A DNA stretch of 64,000 nucleotides from the human T2T-CHM13v2.0 reference genome, Homo sapiens. The position numbers and the translations under genes were made by a program. The notes under the pieces were generated by a model. The model ran no database searches. It was not told the DNA's origin and saw only the letters and a list, made by a program, of their open reading frames with translations. The DNA is taken from NCBI RefSeq assembly GCF_009914755.1, contig NC_060941.1. One strand, written 5' to 3'. Within the stretch, counting starts at the first letter, position 1; every line of letters begins with the position of its first letter. Positions 1-64,000 of this stretch are shown here, piece after piece.

Positions 1-725
1 TCCGCCCCTCACCCACAAAAAATACTAGAAATAGGACAAAAATAAGGTTTTGAAACTTATTTGCTGGTTTTCAGAACTGCCATATTATGACGACTATCCT
101 TAATACTTATCTTTTCTTTTGGTTGGTTTTTCCTCCCTAGCTTTTGAATCCTAGCTCTTCCTTCTGGTTCCAGGGCTTAACCAAAAGGCAGATATTTGAC
201 ACTTGAACACGAAGTTCAGTGTCCAGCACAGTGGGCCTACTTTATGGATGCTATACAGTAAATACAAAGCACTGCTTTGCAAAATGTTTGTTTTTCTTCT
301 CAAACCCTGTATCCCAAACTCTCACAGCTTTTGAGTTTTAATTTTCCCACTCATGATTTCTTGGAAAGCCAGCAGGTAGAGAATGTGTGCTCAAGTGAAG
401 GCATGGGTGGCTGAAGGTGAAAATGTTTAAAAGGGTCCCTGACTTCTTGGCCAGGAAGAAATAAGCAACACAAAAGCAGGGAAGCCAACTGAACTGAACC
501 GTCCACTGACAGTCATTTAAGGTGGTGGGCTCACTCATTAAAAACCAAATGGAACAACAAAAAAAATCCTGTACATTTTTTTTCTGATAACTTTTCTCTA
601 TTAATATAAAATTTGACTTGTCTCTTCAACTATCCATATATAACTAAACAAAAGCACGGGGGCATAAAAGTGAAATTTTGCTATATTTTAACTGGAAGTT
701 GCATTTACTATTTAAATTTCAATCA

Positions 726-1043
<318 letters not shown>

Positions 1044-1910
1044 TTACTATTTTTTCTGTAGAATATAATCAATGATGGGGTTTTTGCAAAGTACCTCCTT
1101 CAACTCATCCCATTACAATACTATGTTTTCATGAGCCCCTTAATTTTAATGTCTATTTCAGTGGAAGTTCAATGAGTATCTCCTAAATTCTATTGACTTT
1201 ATTTTGGGAGGGTTTAGTTTAGCTTTCTTTCTTTTTGTGATCTATTTGTTTATGCTTATTGATAAAATCAAAGGGATTTTTATGTCATGAAATAATATGG
1301 CCTTAACATGGATGAAAGAAAAACTTGGATAAACATTACAAGAAGAAAGGAAAGGGAAATCCAACATTGCAGACCTTCTAGATAGTTTAGGGACTGACGA
1401 TTGAGAAGGGACAGACCAGAAAGTGTTCTTATCTTGGGGTTAAGCCTGTAAGTGTGATTGTTCTCTTAGCCCTAAAAATTTTGTCAGATGTTTCCACGTG
1501 AAACCTTCAGAGAAACACTATAAATAATTTGCATCAGAGAGAGGTAGAGAGAAAGGGAAAGAAAAGGCAAGTGGGAAAACAGATCTGAGGACTCACCCCC
1601 AAGCATGGAAAATCGAGGATGTGGGGATACTTAAGAAGTTAAATTTCTTGTTTTCTCTGCATATGTGTTGTCACATCACTGAAGAAAGAAAGTGCTTTCT
1701 GAAAGGAACTCTTTCTTGTTGCATGCCTTTCACACAACAGTGGGTTTACTTGACAGTGAACACTAGGCACGGGGCTCTGCTGTGAACAGCCCTGTTCTTG
1801 CCAGGATTAGGGGCCAGTGGGAGGTGCAACAGCACCCAGTCCGTTGCATCTGGCTCTACTACAGCAGGAGAACCAAAGGGCACAAGAGGTGAATAAAGAA
1901 TGGAACATTA

Positions 1911-2228
<318 letters not shown>

Positions 2229-2229
2229 C

Positions 2230-3350
2230 TAGAGGCTGGAATGGTCCAGGAAATCTGTCTAGAAACAGAGACATCCAAGATGGGACCTGTAGGAAGAGTA
2301 GGAGTTGGCCAGAAGAAGGGAGAAGAAACAGCATATGCCAAAGGCTGAAGATGAGAGAAAGCTCATCCTAACTGAAGATTTTTTAAAAGATCAGCACTGG
2401 TAGAGGGTGTGAGCAGCAGGAAAGGAAGAGGAGACAGAGAGGACTGGGGCAGGCAGGGCAGCCTTGCGAGCGCATCTGGGCTGCATCCTCAGGGCCGTGG
2501 GGACCCAGTGAAGAAAGATCACTCTGGATGTGGTGTGGAGGAGAGGTTGGAAGGGGACAAGCCTGGGGGCGGGAGCCTGTTCAGAAGCAGGGGAGGGCTA
2601 GTACTTTCCTGAACTAGGGGAAGGGCCTTGTGAATGCACAGAAGAGGATTAGCCAAGCTGAGGCTCAGAGGGCTGGGTGATGGACTGCTCATGGCAATGA
2701 AAGAGAGGAGGAAAGGAAGGGTTGGATCAAATGGGTGGACACTGACATGAACCGCATTTGGGAACACAGGAACGGCAGCAGCAGGTTTAAGGGGGTTCAG
2801 ATAATTATTTCCATTTTGGACATGGAGAGTTTCAGTTTTCAGTAGGACATGTCATCTGTTTTGATATCCAGGGAGGTTTTGGAAAGGGCTAGAACACACT
2901 ATGATCTAAAAGATCTGGGCTAGAGATAGAAAGTTGCCAGTTGTCAGAACATAGGTGGTAGTGACTGAGGTTGCCTAAGAGAGATTGCAGAGCCTAGTAA
3001 GAAAAGGAAGCCAGGAACAGTTTCCCTGTGGAGCAACAGGGTTTCAAGGCAAGAGACAAAGAGGGGCCGTGAAGGTTTCTAGGAAAGAGCTGTCAGAGAG
3101 GCAGAGGGCATCCCATTGTGTCAGATACTTCAGGGGAGTCAAGCTGGTAAAGACAGAGGCAGCAAGGATGTCACTGGCAACCGGAAGAGCAGTTTCTGTG
3201 GATTGATGGCAACAGAAGCTGGACTGTAAAGTAATAAGAAATGAGCAGGGATGGAGTACAGACAGAAGCTAGAAGGGAAACGGGATTAAGATAGATTTAT
3301 TTAATATGGGTTACACTTGAACATATCTCAACACTTATTGAATAGGGCCT
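2230..3350. mobile_element. Degraded L2 LINE fragments
   Basis: Purine-rich L2-type motifs (e.g. GGAAAGATCACTCTGG-like, GGAGAGGTTGG). Boundaries approximate. Confidence 0.5.
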
Positions 3351-3369
3351 TTTTCAGTAATTTAACAGT

Positions 3370-3600
3370 TACATAAATATATGTAGGACCTATTAAGTAG
3401 CAGACACTATTCCAATGCTTTTCAAACATTAGTTCACTCGATTCTTGCAATTCCTATGAGACAGGCTTTATTGTTTCTCTCATTTTGGAAATGAGGAAAC
3501 TGCTGCACAGAGAGGTTAAATAACTTGTTTGAGATCACATAGTTTCTAAATGGTGGGTCTGGGATTTGAACCTAGGCAGCCTGGTTCCAGAATCCATGCT
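3370..3600 (-). mobile_element. MIR SINE
   Basis: Reverse MIR core CATTTT..AATGAGGAAACTG..CACAGAGAGGTTAAATAACTTG..GGATTTGAACCTAGGCAG. Confidence 0.75.
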
Positions 3601-3617
3601 TTTAAGTTTTATCTCTC

Positions 3618-3627
<10 letters not shown>

Positions 3628-3648
<21 letters not shown>

Positions 3649-3927
3649 AGACGGAGTCTCGCTCTGTTGTCCAGGATGGAGTGCAGTGGCATGATCTCGG
3701 CTCACTGCAAGCTTCGCCTCCCGGGTTCATGCCATTCTCCTGCCTCAGCCTCCAAGTAGCTAAGACTACAGGTGCTCGCTACCATGCCTGGCTAATTTTT
3801 TGTATTTTTAGTAGAGACGGGGTCTCACCGTGTTAACCAGGATGGTCTCGATCTCCTGATCTTGTGATCTGCCCGCCTTGGCCTCCCAAAGTGCTGGGAT
3901 TACAGGCATGAGCCACCGCGCCCAGGC
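3628..3927 (-). mobile_element. Full-length AluY-like element
   Basis: AluY diagnostics GCAAGCTTCGCC, GCCATTCTCC and GGATGGTCTCGATCTCC; similar TTTAAGTT..ATCTCTCT flanks. Confidence 0.93.
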
Positions 3928-4834
3928 TTTAAGTTCTATATCTCTCTTTAACGCAACACATGGAAGATAATCTAAGAGGATACTTTAAGCCTTAAGAAAA
4001 ATGCAACAGTGGTAGCATTTAAAAAGACTGGGCTCCAGGTAATACTTCATAGTTTGGCAAAGGTTGAAAAATTACTTAAAGTAGCACAGAGCCTGACATC
4101 TTCATACCACTGTGCTGGTATCCTTCCAAAAATAAAGAATGCTGCTGTATTGATCTCTTTTATTTATATATTGATCATCTAGCATCATAGAAACAAATCA
4201 TTTGAACTAAATGGATTCTCAAAACAACTGGCTTCCTCTTAGAAAACAAATTCCTCAGGCTTCTTGCAAATAAATCTTGGCATAAGTGTCTTTGCTGAGC
4301 TTCCACATCTATGAGGCTGCAAGAGATCGTTATTGATCAACAGTTCCTTCCTTTGGAACGCTCTTTAAATTAGTTAGTGTTTAAAAAGATGCCTTTTCAA
4401 ATAATAACCTCTTTTCTAAATTGGCCTTAGACATTTTGTTTGCAAGGACCACTAGCATAATTAAAAAAAAAAAATCACAGCAAGCAACAAAGCCAACTAT
4501 TGAAGGAAAGAAACATTTCTCAGACTGCCCACATGAGAAATGGCTTTGCTGAGCCCCACTCTAAAAGCCAAGGGAAATTTCTGCTTGAATTGCAAGGAAC
4601 CACAGTAGAGGTGAGAAAGATGCTCCATCCATTTTAGCAGCTCACATATATTTTAAAGTAAAAGTAGTGTTTTCATTTTCTTGCGCATTTGACTATGTGG
4701 AGTAGGAGGGGAAGACCAGGCTTAGAAGTTCTGGATTTGAGACTTGGTGTTGCTAAGAGCTGCCTAAAAAGAACCAGGCACTTACCCTCAGGTGGGCTTA
4801 AGATTTTCATTTTTGAAGTGGGGGATGAGGGTAG

Positions 4835-5183
<349 letters not shown>

Positions 5184-7937
5184 TAAAGATTCTTTTCAGC
5201 TTCAAGATTCTGTTAATCAATGAAATAACATGGAATTATGATTTCAGCTGGTATAAAAGAAAACAGATTCACATGAATCCAGTATAGTTAATACTCTGCT
5301 TATTAAGCTTTGTTAAGAACAGAAGAAGAACGGATGAGAGAGAACACGATGTTTGAGAACAGAGTGATGGTGAGCTTAAGTGGAAAACTGCCATTTAGAA
5401 GAAAAGAAGATCAGAATAAAAACCTAGCTAGAAAAAATGGGGCATAGGATCTGAAAGACAAGTCTGATATTTGAAGTGATCGGAGCTCAGGATCAGTCTT
5501 CGTGAAAAAGCATTAGGTCAAGAAGTGAAATGGTAGATTTGTGAACAGCAAGGCTGAAACAGAGGCCACAACATGGAAGAATATCCATTGTCTAGCTGGG
5601 AGGGATTTGAGGTCAAGCGCACATTCTGAGCTTCTCCAAATAAGCCTATCTACACAGTATCTAACCAAACACCATACAGTGTGTTCCGAAGAATACATGT
5701 GCTTCAGATGTAGAACACAATCCATCTTGTGATGTTAATGACACACTTGTTTTATATTCAAACAGGGAGCCCAAACTGCTTCTGTGTTCTGTTCCATGGT
5801 AGGTAGACATGAACTTACAATGAGATGCTATTTATTAACCATGCCAAAGAAAAAAAACTGGCCAAACTCGGAGACTTTGTAAACAAGAATTTGCTGACGC
5901 TATTTTTAAAAACAAAATGAAATCAGATAAGCCAGCTTGGAAAATAGAGAGGAAAGTAAATATATCTCTCCAAAGAACATCAATATTTGCTAAAATATGG
6001 AATAATTAGTTTTTTAGGCAGCAATGAAATACTACCTACAAAAATGATTCACTGTATTAAAACTGGCAGTCCAGTTGAGGTCTTGTAAGCGTTGTACAGG
6101 AAGCCAAGTTTATTGGGAGGAACCTGAGAAGAGCTCAGTTCTCCAGATGAGAGAATACAGGCTAACATCACTTGCGAATTTGGAATGAATCTGCTACTAG
6201 AAACGGCAAGAATATAAAAGATGGGAAAAAAGTAATTGGGAAGAAAAGAAAAATAATGCTTGTCTCTAAGAATGCTGCTGCTTTGTTTTATGAACTAGTC
6301 TATTTGTTTTGGCTCCAACTAAACTCAAGAATGTTTCTGCATATTTTACAGTGTAGTTTATAGACATCAAAGGAACAATCTCCCCTTTCATCATTATTTA
6401 CACATAAAAATAATGCAATTTGTGGTACATGTAAAATGTTACTTCTTAAAAAGCTCTCGAGTCTAATTTATTAATTGCTTGAGATTTAAAGTTAAACAAG
6501 GGTGAGATGCAAATCATCTGTTACTCTGAAATATTTTACCACCAAATCCTGTTTTATTAATGAGATGTTGAGCAGCCATATGAATATTTATTTAGGTGGT
6601 TAGAGGGCTTTATGAAGAATCCTACAGCAAGTGACAGAGACATAAAAGCTGAAGGGTTCTGCTTCTCTTGAAAAAATGGGGGTTGTTCTTTTTTTTAATT
6701 CCACTTTTTCCTCTGTGTTTCCAACATTAAAGCATTCCTGTAACCCACCAACCATCCCGGCCTTCTTGCTCCAAATCTTTTGCCTTTGCTGCTACTACTG
6801 CTGCTATTATAGCAATAGCCTCCCATTGACAACTCGGGAAATAACAGCCTGGTCTTTTTGGGTGGCAGGACAGCATCACATTAATTTTTGCCAATTACAT
6901 ACACTTGAAAAACATGATATATGTGTACTACTAGGTTTATTTTGCTTAATTTATTGATTTTGGTTCAGTTCCTTAGAAACTGCATAATTTACCATGCGAT
7001 ATTATAGATTTCCTGATGCAGTAGCAACAAGTCCCTTAAAAATAACTATATAAATGTAAAATAGAATGCGCTAGAAATGTCTTTAAATTGTTCCATGATT
7101 TATAAGGCACAGTTATGCAGAATCAGTTATGATAATACAACTGTTTATTCATAACTTCACTTTTCTCTCAGTAGCATATAACTACTATTGGAAAATATAC
7201 TTATATATGCATATATTCATTCTTTTTCTAGAAATGTTTACACACATGTACAACATACGCATACATTCTACTTTCTTTTAAAAAATTATACATATGTCTC
7301 AACCTATACATGTAAATATAGGATCAGGCACAATAGTGTCTGAAAGACTTCTGAAGTCAGGTGTTAAAGTTCTACAGCAACAAAGATGATCTGAAATGAA
7401 GTCCACCAACAGGCTGGCTCTCAGCCTAGTCCTGCCCTAGGGGTAATTCTTGCCATTTCAGTCTAGCCCCTTTACCCCTCTTCCACTGCACAGCCCCTCC
7501 TGCTGCCCCCAAGGCTGCCCGCTCCCCACTTGCAGACACCTTCAAGCTCTATTCCTCAGGTTCCTAAATGACTTCCTTGCCCTCTTCTTCTCCCTTCCTG
7601 CCCCAAATACCTCCTCCTACTCCTTCAAGTGAGATGATCTCATCTAATTGTTAGGAACAAAGTCTCTGATTGAACAGTTTCACATTAGAGTGTGAATTAC
7701 TTCAAGTGGTTTAATATGTTAATATATCAAGGATGTCTGAATCTTAAAAGAGGAGTTTGTTAAACTGAAGGCTTAGATATTTAACTAATCCAAGAACTAA
7801 CATTTTGTGGGGGTGGGGATATGGGGTCCCTACTTCTTTTAACAGTAAGGTTGGTGTTGATGTGTTTAAAGCTGCCTTGAAAACAAGCAATAATAGGTAT
7901 AAAATAAATTAATATATTTAGTAACCAGGGATTATAT

Positions 7938-8576
7938 GTGTATATATATATTTTGAGACAGAGTCTCACTCTGTCACCCAGGCTGGAGTGCAGTGGCACA
8001 ATCTCAACTCACTACAACCTCCACCTCCTGGGTTCAAGTGATTCTCCTATCTCAGCCTCCTGAGTAGCTGAGATTACAGGTGCGCACCACCGCGCCTGGC
8101 TAATCTTTTGTATCTCGTAGAAACGGGGTTTCACCACGTTGGCCAGGCTGGTCTGGAACTCCTGACCTCAAGTGATCCAGTCGCCTGGGCCTCCCAAAGT
8201 GCTGGGATTACAGGTGTGAGCCACTGTATTAGTCTGTTTTCATGCTGTTGGTAAAGATATACCCAAGACTGGGAAGAAAAAGAGGTTTAATTGGACTTAC
8301 AGTTCCACATGGCTGGGGAGGCCTCAGAATCATGGTGGTGGCAAGAGAAAATCAGAAGGATGAAAAAACGGAAACCCCTGATAAACCCATTAGATCTTGT
8401 GAGACTTATTCATTACCACTAGAACAGTATGGGGGAAACTGTCCCCATGATTCAAATTATCTCCCACTAGGTCCCTCCCACTGGGTCCCTCTCGCAACAT
8501 GTGGGGATTATGGGAGTACATGATGAGATTTGGGTGGGGACACAGAGCCAAGCCGTATCAGCCACCATGTCAGGCC
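7938..8576 (-). mobile_element. Alu (AluS) interrupted near its 5' end by a THE1 LTR
   Basis: Alu body runs to 8224 and resumes at 8561-8576 (GCCACCATGTCAGGCC). 18-bp TSD AGTA(A/T)CCAGGGATTATAT at 7920-7937 and 8577-8594. Confidence 0.9.
8225..8560 (-). mobile_element. MaLR THE1 (THE1C/D-like) solo LTR
   Basis: TGTATTAGTC...GCCGTATCA termini (TG..CA); 5-bp TSD GCCAC at 8220-8224 and 8561-8565. Confidence 0.9.
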
Positions 8577-8691
8577 AGTATCCAGGGATTATATTCTTTA
8601 AATCAATGAAGTCTTTATGTTTGAGCACCCAGTACTGTGGGTGTTATGAAGAAACGAAAAGTGTGAGGCATGAAATAATCAAATAATTATT

Positions 8692-8981
<290 letters not shown>

Positions 8982-10590
8982 TTAATAACAGGACCTCATG
9001 AAAGTGTAAGGTTCTTGAGGACTGGGGCAGTCAGCAGAGCTTCATGGAGGAGGGAGATAAGACCTTGAGATGATAAAACTTGACAAGTCTGAGGGTTAAA
9101 GATGCTGCTGAGGAGGAAGGTGAACAGCATGAGAGAAGGCAGGTTGCGTGGCTGGCAAGGTGCTTGTGGATAGTGAGAACCAGCTTGATTGGAAGAGAAT
9201 GTGTGTGTCAAGGAATAGTGAGAAACCTGGATGGGCTCTGAAAGCTAAGCAGAAGAGTTTGATCATGATGTTATAAGCAACCCTCTAAATTCAATTTAGT
9301 CATACGACATTTTCAGAAATTAAGACATCATCAAAAGATATAAAATAAAAAATGGAAAGTCCTATTGCCCCCAAATAATCACTATTACCCATCTGGAGAC
9401 CTACTCAGGACATCTTTTTATGTATATGACATGCTGCACTCTTTTCATTTATTATATATTAGCAATCTTGCCTCATTTTCAAAGAGATCTACTTCATTCT
9501 TTAAAAATGGCCTCATAATATTCCATTGTGTGGATGTGTCATAATTTGCTTTCCCCAGCTTTTTGCTCAAACAATCCTGCAAAGATATTGTATAGACTTG
9601 CAAGTATATCCAGAGATAGATTCCTGTCAGGGGGAACTGCTGGCCCAAAGGTTATGTGCATTTGAATGTTGGTAGATAAGACCATACTGCCCTCCACAGA
9701 GGCCACACTGGTTTATACTCCCAGAAATGGGGCACGAGCCTGCTGGTTTCCCTGTATCTTCATCATTGACCACGTTTTCAAAATGAAAACTTATACTGGT
9801 CGGGTGGCAGTCAGTCCCTTCAAAACTTTGGACTTCTGATTTACATTTATTTGATTATGAGTAAGAATGAGCATTTTTTTTTTCATAAGTTTGCTGGACA
9901 TTGATGTTCTATGAATTCTGCTTTCATGTTCTTTGCTCTTTTTGTCCACTGGGTTGTTAGTTTTCCTATTGATTTCCAAACCCTCTTTGTAAGACAAGGA
10001 CATCACAGTGATTTAAGATTTCTTTGGCAGAGTTCTTCACACTGGACTGAAGCTGAGAGCCTTTTGGCAGGGATATCGGCTGAGAGGAGGCTGTTTTAAA
10101 TCAATCGCAAGTTGAGAAGGGCTCCAAATAGGGTCATATCAGAGGAATAAGAAATACATTCAAGGACTCTGGTGAGAGACTTGAGATAAATTGGGATGAA
10201 GGAAAGAAAGGACAAAGATGAACTCAAAGTTTCTAACAGGAAACAGAAAGACTGGAGGTAACCCTGATAGACTGGAAAGAAGGGCCAATTTGGAAGGGAA
10301 GATCACAACTCAATGTTGTAGATGGTGACTCTGAAATAGTAGTGCATCTTCAAAAGAAGATGATTTACAGGCAGTGCAACATATAGGACCCAGCTAGGAA
10401 TCAGGCCAGGGCTTCTGGGAATCATCTCTATAGAAGTGACAGCTGACATCACAGAGGAGATGATCTTAGTGTGGAAAAGAAAAGGAGAAGCAAAGCCCAG
10501 GACATAGACTCGAGGAACACCCACTGGGAGGAAGAGAGACTAGCAGAAGAAAGACAAGTAAAAGAAGTATCATATAAGCTAAGATAAGAT

Positions 10591-10814
10591 AAGGGTTGGC
10601 AAACTACAGCCAGCTGGCCAAATCTAGCATTTACCTTGGTTTTGTCAATAAAGTTTTATTGGAACATAGCCATGCCCATCTGTTGACATACTGTCTATGG
10701 CTGCTCTCAGGCCACAACGTTAAAAGCTAAATAGCTTCAACTAGGACTATATGGCCTGCAAAGCCTAACATTTTTACTATTTGGCCCTTTACAGAACAAG
10801 CTTGACAATGCCTG
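10591..10814. mobile_element. hAT-Charlie MITE (MER58A-like)
   Basis: AGGGTTGGCAAACTACAGCC start, AATAAAGTTTTATTGGAACATAGCC core, ending GGCCCTTTACAG...CCTG. Confidence 0.8.
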
Positions 10815-11219
10815 TTTTAGAAGGAAAATTGTTGGTCAATCAATATAGTCAAATGCTGCATAGAGCTAGAGGATGATTAGAAGTAGAAAAACACTGTGGA
10901 ATTTGGAGAAGAGGCGATAGGTTACTCTGTCAATTTTCTATATTATGGTGGGATTACAAAAGGGACTTTAAGAGAATAGATGGAAGAGTTGAATCATATA
11001 CACATCAGAAAAAGAACAAGAGGTTGGTAGCTAGGAAGGGTTGCAAGAGAAACAACGCCATACAGTCTATCCACTTGTCTAGAGACCACACTCTGCTTGT
11101 TGGGCTTAGCTATGACTATAGGGCCTGGAGCTGTGAGTCAATTTCATCAAGGACATGGGAGAAAGAGAACTGTTGTACCAGTGGTACTTGAGTAAATGTA
11201 TTCAAGTACATTTCCTGCA

Positions 11220-11978
11220 CCTTATGCCATTGTGGTATAATTGCCTATAGTACAGCATGTTACTATACTGTAACATTACTGTATCATTACTGCACTATAG
11301 GCAATTATATAAATATATCTAAGCAAAGAAAAGGTACAGTAAAAATACAGTATAAAAGATACAAAATGGTGCACCTACATAGCGCACTTACCATGAATGG
11401 AGCTTGCGGGACTGGAAGTTGCACTTGTGAGTCAGTGAGTGAGTGGTGAGTGAATGTGAAGGCCTAGGACATTACTGTACACTACTGTAGACTTTAAGAT
11501 ACTCTACACTTAGGCTATGCTAAATTTATAAAACAACATTTTCTTTCTTCAATAATGAATTCATCTTAGCTTACTGGAACACTTTCACTTTATAAACTTA
11601 AAAAAAAATTTAAACTTTTTGACTCTTTGGTAATAACATAGCTTAAAACAGAAACACATTGTGCAGCTATACAATATTTTTTCCTTTCTTAAAAATTTAT
11701 TTTTATTTGACAGATAATAATTGTACATATTCCGTTTTTCTTTATATCCTTATTCCATAAGCTTTCTTCTATTAATTTTTTTGTTTTTACTTTTTAAGCT
11801 TTTTGTTAAAAATAAGACAAAAACACACACATTAGGCTAGGCCTACAAAGGGTCAGGATAATTAAGAAGTTACTAGGTGGTAAGGTTTTCTCATCATTTA
11901 TTTCATTGTAATCTTATGGGACTACCATCATCTATGTAGTCCATCTTGACTGATATGTTGTTATGTGACATATGACTG
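11220..11978. mobile_element. TcMar-Tigger3-family DNA transposon fragment
   Basis: AAAAGGTACAGTAAAAATACAGTAT and GCACTTACCATGAATGGAGCTTGC motifs; terminal GTTATGTGACATATGACTG. Left end uncertain. Confidence 0.7.
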
Positions 11979-12017
11979 CATATATAAATATGTGCATATA
12001 CACCTATGTAGCATATA

Positions 12018-12080
12018 TGAGGCTGGTGCAAAAGTAATTGCGGTTTTTGCCATTACCACAATTACTTTTGCACCATCTAA
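12018..12080. mobile_element. MADE1 (Hsmar1-derived MITE), internally deleted (63 bp)
   Basis: TIRs GGTGCAAAAGTAATTG / CAATTACTTTTGCACC; TA TSD at 12016-17 and 12081-82. Confidence 0.92.
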
Positions 12081-12330
12081 TACATATTAAATTGATCATT
12101 CAGTAATTTTGGTTGCTGAGGCTTACATTTATGTCATTCAATGATCATTACGTTCATTATACTGCCTTTGAACTATCTCCGATACAGTTTAGCATTATTA
12201 AAGATTAACAATGTCCAAGTAGTTTTTTGTTAAATTTTTAAAATTAAAAAACTAAAATTATCCATATATATTCCAATAGTTTACTAACCAAAGTACTTCA
12301 TTTTGGACCATGCAATAATACAATTAACCA

Positions 12331-12568
12331 CCAGCCTGGGCAACATGGTGAAACCCTGTCTCTATTAAAAATACAAAAACTAGCTGGGCGTGGTGACGCA
12401 CATCTGTAATCCCAGCTACTAAGGTTGGGGTCTGTGGAGGGAGGATCGCTTGAGCCCAGGAGTTGGAGGCTGCAGAGAGCCAAGATCGTGCCACTGCACT
12501 CCAGCCTGGGCCACATAGCGAGATCCTGTCTCAAACAAACAAACAAACAAACAAACAAACAGAAAAAC
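12331..12568 (+). mobile_element. 5'-truncated Alu (AluJ-like) with (CAAA)n tail
   Basis: GGAGGATCGCTTGAGCCCAGGAG (J-type); TSD CAATTAACCA at 12321-12330 and 12569-12578. Confidence 0.9.
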
Positions 12569-13815
12569 CAATTAACCATATATAGTCACCTAGTGACTTC
12601 CAAAGAGTACAATTTAGCCATTGGTGAAGAGGAATCTACTTTCACCTGTGTTCTTTTGATCACACTCTTCCTACTCACATATTCGTGTATTCGCTCATCA
12701 AACCTTAATTGATTCCTTAACGTACACAAGGCAATGTTCCAGGGGCTAAAAATATCTCTCATAGCACTTGAAGGATTTTGTCCACTGAACAAAGAATCTT
12801 ATTTGACTAGTTTTAAAATAAAATAAAAACTGCCAGAGAATAGAATCGGAGGGAAGCTTTGGGGTAAAAAAAACTTTTGAGAGAGAACTGTTCCTTTCTT
12901 CTCCGCTCATTTATTGCTATTGCTTCTCCTTGCTCTAGGAAGCAAGGTCATAATTCACAGCCACAGCATATCCAAGCCTATCTTCCAGAGCATTCTTCCT
13001 GAAAAATGGCACTTACGCTTTATGCTACTATGACTGAATGGCTCTGTCTTTCTTTCTGAGTGAGCAGGCAAACCTTCTTAGGTGGGATGGAAAATACATT
13101 TCTATTCTTAGCATTATTAATTCTAATTCAGGAGGGCACAAAGAAAATGCCACTTTCCTTGTGCCCTACGGACGTGCATACAGGGGAGACAGGAATTAAG
13201 TAATGAACAGGTCCCAAACAATGCCATCTGATGCTAGGCATCGAGATTTCTTCCTGTTTCTCAATGTTACTAAAACACCACAATGAGGTTTGTAATTTTA
13301 TTCCTTGGGAAATTGATTCCTGTAAGCTTTTAGGACAGTAAGAATTGCCCAATCTTATGAAATATTCTACAACCCCCACCCCCCGCCCCCAACCAAGCCC
13401 TTCTGGTAACACAGACCAGATTGCTAGATGTCCTACTGGCAGCTGACCTTGTCTTGTGAACTCCAGTCAGTAGCCAAGGGAGAGAAGCATCAATGCTGTA
13501 AAATCTCTTTTCTATGCCTGCAAGCAAAAATTTTACAACATTTCTCCTTGACATGAAATCTCTGCTTGGACATCTGGCTTCACAGTGAGAAACTTTCAAT
13601 ACGCTAGCTTCAAAGAAAGGACTTAGCCCTGGTGGTGCAGTGATGCCAGAAGAATGTTCCACAGTCTCTTTAAAGAACTATTTCTAACGTTTCCCCAAAT
13701 GAACTTCTGTGAGCTCAGTGGATAGTGCCAACTCACATTTAGATAACTTGGCTTTGGCATACAGCCTTTTGTGGGCATTGCCCCTGGAGTATACAAATTG
13801 TGTTCTTAGATAATA

Positions 13816-16149
13816 CAGGCATACCGCGGAGATACTCCAAGTTCAGTTCCTGACCACTGTAATAAAGTGTATACCATGATAAAGAGAGTCTCGCATATTT
13901 TTTTGGTTTCCCAGTGCATATAAAAAAGTCATGTTTACACTATACTATAGTCTATTACGTGTGCGATAGCATTATGTCTAAAAGAACAATGTATATACCT
14001 TAATTAAAACTTTCTTATTGCTAAGACATGCTAACAATCATCTGAGCCCCCAGAGAGTCCTAATCTTTTTATTGGTGGAGGGTCTTGCTTTTGATGCTGA
14101 TGGCTGCTGACTAATAAGGGTGGTGGTTGCTGAAGGCTGGGGTGGCTGTGGCAATTTCTTAAACAAGATAAAAATAAAGTTCACTGCACCAATTGACTTG
14201 CTTTCACGGAAGATTTCTCTGTAGCATGCGATGCTGTTTGATTTAACCACAGTAGAATTTCTTTGAAAATGGGAGTCTATCTTCTCAAATCCTGCCACTG
14301 CTTTATCAACTAAGTTGATATAATATTCTAAATCCTATGTTGTCATTTCAGCAATGTTCACAGCATCTTCACCAGGATTAGATTCCATCTCAAGAAAACA
14401 TTGTCTTTGCTCACCCATAAGAAGCAACTCTTCATTCAAGTTTGGTCATGAGGTTGCAGCAATTCGGTCGCATCTTTAGGCTCCATTTCCAATTCTAGTT
14501 CTCTTGCTATTCTACCACATCTGCAGTTACTTCCTCAAAGTCATTTGTGAAAGTTGGAATAACTTCTTCCAAACTCCTGTTAATGTTTATATTTTGACCT
14601 CCTCCCATGAATCAAAAATGTTCTTAATGGCTCTAAAATGGTGAAGCCTTTCCAGAAAGTTTTCAATTTACTTTGCCCAGTTCCATCAGAGGAATTACCA
14701 TCTATGGCAGCTACAGTCTTATGAAGTGTATTTTTGACATAAGAAGACTTGAAAGTTGAAATGACTCCTGGATTAATGAGCTGGAGAATGGATGCTGTGT
14801 TAGCAGGCAAGAAAACAACATTCATCTCCTTGTACATCTCCATCAGAGCTCTTGGGTGACCAGGTGCATGGTTAATCAGCAGTAATTTTTTTTAAAGGAA
14901 TCTTTTTTTTCTGGGCAGGAGGTCTCAATAGCAGACTTAAAATATTCAGGAAACCATGCTGTAAACCAAGCTGCAGTGCAGCCTTTCTTGTTCCACTGAA
15001 AAAGCACAGGCAGATTAGATTTAGCATCATTCTTTAGCATCCTAGGGTTTTTGGAATGGTTAATGAGCCCTGGCCTTAGTCACCAGCTGCACTTGCCTTG
15101 AACAAGAGAGTTAGCCTGTCCTTTGTAGTTTTAAAGCTTCTCTAGTAATAAAAGTCCTAGATGGCATCTTCTTCCAACAGAAGGCTGTTTCATCTACACA
15201 GAAAATCTGTCATTTAGTGTAGTCACCTTCATCAATGACCTTAGCTAGATCTTCTGGGTATCTTGCTGTAGCTTCAGCACTTGCTGCTTCACCTTGCATT
15301 TTTATGTTATGGAGATGGCTTCTTTCCTTAAACCTTATGAACAAACCTCTGCTAGCTTCAGACTTTTCTTCTGCAGCTTCCTCACCTCTCTCAGCCTTCA
15401 CAGAATTGAAGAAATTTATGGCCTTTGCTCTGAATCAGACTTTGGCTTAAGGAAAGGTTGTGGTTAGTTTGATCTTCTACTAGACTACTACAATTTTCTC
15501 CATATCACCACAAAGCTGCTTTGCTTTCTGCCATTCATGTGTTCACTGGAGTAGCACTTTTAATTTCCTTCAAGAACTTTTCCTTTGCATTCACAATGTG
15601 GCTATTTCGTACAAGAGGCCTAGCTTTGGGCCTGTCTCGGCTTTCAACATGCCTTCCTTACTGAACTTAGTAATTTCTAGCTTTTGGTTTAAAGTTAGAG
15701 ATGTGTGACTCTTCACTTGAACACTTAGAGGCCATTGTAGAATTATTAATTGACCTACATCAATATTGTTGTGTCTCAGGGAAGAGGGAAGCCCAAGGAG
15801 ATGGAGAGAGATGGGGGAATGGCCAGGAAGTGGAGCAGTTAGGATACACACAACACTTATTGTTTGTTGTCTCCCATGGGTGCAGTTTGTGGCACCCCAA
15901 AACAATGACAATAGTAACATCGAAGATCACTGATAACAGATCACCATAACAGATATAATAATGAAAAGGTCTGAAATATTGCAAGAATTACCAAAATGTG
16001 ACACAGAGACACAAAGTGAGCACAGCACATGCTGTTGGAAAAATGGTGCCAAAAGACTTGACACAGAGTTGCCACAAACCTTGAATTGTAAAAAACACAA
16101 TGTCTATGAGGTGCAATAAAATGAAGTGCAATAAAACAAGGTGTGTCTG
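13816..16149 (-). mobile_element. Near full-length Tigger1 DNA transposon with decayed pogo-like transposase
   Basis: TIRs CAGGCATACC / GGTGTGTCTG with TA TSDs. Minus-strand ORF fragments (e.g. [37 protein letters not shown]; [11 protein letters not shown]) match the Tigger1 transposase but are broken by stops and frameshifts. Confidence 0.93.
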
Positions 16150-16463
16150 TATATACAAGGCGCACGATATTTTTTTAGAATCTGCATAATTAGGCAAAAT
16201 ATATGACGGTTACCACAAGATCTGAGTTCTCTCCCCATATCTGCTATACCATTACAAAATATTTATGAGCTTGCTGCCACTAAAAATAAAATGACATGAG
16301 AATAAATGACACTATTTGTTATCAGAACCTTTTATGATTTATGAGGGAACATCATTCATTTATTCTGTGTATTTCCAGCACTTCCATCGAAACAAACATT
16401 GCACTAAAGCTTGCTCTCAAAAACCTCACAGTCTAGTTGGTGAGAAAGACAATTCATCTAAAT

Positions 16464-16757
16464 ACAGGTCCACAATGTTCTATCTGCAATCCTGAAATCC
16501 AAAAGTCCTCCGAAAAACACAAATTCTTTTTGAAAGTCTGCAGTTAACTTCTTTGGGAACAAAACCTGACTGATGTTGGGTGGGTACTTATAATCTCTAC
16601 TTGTCTCATTCACTGGGGACACTCACACATTTCACTGTTCCTGTATGTGTCTGAGTAGACTGTGCTGTCCCAGGACCCACTGCAGATACAGCACAAGCAC
16701 CACTTTCCTAGAACCTGCAGATTCGGACTGGGTGAGGGATTGTGGGTCAGCACTGTA
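16464..16757. mobile_element. Old TcMar-Tigger-like MITE
   Basis: TA|CAGGTCCACAAT start with a loosely complementary GGGATTGTGGGTCAG..CTG|TA end. Subfamily uncertain. Confidence 0.5.
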
Positions 16758-16968
16758 ATACAGCAAACACTTCATTAGAGGGATGAACGAGGTTGGCATG
16801 AGTTTCTCACTCTGATGCTTCGCAGAAAAGATGACCTTAAGTCAAAGGGAAAGGATACTTTACAAAGAACTCATGGGCATTTCCCATGGGGCATGGGATC
16901 ATAGAGAACATGGCATCTATGTTGAGCACTGGCAGCTGATGAGGGAGACTGGAGGGTGATGTCTAGAC

Positions 16969-18492
16969 AAGTGGTTCTCCAAGTATTGGGTTTCAGGATT
17001 CCTTTCCACTCTTACAAACTGACAACCCCAAAGAGGTTTTGTATATGTGGATTACATCTACTGAGTTTATCATATTACATATTAAAACTAAGAAATATTA
17101 AAACATTTTACTCATTAAAATAGTAATAAACTCATTATGTGTAAACATAAATATAATATTTTAATAGAAAAATAACTATTTTCCAAAGCAAAAAAAATTA
17201 GTGAGACAACTAGCTATGTTTCATTTTTTGCAAATCTTTTCAATGTCTGATTTGATAGAAGGCAGCTGATTCTCAAATATGCTTCTGCTTTCAATCTCTT
17301 GCAAGATGTTATTTTGATTGAAGAATAGGAAGAAAATCTAGTCTCACACAGATAAGAAGTTAGAAAAGGGAGGAGTATTTTAGCAGCCTTTTTAGATGAC
17401 TGTGGATATTTTTGTTAATATGCCAAAACTTGACAAGTGGTAGCTTCTTAAAAGTTAGTTACAATGTGGAATCTGAAACTCTATCAGTGAGCTTTTCATA
17501 CTATTACACTAACATCCATTGGTCTCTTTTGTATTTTGAATGGATCTTTTACTCAGGCATGGTTTTGTAACATCAGGTGTTTGTCATTTGGAAAACATGG
17601 TTCTGTGAGTTATACAAATCTTCCAAATGTTGATACACTTCATTCTCTTCCTTCCCCTTTCTTCCCATTCACATCACTGATAATATCACTGATCTTATCA
17701 GAAAAGTCTGTAAGTATTGTGAGGCTGTCAGGCTCACAGTGGTGGTATTAGTTTTCCAAAATTCTAATTTTGGCTTGAAAGCTTAAATTTTATCATTAGC
17801 AACAATATAGTCAGTTGTTATCCTTGAAATGCCAGGCTTGTTTCATTTCATTCATTTTCAAGAAAACATCTGCCAAATACTCAATTGTGAATAAGCATAG
17901 CTTGCCTGTCAATCGTTCTTTCAGAGTGACTAGAGTTCAGCTCATACTCATACAGACACAGAACTACTTTTCTCTAAGACAGCCATCCTACTTCAGTATG
18001 CAGCAGAAGTGCTTCATGTGTACTTCCTACTAATGTTAAAAGAGATGTATCCTCGAGGTTTGAGATTTAACAAAATCAATACAGACGCTCTTCAACTAAG
18101 ATGGTGTTAAGTCTCAATAAACCCAATGTAAGTAGAAAATATCGTTAAGGTGAAAACTATCTCAACTATCGTAAAGTTGAGAAATTGTAAGTTGAGCCAC
18201 TGTAAATCAGGGACCATCTGTATATTTTATTGCTTTTTATTTTTAACCATAAGTACATGGTAGTGAAGAAAATAATGACTAGTCATATGGTTTCATGTTA
18301 AAGCCTTGTTTTGTGTGAAGCCACCAGCAGTTTTACCCACCACTGCTTCTATATCATCTATGCAAGTATCAATATAGTAAAAATGGAAAGTGATATCTTT
18401 GTGTTATTATGAAAATAGTTTGACCTTGTGGGGCCATTGTAAAGGTCTCAGGGACTCATCGGAGTCTGCAGAGAATACCTTAAGAGCTGCTG
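16969..18492 (-). mobile_element. Charlie1a-like hAT DNA transposon
   Basis: AGTGGTTCTC left TIR; right end TTATGAAAATAGTTTGACC...GAGCTGCTG resembles the reverse of the Charlie1 5' end. Confidence 0.8.
18082..18220. mobile_element. MER47/Tigger5-like MITE nested in Charlie1a
   Basis: TA|CAGACGCTCTTCAACT...GGGACCATCTG|TA. Confidence 0.75.
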
Positions 18493-21454
18493 GTTTAGAT
18501 CATAAAGTGTTTTGTATGCCATATTGACAAGTATAGGTTTTATCCTGTAGGTAATGGAAAGCCATTGATGAATTTTAAGAAAAAACAACATGCCCATATT
18601 TGCGTTTTAGAAAAGTTACCTTATCAGTAGTGTGAGGCATAGATTTGAGAGGGTCGAGTTATTGGCAGTGATTCTAGATAAGGGTGATTGTGCTAGGCAA
18701 GGTCAAAGATGATGATGATCTGACTTAGAAGGTAGGATCTAGTGATTGGGGAATGGGGTATGAGTTTGGAGATATTTAGGAGTTTTCTCTAGAACTGACC
18801 TATGAGAGGTAAGGGAAGGAAAGAATTAATTCAGGGGGATTTCTAGGGAATCTGACTTCCGTGAGTAGGTGGATGACGGTGGTACTTTAATTCAGATAAC
18901 CAATACAAGAAGAAGAGCAGGCTGGGGCTGGGAGAAGAGCAAGAGGAAGATTAATTCAGTTTATGACAGCTCTAGATTGTACAGTCTATGGTCCATCCAA
19001 ATGGAAATGCCCAGTAGTAGTCAGAAATGCGGATTGAGGGCTCAGGAGAAAAGTTTGAATGGTGATGAAAATTCAAAATTCATTTGTCTGGAAGTTAACA
19101 TGAAGGGATGAGATTGTCCAGGGACAATCCAGTGTATATAGAGAAAACAAAATAGGCCCTAACTAATACCATTATTTCAGTGCAAAAAAGAGGAGATGGG
19201 AACAAGAATGGGAAAGAGGGGTTCCGAAAGGTAGATGCCCCAGGAAAGTGCTGCCATAGAGCTAAGGAAGTTTTTAGAGGCTAGTCATGTGCAGATTAGA
19301 TCGTTGTTCACAGATGTTCACGGTCTTCTAACTAGAGTTAGTATGTAATTTCCCTGCCTCATTGACGTGGACAGAAATGAGGCTGAGGATGCAGGGATTT
19401 CTTTCAACCCATCCTCTTGCACTTCTGTAATCTACCATTAACAGGATATTCCGGACAACTACTAGTCCAAGCTGACTGTACAGACATCTAGAGCTGGCCT
19501 GAATCTGATCTAAAGCCTGGAGTCAAACCCAGTCAGTCAATGCACATTCTGAATTTGAGCCACAACAGCGACCCGCAGACATGTTCCAAGAAAAATAAAT
19601 GTGAGTGAAAGTCACTGAGTCTCCAAAAGTGTTTGTTAGGCAGCATTATTGTGGTAATATCTGAGCAGCAGAAGATCCTTGTTAAATGTTATAAAGAAGT
19701 CAAATAGACTTCTCAAGATTAGATAGTAGATTGAATGTTCCTCTCCCAACACCAAATAAAATGAGTAAAGAAGAGTAAAAGCTAGCAAAAATGCACCAAC
19801 AGAACAATATCGGGTGGTAAGGTAGACATCATACAAAAAACCATCAAAAACCTGGGGTCAAGGAAAGAAATGTAATTCTGGAGCACAGTGAAGAGTTGCA
19901 CAGGGGCTCAACTTCAAAACTTGCCCATGCCCCTAGGATCATTATGTTGTTATGAGTCAAAATTCTGAGAATTTTCAATACTATCACCAAATCTGGAGAG
20001 AAGCAAATGGCATGGCAGCCTCATTTTTTCCTCTTCTGGCTGACAGTAGGGGAGACGGATGTGGTAGAAAAACAGATAAATATCAGGGCTGGCTACCTCT
20101 GAGGAAAGGACTTCAGAGATGTACACCAAATTGGGATCATTACAAACTCAAAGGAATAGAAGATGCCGCTTCCATGTAGGTAGTGTGAACCCTGAAACAC
20201 ACTTAACGTAATCTCAAAGTGAGAACAGTCAGTTCAGCCAGATGCATGCTGGCTTGTGCGCCAGCTCTGCCTTCCCCTTCCCTCAGGTCAGAGAACACAC
20301 AGAGACACTACAAGTCAGTTTCACTTACAAGGAGAACCACTATGCTTCAGAACCATTTGCTATTGAATACTGAACATGTAGACATATCTCAGTCGCTTAC
20401 TGAATTTATCCTGGTTAATCTACTAAACTTACATGAGAAAGAAAGACTTCTTCAGGAATGCCTCAGAAAATGCAAATCACTTCTAAGGAGGTGCATTCAG
20501 TCTATGTCTGTTGGTCTGCAGACAGAAAAGTCTGCGGGGTCATGTCTGCTGGTCTGTCTAGCCCAGGCTTCTCATAGCAACCTTAAATGCTCGATGAGCC
20601 GTGTTTACACATAGGAAGAAAATGTGAACAGAAACACCGCACCCATGTAACATGCCATTCAATCATACAGGTTAGCCAGAAGACATTCTTAAACATGAAA
20701 AAACTCAGGGAAGACAGCACCATCCAATCAATTAAGAAACAAATCAAAGTAAAAACTGTGGGAATGGCGCCACTATGGTAAAAGGCCTAGTATAAACACT
20801 GCATAGATTGAAATATAGCATGAGAATTAAACTATAGGATATGGTTTAAAAATTGTGAATATCATAAACCCGGACAGTGTGAAAATACTACTACTATCCA
20901 AGGTAGGAGGTGGCAGGGAAGGGTTACGGCAGAAAGTATAAGGGTGCAAAAGTACACATTTTTCAGCCAAAATCAACATGTTCTGTCCAAAAATTCAACA
21001 ATTCCTCTGTTTTACTCTAGTTTCTTTTGTCTGTTGAATTAAAGTAAAATTAAAGATTTTTCTAAAACAACAAAAAAAATCAATAGTATTCATTTCAAAA
21101 GCCTACTCGGCTTTCTGTTCTTTTTCCCTTATACATAGTAGGATATCAGAAATAATGTTTACCTTAATTCTATGGTGGTTATTTCTGGGTGATAGGATTT
21201 GGGGTGACTTTAAAAACTGTTACAGTTTTTTATTCTTGCATTTTAAATTATTTATAGATGAGCATATGACATTTCTACTACTTCAAAAACAAGAGAATAG
21301 ATTTTCTTTATAAAAAAACATGGATGCAAATATGCCGCAATGTTAATTAATGTTGATTACAGGTAGTAGGAATATAGATATTTTCCTCTTTGTACTATTT
21401 TGTATAGTTGAGGAATAAATGGGAGATAAAAACCGGACCTTTAGTATAGACTAC

Positions 21455-21916
21455 TGTGGTAGATTTAAAATGGCCTCAAATTCTATGCCATTCCTCCCAC
21501 TATTTCTCCTCTCCTAGATTGGCCACTATTTCTCCTCTCCTAGATTCTGGGCTGGCCCTATGACCTATCTTGATCAATCGAATGTGGTGGAAGTGACTTT
21601 GTGACTCTTCCTAGGGCAGGGCTTAATGGAAATACAGGTTCTGCTTTTACCCCTTTTAATTATTTCTCTTTGACATCAGCTACTAGGTGAAAAGTCTGAT
21701 TAATCTGTTAAAAAGGCCATATGGCATGGGCCTGAAACCAGCTCAGACATTCCAACCCCAGCCAAGCTTTCTGCTGAATGTAACCTCATGAGGCACCCCA
21801 GCCAATGCCACACATTGAGCAGATGAACCACCCAGCTGATCCCTGCCCAAATTTCTGATCCAAAGAATTATGGGCAGATAGATGTTGCTCTAAGCCATCA
21901 AGTTTTTGGAGTATAC
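21455..21916 (+). mobile_element. MLT1-type (MaLR) LTR
   Basis: TGTGGTAGATT..AAATGGCCTCAAATTC start; CCCAGCTGATCCCTGCCCAAATTTCTGA and TTGCTCTAAGCCA near the end. Confidence 0.7.
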
Positions 21917-22046
21917 AGTGGTGATAATTCTTTTGAAAGGTGTGACTTTGAACATAAGGAGTGAGCTAAGGCAGTAAATAAGTGATAAAGAAGATTTTTT
22001 TGCTCTTGATTTTTAAAAGATAGGGTGTTACAGCATAAAAGATCTA

Positions 22047-22382
<336 letters not shown>

Positions 22383-23589
22383 TTACACTAAAGGAATTCT
22401 GTTTTCTAAAAGACCTTACTTCATCTGTTGTTTCTTGGACAGTGAGGATCATGCCTGCTGTTAGTCTCACCTACCACTATTCCCATAATGTTCAATGGAT
22501 TTCTTCAGGCTGGTAGCTTTTCCCTTTTTACCAAACAATTTTTATTGCTTCTCTGTGCAAAAGTGCTATTATAGTTTAAATATAGATAAAATTAAAAAAT
22601 CATAAATTCTACCACTCAGAGATATCCATTAGTAAAATTTTGATATAACTGTAGTCTTTTTTTCTCTTGAGTTATACTTTTGTTTTGCAAAAATGAGCTC
22701 ATATCTATATGTTTTGGGATGTGCATTTTCACTGAAAAATATCATGTGAACATTTTCAATATCCTTATATATGCTCTCCAACGTCATTTCCTATAGTGCA
22801 CAGTTTTCAGTGTATTTGCTATAGTTAAAAATATAGAAAGGATATAGAGAATGCTGGTGTTGCAGGTACCTGTCACATAAGAGGAGCTAAATAAATAACT
22901 ATTGACTGAAAGGATGAAAGCTAGAACAAGCATCTTTTTGATTAGCTAAAGCTTAGTGCGATTATTAATTGCCACCTTTGGGCAAATTCTGAAAATGGTC
23001 AAAGGCTAGGTATATCTCTCAGGCAATTTAATAATGATAGGTATTGCCAAATTATCCTCAAGAAATGTTTTATCAAGTTATATTGCACCTGACTGGTGAC
23101 CCTTTAAGTGGGTTTCAGTATACCTCAAATTTTCTCTAGAATTACTTTAATGATTTATCTGAGGAAGCATTATTATAAGCTCTGACAGAATGAGTACTAG
23201 GTTTACTCTCTGTCTCCATTCTTGATCACCAGCTTGAAAGAGGTCAGTTCATCATCAACCCAGAAGTGGAGTGAAGTATGTCTCACAATTAGCATGCACG
23301 CTACTTTTATGGCATTATTGAATATATCTGCAGACAAATGTATTTGGTCCCAGAAAATCAAGCCTCATAGTGGCTGTGCCTCTCTCTGAGTATCAATATC
23401 TATTCATGTACCTAAATCTATGTGTACAAAACACTTAAATATAATCAGAATGTCCAAATCAAACACCTGTTGCAAAAATGTTATATCATTCATGCAGAGA
23501 GAAGAATAGAATGAGAATATCTATCTAGGTTCATTTTGGCACTTGGTCATTTGACTCATTTTCATGGACAGAATGTAGTACACTGGGGT

Positions 23590-23850
23590 ATGGTATAATA
23601 GTTAATAGTTGAGGCTCTCAAGTAAGACAGATTGTGGCTTGAAACTGCCTCTGCCAACTGTTCAGCAGGATGATCTTGGGCTAGTTATTTAACCTCATAG
23701 TCACAGTTTCCCCATCTGTAATATGGGGATGACAGAAATACCTTCCTCATGAAGATTACCATAAGGCTTAAATGAGATAATGGAACATGAGATGAATGAA
23801 AATGGCAGAGCCTGGAACATAGTACGTGATGAGTAAATATCAGCTGTTAT
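23590..23850 (+). mobile_element. MIR SINE
   Basis: ATCTTGGGCTAGTTATTTAACCTC..CAGTTTCCCCATCTGTAA..GGGGATG core. Confidence 0.7.
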
Positions 23851-25664
23851 TCACAGTATTTTTTGTGATACAGCCTTAAAAAAAGAGCCAAGGCAATAAA
23901 CACTAATGAATCAATTACCTTAGCAACTTTAATATAGGTTAGTAAAAAAGAAATGTCATTTACTTTATGTATAATCTAAGTGAGTGAATCAAAACTTAGC
24001 TATATCTTACCTATATTGTAATTTTAATATTTTTCAGGTAACATATGGTACATATAGTTTTTATATATATTATAAAACTGTAAGAATTAATAACTAAATT
24101 ATTATTAAATAATTTAAAAATTAAGTAATTTAAAAATTAAATAATTAAAACTGTAAGAATTAGTTTAAAATGAGCAACTGTACTAATTATAATTCTTTCA
24201 AGATTTTTTTAATCATCAAGAAACAATACCAGAACTATGCTGTCAGGAGTATATTCATATTTTCCATTTTTGCTTATATTTAGATTTGATTGCTCATTTA
24301 AAATTTGGATATTACCTACTACTTGGTATTTGGACATAAAGTGAAACAGAAATGCACTTAATATTTAAATTTTATAGAACTAAAACAATTTAAACAAAAT
24401 ATGCAATGCAGTTTATGTGAAGCAAAACAGTTATATAGATCAATGGAGGCACTTCCTGTGCATTTGTAAATGAAAAAAACTTGAAAGATGTTTTTAAACC
24501 ACCAGAATATGAAAAAAAAATCTCTCTTTTTTTTTTGGTCTTATAACACAGGTAGGGGAAATAAGCTTGCAGGTGGAAATACATAGGAAAAATGTCATTA
24601 AAAAAAAAAAAGTCCTCAATGGTAAAGTGAAGAGGCCGGATGTAATGGCCTTGAAGGTTTTATCCATCTGTTAAGGCTTTTTATTCTATCTAGTGTTGTC
24701 TCAGCTTAAAGGGAATATATAAAAAGCAACTGACATTAACACTAACTCTTCCCAACGTTACTCAGATTGCCTGCAACAGGCTATAGAAAAAGAAGATGCA
24801 GAGGTGAGGCAGGAAAGGGCAGCTGTAAAACCCCAATTTTTCTTTTATTGTTCTTTGCTTTGTATGATTACTCCACACGCTTTAAGTATTGTTATGTCAA
24901 ACTAAAGTCGCTGAAAAATAATCTTTTGCTGGGAATTCTTTAAAAATTTTTTGTTCTCTTTTAAACCTTATTTATAAAGGTTTCCAGATGCTTATCCTCA
25001 CACATTAAACCCAGTATGATGTAGACACATACAATAATATTCACTGCTATGAAGCCAAGAAAAAACTACTTGAAGATCTAACTGCCTATCACTGAAAGAA
25101 TCGGGGTCCAGAGAATTTTCTGGTGCTATTAAGGGTGTGATTCTCTGAAGTCATTTGGAAACAACCTAGTTTCTCAGCAGCAACACATCTATCCTGTACT
25201 GTGTCAAAGCACATCAAATGGTTGGCATTCCAAGCATCGAACAGGTTATTTCTCATTATGCGAATACATAATGAAAGGATGTGGGCAAAGAACAGAATGC
25301 AAATTGGAAGCTGACTTCTGACTTTAACAGCCAGCAGTGCTGGGCTCAAACAGTCATTCTAATTTCAAGAGACAATTCCAAAGTGGTTCTCAAGAGAAAG
25401 GACAGAGTATTTTTAAAATATTTGTTCAATGTGAATGGATTGGGCTTGCCAAAAATGACTTTTTATGCTGGCATGCGATCTCTTAGAGGGAAGTCAGCCT
25501 GAGTCACTGGATACATCAAAGGTAGAGTCCAGTGAATGGAATTACTGCAGGCTGTGTGAACAAGCCAGATACCCGCATTCATCTGCCCACTGCTGGGATT
25601 TCAGCCCTCCTTTTAATTACATTAAAGCAGCTGGTACCACTGGTTACTGAAGTCTTCAGATTAC

Positions 25665-25814
25665 CTTGATTGCTTGGTCATTATCTCTAATCAGCTGCTT
25701 CTTCTCATCTTCAAACTTTTGTCTAACATCCTGGAGCCGCCTTTCTGCAGCAAGCTGCTGCTGGCTGTTCTCTTCTTTCAGAGAGGAAATGGTTGTCTGA
25801 AGTTCTGCTATGAT
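25665..25814 (-). CDS. CEP112: Internal coding exon (150 nt, phase 0/0) of CEP112: IIAELQTTISSLKEENSQQQLAAERRLQDVRQKFEDEKKQLIRDNDQAIK
   Basis: Minus strand has acceptor ...TTTTCATTTTAG|ATC and donor ATCAAG|GTAATC, with 50 open codons of coiled-coil composition. Not in the supplied ORF track; translated by hand. Confidence 0.93.
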
Positions 25815-26344
25815 CTAAAATGAAAACAGCATGCTATAACTTCAAATTCTTCTGGGAGAGGCATCTATTTTATATGTATTGATGCTTAACAAAAGAATGG
25901 ATTTGACAAAACTCTATTCCACAAATTAAATATTTTCAATTAACATATCACACACTATAATGCATGAAATACCACACAATAAAAGACTTTAATAAAAATG
26001 TGAATGGTGAACAACTGCTGAACCAAATATACTTGGAAGACGTTTCCACTCTAACATTCCACAATATTTACTCATCAGAAGAAAGAACATCTGTGATCTC
26101 AAAAATATGAAAAGTGTCAGATTTTATTTTACTGAGAAATATACTTATTAGAATGAGAAAAGCTATTCTGCTTTTCATAATACTTTGAACTGTAATAACC
26201 AAAGAAAATAATGAACAGAGTTTATTCTTCAGTCACCTAATTCTATACAGTAATTTTTGGGAATTCACTAATGTTTGTGTATTGTGTTTAACACTTTAAG
26301 TTCTTATGTCATTTACTACTGTGAAACAGGTATTATTATTGCCT

Positions 26345-26672
<328 letters not shown>

Positions 26673-26802
26673 TAAATGAGGAAACAGAGGCACAGAAAGA
26701 GGACAAATACCTTACGTTGTTGAAAATGACATCCAACTAAAGAGACAGGCAGGATTTGAACCATGCAGTCAGACCAATCACTGCACTAATTGGGTCCTTT
26801 AA

Positions 26803-27149
<347 letters not shown>

Positions 27150-28534
27150 ACTCCGTTATGTTTCTTTAAAACAAGGTTTTGGCATTGCAGGGAAGTTTAT
27201 ACTTCCAAATAGGTTGTCCTCTTCCTAACTCATGGATAGTTATTTTGGTTTACATGGTGCCATTTTCATTCACTCCTGTAGTATTCCCTGCATTTAAGAA
27301 TCTGTTCTCTCCAGACAGCGTTCTTCTAACTTCTCAAATTAACCATCTGATGAGAAACTTTTATATTTAATTGGCCTTATGAGAGCACTGTCCTTCCTTT
27401 GGTTTGGATGTATCCATTTCCTTGCAAATTCAATAGTGATGACTTTTTAAAAGCAGGAAATAGTTGTTTCTTCTAATAAAAGAAACAACATTAGACCCAC
27501 GTTAGAATATAATTCTTTTGGTCCTAAGCAGAGGGGAGGGCAGTTGGTGAGAAACTCTGGACAAGTTATCTTTCTTGAAGCTCAGTTTTTCCAACTATTA
27601 TTTGGTGACAAAACAAGATTACAGCATTATAAGGCAATAAATAGAAACTGTCTGGAGTCCCCCAGAGGCCAAATGCTATAGAAATACTAGTTGTTACTAC
27701 TGACATAAATAATAGCATCTTGACAATAAAATATGGAGTATTTATGCTTTGAGAAGTGAGCAAATTCACTATACCAAAGTTTGACACTTGGAATTTGTCA
27801 ATAATCAAATATTTAGCCGATTGTGAAATGACAAAATATATAATAACAACATGTCAATATTATTACATGCAAACTTCAGCCTTCTGCTATGAGTGGAGGC
27901 ATTCATTTACTGAGAATGAAGATGTTTTCATCCATTTTCTGAATTTTGATTAAATATTGTTTCCATTCTGGCATCAATTCAATTAATTCTCATAGCACTT
28001 CTGTGAAACAGGAAAGGTTAAATTCTCATAGTAAATGTCAAAAATTGATGCAGAGAACAATCAACTCACAGTCACAGAGCCAGAGGAGCCAGGGATAAAA
28101 AAGAGTCAGATTTCCTTGGCCTAATATGAAAATTAAGATTGATCTTTTATGAGAACATGGGGCCAAATAGTAAAAAACAACTTACTATTTCAATGTTTTA
28201 AGCTGAGTAAACTATAACTTTGTAGAAGTGGGTTTAATTCTGGAGAGAGAAGGAGGGCAAGACAGAGAATGACAGAGAGAGGGTGCGTGTGTGTGTGTTT
28301 AGTTCTGCGCAGTTTAACACATGTATAGATTCATATATCCACAACTGCAGTCATGTGATATATTTTTAAAGTACAAAGTAATTTTTTCTTTAAAAAATAC
28401 TAAGATTGAGACTAGCTTGTAACTGACCAAAGAATAAAGATAAAAATATCCTGGGATACTTCAAACGGTCAAAGGCCATGGAACAGGGACATTTCTCATT
28501 TTCAGAACATTTAGGACAAAATAATTCAGGTTTT

Positions 28535-28811
<277 letters not shown>

Positions 28812-31800
28812 TGCAGGTTTTGGAAAGGACTACAAGTGAAGTCCAGGATGTTCTAAGAAGGACGTGCTTGCTTTTGTGTGGAAAATAAAACCTTACATTC
28901 TTTGGGGGAATAAGGAGAGATTCCTCTGGGGAAAATAATGAGATTATTTTTGGAAAGATATTTTTAAAACTTAGGAAGGCGATATAAGGGGCAGAATGTT
29001 AAAACACTTCAGGTGAAACACTTGGCTAGATAAATAGATAAATTATTTGGTTAAAAGACTCACAGGTGATACGGATATGGAACAGTAACTAAAATAAGGA
29101 TAATTAAAAAAACAAGATTTAATACTTTAAGATTGAGAAATAATCATAATAATCAGATTAACATGCTTCAGGTAAGGAACAAAACTCTACTGGTTGTAGA
29201 CCCAGAGTATAAGAAAATGGACTACTTTCTCCTTAGCTCAGTGTATGTAATAACTGGCACCCAGTTTAAGTGGTAGAACTATAATCATGGTAAGTAATAA
29301 AAAGCCATCACCTGGCAAATTGAATTCAGATAACCTACCCTTCTCATAGAATAATAATGTTAAAAGTTTCTAAGAAAAATGAAAGCTAATATATACAATC
29401 ATAATCAAAACCCTCCAGTTTTGATTGAATCATAATTAAAAACCATAGAACAAAATGCTAGCACTCAACTAAATGTTTATACTGTATTAGTTTCAATGAA
29501 AGAAGCAGATTAGAGAATTTTCATATGGATATTAAAAATTAGTATTTTCAGAAACAAAAAGGAGAGCTATTTTGAGCTGATGGTGTAAGCATCCGAACTC
29601 ATGAAAGTCATAATAGTTAATAATAATTGTTAAGCAATTAACGCTTTGCAAAAATGTTAGTGGTCTTAAAAAAAAAACAAAAACAGGATCCTAAATAGGG
29701 GTTAGGATTTCATCTTCAACTCATTCTATTGCTTTTCAGTTTGTAGTACAGTTTGAGACTTTTATAAAACTCTTCTTTAAAATATAATACAATAAAGAAG
29801 ACAAGCTACTTAAGAAGCCATGCTTAGGAACGTTAGGTGAACACTGACGCTCCTCACAAAATAAGTGGATGCCTTGTGCATTCTGGGTTGGCCCCCAGGA
29901 GGCTGGCATAGAGATGGGCACAGGGGTCATGTGGAATATTCCCAGGTACTAATATGCATCAGGCATTGGGTAGTGTGGGACAGTGGTAGGAGACACTCGT
30001 CCCTTGGCAGCAGGCAAGCTCAACTGACATTCCAACTTCAGTCCTGCCCATGTTTCTAACTATGGACATTCTGGCAAAATGGCAGTATCTTTCCTTGAAA
30101 AATGGCCACTAGGTGACTAGGCTGAGTGGGGAAAACTATATTAATATTGAAGAGGCAAGGTTAATACATAATCACTTATTATTTCAATGTTTTAAGCGGA
30201 CTAAACTCCAGCACTCACCACCACTGCAGTGTATGCATCGTCTCCATTCTTTTCTTAAGATAAAAAAAAATGTGATTCTGATGGAAATGATATTTGGGGG
30301 CGTGCCCAGAGATGATGCAAACACTGCAGTGGTGGCGAGGGTGAGTGCTGCAGATCTCAGAACGGGGCACAGGTCTCAGGTGTGCCAAAGTTTCAGTGTA
30401 CACGGTCTATTAGGTCCTACAGGCTTGATAAAATCATGAAAAGTAAGCAGCTTCCTCTAAAGGAGGAAAATCTTTAAAATATTTTCCAAATTTAATCTTA
30501 TGCTCTCTGAGGTACCAACACATTCATTACTAATGCATTCATTTTCTTTTTTTCAGAGAGGGATTTTTAAAAACCCAACAGAGTTAAGCACTTTGCTTTT
30601 AGTGTTCTCATCAGCCTAATGAGATATGAGTTAGAGATTCCAACAAACTATCACTTAAATATGGAGAGATCCAATCCACAGTCTTGTTTTATAATGCTCA
30701 TTTTTAAATAATCTGACATGCTTCTCTGAACTGACTGGCATTGTAGACTAATGCTTCTCAAATGCCAGTTCACAGATATAAATATTTAGAAGTTGGCAAA
30801 CAAAATATTATCAATGTAAGGTTATCATCCTAACTTTTATGAGAAGGATGGACTATCTTTGATTATATTACATCCTTTCTAAGAATTTTTTGGTGTTGCG
30901 CTGTCCCTTGATTAATGAAATGATGGTAATAGTATATGATAGTTGTTACTAGTTGCTTTTTCCTTCTCCACCTTCAAGTCTTTTCTTGGGAAAACAGTTA
31001 GCAACCCTGTGCCTCTCCAAGCTTTTCAGGGAGATTTTATCACCTTGTGAACACCCAAAAACATGGTGTCTGAAGCAATAATTTGTTCCACCTTCCAAAC
31101 CTTTTTTCATTCTTCCCTGCCTCCTTTCCTCTTTCTCTATGGCAATTTTAGTGCTGATACTATAATAATTCACATTCGTTAAGTGCTTTAGTGTGTACTA
31201 GGTACTATACTGAACACATTTTTGGCATTGTTTTACTTAATAGTTAAAACCATCCTATGAGGTTAGTACTGCTCCTCCATTTGACAAATGAGGAAATTGA
31301 ATTCCAAAGAGGGCGGGTAACTTGCTCAAGGTCACGGAAGTGGTAGGGCTGGTATTCAAATCCAGGGGTGCTGGACTCCAGAGCTCAGGCTTTCTTCTGC
31401 ATTAACTTACATTTAATTTGTTTTAACATCAACTAATCAGGCTTCTTCATACATTCCTTTAGATAAATACTCCTGTTTACACTCTCATTATTTAGGCATT
31501 TTTATTAGCTATCTTATATCTCACTCTCGGTCTGCTTCCCCCATTTAACGTAAAGCGAAATAAGCAGGATGTTAGGATATGCCAACTGGGGATTTTTAAT
31601 GTTTTAATTTAAACTTTAACTTTTGGCCTAAATAGATTTCTTTTGATTGCAAGAATCTTTTTCAGTGGATTAAAAGGATATTTCTCCATGTTCCTTCCTC
31701 AAGGAAGGGCTGGAATAATGGCAATCAAGACATAATCATCATTTCTTACATAAACATATACGACTCTTCATTTGGACAAAGACTTTTTGCTTTTCTAATG

Positions 31801-31829
31801 GGATGTGAATTAGTAGAACTGAAATTTTA

Positions 31830-32380
<551 letters not shown>

Positions 32381-33015
32381 TCTTTTTGTTGTTGTTGTTA
32401 CTACTATTATGTGGCATTATGTGGTAGTATGGTAAATTCTAGTTTACTAACCAAATACCACTGTATATATATATAAAAATATGAAGACAAGCTGATTTTA
32501 ACAATCATTAGATATGCTCACAAAACCAAATGGCTTAACTTACCTACCTGCAAAGTAAAGATAAGTAGTATTTATTTGTTCTAGAATCACTTATACAAGT
32601 AAGGAATACTTGGAGTTCCTTAAATGATACTACTGGATATCACTATAATAACTTATGCTGAAAAAGTACTCTGAGCATCATATTTCAAATAGAGACAGGC
32701 ATTCAATTATTGGCCTTTCTTATACTAAAACTACAACAGTAAGTACAAATAGCAAGTTATGGATGTAGGGACTTAGAATTCTCTTTGTCCTAAAAAGAGT
32801 CAACAGTTGAGCCGCAGACTTAACCTAGAATTATTTGTCATTTTGAATTTTGTTTGAAGAAGCCTTTGGTAGAGCAAAATGGAGTATTACCAAAAAAGCA
32901 CAGATAGTACCAAACTGCTTACATCACAAATGTAGGTGTGTATCTCCTGTCCTTGTGAAGTATGTTTCAGCCTGGGCTTGTTCAAGTGTATAGGCTGGTT
33001 TTACAACATCTGAGA

Positions 33016-33048
33016 GTGTGTGTATGTGTGTGTGTGTGCATGTGTGTG
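33016..33048. repeat. Imperfect (TG)n microsatellite
   Basis: GTGTGTGTATGTGTGTGTGTGTGCATGTGTGTG. Confidence 0.85.
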
Positions 33049-33266
33049 TTGTTTCAAATGGTTAAATATGCCTAATTTTTCTTGATTTTTAATGACTGAA
33101 ATATTAAAACCATATTGTTTATTTGTATACCCATAAAAATATGATACCATTCCACAAAAAAAAACTGAAAAGAATGAAGTTTAACTTGAAAGTGCCAAGG
33201 CTTTTATGTGGAGGTTTCATTTTTGTTTTGGTTTTACCCTGTTTTGTGTCTTTTAATGTTGCTTAC

Positions 33267-33329
33267 CTGTGAAGATTTGGCAAGCTTCTGAGTGTATTCC
33301 TTCTCAATCTGCTTCAGCTTGCTGTTGGC
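33267..33329 (-). CDS. CEP112: Internal coding exon (63 nt, phase 0/0) of centrosomal protein 112 kDa: ANSKLKQIEKEYTQKLAKSSQ
   Basis: Minus strand has acceptor ...GTGTTTTTCAG|GCC and donor TCACAG|GTAAGC, with 21 open codons. It splices in frame to the 25665-25814 exon. Peptide recognised from memory as the CEP112 C-terminal coiled coil. Confidence 0.93.
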
Positions 33330-34557
33330 CTGAAAAACACATGTACATGAACACATACACAGTGACCTGTGAGCTTGGTATCTCTTCCACATGCCTATCA
33401 CCAGGCAGCTGGGATGCCTGCCAGCTGCACCGCCCTTCTGGGGCAGCCAGAAAACCACAGGGCTTGTCTTTGATGTTACGCCAACTATTCATCACTTAAA
33501 AAGCAAAAAAAAAAAAAAGATCTCTTCTGCCAATTATTAGACAAACATAAGACTTCTGTGGATAGAAAGAGAAAGGGAGAAAGAGAGACAGAAATAGACA
33601 CAGCAAAAGTATGAAGGCTCAGAAGGTAAAGTAAGGGAAAGAGAGAAGAAACAAGAGGGGCAAGGAAAAGGGAGAGGGAAGTGAAGGAAGAAGAAAGGAA
33701 GGTAAATTTAATACTTTTTCACCTTAATTAAAAAAATAAAAGGAATAGATGCTTCTGGACAAAGGAGATATGGGATTTTGAGAATCACTGAGCAGAGGTG
33801 AGCCCCTACTCTGCCAAATACATAAGAGCTAATTTTTACAGTGACAAATGTATCTAAATCAAACAAGTTTTAAGTTTTATGTCCTGGAAATAGGGTGGCC
33901 TTTCCACAATCAGTCCACATTGCTTAGAACTTGGTTATCCCCTCTGCCACTCAAGTTCCAATTCTTTTTATGTGATCTGTTTTCTGCTCTCTGGAAACTT
34001 TTGGGATCTTTATTTCATCGTCAAGGTTTAAAAATGTCACAGTGACGTGCCCTAGACTGTGTCTTTTCCCCATCAATCATGCGGGCACTAAAGAGGCTCT
34101 TTCACTCTGAACTTGTGTCCTTTACTACTGGGAAAGGCTGGTCATTACTCTCATGATTTCTCTCGTCTCTCTGTACGTCTGTTTCTCTCCCTGAGTATGT
34201 CTCTCCCTGCAACTCTGATTTTGTACCTCTTAGATTTAGTGTCTCTTTTTCTTGTTGTTTCTATGTTCCATTTGTCTTTTTGATTATTCTTAGAATTTCC
34301 TCAACTTTTACCTAAAACTTTATATTCTGCCATCATATTCATAATTCCCAACAGTTCCTTTTTGTTCTTTGAACAGCATCATCATTAACATCCCTCTTTT
34401 TACAGATGAGAAAACGAAGACACAGAGAGGGTAAGTAACTTGCCCAGCATCACACAGCTAGGAAGTGATGAAGCCAGGACACAAACTCACACTTTGGCTG
34501 CAGAGCACAGGTGCTCCACCAGTGAGAGCACTGCGTCATGCCTTGCAATACAGTCCT

Positions 34558-34601
<44 letters not shown>

Positions 34602-34663
34602 CTGTTCCTTTCATCCATCCATCCATCCATCCATCCATCCATCCATCCATCCATCCATCCATC
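34558..34663. repeat. Compound tetranucleotide STR (TCTA)11 ... (CATC)13
   Basis: Perfect (TCTA)11 at 34558-34601 and (CATC)13 at 34612-34663. Confidence 0.97.
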
Positions 34664-35489
34664 ATCTGTCTATATGTCTATAACTATCTATCTACACATA
34701 TATTTTAATTTTTTTCTGCTCAGTAGAGTGTGTGTGTGTGTTTCTGAGTTCCCTTTGTTTATTTACTTTCACCTGTCTGTTTTGGTCTTTGTCTTTCACT
34801 TTAGATACTTTCCTCAAATATCTGGTGATCTTTGATGTCCTTTCTTATTCAAAGTGAGGTCTCCAAAGCTGGATAGAAGAATCTTGCATATATGTATGGG
34901 TTTGTGGATGGGTGGGCATCACTGCAGGGTGTGTTACAAAGGGGCCTGGACTCTCCCATGCCAGCATCTGACTGGATTTCCCTCTTGGATCAGTTTGCCC
35001 AGAGCTGCATCCTCCAGTTTCCTGCCAGGCAGCACAAATCTGATGGCCAGTATTTTCAGAAGGGCATCAAGGTGTTCAGGAGAGTGACTCTCGTGCAAGG
35101 CTAGCCTCACATTTCTCCTCAACTGTACCTGAGGCCCTTTCTCATTCCACCTCTCCAGAGAACAAACCAGGGATAGGGATGGGGGCAGTCTTGGGATAAA
35201 ATCTGGGCCATCTGTCCCAAATGCAGACTTTCAACCAATCTTCCAGTTCTTCACTTCACCCCATACCCAGTCTCTCCAATTCCTGAACCTTCCCAAAGTT
35301 CTACCACAGGAAAGATCTTGCTGCTTCTAATGGGTATCCTTCAGGTCTTCCTTCCCCCAGAAATTGTTCAGTTTTTAGGATTATTAGTTCTGCTAAGTTA
35401 ATTTCAGGCCCAGCCTTTTTCAAGTTCTCAATGCTATTGATTTCTTATGTGTATGGTTGTCTCTTATTTTCTTTGAAAAAATATATAGT

Positions 35490-35621
35490 ATAAAAATCTT
35501 GATGCCTGAGTCTCATCTGCAGAGGTTCTGATTCAATTTATCTGGGCTACAGGCTGGACACTAGGATTTTTAAAAATCTCTGCTGCTATTTCAAAAGTTC
35601 AGCCAAGGTTAAAAACCACTG
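35490..35621. mobile_element. MER5-type hAT MITE fragment
   Basis: CAGAGGTTCTGATTCAATT..CTGGG and terminal CAGCCAAGGTTAAAAACCACTG. Confidence 0.7.
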
Positions 35622-36924
35622 GTTCATGCCTTTTTCAATTTCCTTACTTTCATTTTGATGGGACTTCCTCAGGGAGTAGAGATAAAAACAGGTGAGTTCT
35701 GTCCACTACCTTTAGTTGGAAGCAAATGATTTGTTTATTTTCATATCACAAATAGGGTGAGGAAGCAATCCCGTGCTCACAGCCCACTCCAGGCTCACCT
35801 CTATGGTAGTACTAAGGCTGAATTAGTCATTGTTGGTTAACCTGTCTTTTTCCCACTAGATAATGAGATCCTAGAAGGCAGCTCCTAGCCCCTAACATAG
35901 TGTTTGGGGCATAATTGTCCATCTAATGAATGAGTGGATGCCGTACAAGCCCTTTGCCTCTTCTATCGCCTCAGTCCATACCTTTGAAGTTTTCTTTTCA
36001 TAACCATTTTTTTATGGACTTAAGTTCAAAACCAATTCTTTAGAGTTCATTCCATAAATCTCTTTGTATCTATAATCCCATCGAGTACACAGGGTAGTTC
36101 TGTTTCTTCCAGAATAGAGAGGGCATGTGACTATTGCTATTTTTCTAGTAAGTCATCAGACTTGACTCCAGCTCTATTATGATTAAAGCCACTCTCCACC
36201 AGAATTAGGGCTACTCTGAACCTCTTGAGGTTTATTTGTCTTGGCTCACATTCTGTCACTATTTTTTTTTGTCACAAAATGCTTAATAAAGTATTTGTTG
36301 CTTTTAAAATAAACGCTTAATAGAACTCATACCATGTCCCAGGCACTGTTCTAAGTGCTTTAAAAATATTCACCCACTAGAAAATCTAAAAATTAATTCT
36401 AGTGTCATAAAGATGAGGTTACTTTTCCCTAAAAATGCTAGAGTCACGGATAATAGTTAGTGCAGGAAGGCCTGTGTCTTGGTGTGAGCTACTCTTCATG
36501 AGTTTATGGCCAGCCCCCAAATCTCACAAACCCAATGAAGCTCCTTTATAACTAAATATCCAATTCATTCATCCACTCTAGGCAGCTGGACAGCAGCAAT
36601 GAACAAAACAGCCAAGAATCTCTCTCCATTTTTATGAAACATCTAGAGAGTAAACAAAGTAACTTTGAAAAGTTACATGGTGCAAGGCCTATGGAGAAGT
36701 ATCAATCAAGAAAGAGAGAGAGGAAGTGATAAAAGTTAGGGGGTACTTTATAATTTTAAAAATACTGAAGTAACAGATGGCCTCCCTGAGAGGGTGACGT
36801 ATGAACAAAGACCTGTAGGAGATGAGGGTAACCTCTAGGGAAACAGCATTCCAGGCAGAAGGAAGAACCCATGCAAAGGCCCTGAGGCAGAGGCATGCAC
36901 AGCATGTTCAAGACACAGTATGGA

Positions 36925-37250
36925 GGCCAAGAGCAGTGGCTCACACCTGTAATCCAGCACTTTGGGAGGCTGAGGCTGGCAGATCACTTTAGGCCAGGAG
37001 TTCGAGACCAGCCTGGCCAAAATGGTGAAACCCTGTCCCTACAAAAAATACAAAAATTAGCCAGGTGTGGTGGTGCATGCCTGTAATCCCAGCTACTTGG
37101 GAGGGTGAAGCAAGAGAATCATTTGAACTGGGAGGCGGAGGTTGCAGTGAGCTGAGATCGTGCCACTGTGCTGCAGCCTGGGCAACACAAGCTTCTGTCG
37201 CAAAAAATAAAATAAAATAAAATAAGATAAAATAAAATAAAATACAATAC
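36925..37250 (+). mobile_element. Alu (AluS/Sz-like) with (AAAAT)n tail, inserted in L2
   Basis: Dimeric Alu; TSD-like ACAGTATGGA/ACAGTGTAGA; L2-type sequence on both flanks. Confidence 0.9.
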
Positions 37251-37408
37251 AGTGTAGAGGTCAGTGTGGTTGGATCAGTGCAACCAGTGGAGCACTGGCT
37301 CCTTCAGACAACACAGGGCTGTGAGAGAACCAGGTCCTGCACGGTGTTGAACGTGATTGTAAGGAATTCGGCTTTTAAGATCACTGAAACAGAGTCACTG
37401 AAGGGGTT

Positions 37409-38082
37409 TGTGTTAGTCCATTCCTGCACTGCTACAAACCAAACACTGCATGTTCTTACTTGTAAGTGGGAGCTGAACGGTGAGAACACATGGACACATG
37501 GGGGCGGGACCCACTGGAGCCTGTTGGGGGTTGCGGGGAGGGAGAGCATCAGGAAGAATAGCTAATGCGTGCTGGGCTTGATACCTAGGTATGGGTTGGT
37601 CTGTGCAGCAAACCACCATGGCACACGTTTACTATGTAACTAAACTGCACATCCTGTACATGTAGCCCAGAACTTAAAATAAAAGTTGAAAAAGAAAAAA
37701 AAATACAAATAAAAATAATAAAAAGAGAAATACCCAAGTCTGGGTTAATTTATAAACAAAAGAGGCTTAATTTGCTCATGGTTCTGCAGGGTGTACGGGA
37801 AGCATGGCTGGGGAGGTCCCAGGTAACCTGCAATCGCAGTGGAAGTTGAAGGGGAAACATGCATATCTTCACATGCCCAGAGCAGGAGAAAGAGAGGTGG
37901 AGAGGTAATACACACTTTCAAACAACCAGATTGCATGACAACTCACTCACTGTTATAAGAACAGCACCAAGGGGGAAATCTGCCCCTATGATCCAACCAC
38001 TTCCCACCAGGCCCCACATCCAACACTGGGGATTACAATTTGACCTGAGATTTGGGCGGGGACACACACCCAAACCATTTCA
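37409..38082 (-). mobile_element. MST (MaLR) solo LTR interrupted by an L1 3' end
   Basis: TGTGTTAGTCCATT...CCAAACCATTTCA termini; 5-bp TSD GGGTT at 37404-37408 and 38083-38087. Confidence 0.85.
37436..37722 (+). mobile_element. 5'-truncated L1PA (L1PA13-16-like) 3' UTR with poly-A
   Basis: CATGTTCTTACTTGTAAGTGGGAGCTGAAC, CAAACCACCATGGCACACG, AATAAA and an A tail. Confidence 0.88.
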
Positions 38083-38711
38083 GGGTTTCAGTATAGGAGA
38101 AATATATCCTTTGACATAGGTTTTAATAAGGCCACTCCAGCTTTTGTTTGGGGCAAGAATGAAGCAAGTAAGACAGTTAGGAGGGTACTGCAAATAATCT
38201 AGGATGGCAATAGAGGAGGTGGTGAGAAGGGGTCAGATTGGAGAAAAATTAGAAAGTAGAACCAACTGGACATACCGTATAATGGAAAGAGATGAGTCAA
38301 GGATGACTTCAAGATTTTTGTCCTAAGCAACTAGATGAATGAGGTTGTCATTACCTAACATGGGAAAAGTTACAGGTGAAATAGGGTTTGCAGAGAAGTT
38401 TAATAAGTTTGTACTTATTAAACTTGGAGATGCCTATTAAATGTGCAGTATTGAAGTATCTGGGTATTCAAGTCTTGAGTTTATGGTTTAAGGTCTAGGT
38501 TAAAACTATGAATTCAGAAGTCATCAGTTTATATAGGGTGTGTGAAACCATGCTACTGGATGAGATCCCAAGATATCCAGTGTATATACTGGATGAGATC
38601 CCAAGTATACACAAGAAAGCAGAGGTCTAAGTATACTCAGCCCTGGGCCTGCAAATGTTAGGAGGCTGGGACATGAGGAGGAAACAGACAGAAGTAATAG
38701 CCACAGAGTCA

Positions 38712-39082
<371 letters not shown>

Positions 39083-39476
39083 CTACTCAGTTGTGTCAAA
39101 TGCTACAGAGAGGCCATAGAAAGTGAGGCCTGAGAATTGATCACAGTAGTTTGGCAACATGGAGGTCACTGGTGATAAGGATAAAAGAAATTTTGTTGTA
39201 GTGGGAGACATGAAATCTGGATTAAAGGAAATTCAGAGAGGAGAGGCATTGGAATTTGTTCAGAATTTTATTAAAAGGGAAGGTGAGAAATGAGATGGAA
39301 GCTGCCCAAGAAGCGGGTGAATAGAGAGGTGAATTGTTTTGTTTTTTGGTAAGTTGAGGAAATTAACAGCATGTTTGTAGGCTGATAGGAAAGATCTAGC
39401 AGTAGAGAGGGAGGAAAAAAACCAGATGATGCCAGAGCTTTCCTAGAGACATGTCCTTGAGTTAAGGGGAGGGCTA

Positions 39477-39854
39477 TGTCATGGAGTGAACTGTGTCCTC
39501 CCCAAATTCCTATGTTATGTTGCAACCCTAAACCCCAATTTGACTGTATTTGGAGATAGGGCCTTTGGTGAGGTAATTAAGGCAAAATGAGGTCATAAGG
39601 GTGGGGCCCTACTCCAACAGGATAGGTGTCATTATAAGAAGAGGAAGAGACACCCATCTTTCTCTGCCTGTCTCTCTGTATGCACACACAGGAAAGGAAA
39701 CAGCAAGAATGTAGCAAGAGGCCTCAGGAAAGCAATCCTGATACCACCTTGATCTTGGGCTTCTAGCTTCCAGAGCTGTGAGAGAATGAATTTCTATGGT
39801 TTAAGCCACCCAGTCTGTGGTGTTCTGTTATGGCAGCCCAAGCCAGCTACTACA
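39477..39854 (+). mobile_element. MLT1A/B-like (MaLR) LTR
   Basis: TGTCATGGAGTGAACTGTGTCCTCCCCAAATTC start; TTTAAGCCACCCAGTCTGTGG..GTTATGGCAGCCC..TACA end. Confidence 0.85.
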
Positions 39855-40614
39855 GGGTGGGACGAGGGGAGGAGATGGCCTCTGCTGGAAGTGCAGGCAA
39901 ATGATCCCCCAGGAACAATGATGGGAGCTTCTGATTGCTCTCATTATCTCTGCAAAGTAGGAAGAAAGATTCATCAGCTGAGCATGAGGATGGTAGAAAA
40001 CATCTTTGGGAAATTTCAGAAGTGAAGGAAGGCATAAAATAGTCATCTAAAAAAAGCAGGAAAGGGAAAAGACAGAGAAATCCAGTATGAGTCCCAGGAC
40101 TCCAGGAAGCATCAGGACCCACTTGAAATTGCCAATGCTGAATTTAAAATGAGGCCAGTCTGTACAGAAGCACTTCTGGAATTTGCTAACAGCTAAATAG
40201 AGTAGAATCAATACTTTAGAGAATACGAGTAACCAAAGGAATAAAATTAACTGATCAACTTTTGTGGTTTTTACTATTAATATTTTCTTCAGTGTAAATC
40301 ATAGCTGCCTGAATTCCTGAACCCCTCTTATATAAATCTAAAAAGCTCTGGTTTATCATGGTTGAAAATTCATGGCTAACTTATCAGGCAAACTGTCCCT
40401 AAAGCATTTTTTGAATAGCTTTAGTATCAAGATGGTACTGAGTGTACATTTCATTTCCCTGCTTAAAGGAAGGCTTAGTTATTTTAAACCAAGTCTTATT
40501 TTTATAGCTATCATTTGTATATAGAAACACAATTTTTAAACAACTACCAGCAGCATAACTTGAACAAATATATAACAGAAGAGGAGGGAACCACAATTTG
40601 GGAACCACATAGTG

Positions 40615-40760
40615 AGACAGGGTCTCACTATGTTGCTCAGGCTGGACTCAAACTCCTAGGCTCAAAGGATCCCTCAGCATCGCAAGTAGCTGGGATTACA
40701 GGTACATGACACTGCCCTTGGCTCTGCTCTATTTTTATTATTTCCTTTCTTCTGCTACTT
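40615..40760 (-). repeat. 146-bp dispersed direct duplicate of 43895-44040 (FLAM monomer plus L1 flank)
   Basis: Ungapped hand alignment with 8 mismatches in 146 bp; includes the Alu/L1 junction of the source. Confidence 0.9.
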
Positions 40761-41461
40761 CTGCAAAGTAGTAGTAGAAATAGTAGTAGTCATAGTAGTA
40801 GTAGTGGTCGTTGTTTTCATCTTTGGTTCTTTCTGACTGTTGCCATTTCTGATTGGTTGTGCCCGTCCTCCTCCAGACAGTATTCAGTTCTCATCTGTTT
40901 TTCTAGGGCTGCTTCCTCAGATCATTCTCCTTATTAAAGAGCCCAATGTATTGGTTCACTTTTAATTCCTAACAAAAGCTTGGGTTTAAAACTCAATTAG
41001 AAAGGGGGAAAAATACGACCAATTTACAAAAGTGTCCATGGTTGTAATTATCTTAATGTGCTACCCTTTTCTTTGCATTATGCCTCAATTTTTAAAAAGT
41101 CCTTCATTCCTTCATTTTCCATTTCCTATCATTAATGGTGAAGGTTCAGGCATTCATGATTTCCAGGAAAGTGATTTGGAGAGAAGAAAATTAGGAGATT
41201 TGTCTAAAATATTTATATTTAAGGCAAGCCCAGATCTTACTATGATAGCTTTAAAATATAATAGCTATGTCTTTAAAATCTTCAAATATCTTTAAAATAT
41301 AATAGCATAAGTTTCTGAATAAAATAGTTGTTTTAGGATGAAAGAAAGCAAGAATGCTTCCCAGATTCTAGAAACATGGCATAAAGCTCAGATAATTATG
41401 CACTACTACTTTCTATTCAAAAGCTTTGTAGGCATCTATTTGAACCTTCTTGGAACACTAT

Positions 41462-42011
41462 TGTCAGAGGCGTATGAACCAGAGCAACTCCATCTTGAAT
41501 AGGGGATGGGTAAAATGAGGCGGAGACCTACTGAGCTACATTCCCAGGAGGTTAAGGCAGTCGAAGTCACAGAATGAGAGAGGAGGTAGGCACAAGATAC
41601 AGGTCATACAGACCTTGCTGATAAAACAAGTTGCAGTAAAGAAGCCAGCCAAAACCCACCAAAACCAAGATGGTGATAAGAGTGACCTCTGGTCGTCCTT
41701 GCTGCTACACTCCCACTGGCACCCTGACAGTTTACAAATGCCAAGGCAATGCCAGGAAGTTACCCTATATTGTCTAAAAAGGGGAGGCATGAATAATCCA
41801 CCCCTTGTTTAGCATGTAATCAAGAAATAACCATAAAAGTGGGCAACCAGCAACCCTAGGGGCTGCTCTGTCTATGGAGTAACCATTCTTTTATTCTTCT
41901 ATTTCCTTGATAAATTTGCTTTTACTTTGCGGACTTAACCCTGAATTCTTTCTTGCGCGAGATCCAAGAACCCTCTCTTGGGGTCTGGATGGAGTCCCCT
42001 TTCATGTAACA
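41462..42011 (+). mobile_element. MER41A solo LTR (ERV1), 550 bp
   Basis: TGTCAGAGGCGTATGAACCAGAGCAACTCCATCTTG...TGTAACA; 4-bp TSD CTAT. AAGGGGAGGCATGAATAATCC lacks the MER41B tandem-GAS insert. Confidence 0.92.
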
Positions 42012-42427
42012 CTATGAATCCAGTTATGGCCAGCCTGGTAAAACTCCGCACCATCCTACCAGCAAAAATATTTAGAAAATTTATAACAAATATTTGTATT
42101 TAATTTTAAATATTTACAAAACATTCAAACTTGAAAATAATCTGTATTTTACTTCAAAATAAATGTGCAAATTTGTAAAACAGTAAAATTCATGACTGCT
42201 GCCCTGGCTGTGATGAAGTAACTGCCACAGTAAACAATGAGAAAACTGGACAAAACAAAGGAGAAACTGTTTTAGGATATCAGGCAACAGGAAGCAGAGG
42301 ATTGTGACCCAAAGAGAAGGGAAACAAATGAGGTAAGCGCTCATTTAGTTGTTCTTTGATTTATTTAATTCTTCTCTGATTCTTTCATCAGAATTCTGTA
42401 GATTTCATCATATAAATCTCATACATA

Positions 42428-42582
42428 CAGATGGTTCTTGACACGCAATGGCATTTCACCCCGATAAATCTGTTGTAAGTACAAAGTATCTTAAGTAGAA
42501 GATGCATTTAATACCTCGATAAACCCATTGTAAAGTCAAAAAAATCATGAAGTTGAACCTTTGTAAGTCAGGGACAGTTATT
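42428..42582. mobile_element. MER47/Tigger5-like MITE nested in L1
   Basis: TA|CAGATGGTTCTTGAC..CCCGATAAA..GTAAGTCAGGGAC; same family as 18082-18220. Confidence 0.7.
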
Positions 42583-43854
42583 ATAGACGTATACCTAAGT
42601 AGTTAATTTTGGGGGTACTAATGTAAATAGTATTGTGTTTTTGGTTTAAAATTCCACTTATTCATTGCTGGTATAAATGAAAGCAGTTGATTTTTATTTA
42701 TTAACCTTGCATCCTGTAAACTTGCTATAATCACTTATCAGTTCCAAGAGTTTGTCGATTCTTTTGGATTCTCTATATAGACAATCACATCATCTGCAAA
42801 CAAAGAGAGTTCTATTTCTTCCTTTCCAATCTGTATACCTCTTATTTCCTTTTCTTGTGTATTGCATTAACTAAGATTTCTTTGATGTTAAAAAGGAGTG
42901 GTGAGAGGGGAATCACAATCAATGCCCTGTTTCTGATCTTAGAGAGAAAGCTTCTACTTTCTCACCATGAAGTTCAATGTTAGCTGTAGGTTTTTTGTAG
43001 ATGTTCTTTATCAAGTTGAGGAAGTTCACCTCTATTCCTAGTTTGCTGAGATTTTTTTTCATGAGTGGCTGCTGAATTTTATCAAATGATTTTTCTGCAT
43101 CTATTAATATGATCATATGATCACACAGATGCGATTGATTACATTTGCTGATTTTCAAATGTTGAGACAGCCCTGCATAACTGGGATACATTCCACTTGG
43201 CTCTGGTATATAATTCTTTTTGTACATTGTTAGATCAGTTTGCTAATATTTTGTTAAAGATTTTTTCATTTATGTTAATGGAATATAATGGTTAATAGAT
43301 TTTTTTTCTTATAATGCTTCTGTCTGGTTTTGGTATCAGGGTAATGCTGACCTCACAGGATGAGTTAGGAATTATTTCCTCTGTTTTTATCTTTTGAAAG
43401 AGATTGTAGAGGATTGGTATAATTTCTTCCTTAAAAGTTTGGCAGAATTTACCATTGAATCCATGTAGGCCTGGTGTATTCTGTTTTGGAAAAGGAGGGT
43501 CATTAATTATTGATTCGATTGCCTTAATAGATATATCCATTCAGATTATCTTTTTCTGCCTGTGCGAGTTTTGGCAGATTGTGTTTTTGGCAGATTGTGT
43601 CTAGGTTATCAAATCTATAAGCATATAATTGATCATAGTATTTATTTATAATACTTACAATACTCGTGGGCTCTTTAGTGATACCTCATTTTTCATTACT
43701 TTTATTAGATATTTATATTCTTTTTCTTTTTTTCTTAGTTTGCATGGCTAAAACCTATCAAATCTATTGATCTTTTCAAAGAACCAGCTTTTGGTTTCAT
43801 TGATTTTCTCTATTGATTTCCTGTTTTCAAGTTCATTGATTTCTGCTCTAATTC

Positions 43855-44002
43855 TTTTAAACTTTTTTTAAATTATTTTTATTTTTATTTTTAAAGACAG
43901 GGTCTCACTATGTTGCTCAGGCTGGATTCAAACTCCTAGGCACAAGGAATCCCTCAGCATCCCAAGTAGCTAGGATTACAGGTACATGACACTGCCTTTG
44001 GC
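43855..44002 (-). mobile_element. FLAM-type Alu monomer inserted in L1
   Basis: T-rich tail plus a single reverse monomer; TSD-like TCTGCTCTAATT / TCTGCCCTATTT. Confidence 0.85.
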
Positions 44003-46825
44003 TCTGCCCTATTTTTATTATTTCCTTTCTTCTGCTACTTTGGATTTAATTTGCTCTTCTTTTTCTTGTTTCCCAAATGAAAGCTTAGGCTATTGATTTT
44101 AGATATTTCTTCTTGTCTCATAAATGCATTCTATGTTATAAATTTCTCTTTAATCACTGCTTTCTCCCTATCACATAAATTTTGGTAAGTTCTGGTTTCA
44201 TTTAGTCCAAAATATTTTTAAATTTATATTGAGATTTCTTCTTTGACCCGTGTGATTTTTAAAGTGTGTTATATAATCCCAAAGTATTTGGGGATTTCCA
44301 CCTATCTTTCTGTTGATTTCTAGTTTAGTTCCATTGTGGTCTGAGATCAGATATTGTATGATTTCTACTCTTTTAAATTTGTTAAGATACGTTTTATGGC
44401 CCAGAATGTAGTCTATCTAGGGGAATGGTCCATGTGAGGTTGCAAAGAATGTGTATGCCGCTGCTGTTGGATGAAGTAGTCCAAGATATCCATTATTTCC
44501 AGTTGATTGATGGTGTTGTTGAATTCAACTATGTCCTTACTGATTTTTCTGCCTGCTGGATCTGTCCATTTATGATAGTGGGTATTAAAGTCTACAACTA
44601 TAATAGTAGATTCATCTATTTCTCCTTGAAGTTCTATCAGTTTTTGCCTCACATAGTTTTTGTTTGTTCGTTTTTGGTTTTTTTGCCTCACGTATTTTGA
44701 TGTTCTGTTAGGTACGTATACACCTGTTAAGGATTGATATGTCTTCCTGGATAATTAAACCCTTTATCATTATGTAATGGCTACCATATCCCTGATAATT
44801 TTTTGTCCTAAAGTCCACTGTATCTGAATTTAATATAACTACTAATTCTTTCTTCTGCTTAGTGTTAGTATGGTATATATTTTTTTTGATCCATTTACTT
44901 TAAACCTATATATGTCTTATATTTAAAGCAGGTTTCTTGGAGACAATATATAGTTGGGTCTTATTTTTTGATCCACTCTGACAATCTCTGCCTTTTAATT
45001 GGTATGTTTAGGCCATTGACATCCAAAGTGATTACTTGATATAGTTAGATCATAGCTACCATATTTGCTACTACTTTCTATTCATTGTCCTGGTTCAGTT
45101 TTCCTATTTTTGTCTTACACTGTTTTTCCTGCATTTTGTGGGTTTTAATTGAGCATATTCCATTTTCTCTCCATGCTTCTTTTTTAAAACATATTTTTTA
45201 CTGGTTGCCCTAGAGTTTATAATATATATTTATAAATAATCCAATTCCACTTTCAAATAACACTATATCATCTCATGGATAGTGGGAGTACCTTATATGA
45301 ATGAAATAATCCTAATTTACTCCTTGTTATTTTTTGTATTACTGCTGTCATTCATTTCACATATATGTAAGCTTATGTAAGTATATATGTCTGTATAAAT
45401 ATATATGAATATTGTTGCTGTTAATATTTTGAATAAACTGCTGTTAGGTCAATTATGAAGAAAAATAAAAGTTTTAATTTTATCTTCACTTATTCATTCT
45501 CTGATGCTCTATGTAGATCAAAGTTTCTTACCTATATCATTTTCATTTTATCTAAAAACTTCTTTTTAACATTTCTTGTGAGGCAGGTCTACTGGCAACA
45601 AACTCCCCCAATTTTTGTTTGTCTGAGAAAGTATTTCTCCTCCATTTTTGAAGAATAATTTTTCGAGGTACAGAATTCTAGATTCGTAGAGGTGTTTTCT
45701 CTCAACACTTGAGATTGTTCACTTCTCTCTCTTCACGCTTGCATGATTTCTTAGAAAACTGATGTAATTCTCACCTCTCCTTTTTATACGTAAGGTGTTT
45801 TTCTTTTCCCTCTGGCAGATTTCAATACTTTTTAAACATTTTTTATTTTCTGCATTTTGAATATGGTATGCCTAGGTGTGTAGCATGTTTTTTCTTTCAT
45901 TTATGCTGATTGGTGTTTTCTGAGCTTACAGATCTGTGGTTTGGTGTCTGACATTAATTTGGGGAAATTTTCAGTCTTTATTTCATTAAATATTTCTTCT
46001 GTTCCTTTCTCTCTTTCTTCCCCTTCCTTTATTCCCATATGTGTACATTACACCTTTTGTAGATGTCTCAACTACAAAAGATATTTTATTGTTTTTTTTC
46101 AGTCTTTTTTTTTCTCTTTGTTTTACAACTTTGGAAGTTTCTACTGAGATATCCTCAAGCTCAGATATTCTTTCTTCAGCTGTGTCCAGTCTACTGATGA
46201 GTCTATCACAGTCTTCATTTCTGTTAGGGTTTTTGATCTCTAGCATTTCTTTTTCATTCTTTCTTAGAATTTCCATCTCTCTGCTTACACTGCCCATCTC
46301 TTCTTGCATGCCATCTACTTTATCCATTAAAACCCTTAGCACATTAATCGTAGCTGTTTTAAATTCCTGGTCTGATAATTTTAAGATCTCTGTCATATAT
46401 GAGTCTGGTTCTGATGCTTGCTCTGTCTCTTCAAGCTGTGTTTTTTGCCTTTTTTGTATGCCTTGTAATTTTTTTTTCCTTATAGCTGGACATGATGTAT
46501 TGGGTATATGGAACTGCAGTGAAAAAGGCTTTAATCATGTGGTGGTAACGTGTTAGGGAAGAGGAAGTATTCTACAGTCCTATAACTAGGTCAGTCTTTT
46601 AGTAAGCCTGTGCCTCTGGGCTGTAAATGTCACGGTGCTTCTCAGTTTCTCCCCCTCCTAGCTCAACCAGGATGGTTCAAGAATGGAGGGATCTGGACTT
46701 GTGTATTTTCCATCCCCCATATAGAAGGCTAGAGTTGGCTGTAGGTGGTTATCTCCCTTCCCCCAGATTGGTTAGGCTCTGAAAAATCCCCAATAATTTA
46801 GGTGCTTGTAAAACCATTTTTCTTG

Positions 46826-47957
46826 GTATTTTGTTGCTGTTGGATACAAAGTTATATATAGCCCATTTTGTCTAAAGCACAATTCAATGTCAGTATTTCC
46901 CTTTTAATTTTCTGTCTCATTATCGGTCTGTTGTTGATGGGGGATATTGAAGTCCCCACTATTACTGTATTGCTATCTATTTCTCCCTTCATGTCCATTA
47001 ATATTTGCTTTATATATTTAGGTGCTCTAATGTCTAATGTCTAATGTGCTCTAATGTCTAATATATATTTACACTTGTTATATCCTCTTGATGAATGTCC
47101 TCTTTATCATTAGTGACTTTTTTTGTCTCTTATGAAAGTTTTTGACTTGATGTCTATTTTAAATCTAAATATGGCCACTTCTGTTCTCTTTTTTTTTTTA
47201 CCATTTGTGTGCAATAGCTTCTTCCATCCCTTCACTTTCAGCCTATGTATATCCTTAAGGCTAATGTGGGTCTCTCATAGGAAGCATATAATTGGATCTT
47301 GATTTTTTATTCATTAAACTACTCTGTGTCTTTGGATTGGAAAATTTAATCCATTTGTAATTATTGACATTTAAGGACTTACTACTGCTATGCTGTTTAT
47401 TGTCTCCTGGTTGTTTTGTATATCCTTTGTTCCTTTTTTCCTTTCTGATTTGCCTTCATGATTTGGTGATCTTCTATAGTGTTAGGTGTTTATTCTTTTT
47501 TCTTTATTTTTTTGTGTATCTGCTATAGTGTTTTGCTTTGTGGTTACCACAAGGCTTACGTAAAATGTCTTATAGTTATATAATAATTGACTATTTTACA
47601 CTAACAACTTAATTTTTTCCACATACAAAAACTCTAAACATTTATCCTCCACCCTGCTTGATCTAGTCTGCTGTTGAAGCTCTCTATTGCATTTTTAAAT
47701 TTCATTCATTGAATTCTTCAGGTCCAAGATTTCTGTTCGGTTCTTCGTTATGATACCTATCTCTGTTGAATTTCTCATTCAGATCATAAACTGATTGATA
47801 TCATCAAATTATCTCTCTATATTCTCTTGTAATTTTTTTGAGTTTCCTTTTCTTATTTTGAATTGCTTTACAAACAATTCATACATTTTCTTTTCTTTGG
47901 GGTCAGTTACTAAAGAATTATTGTGTTCTTTGGTAGTGTCATATTTCTTTCCTTTTT
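46826..47957 (-). repeat. Left arm of a 1.13-kb inverted repeat (derived copy of 48540-49678)
   Basis: Reverse complement of 48540-49678 with 8 substitutions and 3 small indel sites by hand alignment. Flanked by 32-bp direct repeats at 46797-46828 and 47956-47987. Confidence 0.96.
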
Positions 47958-48539
47958 TAGGTGCTTGTAAAACAGTTTTTCTTGGTAGGCTCTGTTAAGT
48001 GCAACAAAGTGCTCTGGTGTATTTCACAATGGTCACTTTTCTCCTTCCCCTGCCAGAAGCACAAATGATTTTTTTCTACAATATTCATGACGAGAACCTG
48101 GTCAAGCTCCTGGGGGCAAAACTCACAAAAGCCCAACACTGCTATGGCTGCTTGCAAGCCATGTTAGACCCAATACCAAGAGAGTTTCCCTCAGCTAAGA
48201 CTCTCCATTGTGGGGAACATTTAAACAGAAGGACCCCAAGAGCCTGTGCTACTGTGAACTCTCACAATATGTTGCTGCCACTGCTTCCCTAAACTCTTAT
48301 AGCCTATGGCACTGAGGTACCCACAGTCATCTGTGATACTGATCACAGCTGAAGAAGCTGCATGGAGGCTTGACCACTGCATCTATCCAGAAGCAGGGCC
48401 AGCACACCCTTTTCAACCAGCACATTAAGGTCTATCTGCAGATGAAAATATTTTCCTATGAAAGTAACTCTGTAAAGTTTGGAAGTGGTGACTGTTTCAT
48501 CAGATGTGAAGACACCAATTCAGAAACACAAGAAACATG

Positions 48540-49678
48540 AAAAAGGAAGGAAATATGACACCACCAAAGAACACAATAATTCTTTAGTAACTGACCCCAA
48601 AGAAAAGAAAATGTATGAATTGTTTGTAAAGCAATTCAAAATAAGAAAAGGAAACTCAAAAAAATTACAAGAGAATATAGAGAGACAATTTGATGATATC
48701 AATCAGTTTATGATCTGAATGAGAAATTCAACAGAGATAGGTATCATAACGAAGAACCGAACAGAAATCTTGGACCTGAAGAATTCAATGAATGAAATTT
48801 AAAAATGCAATAGAGAGCTTCAACAGCAGACTAGATCAAGCAGGGTGGAGGATAAATGTTTAGAGTTTTTGTATGTGGAAAAAATTAAGTTGTTATCAGT
48901 GTAAAATAGTCAATTATTATATAACTATAAGACATTTTACGTAAGCCTTGTGGTAACCACAAAGCAAAACACTATAGCAGATACACAAAAAAATAAAGAA
49001 AAAAGAATAAACACCTAACACTATAGAAGATCACCAAATCATGAAGGCAAATCAGAAAGGAAAAAAGGAACAAAGGATATACAAAACAACCAGGAGACAA
49101 TAAACAGCATAGCAGTAGTAAGTCCTTAAATGTCAATAATTACAAATGGATTAAATTTTCCAATCCAAAGACACAGAGTAGTTCAATGAACAAAAAATCA
49201 AGATCCAATTATATGCTTCCTATGAGAGACCCACATTAGCCTTAAGGATATACATAGGCTGAAAGTGAAGGGATGGAAGAAGCTATTGCACGCAAATGGT
49301 AAAAAAAAAAAAAAGAGAGAACAGAAGTGGCTATATTTAGATTTAAAATAGACATCAAGTCAAAAACTTTCATAAGAGACAAAAAAGTCACTAATGATAA
49401 AGAGGACATTCATCAAGAGGATATAACAAGTGTAAATATATATTAGACATTAGAGCACATTAGACATTAGACATTAGAGCACCTAAATATATAAAGCAAA
49501 TATTAATGGACATGAAGGGAGAAATAGATAGCAATACAGTAATAGTGGGGACTTCAATATCCCCCATCAACAACAGACCGATAATGAGACAGAAAATTAA
49601 AAGGGAAATACTGACATTGAATTGTGCTTTAGACAAAATGGGCTATATATAACTTTCTATCCAACAGCAACAAAATAC
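48540..49678 (+). repeat. Right arm (source) of the 1.13-kb inverted repeat
   Basis: Continuous with the surrounding plus-strand L1 on both sides. Confidence 0.96.
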
Positions 49679-50603
49679 ACATTCTCCTTTAGTGCACATG
49701 GAACATTCTCCAGTACAGACTACATGGTGGGCCATAAAACAAGTCTTAAATTTAAGAAGATCAAAATCATGTCAAGTATTATTTCTGGCCACAATGGTAT
49801 AAAATTAGAAATCAATAACAGAATTAACTTTGGAAAATTCACAAATATGTGGAAATTAAACAACTGGCTCTAAATAATCAATGGATCAAAGAAGAAATCA
49901 AAAGAAAAATTGAAAACGATCTTGAGACAAATGATAATGAAAACACAACATACCAAAACCTATGGGATGCCCAAAAGCATAAACGTCCCATAAGAGGAAA
50001 GTTTATAGCAACAAATGTCTACATTTAAAAAGAAGATCCCAAATAGCCTAACATTAAGCCTCACAGAATTAGAAAATGAACAAATTAAACCCAAAGTTAG
50101 CAGAAGGAAGGAAATTAATAAATATCAGAAAAGAAATAAATAGAGAATAGAAAAACCACAGGAAAAAAACAATAAAACTAAGAGTTGGTTTTTGAAAAAA
50201 TGAACAAAATTGATAAACTCTTAGTTATACCAGCTTAAAAAAAGAAAGAGAAGATTCAAATATATAAACTCAGATATGAAAGTGGAGACATTACAAAAGA
50301 TGTTCTCAGAAACAAAATAGATCATAAGGAACTATTATTAACAATTATATGTCAACATAGTTGATCATCTAGGGTAAACAGATTAATTCCTAGGAAAATA
50401 TAACTGAAGAAGGTTGAATAAAAAAGAAATAGCTTGAACAGGCCAATAAAAAATGAAGAGATTGAAGTAGTAATTTAAAATCTCCCCAAGAAAGAAAAGC
50501 CCAAAACCAGATGTCTTCATGGCTGAATTCTACCAAACTTTCAAAAAAGAATTAATACCAACACTTCTTAAATACTTCCAAAATAAAAAAGAGCTGGATA
50601 ATA

Positions 50604-51044
50604 CAGCTGACCCTTGAACAACATGGAGGTTAGTGGTGCTGACCACCCCCCAAATGCAGTCAAAAATCTGCATGTAACATTTGACTACCCCAAAACTTAA
50701 CTACTAATAGCCAACTGTTGACTGGAAGCCTTACTGATAACATGAACAATCAATTAACACATATTTTATATATTACATTTATCCTACACTTTATTTTTAC
50801 AGTAAAGTAAGCTAGAGAAAACAAAATGTTATAAAAATAATAAAGAAGAGAAAATATATTTAATATTCATTAAGTGGGAAGTGGATCATCCTAAAGGTCT
50901 TCATCCGTGACATCTTGATGTTGAGTAGGCTGAGAAGAAGGAAAAGGAGTTGGTCTTGCTGTCTCAGGGGTGGCAGAGGCAGAAGAAAATCTGCAGATAA
51001 GTAGACCCATGCAGTTCAAACCTGTGTCGTTCAAGGGTCAACAC
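50604..51044. mobile_element. Tigger2a (MER28) MITE nested in L1 ORF2
   Basis: TA|CAGCTGACCCTTGAACAAC ... GTTCAAGGGTCAAC..|TA, about 440 bp. Confidence 0.88.
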
Positions 51045-53475
51045 TACTTCCTAACACATTTTATGAGGCAGCATTACCTTGATACCTAAGCCAGACAAAG
51101 CAACATAGGAAAACTATAGGCCAATCTCTCTGAAGAACATTGATGCAAAACTCTTCAATAAAATATTATCAAACCAAATTCAACAACACATCAATACATC
51201 ATGATTAAGTGGGTTTTACCCCTGACATGCAAGGCTGGTTTAATATACACAAATCAATCAGTGTGATCATTAACAAACCACATGATCATATCAGTTGACA
51301 AAAAAGCATTCAATACAGCTCAATGTCTGATTTGATAAAAACTTTTAACAGTTTAGATACAGATGGAAAGTTCTTCAACATAATAAAGCCTATTTGAGTA
51401 AAACCCACAGCTAACATCATAATCAACGGGGAGAAACTGAAAGCTTTTTCTCTAAGATCTGGTATAAGGTAAGGATGCCAACTCTTAGCACTTCTACTGA
51501 GCAGAGTACTGGAGGTGCTATCAAGAACCATTAGACAGTAAGAAGAAATAACAGGTATTCAAGCTGGATAAAAAAGAAGTAAAATTATGTCTATTTGCAG
51601 ATGACATGATCGTGTATGTGAAAAATCCCAAAGATTGCACACAAAAAACTATTAGATCTAATAAATTAACTCCATAAAGTTGCAAGATATAAAATCAATA
51701 TATAAAAATCTGACATTTCTATACACAACAATGTAGCCAAAAAGGAAATTGAGAAAACAATCTCATTTACAATCACATCAAAAAAATAAAATAGGAATAA
51801 ATTTAACCAAGGAGAGACCTGTACACTGAAAACTATAAAACATTAATAAAAGAAATTGAAGAGGACACAAAGAAATAAGATATTCCATGCTCTTGGATTG
51901 GCAGAATTAATATTTTTTAAATGTCCATACTACTCCCAAAGGAATATATAGATGCAATGCAAACCCTATCAAAATTTCAATGACAGTCTTCACAGAAATA
52001 GAAAAAAAACCTAAAATTCATAAGGACCCACAAAAGACCCCAAATAGCCAATGCAATTCTGAGAAAAATAAAGTTGGAGGCATCACAAATCCTGATTTAA
52101 AATTGTATTACAAAGCTGTGGCAACCAAAATTGTATGGTACTGATATAGAAACAGATGCCTAGACTAATAGAACAGTATAGAGAGCCCAGAAATAAATCC
52201 AAACATATATGGCCAACTAATTTTCAGCAAGGGCAACAAGAAAACACAGTGAGGAAAAGATAGTTTCTTCGATAAATAGTGCTGGGAAAACTGTATTTCT
52301 ACATGTAAAAGAATAAAATTGGACCCTTGTCTTATGCCATACATAAAAATCAACTGTCTCTCCAAATTTGGGAGCAGCAGTTTGCCCTGTGAGTTTACTT
52401 CTCTGATAAATATAAAAAATGCTGATCAGTTTTTTTCCTGCTTTTTACTTGTTGTTAGGATGAATGGCAACTTCCAAGCACCTTACATGCCAGGGCAGAA
52501 ACTGGAAATTAAGCTAAAAATAACATTTTAAATATCCAAATGGTTCCCAGAGAGACAAGGAGTAAGTTTACTGAATAATCTCAGTTATCTCTGAGATAGT
52601 ATCACATCATCTAACATATGTGTAGTTGTATCCCAGAAAGAGAAAGAGGTTTGGAAAAATATTTGCAGATGGAATGGCTGAAAATTTTCCAAAATGAAAA
52701 AAAAAACCTCTAAGACCACAAGTCCAAAAGATCATCAAACAAACAAACAAACAAAAGATGAGATAAATACAGAGAAAACTATATCAAGGCATAACATAAT
52801 AAAATTGCAAAGAAAAGAAATAAATATAAAATCTTATAAGCAGCCAGAGAAAACAGATACATTAAAAAGACAGGAATCAATGAAGATTTCTCATCTGAAA
52901 AGTCAGCGAACAATACAATGAATCTTTAAAGTGCTGAAATTAAAAAAAAAATCTGTTAATCTAGAAATGCACATCCAGTGAAACTATCCTTCCAAACTGA
53001 AAGTGAAAAGCACACATATTCAAAGAAAAATTGGAGAGAATTTGTCACCAGTAGATGTGCACTACAAAAAAGGTTGAAATAAGTCGTTCAGGCAGATGGA
53101 CCTGATACTAAATGGAAACCTGGATGAAACCAAGGGAACAAATAGTACTGGACATAAAAAAAGTGTGTAAATATAAATTACTTTTTCTTCTCACGTTAAA
53201 ATTTCTTTAAAAGACAATTGAATATTTAAAGCAATAATAACAAATTGCGAGGTTTATAATACTTGCAGAAACATAGAATATGAATGTGGAAATGGAAGTA
53301 TACTGTTAAGAAACTTACATTTTATATGATCTGGTACAACAGTAGGTGAAGACAGACTGTAATTAAGATGTATATAATAAAACCTAGATCAACAACTATA
53401 AAAACCAACAGTGAAGAGGTATAGCTAATAAGCTAATAGTAGAAATAAAATAAAATGTTAAGAAATAATTAATTC

Positions 53476-53538
53476 AGCCACTGCACTCCAGCCTGGGCAA
53501 CAGAGCAAGACTCCGTCTTAAAAAAAAAAAAAAAAAAA
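53476..53538 (+). mobile_element. Severely 5'-truncated Alu (3' end plus poly-A)
   Basis: GCCACTGCACTCCAGCCTGGGCAACAGAGCAAGACTCC plus A tail; TSD AAGAAATAATT. Confidence 0.88.
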
Positions 53539-54326
53539 GAAATAATTCAATAAAAGGTAGGAAAAGAGGAGAAAGAAACAAATATAAAAGAAATAGCAAA
53601 ATGGTAGATTAAAACCTAACAATATCAATAACTATGTTAAATATAAGTAGCCTAAAAATTCCAACTAATCGGCAAAGCTTATCACTGTGTTTTTTAAAAA
53701 AAGTTTAACTACATGGTGCTTTCACGATAAATGCTTAAAAATCTTTTAAAAAAGGTTAAGATTAAAAGGATGACAAAAGATGTACCATGCAAACAGTAAT
53801 CATAAGAAAAGTGGAGTCAACATATGAATATCAAACAAAGTGGATTCCAGAACAAAGAAGCTGCTCTGTATCTCTGTAGAGATACAGAGGGGCATTTCAC
53901 AATGATAAAAATTGAATTCATGAAAATGATCTAACAATCCTAAATATGTATGTACCTAATTTTAAGGGCTTCAAAATACATGAAACAAAACCTGACAGAA
54001 ATGAAAGGATAAATAGGCAAATTCACAAATGACAACTGAAGATAATTCAAAACTCCTTTCACAGGAATTGATAGGACAAGTAGACCGTATTAGTGAGGAT
54101 ATAGATAATTCAAAAACTGCTATCAACCTACTTGACCATTAATCAAGATAGACCATATTCTGGGCCATAAAATAAATTTCAGTAAATTAAAAAGGATTGA
54201 TCTCATACAGAGTAAATGCTCTGACCATAAAGAAATTAAATTAGAAATCCATAACAGAAATTTATCTTAATTTTTGTAAAGTAAAAGATAGACATATACT
54301 AATATTAGAGTCAAAGAAAGAATCAT

Positions 54327-54626
54327 GGCTAGGCATGGTAGCTCATGTCTATAATCCCAGTGCTTTGGGAGGCCAAGGCAGGAGAATTGCTTGAGGCCAG
54401 AAGTTCAAGATGAGCCTGGGCAACATAGTGAGACCCCATGTCTAAGAAAAAAAATAATTTAAAAATTAGCCAGGTGTGGTGGTACATGCCTGTATTCCTA
54501 GCTACTTGGGAGTTGGGAGGTGGGAGGGTTGCTTGAGCCCAGGAGTTTGAGTTTATAGTGAGCTGTGATAGTGGCACTGCTCTCCAGCCTGGGCAACACA
54601 GCAAGACCCTGTCCCTGAAAAAAAAA
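54327..54626 (+). mobile_element. Full-length AluJ
   Basis: J-type diagnostics TTGAGGCCAG, CAACATAGTGAGACCCC and TTGAGCCCAGGAG. Confidence 0.92.
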
Positions 54627-55165
54627 TTGCAAAGGAAATTAGAAAATATTTGGAAATGAATGAAAATGGAAGCATATACTTATACAATGCAGCTAAATCA
54701 GTACTTAGAGGAAATTTTTAGCTTCTGAATTCTTTTATTAGCAAAGAAGGGAGTTGAAAAATAAATGGTATAAGCTTTCAATTGAAGCAACCTGAAAAAG
54801 AATAGCAAATTAAAGACCAAGTAAGCAAAAGAAAGAAAATAAATATAAGAGTTGAAATCAATGAATTAGAAAAGAGGAAAACAATGGAGAAAAATTAATG
54901 AAACCAAAAGCTGGTTCTTTAAGAACAATAAAATTGATAAATTTCTAGATGTATAGATCTGAAAAAGAAGACACAAATTACCAATATCAGAAATAGAGAC
55001 AGGGGACATTACTATCAGATTCTGTAGACATTAATAGGGTAATAAGAAAATATGAACATCATATTTACAAATGTTTGATAATTTAAACAAAATGGATAAA
55101 TCTCTTAAGTGTTAGAAATTACTCAAAGTGACTCAAGAATTAGAAAACTCAAAGACCCCTCTATT

Positions 55166-55170
<5 letters not shown>

Positions 55171-55200
<30 letters not shown>
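55171..55200. repeat. (CA)15 microsatellite
   Basis: Perfect dinucleotide run at the point where the L1 fragment ends. Confidence 0.97.
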
Positions 55201-55201
<1 letters not shown>

Positions 55202-56375
55202 CCCCTTCTGAAACCCTGATATACCCCTCTGCACTGTGTTAGTTTTGCAAACATTTACTTTGAGGACCTTCTCCGGGTTAGGCACTGTATGTTTACAGAA
55301 GTAAAAGATTTAATGCAGTTGGGGAGGGAAGAGACAGATGAGTGAATAAATAAAATACTGCATAATAAGTGTTATGAAAGAGATCTGCACAGGGTGTTAT
55401 TAAGGAAAAAATATGAGATACCCTACATGAGGGAAGACTTCCATAAGGAGGTGAATATTAAAGGGTAATGATGATAATGATGATGACAATGACAATGATA
55501 GCAACAACAACAAAATAACTGTTTACTTTTCTCTTGATCTATTGACACATATTGGCTAAATGTGTTACACACATGAACGAATCTAAACCTCTCAAAAACT
55601 CTGCAGTAGGCACTATTATCCTCACTGAAACCGAGAGACCCAGCAGATAAAGAACTTGTCTACGGCTATGCAGCCAGGAATGAAAACGAATCAAGTGACT
55701 GAAAGAGAAGAAAGTTTCAGATGACAGGAGTGACGTGCAAAGGTACAGACGCTTGAGGAAGCATGGTAGGTAGATTTGAGGCTGCAAGCTTCTTTCCTTC
55801 CTTCACAGGCACATTTCTTGAAAGGTAATATCTACCCTCTGCCTTCATTTTCGTTTCCTTATTAGTTCAAGAAATATTTACTGAGCTCCTTGGTGACTAC
55901 CCAGTCTTTCCTTGATGACCTGAAATTTGACCCTGTCCCTTCTATTCAACTTGCCAACAACCTTTTTACTGCTGTAATAAGAGGCCATTTTTTTTATAAT
56001 ACTCATTTTCTTCCGATTATAAAAGTAAATTCAGATTGTGGTGATGGTATACAATTCTGTAAATCTGTTAAAAATCATTGAACTGGACACAAAACAAGAA
56101 TGTCTCCAAATGTAAATTATACTTCAATAAAGATGGGTTTTTTTAAGTAAATAAATGCTCATTGTAGAAAAACCAAGAAATAGAAAGAAATACATATGGT
56201 GACTATCTCCTGTAATCTATCACCGCATGTAGCTAGTGATTTTTCGGTGCAATGTTTTTGCACATTACCTGGATATTTCTGAAGTCTTAAACCTGATATT
56301 TTCTTCTACTCAGCCCTGCCCAGCTTGTCATTCTACCTTCCCTGCCTCGTCGGAAAGTATAGAAAAAGCAAAGGA

Positions 56376-56772
<397 letters not shown>

Positions 56773-58059
56773 TCACCCCCAGACTAGAAAAGAGGGATGG
56801 GGCATAATCGGGAATGAAGGAGAAAATGTTTACCTGCGGTTTTGTTCCCGAGAAAAGACCCTATTTCTTACCCTGCCTTCTCCATTAAGCCTGGGAGATG
56901 GGGAAACAATAGAAGCCCCATATAGGTCAGGGGTCCTCTGAGAGCAGAAGGAGCCGGTGTTCACAGACAGGTCAGGAGAGGTGAGAGGCTGTGGGGCCAC
57001 ACTGTAGAGCAGAGAGACACAAGCAGGGATGAGCTTGGCAGCGTGTGTTCAAGCTGGCCAACAAGACTGCAGGACCCATTTCCTGTGGGCTCCCCACTGC
57101 CCCCTGACCACACACAGGAAGAATACAACATTTCCTGGGTGTCTGAGAGCAGCACGGATGTAGCCAAAATAATGTCCAACCAAAGATTAGTGGGGATAAT
57201 CGATGTCTCCGTGGGTGCTGGGTGCGTAGGTGACATCCAGGATCGGAGGCCCTACCCCATGGCATGATAGAGCCACTGGGGCTTACATGCCATCCTGGAA
57301 CCAGGGGAGTGACTGAGGCCTGAGGTGATGAAAGGCAAGTAGCAAGTTTCTGCTGCACAGCCAAATGGTGATTCAAAACAGAAATGGATTCCAGTGAAGC
57401 AGGCACCTCTGACTTTATGGCCTGAGATCCAGACCCTTCACAGCATATCAGCAGGAAGGGTTCAGCGAGGCTTTGGTGGTATTTGGCTCAGATCCTGGTT
57501 TGCTGCTCTGCTTCCTCTTCACGAAGGAGACATGCAGGAAAGGAGTAGTAGCAGCGGAGACACAAAAAGCTGCTTTATTACAGGCTGCTTCTGTGCTCAA
57601 TACCCTTGATGTGGCGAGTGGGCGGGAACATGAGGCTCAGTTTCTGAGCCCCATGAGGTCAAGACTCCCTCCTCCCAAGCTTGAAAATCAGCATTTGACC
57701 ATCTTTTGGTCAACATAGGGGAGAGGAACCTGAAGCCGTAGCAAGCTCACTTAGGCCTAAAGAGAGAGCGAGCCAACTGGGCCTGCCTGGAAAGACTCCA
57801 GCCCTGTCATACCCTCACAGCTGGGACACGGAGTCAGAGGAAGCTAGGGCCATGCAAGTGTGACACCAGGGACCCTGCTCACCCTCAAGCATGGCAGAGA
57901 CAATGTCCTCACCAGATCAGTGCTGCCTCTGCACGCAGGGGAAGGGGGTTGAGGAAGTAGAGACGGCAGGAAAGCACAAGCATTTTTATCACGGTTTTCC
58001 CCACTTTGCATTATATCATAAACATTTTCTCATGTAATTAAAATTATTTCAAAACCTAA

Positions 58060-58376
<317 letters not shown>

Positions 58377-58609
58377 AAAACCTAATTCTTAAAAGCTTAT
58401 TATTTCATCATGTGAGTTGAGACTTTTAAAATGTTCCCATAAATTCAGGAAAAAACTGATTCTTCCGTAGCCACAGTAACATGTAGCCATCAGAACTGGT
58501 TTTAAATCCGTTCAATTAATCAGTGACGACTGGCTTTGGTGAACACACTTTCGTAATCAACCAAGAGGTGTCAGCCCCTGACTTCGAAAAGCCAGCTAAT
58601 CAGAGATGA

Positions 58610-59099
<490 letters not shown>

Positions 59100-59539
59100 A
59101 GCTGCCCCTTTTTATAGTTAGTATGTGATCACCTTTCTCTTTTTATTTGAGATACTGACAGGAGATAGCATGACTTATTGAACCATTCTTCTATTGCTGG
59201 ATATTTAGATTATTTCCAATACTTAATCATAAATAAAACTGTGGTATTTATCTGCACATAAAAATGTTTCATTGCACCACTGATTATATTTTTAAGATAA
59301 ATCCCAGAAAGTGAAATGACTAAGTCAATGGATAGAAATGGTTTTAGAGATTTTTATATTGTCACAGTGCTTTCCAGAGAGACTGTATCAATTTACACTC
59401 ATATATATCATTGTCTGGGGTGCCCATTCTGCTATATGTTTGTAAGAATTAAGTATTTCAATTAATACAATCTTTGCCAATGTAATAAGAATAGTTTCTT
59501 ATTTTAATTTGTATTTATTTCTGAGAATGAATATGCTAG

Positions 59540-59953
59540 TTGTTTCCATAACACCTATTCTCCCTTCTTCCATAGGAATAAAATTTTTGGTCGGGCATCT
59601 GCTGTCCAGAATAAAGACTACATTTTCCAGCCTCCTTTGCAGCTGGACGTGGTCATGTGACCGCATTTAGGTGGCATGTAAATGGAGGCACTGTGTGGCA
59701 GCTTCTGGAAACTTCCTTTTGAGGTGCCATGTAGGTGAACTTGGATTCTTCTCTGCCCACTTCCCACTCCTCATTCTGATGCCTAGGCTTTAATGCAAGC
59801 TTGGACCACAAAGTTGAGGACTGCACCACAGGGATGGCATAGGGTAAGCCAGACTGTGACCTGAATGTGAGAGAAATAAACTCTCTTGTTTAAGCCACTA
59901 TTTAGATTTGGAGTTTTCTGTGACTCGCTGGTGATTCTAATCATAATGAATAC
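59540..59953 (+). mobile_element. Old MLT1 (J/I-like) LTR
   Basis: AAAGACTACATTTTCCAGCCTCCTTTGCAGCT..GGTCATGTGAC and GAGAAATAAACT..TTGTTTAAGCCACT. Confidence 0.75.
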
Positions 59954-61425
59954 ACCCCTGGTTTATTGGCCATATTTCCTGACCTTCTGTTCTGATTTGC
60001 CACCTGCTGACTTGCCACTTCCATCTAAGCTGTCCCCCTGAGAACATAACAATTTCACATCTCAACAGTTCTAAGCACTTTGAGGGTAGGAGCTGTGCTA
60101 TAGTCATTTATCATCCCACTACCCACACCCTACACACCAAGGCCAGTGATCAATAAGCAGGTGCTTATCGTAGTACTCAATATGTGTCTAGTGGTTGAAG
60201 TTCTCCTCCCCTTCATGAATATTCTTAATCTGGAGCTATAGCTAGGCTTTAAGAGTCCATAGACCACTCCCTAAAGTTTTATTCAAACTTTTTATTTTAG
60301 TTTATTATATTTTATTCATATATAAATTTTTTACATATATCCTATATTTTTTTCTGGAAGAGAATCTAAATCTTTCAGCATATATTTTCAAAGGACTAAA
60401 TGACTCAAAGAAGTTTGAATGGCACTGTACCTATGACACACTGGAACCACCATTCTGCCCCACCAATAGGCTTAAAACCATTACTTTTTCTTCAGTTCAT
60501 TGGTCCATCACATTTCCACTGCCTTACCCAATTCAGTTATTTCTCAGTCTCATGTTGACAGTATTCTCCTGACCTGTCTCCCTACCTCAATCATTAGCCC
60601 ATCTCTAATGTGCCCTGGACCTCTATGGTGACTGTCCTGCCGAAGGATCAGTCCTGCTTACCAAGTCCACAGTCCCCACCCTGGTACTCAAGGTCCTTCG
60701 TGATAAGGAGCCCATGTCTCTTTCAAACACCACCTTTATCCTGTTGGAGATCAACTTCTCAAAGACAGGAATCTTTTGTCTGTTCTGTTCACTGATATAT
60801 CCCAAGACCAACACACAACACAACCAATAACTGCTGAATGAATGGAGGAATGAATGAATGTTTTCTAATATGGATTAATGGGGCTTTTCCAGATCACTTT
60901 TTTGCTTTGCAGTTTCTGTCCCTCTGCCATAATCCTACCAATATACCATGACTAGTTCATATGCTAACATTGTTTTCTTTGCTTATTTCCCTTAGAAGTG
61001 ATTTACTTTTTGCCCTTTAGTATTTAGAGTCCTGGTAACATGCATGGCTGTTCTATAGTCTTTTGAAAATGGGTCTTCTTTCTGAATAGGTTATTAACAC
61101 AGCTCGTGGCTTTGGCATCATTGTTCAGCCCTTAGTAGTTGCTTGAAAAATACTGTTTAATGAATTAATTAAAAAAAGAAGGCTGTATGGGCTGAATTGG
61201 TGAGATTTTTATAGCTTTTAGATAAAAAGATGGCTATTTCTTTATCTCCACTTAGCATATTAAAGGTAAGGCAGAGGGAGAGGTGGAAGTGAAAAAGTTT
61301 CTAAGTATAGAAAAATATGATTTACTATACTTTTTATTTTTTGTTATTTCTTCTAAGTGGAGATAAAAGAGAATTTGGGGTAAAATGAAAATTGCACATA
61401 AATTTACCCAAAAAAAGGCATCTTT

Positions 61426-61581
61426 CAGGGTGCAGTGACTTGCACTTTTAATCCCAGCTACTTGGGAGGTTGAGGCAGGAGGATCATTTGAGCCCAGGAG
61501 GTGGAGCCTATAGTGAGCTATGATTGCACCACTATACTTCACCCTGGGTGACAGAGCAAGACCTTATCTCTTTAAAAAAAA
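61426..61581 (+). mobile_element. Alu monomer (FRAM/FAM-like)
   Basis: Single monomer; TSD AAAAAAAAGGCAT. Confidence 0.85.
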
Positions 61582-63729
61582 GGCATTTTTTTGTCTTGGT
61601 AAACAATTTGTTTTATATGCCATAAATAGTTTAAGGCATTTAAAAATAATTCAAATATTTAAAGAAAGTTGATGATAAAAAATAACCTTTTAAAGACATA
61701 ATTTAATATCAATTCAAAGAAAAAACTCTCACATTGCAGTTATAACTTCCCCAAACATTGTAGTAAACAATAAAATCTTACTAACTTAGTTGAAAACACA
61801 AAAGCTAATAATTGTTCCTAGCAAGTTACTATTAAGTAGTAGGCAGACTGTCATTTACAACACTTCTGATTATCACATTTCTAATTTGAAAGCCCCTTCT
61901 TGAAAAGAGTAATCGAGACAGGAGAGTGGTAGGAAGTGAGCAAACATTTGTGTACTATCTACTAAGTGTCAGGTATGAATAAGATTGTTCTTATTCTTGA
62001 TGTTGTATCCTAAGACTTTTGAATCTTATCTTAAGTCAAGGACAAGTTCTCAGTTTGATGTCATCATCACAGGAAAGGGTACTTTAATTCAAGAATTCTT
62101 GTCCTTTTTCATCATTACATATAAATCCCAACTCAAGAAAATGGCAAACTAGTTTAAATAGCAAAACATCTGCAAATGTCACTGATCCATATTTAGTGAC
62201 TCCTCAGTTTCAATTCGTTTCTAGAAAATTGACTGAATCATGTTAGATGGTTGCTTTACCCAGAAACAGAAGCTAATAATTAGGAACTACAAGTGCTCAG
62301 GTTTTTGTCACTGCCTATTCATTTTATAAGAATCCCATAGGAAAGCCACATACTTTATTAAAGAAGGAATAAACAAGACCGTTTTTGAGAAGTGTTGTAG
62401 TGTATGCTTATCAATACCCCTATTTACTAATACTTAACAAAAGCTCTTTTTCCTATACTGGACCTACTGAGTTTTCCATTAAACTCAGTACTGAGTTTCT
62501 CATTAAATACTGGACCTACTGAGTTTCTCATTAAATACTGATGAATCCATTCTAAGAAGAAATGCCCATATATTCCTGAATTTGGTCCTATTTCTGAATA
62601 TGTCTATTGGTACTGGATACATTCCCTGTCCACACAGAGTTAGTAACTGTGGTCAGTTTTGTGGACTTTTATAATATTTATTTAATGGCAGTTAACCTAA
62701 GGAATAGCATGGGACAGTTGATTTTCTTCTCTCACTATAATTCAGGACTAATTTTCTCACCATTGCAACATATATTTACATGGCTAACACCCATAAATGA
62801 TCACATAAGATTTACATGCATTTCCCCACCCTGCTCACTGAATAAGAAAGCAAACTGTGAAACAAGCTTATGGAAATAGTTAAAGAATTAAGATCTAATC
62901 ATATTTCAAAGCTCACCCTCAGAGAAGCTCTCTGAAGCAAAGGCCGCAGAAACTGAAACTCATTTATTACTTGGGCTGAAATACAAACTTTAAGAGAATG
63001 AGGGAGAAAAAAACCTTTACTTTGCTCTAGGGAAGAAGCAACTATTCTCTGATGTGCAGAAAATAATTTATCCTCAAAGACCAAATGTAAATGGGGTCAA
63101 TTAATTTTTTTTAAAATCTCTACCTTCTGTAATATTTTTCTAAGTCTCTGACACTGTTACACTTTATACTAAAATCTAATGTGTGATTTGACAAATGTCA
63201 AAGGAAACTGACTACTGTATTTAACAAATTTTAATAAGCATAATGTATACTTTAAATATACTTAACACAAAATTTACATGAGTGGCCATTCTGTGGTATA
63301 GTACTCTTAGGAAGCAGATAGAACACCTATGTCAAATTTTGACTTCAAAGATTTAAAAAATAGTGACATTGTTCAATGATCAAATGACATGAATCAGCCA
63401 AGTAATAAATTATTTGAATTATAAGCTTTGAATCTAGGCATTAGATGCCCCAATTTGGCATGCTCATAATGTCTTATTTTTTGTTTTTAAAATTTTTTAC
63501 TTTTTGGTTCAATTGGGTAAGAAAAAAAGTAATGTATATTAATTGGAAAGTTTATAAAATATATTTGCACTAAGCTATGCTATGTCAGATTTGTAGACAG
63601 TTCAATATAAAACAGTGGTCTCAATACTTAACAAAAGCTCTATTTCCTATACTGGATTATTTTGAGTTTAGAATAGCTGCTGAAAGGACGTTCTTGAGAT
63701 ATAAGCATTAGCTGTTTCTAATTTAAAAT

Positions 63730-64000
63730 GACCTAGACTCAAGGATACAAAATCAATGTACAAAAATCAGTAGCATTTCTATACACCAATAACATCCAAG
63801 TTGAGAGCCAAATCAGGAATGCAATCTCATCTACAATAGCTACATACTCACAAAAATAGGAGGGGAAAGATCTCTGCGAGGAGAATTACAAACATTGCTA
63901 AAATAAATCATAGATGAAACAAACAAATGGAAAAACATTCTATGCTCATGGATTGGAAGAATCAGTATCATTAACATGGCCATACTGCCAAGGCATTTTA
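63730..64000 (+). mobile_element. L1 ORF2 fragment running off the window end
   Basis: GGATACAAAATCAATGTACAAAAATCAGTAGCATTTCTATACACC and TGCTCATGGATTGGAAGAATC. Confidence 0.88.

What the first reader, a model, noticed from the sequence alone, without database searches (positions are those of the whole stretch)
46797..49678. Young, near-perfect 1.13-kb inverted duplication with a 32-bp target duplication inside old L1 sequence (template-switch scar)
Seen: 46826-47957 is the reverse complement of 48540-49678. By hand I count 8 substitutions and 3 small indel sites (~99% identity), although the host L1 is heavily decayed. Both arms share private lesions (the ORF1 deletion junction CTAGATCAAGCAGGGTGGAG and a tandem (TCTAATG) stutter), so one was copied locally from the other and they are not two L1 insertions. 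The left arm is bracketed by a 32-bp direct repeat TTTAGGTGCTTGTAAAAC(CA/AG)TTTTTCTTGGTA (46797-46828, 47956-47987), with microhomology GTA at one junction and TT at the other, and has no poly-A. Established: TPRT gives TSDs usually under 20 bp plus a poly-A, whereas microhomology-joined inverted templated inserts are typical of FoSTeS/MMBIR. Inference: a nascent strand jumped about 1.7 kb ahead onto the opposite strand, copied 1.13 kb backwards, then re-annealed 32 bp before its exit point. The event is recent, or the arms have since been homogenised by gene conversion.
Basis: partly seen in the sequence, partly recalled or inferred. Interest (0 to 1): 0.82.

Follow-up and report, generated by a model that had tools for sequence, protein, structure and literature searches.

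The report
Local inverted copy-paste insertion between L1s
A 1.13-kb piece of an old, decayed L1 repeat in a CEP112 intron was copied backwards into a neighbouring L1 about 0.55 kb away, leaving repair-type junctions; this is a clean but ordinary example of a known kind of structural mutation.

Summary
Window 46826-47957 is the reverse complement of 48540-49678, with 8 substitutions and 3 small indels. A 32-bp direct repeat (30 of 32 identical) brackets the left arm, with GTA and TT overlaps at the junctions and no poly-A.

In the whole CHM13 genome the next-best copies are 73% identical or less. None carries the shared roughly 860-bp ORF1 deletion or the roughly 20-nt stutter.

The right arm sits in its native L1 context. 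The left arm interrupts a second, oppositely oriented old L1, whose paralogues carry the 32-mer once. So the left arm is the insert.

The best reading is a DNA-templated, microhomology-primed inverted insertion (template switch or fold-back repair), not retrotransposition.

New here:
- Six of 7 polarisable substitutions and a 3-bp deletion are derived in the inserted copy.
- Three substitutions, plus a derived dinucleotide change in one 32-mer, lie 9-22 nt from the junctions (calibrated p = 0.016).

This pattern fits error-prone priming, but also fits an older repeat homogenised internally by gene conversion. The age could not be tested because no primate or pangenome data were available. This is a new member of a known kind, of modest interest.

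The parts
44680..46796 (-). Body of the target element: 5' part of an old L1 on the minus strand (ORF2 start, ORF1 region, 5' UTR), upstream of the insertion site
   Evidence: Paralogues align continuously across 44680-46795 at 71-78%. Positions 44011-44472 are an inverted 68% match to 49659-50125. The minus-strand frame 44416-44754 gives a weak Exo_endo_phos_2 hit (E 1.1e-5, 25.7 bits, below the 27.4 cut-off).
46797..46828 (.). 32-bp target duplication, copy 1, carrying a derived CA dinucleotide at 46815-46816
   Evidence: family D1. All 3 paralogues that cover the dinucleotide (L028, L029, L055) have AG, as copy 2 does.
46826..47957 (-). Left arm: the inserted inverted copy (L1 sense on the minus strand). 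It overlaps the 32-mers by GTA on the left and TT on the right.
   Evidence: It interrupts a repeat that is contiguous in paralogues. It carries 6 of 7 polarised substitutions and a derived 3-bp deletion.
47956..47987 (.). 32-bp target duplication, copy 2 (ancestral AG state)
47988..48131 (-). Last ~144 bp (5' terminus) of the minus-strand L1, cut off from its body by the insert; first part of the spacer
   Evidence: Paralogues of the left flank continue into 47957-48131, and 7 of them stop at 48131.
48134..48539 (+). 5' UTR of the plus-strand L1 (donor element); second part of the 582-nt spacer
   Evidence: Eight paralogue matches cover query 179-233 to 888 of window 47956-50300, i.e. 48134-48843, running through the arm boundary at 48540.
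48540..49678 (+). Right arm: the donor, in native L1 context. It runs from the start of ORF1, across a private ~860-bp deletion junction at 48843/48844, to about residue 190 of ORF2p.
   Evidence: The frame 49601-49870 matches human LINE-1 ORF2p residues 180-256 (E 2.7e-10, PDB 8sxt). The deletion size comes from one paralogue matched on both sides (C3:54434293-54435005 and 54435865-54436925).
49679..51459 (+). Continuation of the donor L1 (ORF2), not copied
   Evidence: At least 30 paralogue matches run through 49678. There is an old inverted similarity of 51045-51459 to 42935-43374.

Best explanation
This is a DNA-templated, microhomology-primed 'copy-and-paste' insertion. A free 3' end arose in the 5' UTR of the minus-strand L1. 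It paired through 2-3 T's with the complementary strand 0.55 kb away, at the start of ORF1 of the neighbouring plus-strand L1. This happened either by folding back on its own resected strand or by switching strand at a broken or stalled fork. The end was extended for 1.13 kb, then released and rejoined to the other side of the lesion through a GTA overlap.

Thirty-two bp of the target ended up on both sides. This came either from 32-nt complementary 3' tails at a staggered break or from re-copying of the target.

The event probably happened within the last few million years.

Shown: the structure, the direction of copying (right arm to left arm), the microhomologies, the lack of retrotransposition marks, and the absence of another donor.

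Inferred: the kind of lesion, the polymerases involved, and the age.
For: Donor intact and in native context, insert in foreign context.

No other copy above 73% identity among the candidates scored (40 of 7260) in the whole assembly.

Both junctions have overlaps (GTA; TT) and no filler bases. In a published simulation only 134 of 1000 random junctions had 2 bp or more of microhomology (PMC3907307, Methods passage).

A single-copy spacer (582 nt here) with 2-8 bp of inverted microhomology at the edge of the inverted copy is the signature of fold-back inverted duplications (same paper; their spacers were 766-70,466 bp).

Templated insertions that return to the host chromosome and 'rereplicate a segment' of it are a named class, 'cycles' (PMC7025897, passage).

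Six of 7 polarised substitutions and the 3-bp deletion are derived in the insert. One-sided binomial p is 0.06 for substitutions alone and 0.035 with the deletion.

Three of 8 substitutions lie 9, 21 and 22 nt from the arm ends (calibrated p = 0.016). All three are derived in the insert. A derived dinucleotide change lies 10-11 nt from the left junction, in 32-mer copy 1. BIR and MMBIR are described as error-prone, with point mutations acquired together with the rearrangement (PMC4352052, Discussion passage).

Interior divergence is 5 of 1082, which gives about 2.3-4.6 My.
Against: No outgroup or population data could be consulted, so both age and polymorphism are untested.

The 32-mers differ at 2 of 32 against 8 of 1131 in the arms (Fisher p = 0.029 if counted as two changes, 0.22 if counted as one event). 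This, together with the end-clustered differences, is also what an older duplication with internal gene conversion predicts.

The polarity asymmetry is only marginal. It relies on a majority of paralogues that are themselves about 27-30% diverged. One site (49184/47316) could not be polarised.

Microhomologies of 2-3 nt are short.

Short-range template switches with the return point upstream of the exit point were not observed (PMC5453318), so a simple within-fork version is disfavoured.

DNA and RNA templates cannot be distinguished from this sequence.
Confidence: 0.6

Rival explanations
1. The origin is the same (an inverted templated insertion), but the event is old, tens of millions of years. 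Repeated intrachromosomal gene conversion between arms only 582 bp apart has kept the arms near-identical. Only the arm edges and the 32-mers have been left to diverge.
For: The 32-mers differ at 2 of 32 (6%). The outer 22 nt of the arm ends hold 3 of the 8 substitutions, while the interior differs at 0.46%. The substitutions are mildly clumped overall (sum of squared spacings p = 0.05). Maintenance of palindrome arms by gene conversion is documented (abstract of PMC6790999 in the listing).
Against: All four junction-proximal changes are derived on the insert side, whereas an even split is expected under conversion (p about 0.06). Conversion would have had to reach within about 22 nt of both ends of a 1.13-kb homology. 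The interior cluster is not significant (p = 0.27). The dinucleotide change in the 32-mer may be a single event (Fisher p = 0.22).
Confidence: 0.22
2. An RNA-templated patch. A stretch of nascent RNA from the locus was reverse-transcribed and used to fill a staggered double-strand break. The RNA could be CEP112 pre-mRNA, which contains the antisense of the right arm, or an L1-sense transcript.
For: The locus is intronic in a transcribed gene (hub annotation), so a template RNA would be present in cis. Class 2 templated sequence insertions lack poly-A and show microhomology (PMC5110952, passages).
Against: Class 2 events are described as lacking target duplications, whereas here 32 bp are duplicated. 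Those insertions come from distant regions. The copied stretch offers no splice junction or poly-A tail that would mark RNA.
Confidence: 0.1
3. Insertion by the L1 machinery: target-primed reverse transcription in trans, a class 1 templated insertion, or a twin-priming inversion.
For: A target-site duplication is present and the copied sequence is L1.
Against: There is no poly-A at either end. Neither end of the 32-mer on either strand resembles TTTT/A (criteria from PMC5110952). The donor is an element about 27-30% diverged from its paralogues, with roughly 860 bp of ORF1 missing. The 32-mers bracket only the inverted piece, not an inverted 5' part joined to a 3' part with a tail, so twin priming does not fit. 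My recollection that L1 duplications are usually under 20 bp comes from no call.
Confidence: 0.03
4. An assembly artefact, such as a chimeric fold-back read built into the assembly.
For: None from the sequence. Read-level data could not be inspected.
Against: The arms differ at 8 substitutions and 3 indels. They are separated by 582 nt of unique sequence, and the insert is bracketed by a slightly diverged 32-bp duplication. Fold-back chimeras would give identical, abutting arms (my own knowledge, from no call).
Confidence: 0.02

Closest known systems
Templated insertion 'cycles' and inverted local two-break events of replication-type repair (FoSTeS/MMBIR; the PCAWG classification)
   Same: An extra copy of a nearby template is pasted in with the donor left intact. 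There are microhomology junctions without filler, and a short stretch of the host is copied twice (PMC7025897).
   Different: Those events were catalogued as somatic events in tumours, usually with larger templates and often several strung together. This one is a single fixed or germline 1.13-kb template taken 0.55 kb away.
Fold-back inverted duplications with a single-copy spacer (Hermetz et al. 2014, PMC3907307)
   Same: An inverted copy is separated from its source by an unduplicated spacer, with 2-3 nt of inverted microhomology exactly at the spacer/inverted-copy junction.
   Different: Those are Mb-scale and end in terminal deletions, translocations or rings after a dicentric stage. Their spacers were 766 bp or more. 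Here synthesis stopped after 1.13 kb and the end was rejoined locally, with a 32-bp duplication.
Short-range template-switch mutations (four-point model, Löytynoja and Goldman 2017, PMC5453318)
   Same: It is a switch-and-return event that copies a nearby fragment in reverse complement and creates a hairpin-forming inverted repeat in one step.
   Different: Those events are tens of bp long. Switch-point orders in which point 4 precedes point 1, as here (4-1-3-2, or its mirror 3-2-4-1), were not found among their 794 human-chimp events or their 90 human-human events.
Templated sequence insertion polymorphisms, classes 1 and 2 (Onozawa and Aplan, PMC5110952)
   Same: A non-transposon stretch of the genome is inserted elsewhere. 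The target duplication resembles class 1. The microhomology and the lack of poly-A resemble class 2.
   Different: It fits neither class: it has a duplication without poly-A or a TTTT/A site. The donor is local and the copy inverted. An RNA origin is unproven.
Long, highly paired intramolecular dsRNA loci formed by inverted LINE sequences (dsRNAscan preprint, PMC11838218)
   Same: Arms over 300 bp and more than 96% paired, made of LINE sequence. That class has 2,018 predicted members in the human genome, most of them between inverted LINE elements.
   Different: 88% of those are intergenic, whereas this one lies in a CEP112 intron. I could not see their Table S5, so I do not know whether this locus is listed. 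The paper's main text does not mention CEP112 (0 occurrences).

Membership tests
Microhomology-mediated templated insertion (template switch / MMBIR-type) | The insert is a copy of a sequence that remains intact at its source | tested here: met
   The right arm is continuous with L1 paralogues across both arm boundaries. The left arm is 99% identical to it.
Microhomology-mediated templated insertion (template switch / MMBIR-type) | Short microhomology at the junctions and no retrotransposition marks | tested here: met
   GTA and TT overlaps, no filler, no poly-A.
Microhomology-mediated templated insertion (template switch / MMBIR-type) | Error-prone synthesis near the breakpoints | tested here: inconclusive
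   Three of 8 substitutions lie within 22 nt of the arm ends (calibrated p = 0.016) and are derived in the insert. Gene conversion that spares the edges predicts the same positions.
Microhomology-mediated templated insertion (template switch / MMBIR-type) | Dependence on replication or on a broken fork | not testable with these tools
   Sequence alone does not separate a fork switch from fold-back repair of a staggered break.
L1-mediated insertion (TPRT, class 1 TSIP) | Target-site duplication | tested here: met
   A 32-bp repeat matching at 30 of 32.
L1-mediated insertion (TPRT, class 1 TSIP) | Poly-A tail at the 3' end of the insert | tested here: not met
   Both insert ends are fully templated by the donor.
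L1-mediated insertion (TPRT, class 1 TSIP) | Insertion at a TTTT/A-like endonuclease site | tested here: not met
   On the plus strand the duplication starts TTTAGG after AATAA. On the minus strand it starts TACCAA after CAGAGCC.
L1 twin-priming inversion | The inverted 5' segment and the direct 3' segment with tail lie together inside one pair of target duplications, and the two segments are adjacent in L1 coordinates | tested here: not met
   The 32-mers bracket only the inverted arm. The two arms cover the same L1 coordinates.
Fold-back inverted duplication | A single-copy spacer between the arms, with inverted microhomology at the spacer/inverted-copy junction | tested here: met
   A 582-nt spacer (47958-48539) and a TT(T) overlap at 47956-47958. 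Criteria are from PMC3907307.
Fold-back inverted duplication | [quoted passage not shown] | tested here: not met
   The event is interstitial. The flanks on both sides are contiguous in paralogues of the interrupted L1.
Short-range template-switch mutation (four-point model) | [quoted passage not shown] | tested here: met
Short-range template-switch mutation (four-point model) | A switch-point order among the observed types (point 1 before point 4) | tested here: not met
   The 32-bp duplication means the return point lies upstream of the exit point. Such types were unobserved (PMC5453318).
Inverted repeat maintained by gene conversion | The repeat is older than the divergence of its arms implies (present in distant species, with species-specific shared changes) | not testable with these tools
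   No primate genomes are held. Only the window's own assembly could be searched.

The most novel reading that the evidence does not exclude
The locus is a hominin-lineage 'fossil' of a single germline break-repair event. Its scars record the enzymology. After each of the microhomology-primed starts, the first roughly 10-25 nt were laid down by a low-fidelity polymerase. That produced a dinucleotide change and three substitutions, all on the new DNA, before faithful synthesis took over for about 1.1 kb. The return point lies upstream of the exit, a geometry absent from catalogued short template switches. This points to a staggered break with 32-nt 3' tails rather than a fork slip. As a by-product, the event created a 1.13-kb, roughly 99% paired hairpin in CEP112 pre-mRNA, one of the rare genic long dsRNAs.
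Probability: 0.3. Interest if true: 0.5.

Novelty: new member of a known kind. Interest (0 to 1): 0.3.

Why it matters
By itself this is one more local inverted templated insertion, a class already known from genomic disorders, tumours and human-chimp comparisons. It is unusually legible, for three reasons:
- The donor and target lie in decayed L1s, so hundreds of paralogues can serve as outgroups.
- The empty site can be reconstructed.
- Every difference between copy and donor can be polarised.

That makes it a good test case for a specific question. Are point mutations next to rearrangement junctions made during the repair synthesis, or do they reflect later conversion dynamics? Ape and pangenome alignments would settle this quickly.

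The product is also a kilobase-long, nearly perfect hairpin inside the pre-mRNA of an expressed gene. Such structures are rare in genes and are of interest as ADAR, MDA5 or Dicer substrates.

Tried and rejected
- A better donor elsewhere: rejected. A whole-assembly search with the left arm returned only the two arms above 73% identity (40 of 7260 first-look candidates were scored, so weaker copies are undercounted).
- A paralogous empty or filled site: none. The left flank matches only itself at 100%; the next best is 78%.
- Pfam on open stretches of the two L1s: 15 of 16 frames gave nothing and one gave a sub-threshold endonuclease hit.
- The ORF1 N-terminal frame 48476-48715 against solved structures: no match.
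- An APOBEC-like or ADAR-like strand-coordinated pattern in the 8 differences: not seen. The changes derived in the insert are a mix of C-to-T, G-to-A, T-to-C and C-to-G in L1 sense, one of them at a CpG.
- Interior clustering of the differences (4 within 144 nt): not significant (p = 0.27).
- The two homopolymer-length indels: not polarisable, because the A-runs are private to this L1.
- Pairing of the old head-to-head L1s as a guide for the fold-back: rejected. No similarity is detectable between their 5' regions, and the priming site (406 nt into the donor L1) does not mirror the target (about 145-176 nt into the other L1).
- Literature search for CEP112 together with 'inverted repeat': 0 papers.


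Full report
**1. The observation**

The repeat finder on 45.0-51.5 kb returns four collinear inverted blocks that together cover 46826-47962 against 48535-49678, at 98-100%. It also returns a 32-nt direct repeat, 46797-46828 / 47956-47987, matching at 30 of 32.

A gapped alignment gives 1131 matches. Inside 46826-47957 / 48540-49678 there are 8 substitutions and 3 indels:
- an extra T at 47118;
- 5 extra nt at 49312-49316, in an A-run;
- 3 extra nt at 48896-48898.

The last three bases of 32-mer copy 1 (GTA, 46826-46828) and the first two of copy 2 (TT, 47956-47957) also belong to the arm. Neither end of the insert has an untemplated A or T tract.

A self-comparison of 38-60 kb shows this pair at 98.5% over 1140 columns. 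The best other L1-to-L1 similarity is 68%.

**2. Is it a local copy, and which arm is the copy?**

The window's own assembly could be searched. With the left arm as query, the only matches above 73% are the two arms themselves. This is among the 40 best of 7260 first-look candidates, so weak copies are undercounted, but a near-identical donor would have ranked first.

No relative spans the deletion junction:
- Matches to the 5' side stop at query 886-888 of window 47956-50300. Eight rows stop exactly at 888.
- Matches to the 3' side start at 888-899.
- One relative is matched on both sides, with about 860 bp between the matches that the window lacks.

The roughly 20-nt tandem stutter present in both arms (families D2 and D3) is missing from 26 of 26 relatives that span the site. 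The two arms therefore share private lesions of a single decayed element.

The right arm is in native context. Eight relatives run from the 5' UTR through the boundary at 48540, and at least 30 rows run through 49678 into ORF2. The frame 49601-49870 matches human LINE-1 ORF2p residues 180-256 (E 2.7e-10).

The left arm is in foreign context. The sequence to its left (44680-46828) and to its right (47956-48131) is one contiguous repeat in other genomic copies, and these carry the 32-mer once. Examples:
- L055: 46785 aligns to position 481 and 47957 to position 494.
- L029: 46795 aligns to 2470 and 47964 to 2478.
- L022: 46813 aligns to 2402 and 48003 to 2434.

So the left arm is the insert, and the pre-insertion site can be read from paralogues.

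**3. Anatomy of the neighbourhood**

The interrupted repeat is not the donor L1. It is the 5' part of a second old L1 lying on the minus strand. The evidence:
- Its paralogues extend leftwards to 44680-45025.
- There they overlap sequence that matches ORF2-start regions of L1 loci in inverted orientation.
- 44011-44472 is an inverted 68% match to 49659-50125.
- The minus-strand frame 44416-44754 gives a weak endonuclease-family hit (E 1.1e-5, below Pfam's cut-off).

Its paralogues stop at 48131, and the donor L1's paralogues start at 48134 or later. The two old L1s therefore lie head-to-head with abutting 5' ends.

The insertion site is about 145-176 bp inside the minus-strand L1. The donor segment begins 406 bp inside the plus-strand L1. 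The insert lies in the same orientation as the element it entered, but not at a homologous position. This rules out ordinary gene conversion between the two L1s.

**4. Polarity and placement of the differences**

I used 11-26 paralogues per site as an outgroup. I tallied bases at the differing columns only and built no consensus. The majority base agrees with the right arm at 6 substitution sites and with the left arm at 1. One site is unresolved. The 3 nt missing from the left arm are present in 13 of 13 relatives. The two homopolymer differences cannot be polarised.

So the inserted copy carries 6 of 7 polarised substitutions plus a deletion. One-sided p is 0.06 without the deletion and 0.035 with it.

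Three substitutions lie 21, 22 and 9 nt from the arm ends. A scan over all cut-offs, calibrated by simulation, gives p = 0.016. All three are derived in the insert.

The CA/AG difference between the 32-mers is a derived change in copy 1, 10-11 nt from the left junction. Three of 3 paralogues that cover it have AG.

Overall clumping is marginal (p = 0.05) and the interior cluster is not significant (p = 0.27).

**5. Mechanism**

Retrotransposition is contradicted. There is no poly-A. There is no TTTT/A-like site at either end of the duplication on either strand (criteria in PMC5110952, passages read). The geometry does not fit twin priming.

The junction style is that of templated insertions made by template switching: overlaps of 3 and 2 nt, no filler, an intact donor nearby, and a copy in reverse complement.

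Three descriptions yield the identical product:
2. Its mirror: a leftward-moving strand leaves at the left edge of the 32-mer, pairs through TTT 0.55 kb behind on the other template, copies 1.13 kb away from the fork, and returns via GTA to the right edge of the 32-mer.
3. A break with 32-nt complementary 3' tails. After resection the right-hand tail folds back on its own strand at the T-run, is extended for 1.13 kb, and is then annealed by TAC/GTA to the left-hand tail.

Fold-back priming with a single-copy spacer and 2-8 bp of inverted microhomology is documented for large human inverted duplications. In that study's simulation, 134 of 1000 random junctions reached 2 bp or more (PMC3907307, passages).

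Templated insertions that re-copy a stretch of the host are a named class, 'cycles' (PMC7025897, passage).

In the four-point model of short template switches, the types where the return precedes the exit were not seen in any of 794 human-chimp events or any of 90 human-human events. The authors attribute this to the need to reopen freshly made duplex (PMC5453318, passages). The present event has that geometry (4-1-3-2). I take this as favouring a break-based route over a simple fork slip, though their survey covered events of tens of bp only.

The junction-proximal, insert-side mutations fit the error-prone character ascribed to BIR and MMBIR (PMC4352052, Discussion passage). My recollection of Carvalho et al. 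2013 and of the error rates of polymerases theta and zeta comes from no call.

**6. Age**

All 8 substitutions over 1131 sites give 3.5-7.1 My. The 5 interior ones over 1082 sites give 2.3-4.6 My. These use 1e-9 and 0.5e-9 substitutions per site per year, with wide Poisson limits. The rates are from my own knowledge.

If some differences were made during the copying, the event is younger than these figures.

Conversely, the 2 of 32 difference in the 32-mers and the edge-clustered differences would also arise if the repeat were old and conversion had homogenised the interior. Without ape or pangenome sequence I cannot decide. I put about 0.6 on a young DNA-templated event and about 0.2 on old-plus-conversion.

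**7. Consequence**

The hub's annotation places the repeat in a CEP112 intron, with the gene on the minus strand, so both arms are transcribed in one pre-mRNA. The transcript can form a hairpin of about 1131 pairs with a 582-nt loop.

A preprint predicts only 2,018 human dsRNAs that are both longer than 300 bp and more than 96% paired. Most of these form between inverted LINE elements and 88% are intergenic (PMC11838218, section 10 read in full). Its main text does not name CEP112 and I could not see its tables. A full-text search for CEP112 together with 'inverted repeat' found no paper.

**8. Verdict**

Three points need correction or caution:
- The target element is a second, oppositely oriented L1, not the donor L1.
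- The specific replicative path is not established.
- Youth is unproven.

This is a new member of a known kind, worth a short comparative follow-up rather than a major one.

Noticed in passing
window 42900-48131 (minus strand) and 48134-51460 (plus strand): Two old L1 elements lie head-to-head. They are 65-68% identical where comparable. By paralogue end-points their 5' ends abut within a few bases: 48131 against 48134 or later. Whether this tight abutment is chance or a trace of an older event was not examined.
   Followed up: partly
window 40615-40760 and 43895-44040: A 146-bp direct repeat, 94.5% identical and 3.3 kb apart. It comprises an antisense Alu-like fragment plus about 55 nt of adjoining non-Alu sequence. 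It is therefore another local copy of a composite stretch rather than two Alu insertions. Its junctions were not analysed.
   Followed up: no
window 49296-49332 and 47175-47205: The donor L1 carries a private A-run where its paralogues have mixed sequence. The run is 14 A's in the right arm and 11 in the left arm. It has changed length between the arms and also differs by a GA unit.
   Followed up: partly
window 48843/48844 and 47654/47655: The donor L1 lost about 860 bp, most of ORF1 judging from one paralogue matched on both sides, before the duplication. The deletion junction is present in both arms.
   Followed up: partly

What the first reader, a model, noticed from the sequence alone, without database searches (positions are those of the whole stretch)
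46826..49678. Predicted >1.1-kb near-perfect dsRNA hairpin of L1 sequence in CEP112 pre-mRNA
Seen: two ~99% complementary arms separated by only 582 nt, both inside a CEP112 intron. Established: inverted Alu pairs give ~300-bp imperfect stems, while long near-perfect duplexes are preferred substrates for ADAR1 hyper-editing, Dicer, PKR and MDA5. Inference: each transcript through this intron could fold into a stem about four times the length of an inverted-Alu stem. It could be an editing hotspot, a source of L1-derived small RNAs, or an immunogenic self-dsRNA when splicing or ADAR1 fails. Short reads multi-map between the arms, so such signal could easily be missed. This is my best candidate for an undescribed functional element, but function is unproven.
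Basis: inference. Interest (0 to 1): 0.72.

Follow-up and report, generated by a model that had tools for sequence, protein, structure and literature searches.

The report
Kilobase inverted L1 duplication in CEP112
A 1.1-kb piece of an ancient L1 element was copied backwards into a spot about 0.6 kb away inside a CEP112 intron, so the intron RNA should fold into a very long, near-perfect hairpin; this kind of structure is already catalogued and nothing here shows a selected function.

Summary
Arms 46826-47957 and 48540-49678 align over 1,140 columns with 8 mismatches and 3 small indels (98.5%), and the spacer is 582 nt. The other 68 inverted pairs of 200 bp or more in the window are Alu-sized and at most 87% identical. 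The arms are ancient L1: apart from the two arms, every genomic match reported from the 40 candidates scored is at most 73% identical. So this is a local duplication, not two young L1 insertions. The right arm is the source, because it is collinear with the rest of its L1 on both sides. The left arm is an inserted reverse-complement copy. It interrupts the 5' part of a second, head-to-head L1 and is flanked by a 29-bp target duplication. It has no poly(A) and shows 2-3 nt microhomologies. That fits template switching (FoSTeS/MMBIR type). Arm divergence suggests an age of about 2-7 million years. The CEP112-sense RNA folds with 1,127 arm-to-arm pairs at -2,100 kcal/mol. Long, highly paired hairpins between inverted LINEs are a catalogued class (PMC11838218). 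No function is shown. Small RNAs from the arms would not match young L1. Verdict: a new member of a known kind.

The parts
46800..46828 (.). Left copy of the 29-bp target duplication. Its last 3 nt (46826-46828) are microhomology shared with the end of the source segment.
   Evidence: 27 of 29 identical to 47958-47986. Positions 46814-46815 differ and are the derived state relative to 5 paralogous copies.
46829..47957 (-). Left arm: the inserted reverse-complement copy of 48540-49678 (ancient L1, antisense on the + strand).
   Evidence: alignment. ORF2 aa 19-186 at 47370-46855 on the - strand; paralogs of the flanking repeat lack it (empty site).
47958..47986 (.). Right copy of the 29-bp target duplication. 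It carries the ancestral state at the two variable positions.
47958..48131 (-). Loop part A: the 5' terminal stretch of a second ancient L1 oriented on the - strand. It continues 46105-46828 across the insertion.
   Evidence: in L021, L023 and L026 the window pieces ending at 46822-46825 and starting at 47958-47964 map to overlapping subject coordinates. In L022, L024 and L027 they map to adjacent coordinates. ORF1-like similarity sits next to this repeat in the window (46252-46091, - strand) and in 2 of 8 paralogs.
48134..48539 (+). Loop part B: the 5' part of the source L1 (+ orientation), not duplicated.
   Evidence: matches start at query positions of about 165-358 and run to 582. Among them are C5:137077944-137078296 and C3:54434293-54434699, which lie in the same L1 copies that match the arm.
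48540..49678 (+). Right arm: the source segment, in its native place inside the + oriented ancient L1.
   Evidence: It is collinear with other L1 copies across its inner border: C5 ...942 and ...944 are adjacent (coordinates worked out). A single ORF2 HSP, 49547-50272, spans the outer border.
49679..50272 (+). Continuation of the source L1 (ORF2 up to at least aa 400 of the query), outside the duplicated segment.

Best explanation
This is a local, DNA-level inverted duplication that happens to build a kilobase-long RNA hairpin. Two ancient L1 elements lie head to head, with their 5' ends meeting at about 48131/48134. About 2-7 million years ago, an internal 1,139-bp segment of the + oriented L1 (48540-49678) was copied as its reverse complement. 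The copy went into the 5' part of the - oriented L1, 582 bp from the source. The most likely route is two template switches. A growing + strand left its template after 46828. It re-primed on the complementary strand at 49678 through a 3-nt microhomology and copied back to 48540. It then returned through a 2-nt microhomology to a point 29 nt upstream of where it had left. That return duplicated the 29 bp (FoSTeS/MMBIR, or a very large template-switch mutation). Shown: the insertion, its source, the 29-bp duplication, the microhomologies and the absence of a poly(A) tail. Inferred: the replicative mechanism and the age. Consequence (inferred, with folding computed): each CEP112 pre-mRNA through this intron transcribes the right arm first and the left arm 0.6-1.7 kb later, and it should snap into a stem of about 1.13 kb. 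In the nucleus such a stem is expected to be heavily A-to-I edited by ADAR enzymes and destroyed with the excised intron. I regard it as a tolerated by-product, not a selected element. It would matter only if the intron is retained, the lariat persists, or ADAR1 is lacking.
For: Structure. Local origin: only the two arms are 99-100% alike in the whole assembly, and the other reported matches from the 40 scored candidates (7,260 in the first look) are at most 73% identical. Direction of copying: the right arm is collinear with other L1 copies at both borders. The left arm interrupts another repeat: 6 of the 8 paralogous copies fetched match both flanks, at overlapping or adjacent coordinates, so the 29 bp is single-copy there. 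The other 2 (L020, L025) match the left flank only. Junctions: there is no A/T tail beyond one extra T, no TT/AAAA-like nick site, and 3-nt and 2-nt microhomologies. Error-prone copying: 3 of 8 substitutions lie within 25 nt of a junction (binomial P = 0.004, post hoc), and there is a derived dinucleotide change in the left copy of the duplication. Polarisation with 6 old L1 copies puts the derived state in the copy at 5 sites and in the source at 1, with 2 ambiguous. BIR/MMBIR is described as error-prone in PMC4352052 (Discussion passages). Template switching as a maker of reverse-complement repeats and RNA hairpins is described in PMC8794818 (passages). Hairpin. Class already known and mostly neutral or unedited: PMC11838218 section 10 and PMC7006430 Results part 1.
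Against: No orthologous empty site (ape or other human haplotype) could be examined. The insertion is inferred from paralogous repeat copies that are only about 65-76% identical. Two of the 8 paralogs (L020, L025) matched only the left flank. The junction-clustering test was devised after seeing the data, and the 5:1 polarity is not significant (two-sided binomial about 0.2, my own arithmetic). Template-switch mutations documented in the passages I read are tens of bases long (largest 59 bp, PMC8794818), so a 1.1-kb copy lies at the far end of that scale. A DNA template cannot be told from an RNA template using sequence alone. Arm-to-arm gene conversion could make the event older than the estimate; the 2 differences in 29 bp of the direct repeat are much higher than the 0.7% in the arms. 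Nothing here shows that the hairpin forms, is edited, or is harmless in vivo.
Confidence: 0.75

Rival explanations
1. RNA-templated copy. A stretch of nascent CEP112 pre-mRNA, whose sequence equals the + strand of the left arm, served as template for repair of a break 0.6 kb downstream in the same intron. The reverse transcriptase would be L1 ORF2p or Pol theta, acting endonuclease-independently, which would also give an inverted copy without a classical L1 nick site.
For: The + strand of the left arm has the polarity of the CEP112 transcript across the right arm (orientation plus the hub annotation). A 29-bp target duplication is within the range seen for L1-mediated insertions (recalled). 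The nascent RNA would be physically close to the break.
Against: There is no poly(A), no TT/AAAA-type site, and internal start and end points on the RNA. Priming would need the - strand 3' end to anneal internally to the RNA with only about 2 nt of homology. Nothing in the sequence requires an RNA step.
Confidence: 0.08
2. A selected functional element. On this reading the hairpin is kept because it does something: it acts as a nuclear ADAR sink or editing hotspot that tunes CEP112 splicing, or as a testis hairpin-RNA locus giving endo-siRNAs, or as a sentinel dsRNA for innate immunity.
For: The stem is exceptionally long and well paired. CEP112 matters in spermiogenesis and Cep112 mRNA is higher in mouse testis than in other tissues (PMC11443074, passage). 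Very long near-perfect genic dsRNAs are rare (PMC11838218).
Against: Arm divergence is what neutral decay over a few million years would give. There is no Rfam family in 45500-51000; the single sub-threshold hit lies outside the arms. The arm is about 62% identical to young L1, with a longest exact match of 15 nt, so there is no obvious trans target. It sits deep in an intron, 13.5 kb and 7.2 kb from the nearest annotated exons. Three searches found no paper linking CEP112 with dsRNA or RNA editing. The literature read argues such structures are selected against rather than for (PMC7006430).
Confidence: 0.05
3. Two independent insertions of a young L1 in opposite orientation, or one L1 insertion with a 5' inversion by twin priming.
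For: Young L1 copies are 98-99% alike, and 5'-truncated or inverted copies are common (recalled).
Against: The arms are about 62% identical to three young L1 loci and at most 73% identical to every other genomic match reported. The homology ends at the same L1 positions in both arms. There is no poly(A) at either arm. The target duplication flanks the left arm alone. 582 nt separate the arms, of which 174 nt belong to a different element.
Confidence: 0.01
4. Assembly artefact (a fold-back chimera) in the T2T-CHM13 sequence.
For: Palindromic artefacts are known from long-read libraries (recalled).
Against: The arms differ at 8 substitutions and 3 indels. They are separated by a 582-nt spacer that is collinear with paralogous repeats on both sides. 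The insert carries a 29-bp target duplication. None of this is expected of a chimera.
Confidence: 0.01

Closest known systems
Long, highly paired intramolecular dsRNAs between inverted LINE elements (dsRNAscan catalogue, PMC11838218; inverted duplicated sequences of Barak et al. 2020, PMC7006430)
   Same: More than 300 bp, more than 96% paired, arms of LINE origin, within one transcription unit and removed with the intron. Discussed there as putative MDA5/ADAR substrates.
   Different: Here the arms are not two similar L1 insertions but one ancient L1 segment and its recent local copy. At about 1.13 kb it is well above the 300-bp threshold.
Inverted Alu pairs (IRAlu), the main ADAR1 substrates and MDA5 ligands in human cells
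   Same: An intramolecular stem made from two inverted retroelement copies in non-coding parts of a Pol II transcript.
   Different: The Alu-sized pairs in this window are about 256-318 bp long and at most 87% identical. This stem is about four times longer at 98.5%, with perfect Watson-Crick runs of 284, 270 and 209 bp.
Template-switch mutations and FoSTeS/MMBIR inverted duplications (PMC8794818, PMC10710096, PMC2621351, PMC4352052)
   Same: A reverse-complement copy of nearby sequence, defined by four switch points. Short microhomologies at the junctions, extra point changes near the junctions, and a perfect hairpin created in one step.
   Different: The template-switch events in the passages I read are tens of bases long (largest 59 bp), and the MMBIR cases are usually kilobase-to-megabase pathogenic rearrangements. 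This is an intermediate, 1.1-kb event in the T2T-CHM13 sequence; its frequency in humans was not checked here.
Hairpin-RNA (hpRNA) endo-siRNA loci of Drosophila and mouse oocytes (recalled, not searched here)
   Same: A long inverted duplication transcribed as one RNA that folds back on itself.
   Different: There is no small-RNA evidence here and no recognisable trans target. Human somatic Dicer is a poor processor of long dsRNA (recalled).
L1 5' inversion by twin priming (recalled)
   Same: Head-to-head L1 segments.
   Different: Twin priming does not duplicate a kilobase of L1. It leaves a poly(A) tail and a target duplication around the whole insert. None of that is seen here.

Membership tests
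Long, highly paired intramolecular dsRNA (criteria of PMC11838218: >300 bp and >96% of nucleotides paired) | Stem longer than 300 bp | tested here: met
   1,127 arm-to-arm pairs on the CEP112-sense strand, 1,130 on the + strand.
Long, highly paired intramolecular dsRNA (criteria of PMC11838218: >300 bp and >96% of nucleotides paired) | More than 96% of nucleotides paired | tested here: met
   98.5% identity over 1,140 columns; 1,127 pairs for arms of 1,129 and 1,139 nt.
Long, highly paired intramolecular dsRNA (criteria of PMC11838218: >300 bp and >96% of nucleotides paired) | Both arms on one transcript that is actually made | not testable with these tools
   Both arms lie inside the CEP112 span and between annotated exons according to the hub's table. 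No RNA data are available here.
ADAR-edited / MDA5-PKR-sensed endogenous dsRNA | Clustered A-to-G changes in RNA, or sensor binding | not testable with these tools
   No RNA-seq or editing database was available. Searches for CEP112 with dsRNA or with RNA editing found nothing relevant.
Template-switch (FoSTeS/MMBIR/TSM) inverted duplication | Insert is the reverse complement of nearby sequence on the same chromosome | tested here: met
   the source lies 582 bp away and is the only other copy at 99% or more in the assembly.
Template-switch (FoSTeS/MMBIR/TSM) inverted duplication | Microhomology of a few bases at both junctions, no long homology | tested here: met
   3 nt at 46826-46828 and about 2 nt in the T-run at 47956-47957. 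The junctions are not at homologous L1 positions of the two elements.
Template-switch (FoSTeS/MMBIR/TSM) inverted duplication | Ancestral state without the insert | tested here: inconclusive
   6 of 8 paralogous repeat copies run through the site at overlapping or adjacent coordinates. The orthologous empty site (apes, other humans) could not be examined.
Template-switch (FoSTeS/MMBIR/TSM) inverted duplication | Extra point changes close to the junctions | tested here: inconclusive
   3 of 8 substitutions lie within 25 nt of a junction (P = 0.004, post hoc), plus a derived dinucleotide change in the left duplicated 29-mer. Of those 3 substitutions, 2 are derived in the copy and 1 is ambiguous.
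L1 retrotransposition (TPRT), including twin priming | Poly(A) tail at the 3' end of the insert | tested here: not met
   there is no A or T run beyond what the source itself has, apart from one extra T.
L1 retrotransposition (TPRT), including twin priming | Target duplication starting at a TT/AAAA-like endonuclease site | tested here: not met
   a 29-bp duplication is present, but neither border reads as such a site on either strand (motif recalled).
L1 retrotransposition (TPRT), including twin priming | Insert resembles a family active at the time of insertion | tested here: not met
   at most 73% identity to all other reported copies and about 62% to young L1, against 98.5% to the neighbouring source.
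hpRNA / endo-siRNA locus | Dicer-sized small RNAs from the stem, and targets with near-perfect complementarity | tested here: inconclusive
   Small RNAs are not testable here. Targets: the longest exact match is 15 nt to 3 young L1 loci and 18-27 nt to 6 old copies. No Rfam miRNA was found.

The most novel reading that the evidence does not exclude
The duplication could be hominin-specific; divergence of the interior sites gives about 2-5 million years. It would then be one of very few kilobase-long, near-perfect dsRNAs made inside a human protein-coding gene. Because CEP112 is transcribed strongly in spermatids, it could be a major single-locus ADAR substrate there. It could also be a potent MDA5/PKR ligand whenever the intron is retained, the lariat is not debranched, or ADAR1 is lost. 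On this reading it is a human-lineage self-dsRNA born in one replication error.
Probability: 0.1. Interest if true: 0.6.

Novelty: new member of a known kind. Interest (0 to 1): 0.3.

Why it matters
If the hairpin forms in vivo, it is a clean natural test case. It offers a single, unique-in-genome stem of 1.1 kb with 781 adenosines on the CEP112-sense strand. The arms can be told apart by 11 fixed differences, so reads need not multi-map if mismatches are used. That makes it useful for measuring how ADAR, Dicer, PKR and MDA5 treat a very long intronic duplex in human cells, and for asking whether intron retention or debranching defects expose it. On the DNA side, it documents a kilobase-scale template-switch event with a target duplication and junction-proximal changes. 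It lies between the tens-of-bases template-switch mutations and the large pathogenic MMBIR rearrangements. It also shows that near-perfect L1 hairpins can arise from very old L1 sequence. Otherwise it is ordinary: one more tolerated intronic inverted repeat.

Tried and rejected
1. Pfam on 7 short translated pieces in or beside the right arm and along its L1: no credible family; best E 0.04, below cut-off. L1 identity was shown instead by tblastn with open frames from a young L1 locus.

2. PF08333 as a search family: not in the library.

3. Rfam at E <= 1 over 45500-51000: only a sub-threshold SNORD26-like hit at 50243-50307, 20.8 bits against a gathering score of 44, outside the arms.

4. Two young L1 insertions, or twin priming: rejected.

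5. An A-to-I editing footprint in the copy, as a sign of an edited RNA intermediate: not seen. At the 5 substitutions polarised as derived in the copy, the changes read on the + strand are G>C, A>G, C>T, G>A and C>T, which is not a one-directional A>G pattern.

6. Uneven spacing of the differences as a sign of gene-conversion tracts: the top three perfect runs sum to 763 of 1,129 nt, simulation P = 0.087, not significant.

7. Homology-mediated switching between the two head-to-head L1s: rejected. The junctions fall in non-homologous parts, the 5' region of one L1 and ORF2 of the other.

10. Own-genome search of 40500-44100, to explain a nearby 146-bp direct repeat: dominated by an unrelated repeat of about 550 bp, with no explanation.
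Full report
**1.

- The repeat finder gives three collinear inverted blocks between 46826-47962 and 48535-49678.
- BLAST of the region against its own reverse complement joins them into one alignment, 46826-47957 against 49678-48540. It has 1,140 columns, 8 mismatches and 3 gap openings, which is 98.5%.
- A local alignment lists the differences:
  - substitutions at 46847, 47173, 47208, 47309, 47316, 47811, 47935 and 47948;
  - a 1-nt and a 5-nt indel in T-runs, at 47118 and 47188/9;
  - a 3-nt indel at 47601/2 (sequence context).
- The perfect Watson-Crick runs between differences are 18, 270, 54, 14, 19, 100, 6, 284, 209, 123, 12 and 9 nt.
- The whole 64-kb window holds 69 inverted pairs of 200 bp or more. 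The other 68 are about 256-318 bp long and at most 87.1% identical, the size expected of Alu pairs. This repeat is therefore a clear outlier.

**2. What the arms are**

- Seven short translated pieces in or beside the right arm and along its L1 gave no credible Pfam match.
- I then took a young L1 locus from the same assembly (L009, found with PF02994) and used its two long open frames unchanged as tblastn queries.
- The first 400 aa of ORF2 hit the left arm on the - strand (47370-46855, aa 19-186). They hit the right arm on the + strand (49145-49300 and 49479-49649). One HSP, 49547-50272 (aa 152-400), runs across the outer end of the right arm.
- So the arms are L1 sequence, antisense on the left and sense on the right.
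- The L1 is very old. In the whole assembly only the two arms match at 99-100%. The other reported matches from the 40 scored candidates (7,260 in the first look) are 69-78% identical, and those longer than 170 bp are at most 73%.
- Against three young L1 loci the arm is about 62% identical over about 650 nt.
- Two arms at 98.5% in a family whose members are otherwise about 30% apart cannot be independent insertions. One arm is a recent copy of the other.

**3. Which arm is the copy, and how it got there**

The right arm sits in its native context.
- The 406 nt to its left (48134-48539) match the same L1 copies elsewhere that match the arm.
- On contig C5 the two matches abut...942 and ...944, coordinates worked out.
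- To its right, ORF2 simply continues.

The left arm is an insertion.
- The sequence to its left (46105-46828) and the first 174 nt to its right (47958-48131) belong to one ancient repeat.
- I fetched 8 paralogous copies of that repeat.
- In L021, L023 and L026 the two window pieces map to overlapping subject coordinates. For example, in L023 window 46824 maps to subject 1087 and window 47958 maps to subject 1062.
- In L022, L024 and L027 the pieces map to adjacent coordinates.
- L020 and L025 matched the left piece only.
- The overlap is the 29-mer 46800-46828. It recurs at 47958-47986 with 27 of 29 identical.
- So the left arm carries a 29-bp target duplication.

That repeat is most likely the 5' part of a second ancient L1 on the - strand.
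- L1 ORF1-like similarity lies just beyond it in the window (46252-46091, - strand), followed by ORF2 (45035-43754, - strand).
- ORF1-like similarity sits in the same relative place in 2 of the 8 paralogs.
- The two old L1s therefore lie head to head, meeting at about 48131/48134. They are only about 73% alike where they can be aligned.

The junctions point away from retrotransposition.
- There is no A or T tail. The inner end has six Ts where the source has five.
- Neither border of the duplication looks like an L1 endonuclease site (motif recalled).
- The copy starts and ends at internal L1 positions.
- Three bases (46826-46828) are shared between the end of the left 29-mer and the sequence next to the source's outer end.
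- About two Ts are shared at the inner junction.

This is the pattern of two template switches. A growing + strand leaves after 46828 and re-primes on the complementary strand at 49678. It copies back to 48540, then returns 29 nt upstream of its point of departure.
- Template switching that writes reverse-complement copies and creates hairpins in one step is described in PMC8794818 (passages). The largest event mentioned there is 59 bp.
- The MMBIR model is PMC2621351 (search listing and abstract only).

**4. Signs of error-prone copying, and the age**

- I polarised the 8 substitutions against six old L1 copies (L003-L008). These were the only outgroups fetched, and just two of them cover the last three sites.
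  - The copy is derived at 5 sites: 46847, 47173, 47208, 47811 and 47948.
  - The source is derived at 1 site: 47309.
  - Two sites are ambiguous: 47316 and 47935.
  - A 5:1 split is not significant on its own.
- Three of the 8 substitutions lie within 25 nt of a junction (binomial P = 0.004). This test was chosen after seeing the data.
- The two adjacent differences between the 29-mers are derived in the left copy, 13-14 nt from the junction, as judged from 5 paralogs.
- BIR/MMBIR is described as error-prone, with point mutations acquired at the rearrangement, in PMC4352052 (Discussion passages).
- Divergence gives 3.5-7.1 million years from all 8 substitutions, and 2.3-4.6 million years from the 5 interior ones. 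The rates used, 0.5-1.0e-9 per site per year, are recalled.
- Arm-to-arm gene conversion would make this an underestimate. The spacing of the differences is not significantly uneven (P = 0.087).

**5. What it does**

- CEP112 is on the - strand, so the right arm is transcribed first.
- ViennaRNA folds the 2,853-nt CEP112-sense RNA at -2,099.5 kcal/mol, with 1,127 arm-to-arm pairs and a longest uninterrupted helix of 395 bp. Four of the 8 mismatches become G-U pairs on this strand, by my reading.
- The + strand folds at -2,079.9 kcal/mol with 1,130 pairs.
- No other sequence scored in the genome search comes close enough to compete for pairing.
- The duplex holds 527 + 254 adenosines on the CEP112-sense strand.
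- The nearest annotated exons are 13.5 kb downstream (33329) and 7.2 kb upstream (56872) in the sense of transcription, according to the hub table. The hairpin would therefore exist for minutes before the intron is removed (inference).
- From established knowledge (recalled), such a stem should be promiscuously edited by ADAR1 and ADAR2 in the nucleus and degraded with the intron.
- That it reaches cytoplasmic MDA5 or PKR only when splicing, debranching or ADAR1 fails is an inference. It is in line with PMC11838218 section 10, PMC7006430 Results part 1 and the abstract of PMC13189227 (listing only).

**6. Comparison with what is known**

- PMC11838218 predicted 5,134,754 dsRNAs in the human genome. 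Of these, 2,018 are both longer than 300 bp and more than 96% paired.
  - Most of the 2,018 lie between inverted LINEs.
  - 88% are intergenic and 74% are unedited (section 10 read).
- PMC7006430 counts long near-perfect inverted duplicates in the pre-mRNAs of 49 species. It argues they are purged from mRNA but tolerated in introns (Results part 1 read).
- This locus meets the criteria of that class, so as a dsRNA it is a new member of a known kind.
- I could not check whether it is already listed.
- Full-text searches returned only unrelated papers or none:
  - CEP112 with dsRNA: 2 unrelated papers;
  - CEP112 with RNA editing: 1 unrelated paper;
  - 'inverted L1' with dsRNA and ADAR1: none.
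- Rfam has nothing in the arms.
- The idea of L1-silencing small RNAs is weak. The longest exact match to three young L1 loci is 15 nt, and to six old copies it is 18-27 nt.
- Cep112 mRNA is higher in mouse testis than in other tissues (PMC11443074, passage in section 7). Testis is therefore the sensible tissue for a test.

**7. Verdict**

- The structure is real and unusually long and well paired.
- Its origin can be read from the sequence: a kilobase-scale templated inverted duplication of ancient L1 sequence, with a 29-bp target duplication.
- Its effect as an intronic dsRNA is plausible but untested.
- Nothing indicates selection for a function.
- Interest is moderate to low. The most useful follow-up is the ape and pangenome comparison, followed by a look at nuclear RNA for editing.

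Noticed in passing
window 40615-40760 and 43895-44040: A 146-bp direct repeat at 94.5% identity (8 mismatches, no gaps), 3.28 kb apart. It is the only direct pair of 93% or more and 100 bp or more in the window. The right copy lies inside the ORF2 part of the - oriented old L1. An own-genome search of 40500-44100 was dominated by an unrelated repeat of about 550 bp (window about 41459-42014, 85-88% identical copies) and did not explain it. It could be another local duplication or a long target duplication.
   Followed up: partly
window about 47650-47654 (left arm), equivalent to about 48845 (right arm): In the three old L1 copies that match on both sides of this point (L003, L005, L008), the matched parts are separated by about 850-880 bp that both arms lack. 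The source L1 therefore already had an internal deletion, probably most of ORF1, before it was duplicated.
   Followed up: partly
window 43754-48131 (- strand) and 48134-50272 and beyond (+ strand): Two ancient L1 elements lie head to head, with their 5' ends only about 2 nt apart at 48131/48134. They are about 73% identical where alignable (44170-44475 against 49655-49968), so they are separate insertions. The exact abutment of two 5' ends is unexplained.
   Followed up: partly
window 50243-50307 (+): A sub-threshold SNORD26-like match: 20.8 bits against a gathering score of 44, E 0.73. It is most likely chance.
   Followed up: no
window 53753-54267 (+): A further L1 ORF2 N-terminal similarity (aa 61-251 of the query), so there is a third L1 fragment downstream of the source L1.
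   Followed up: no
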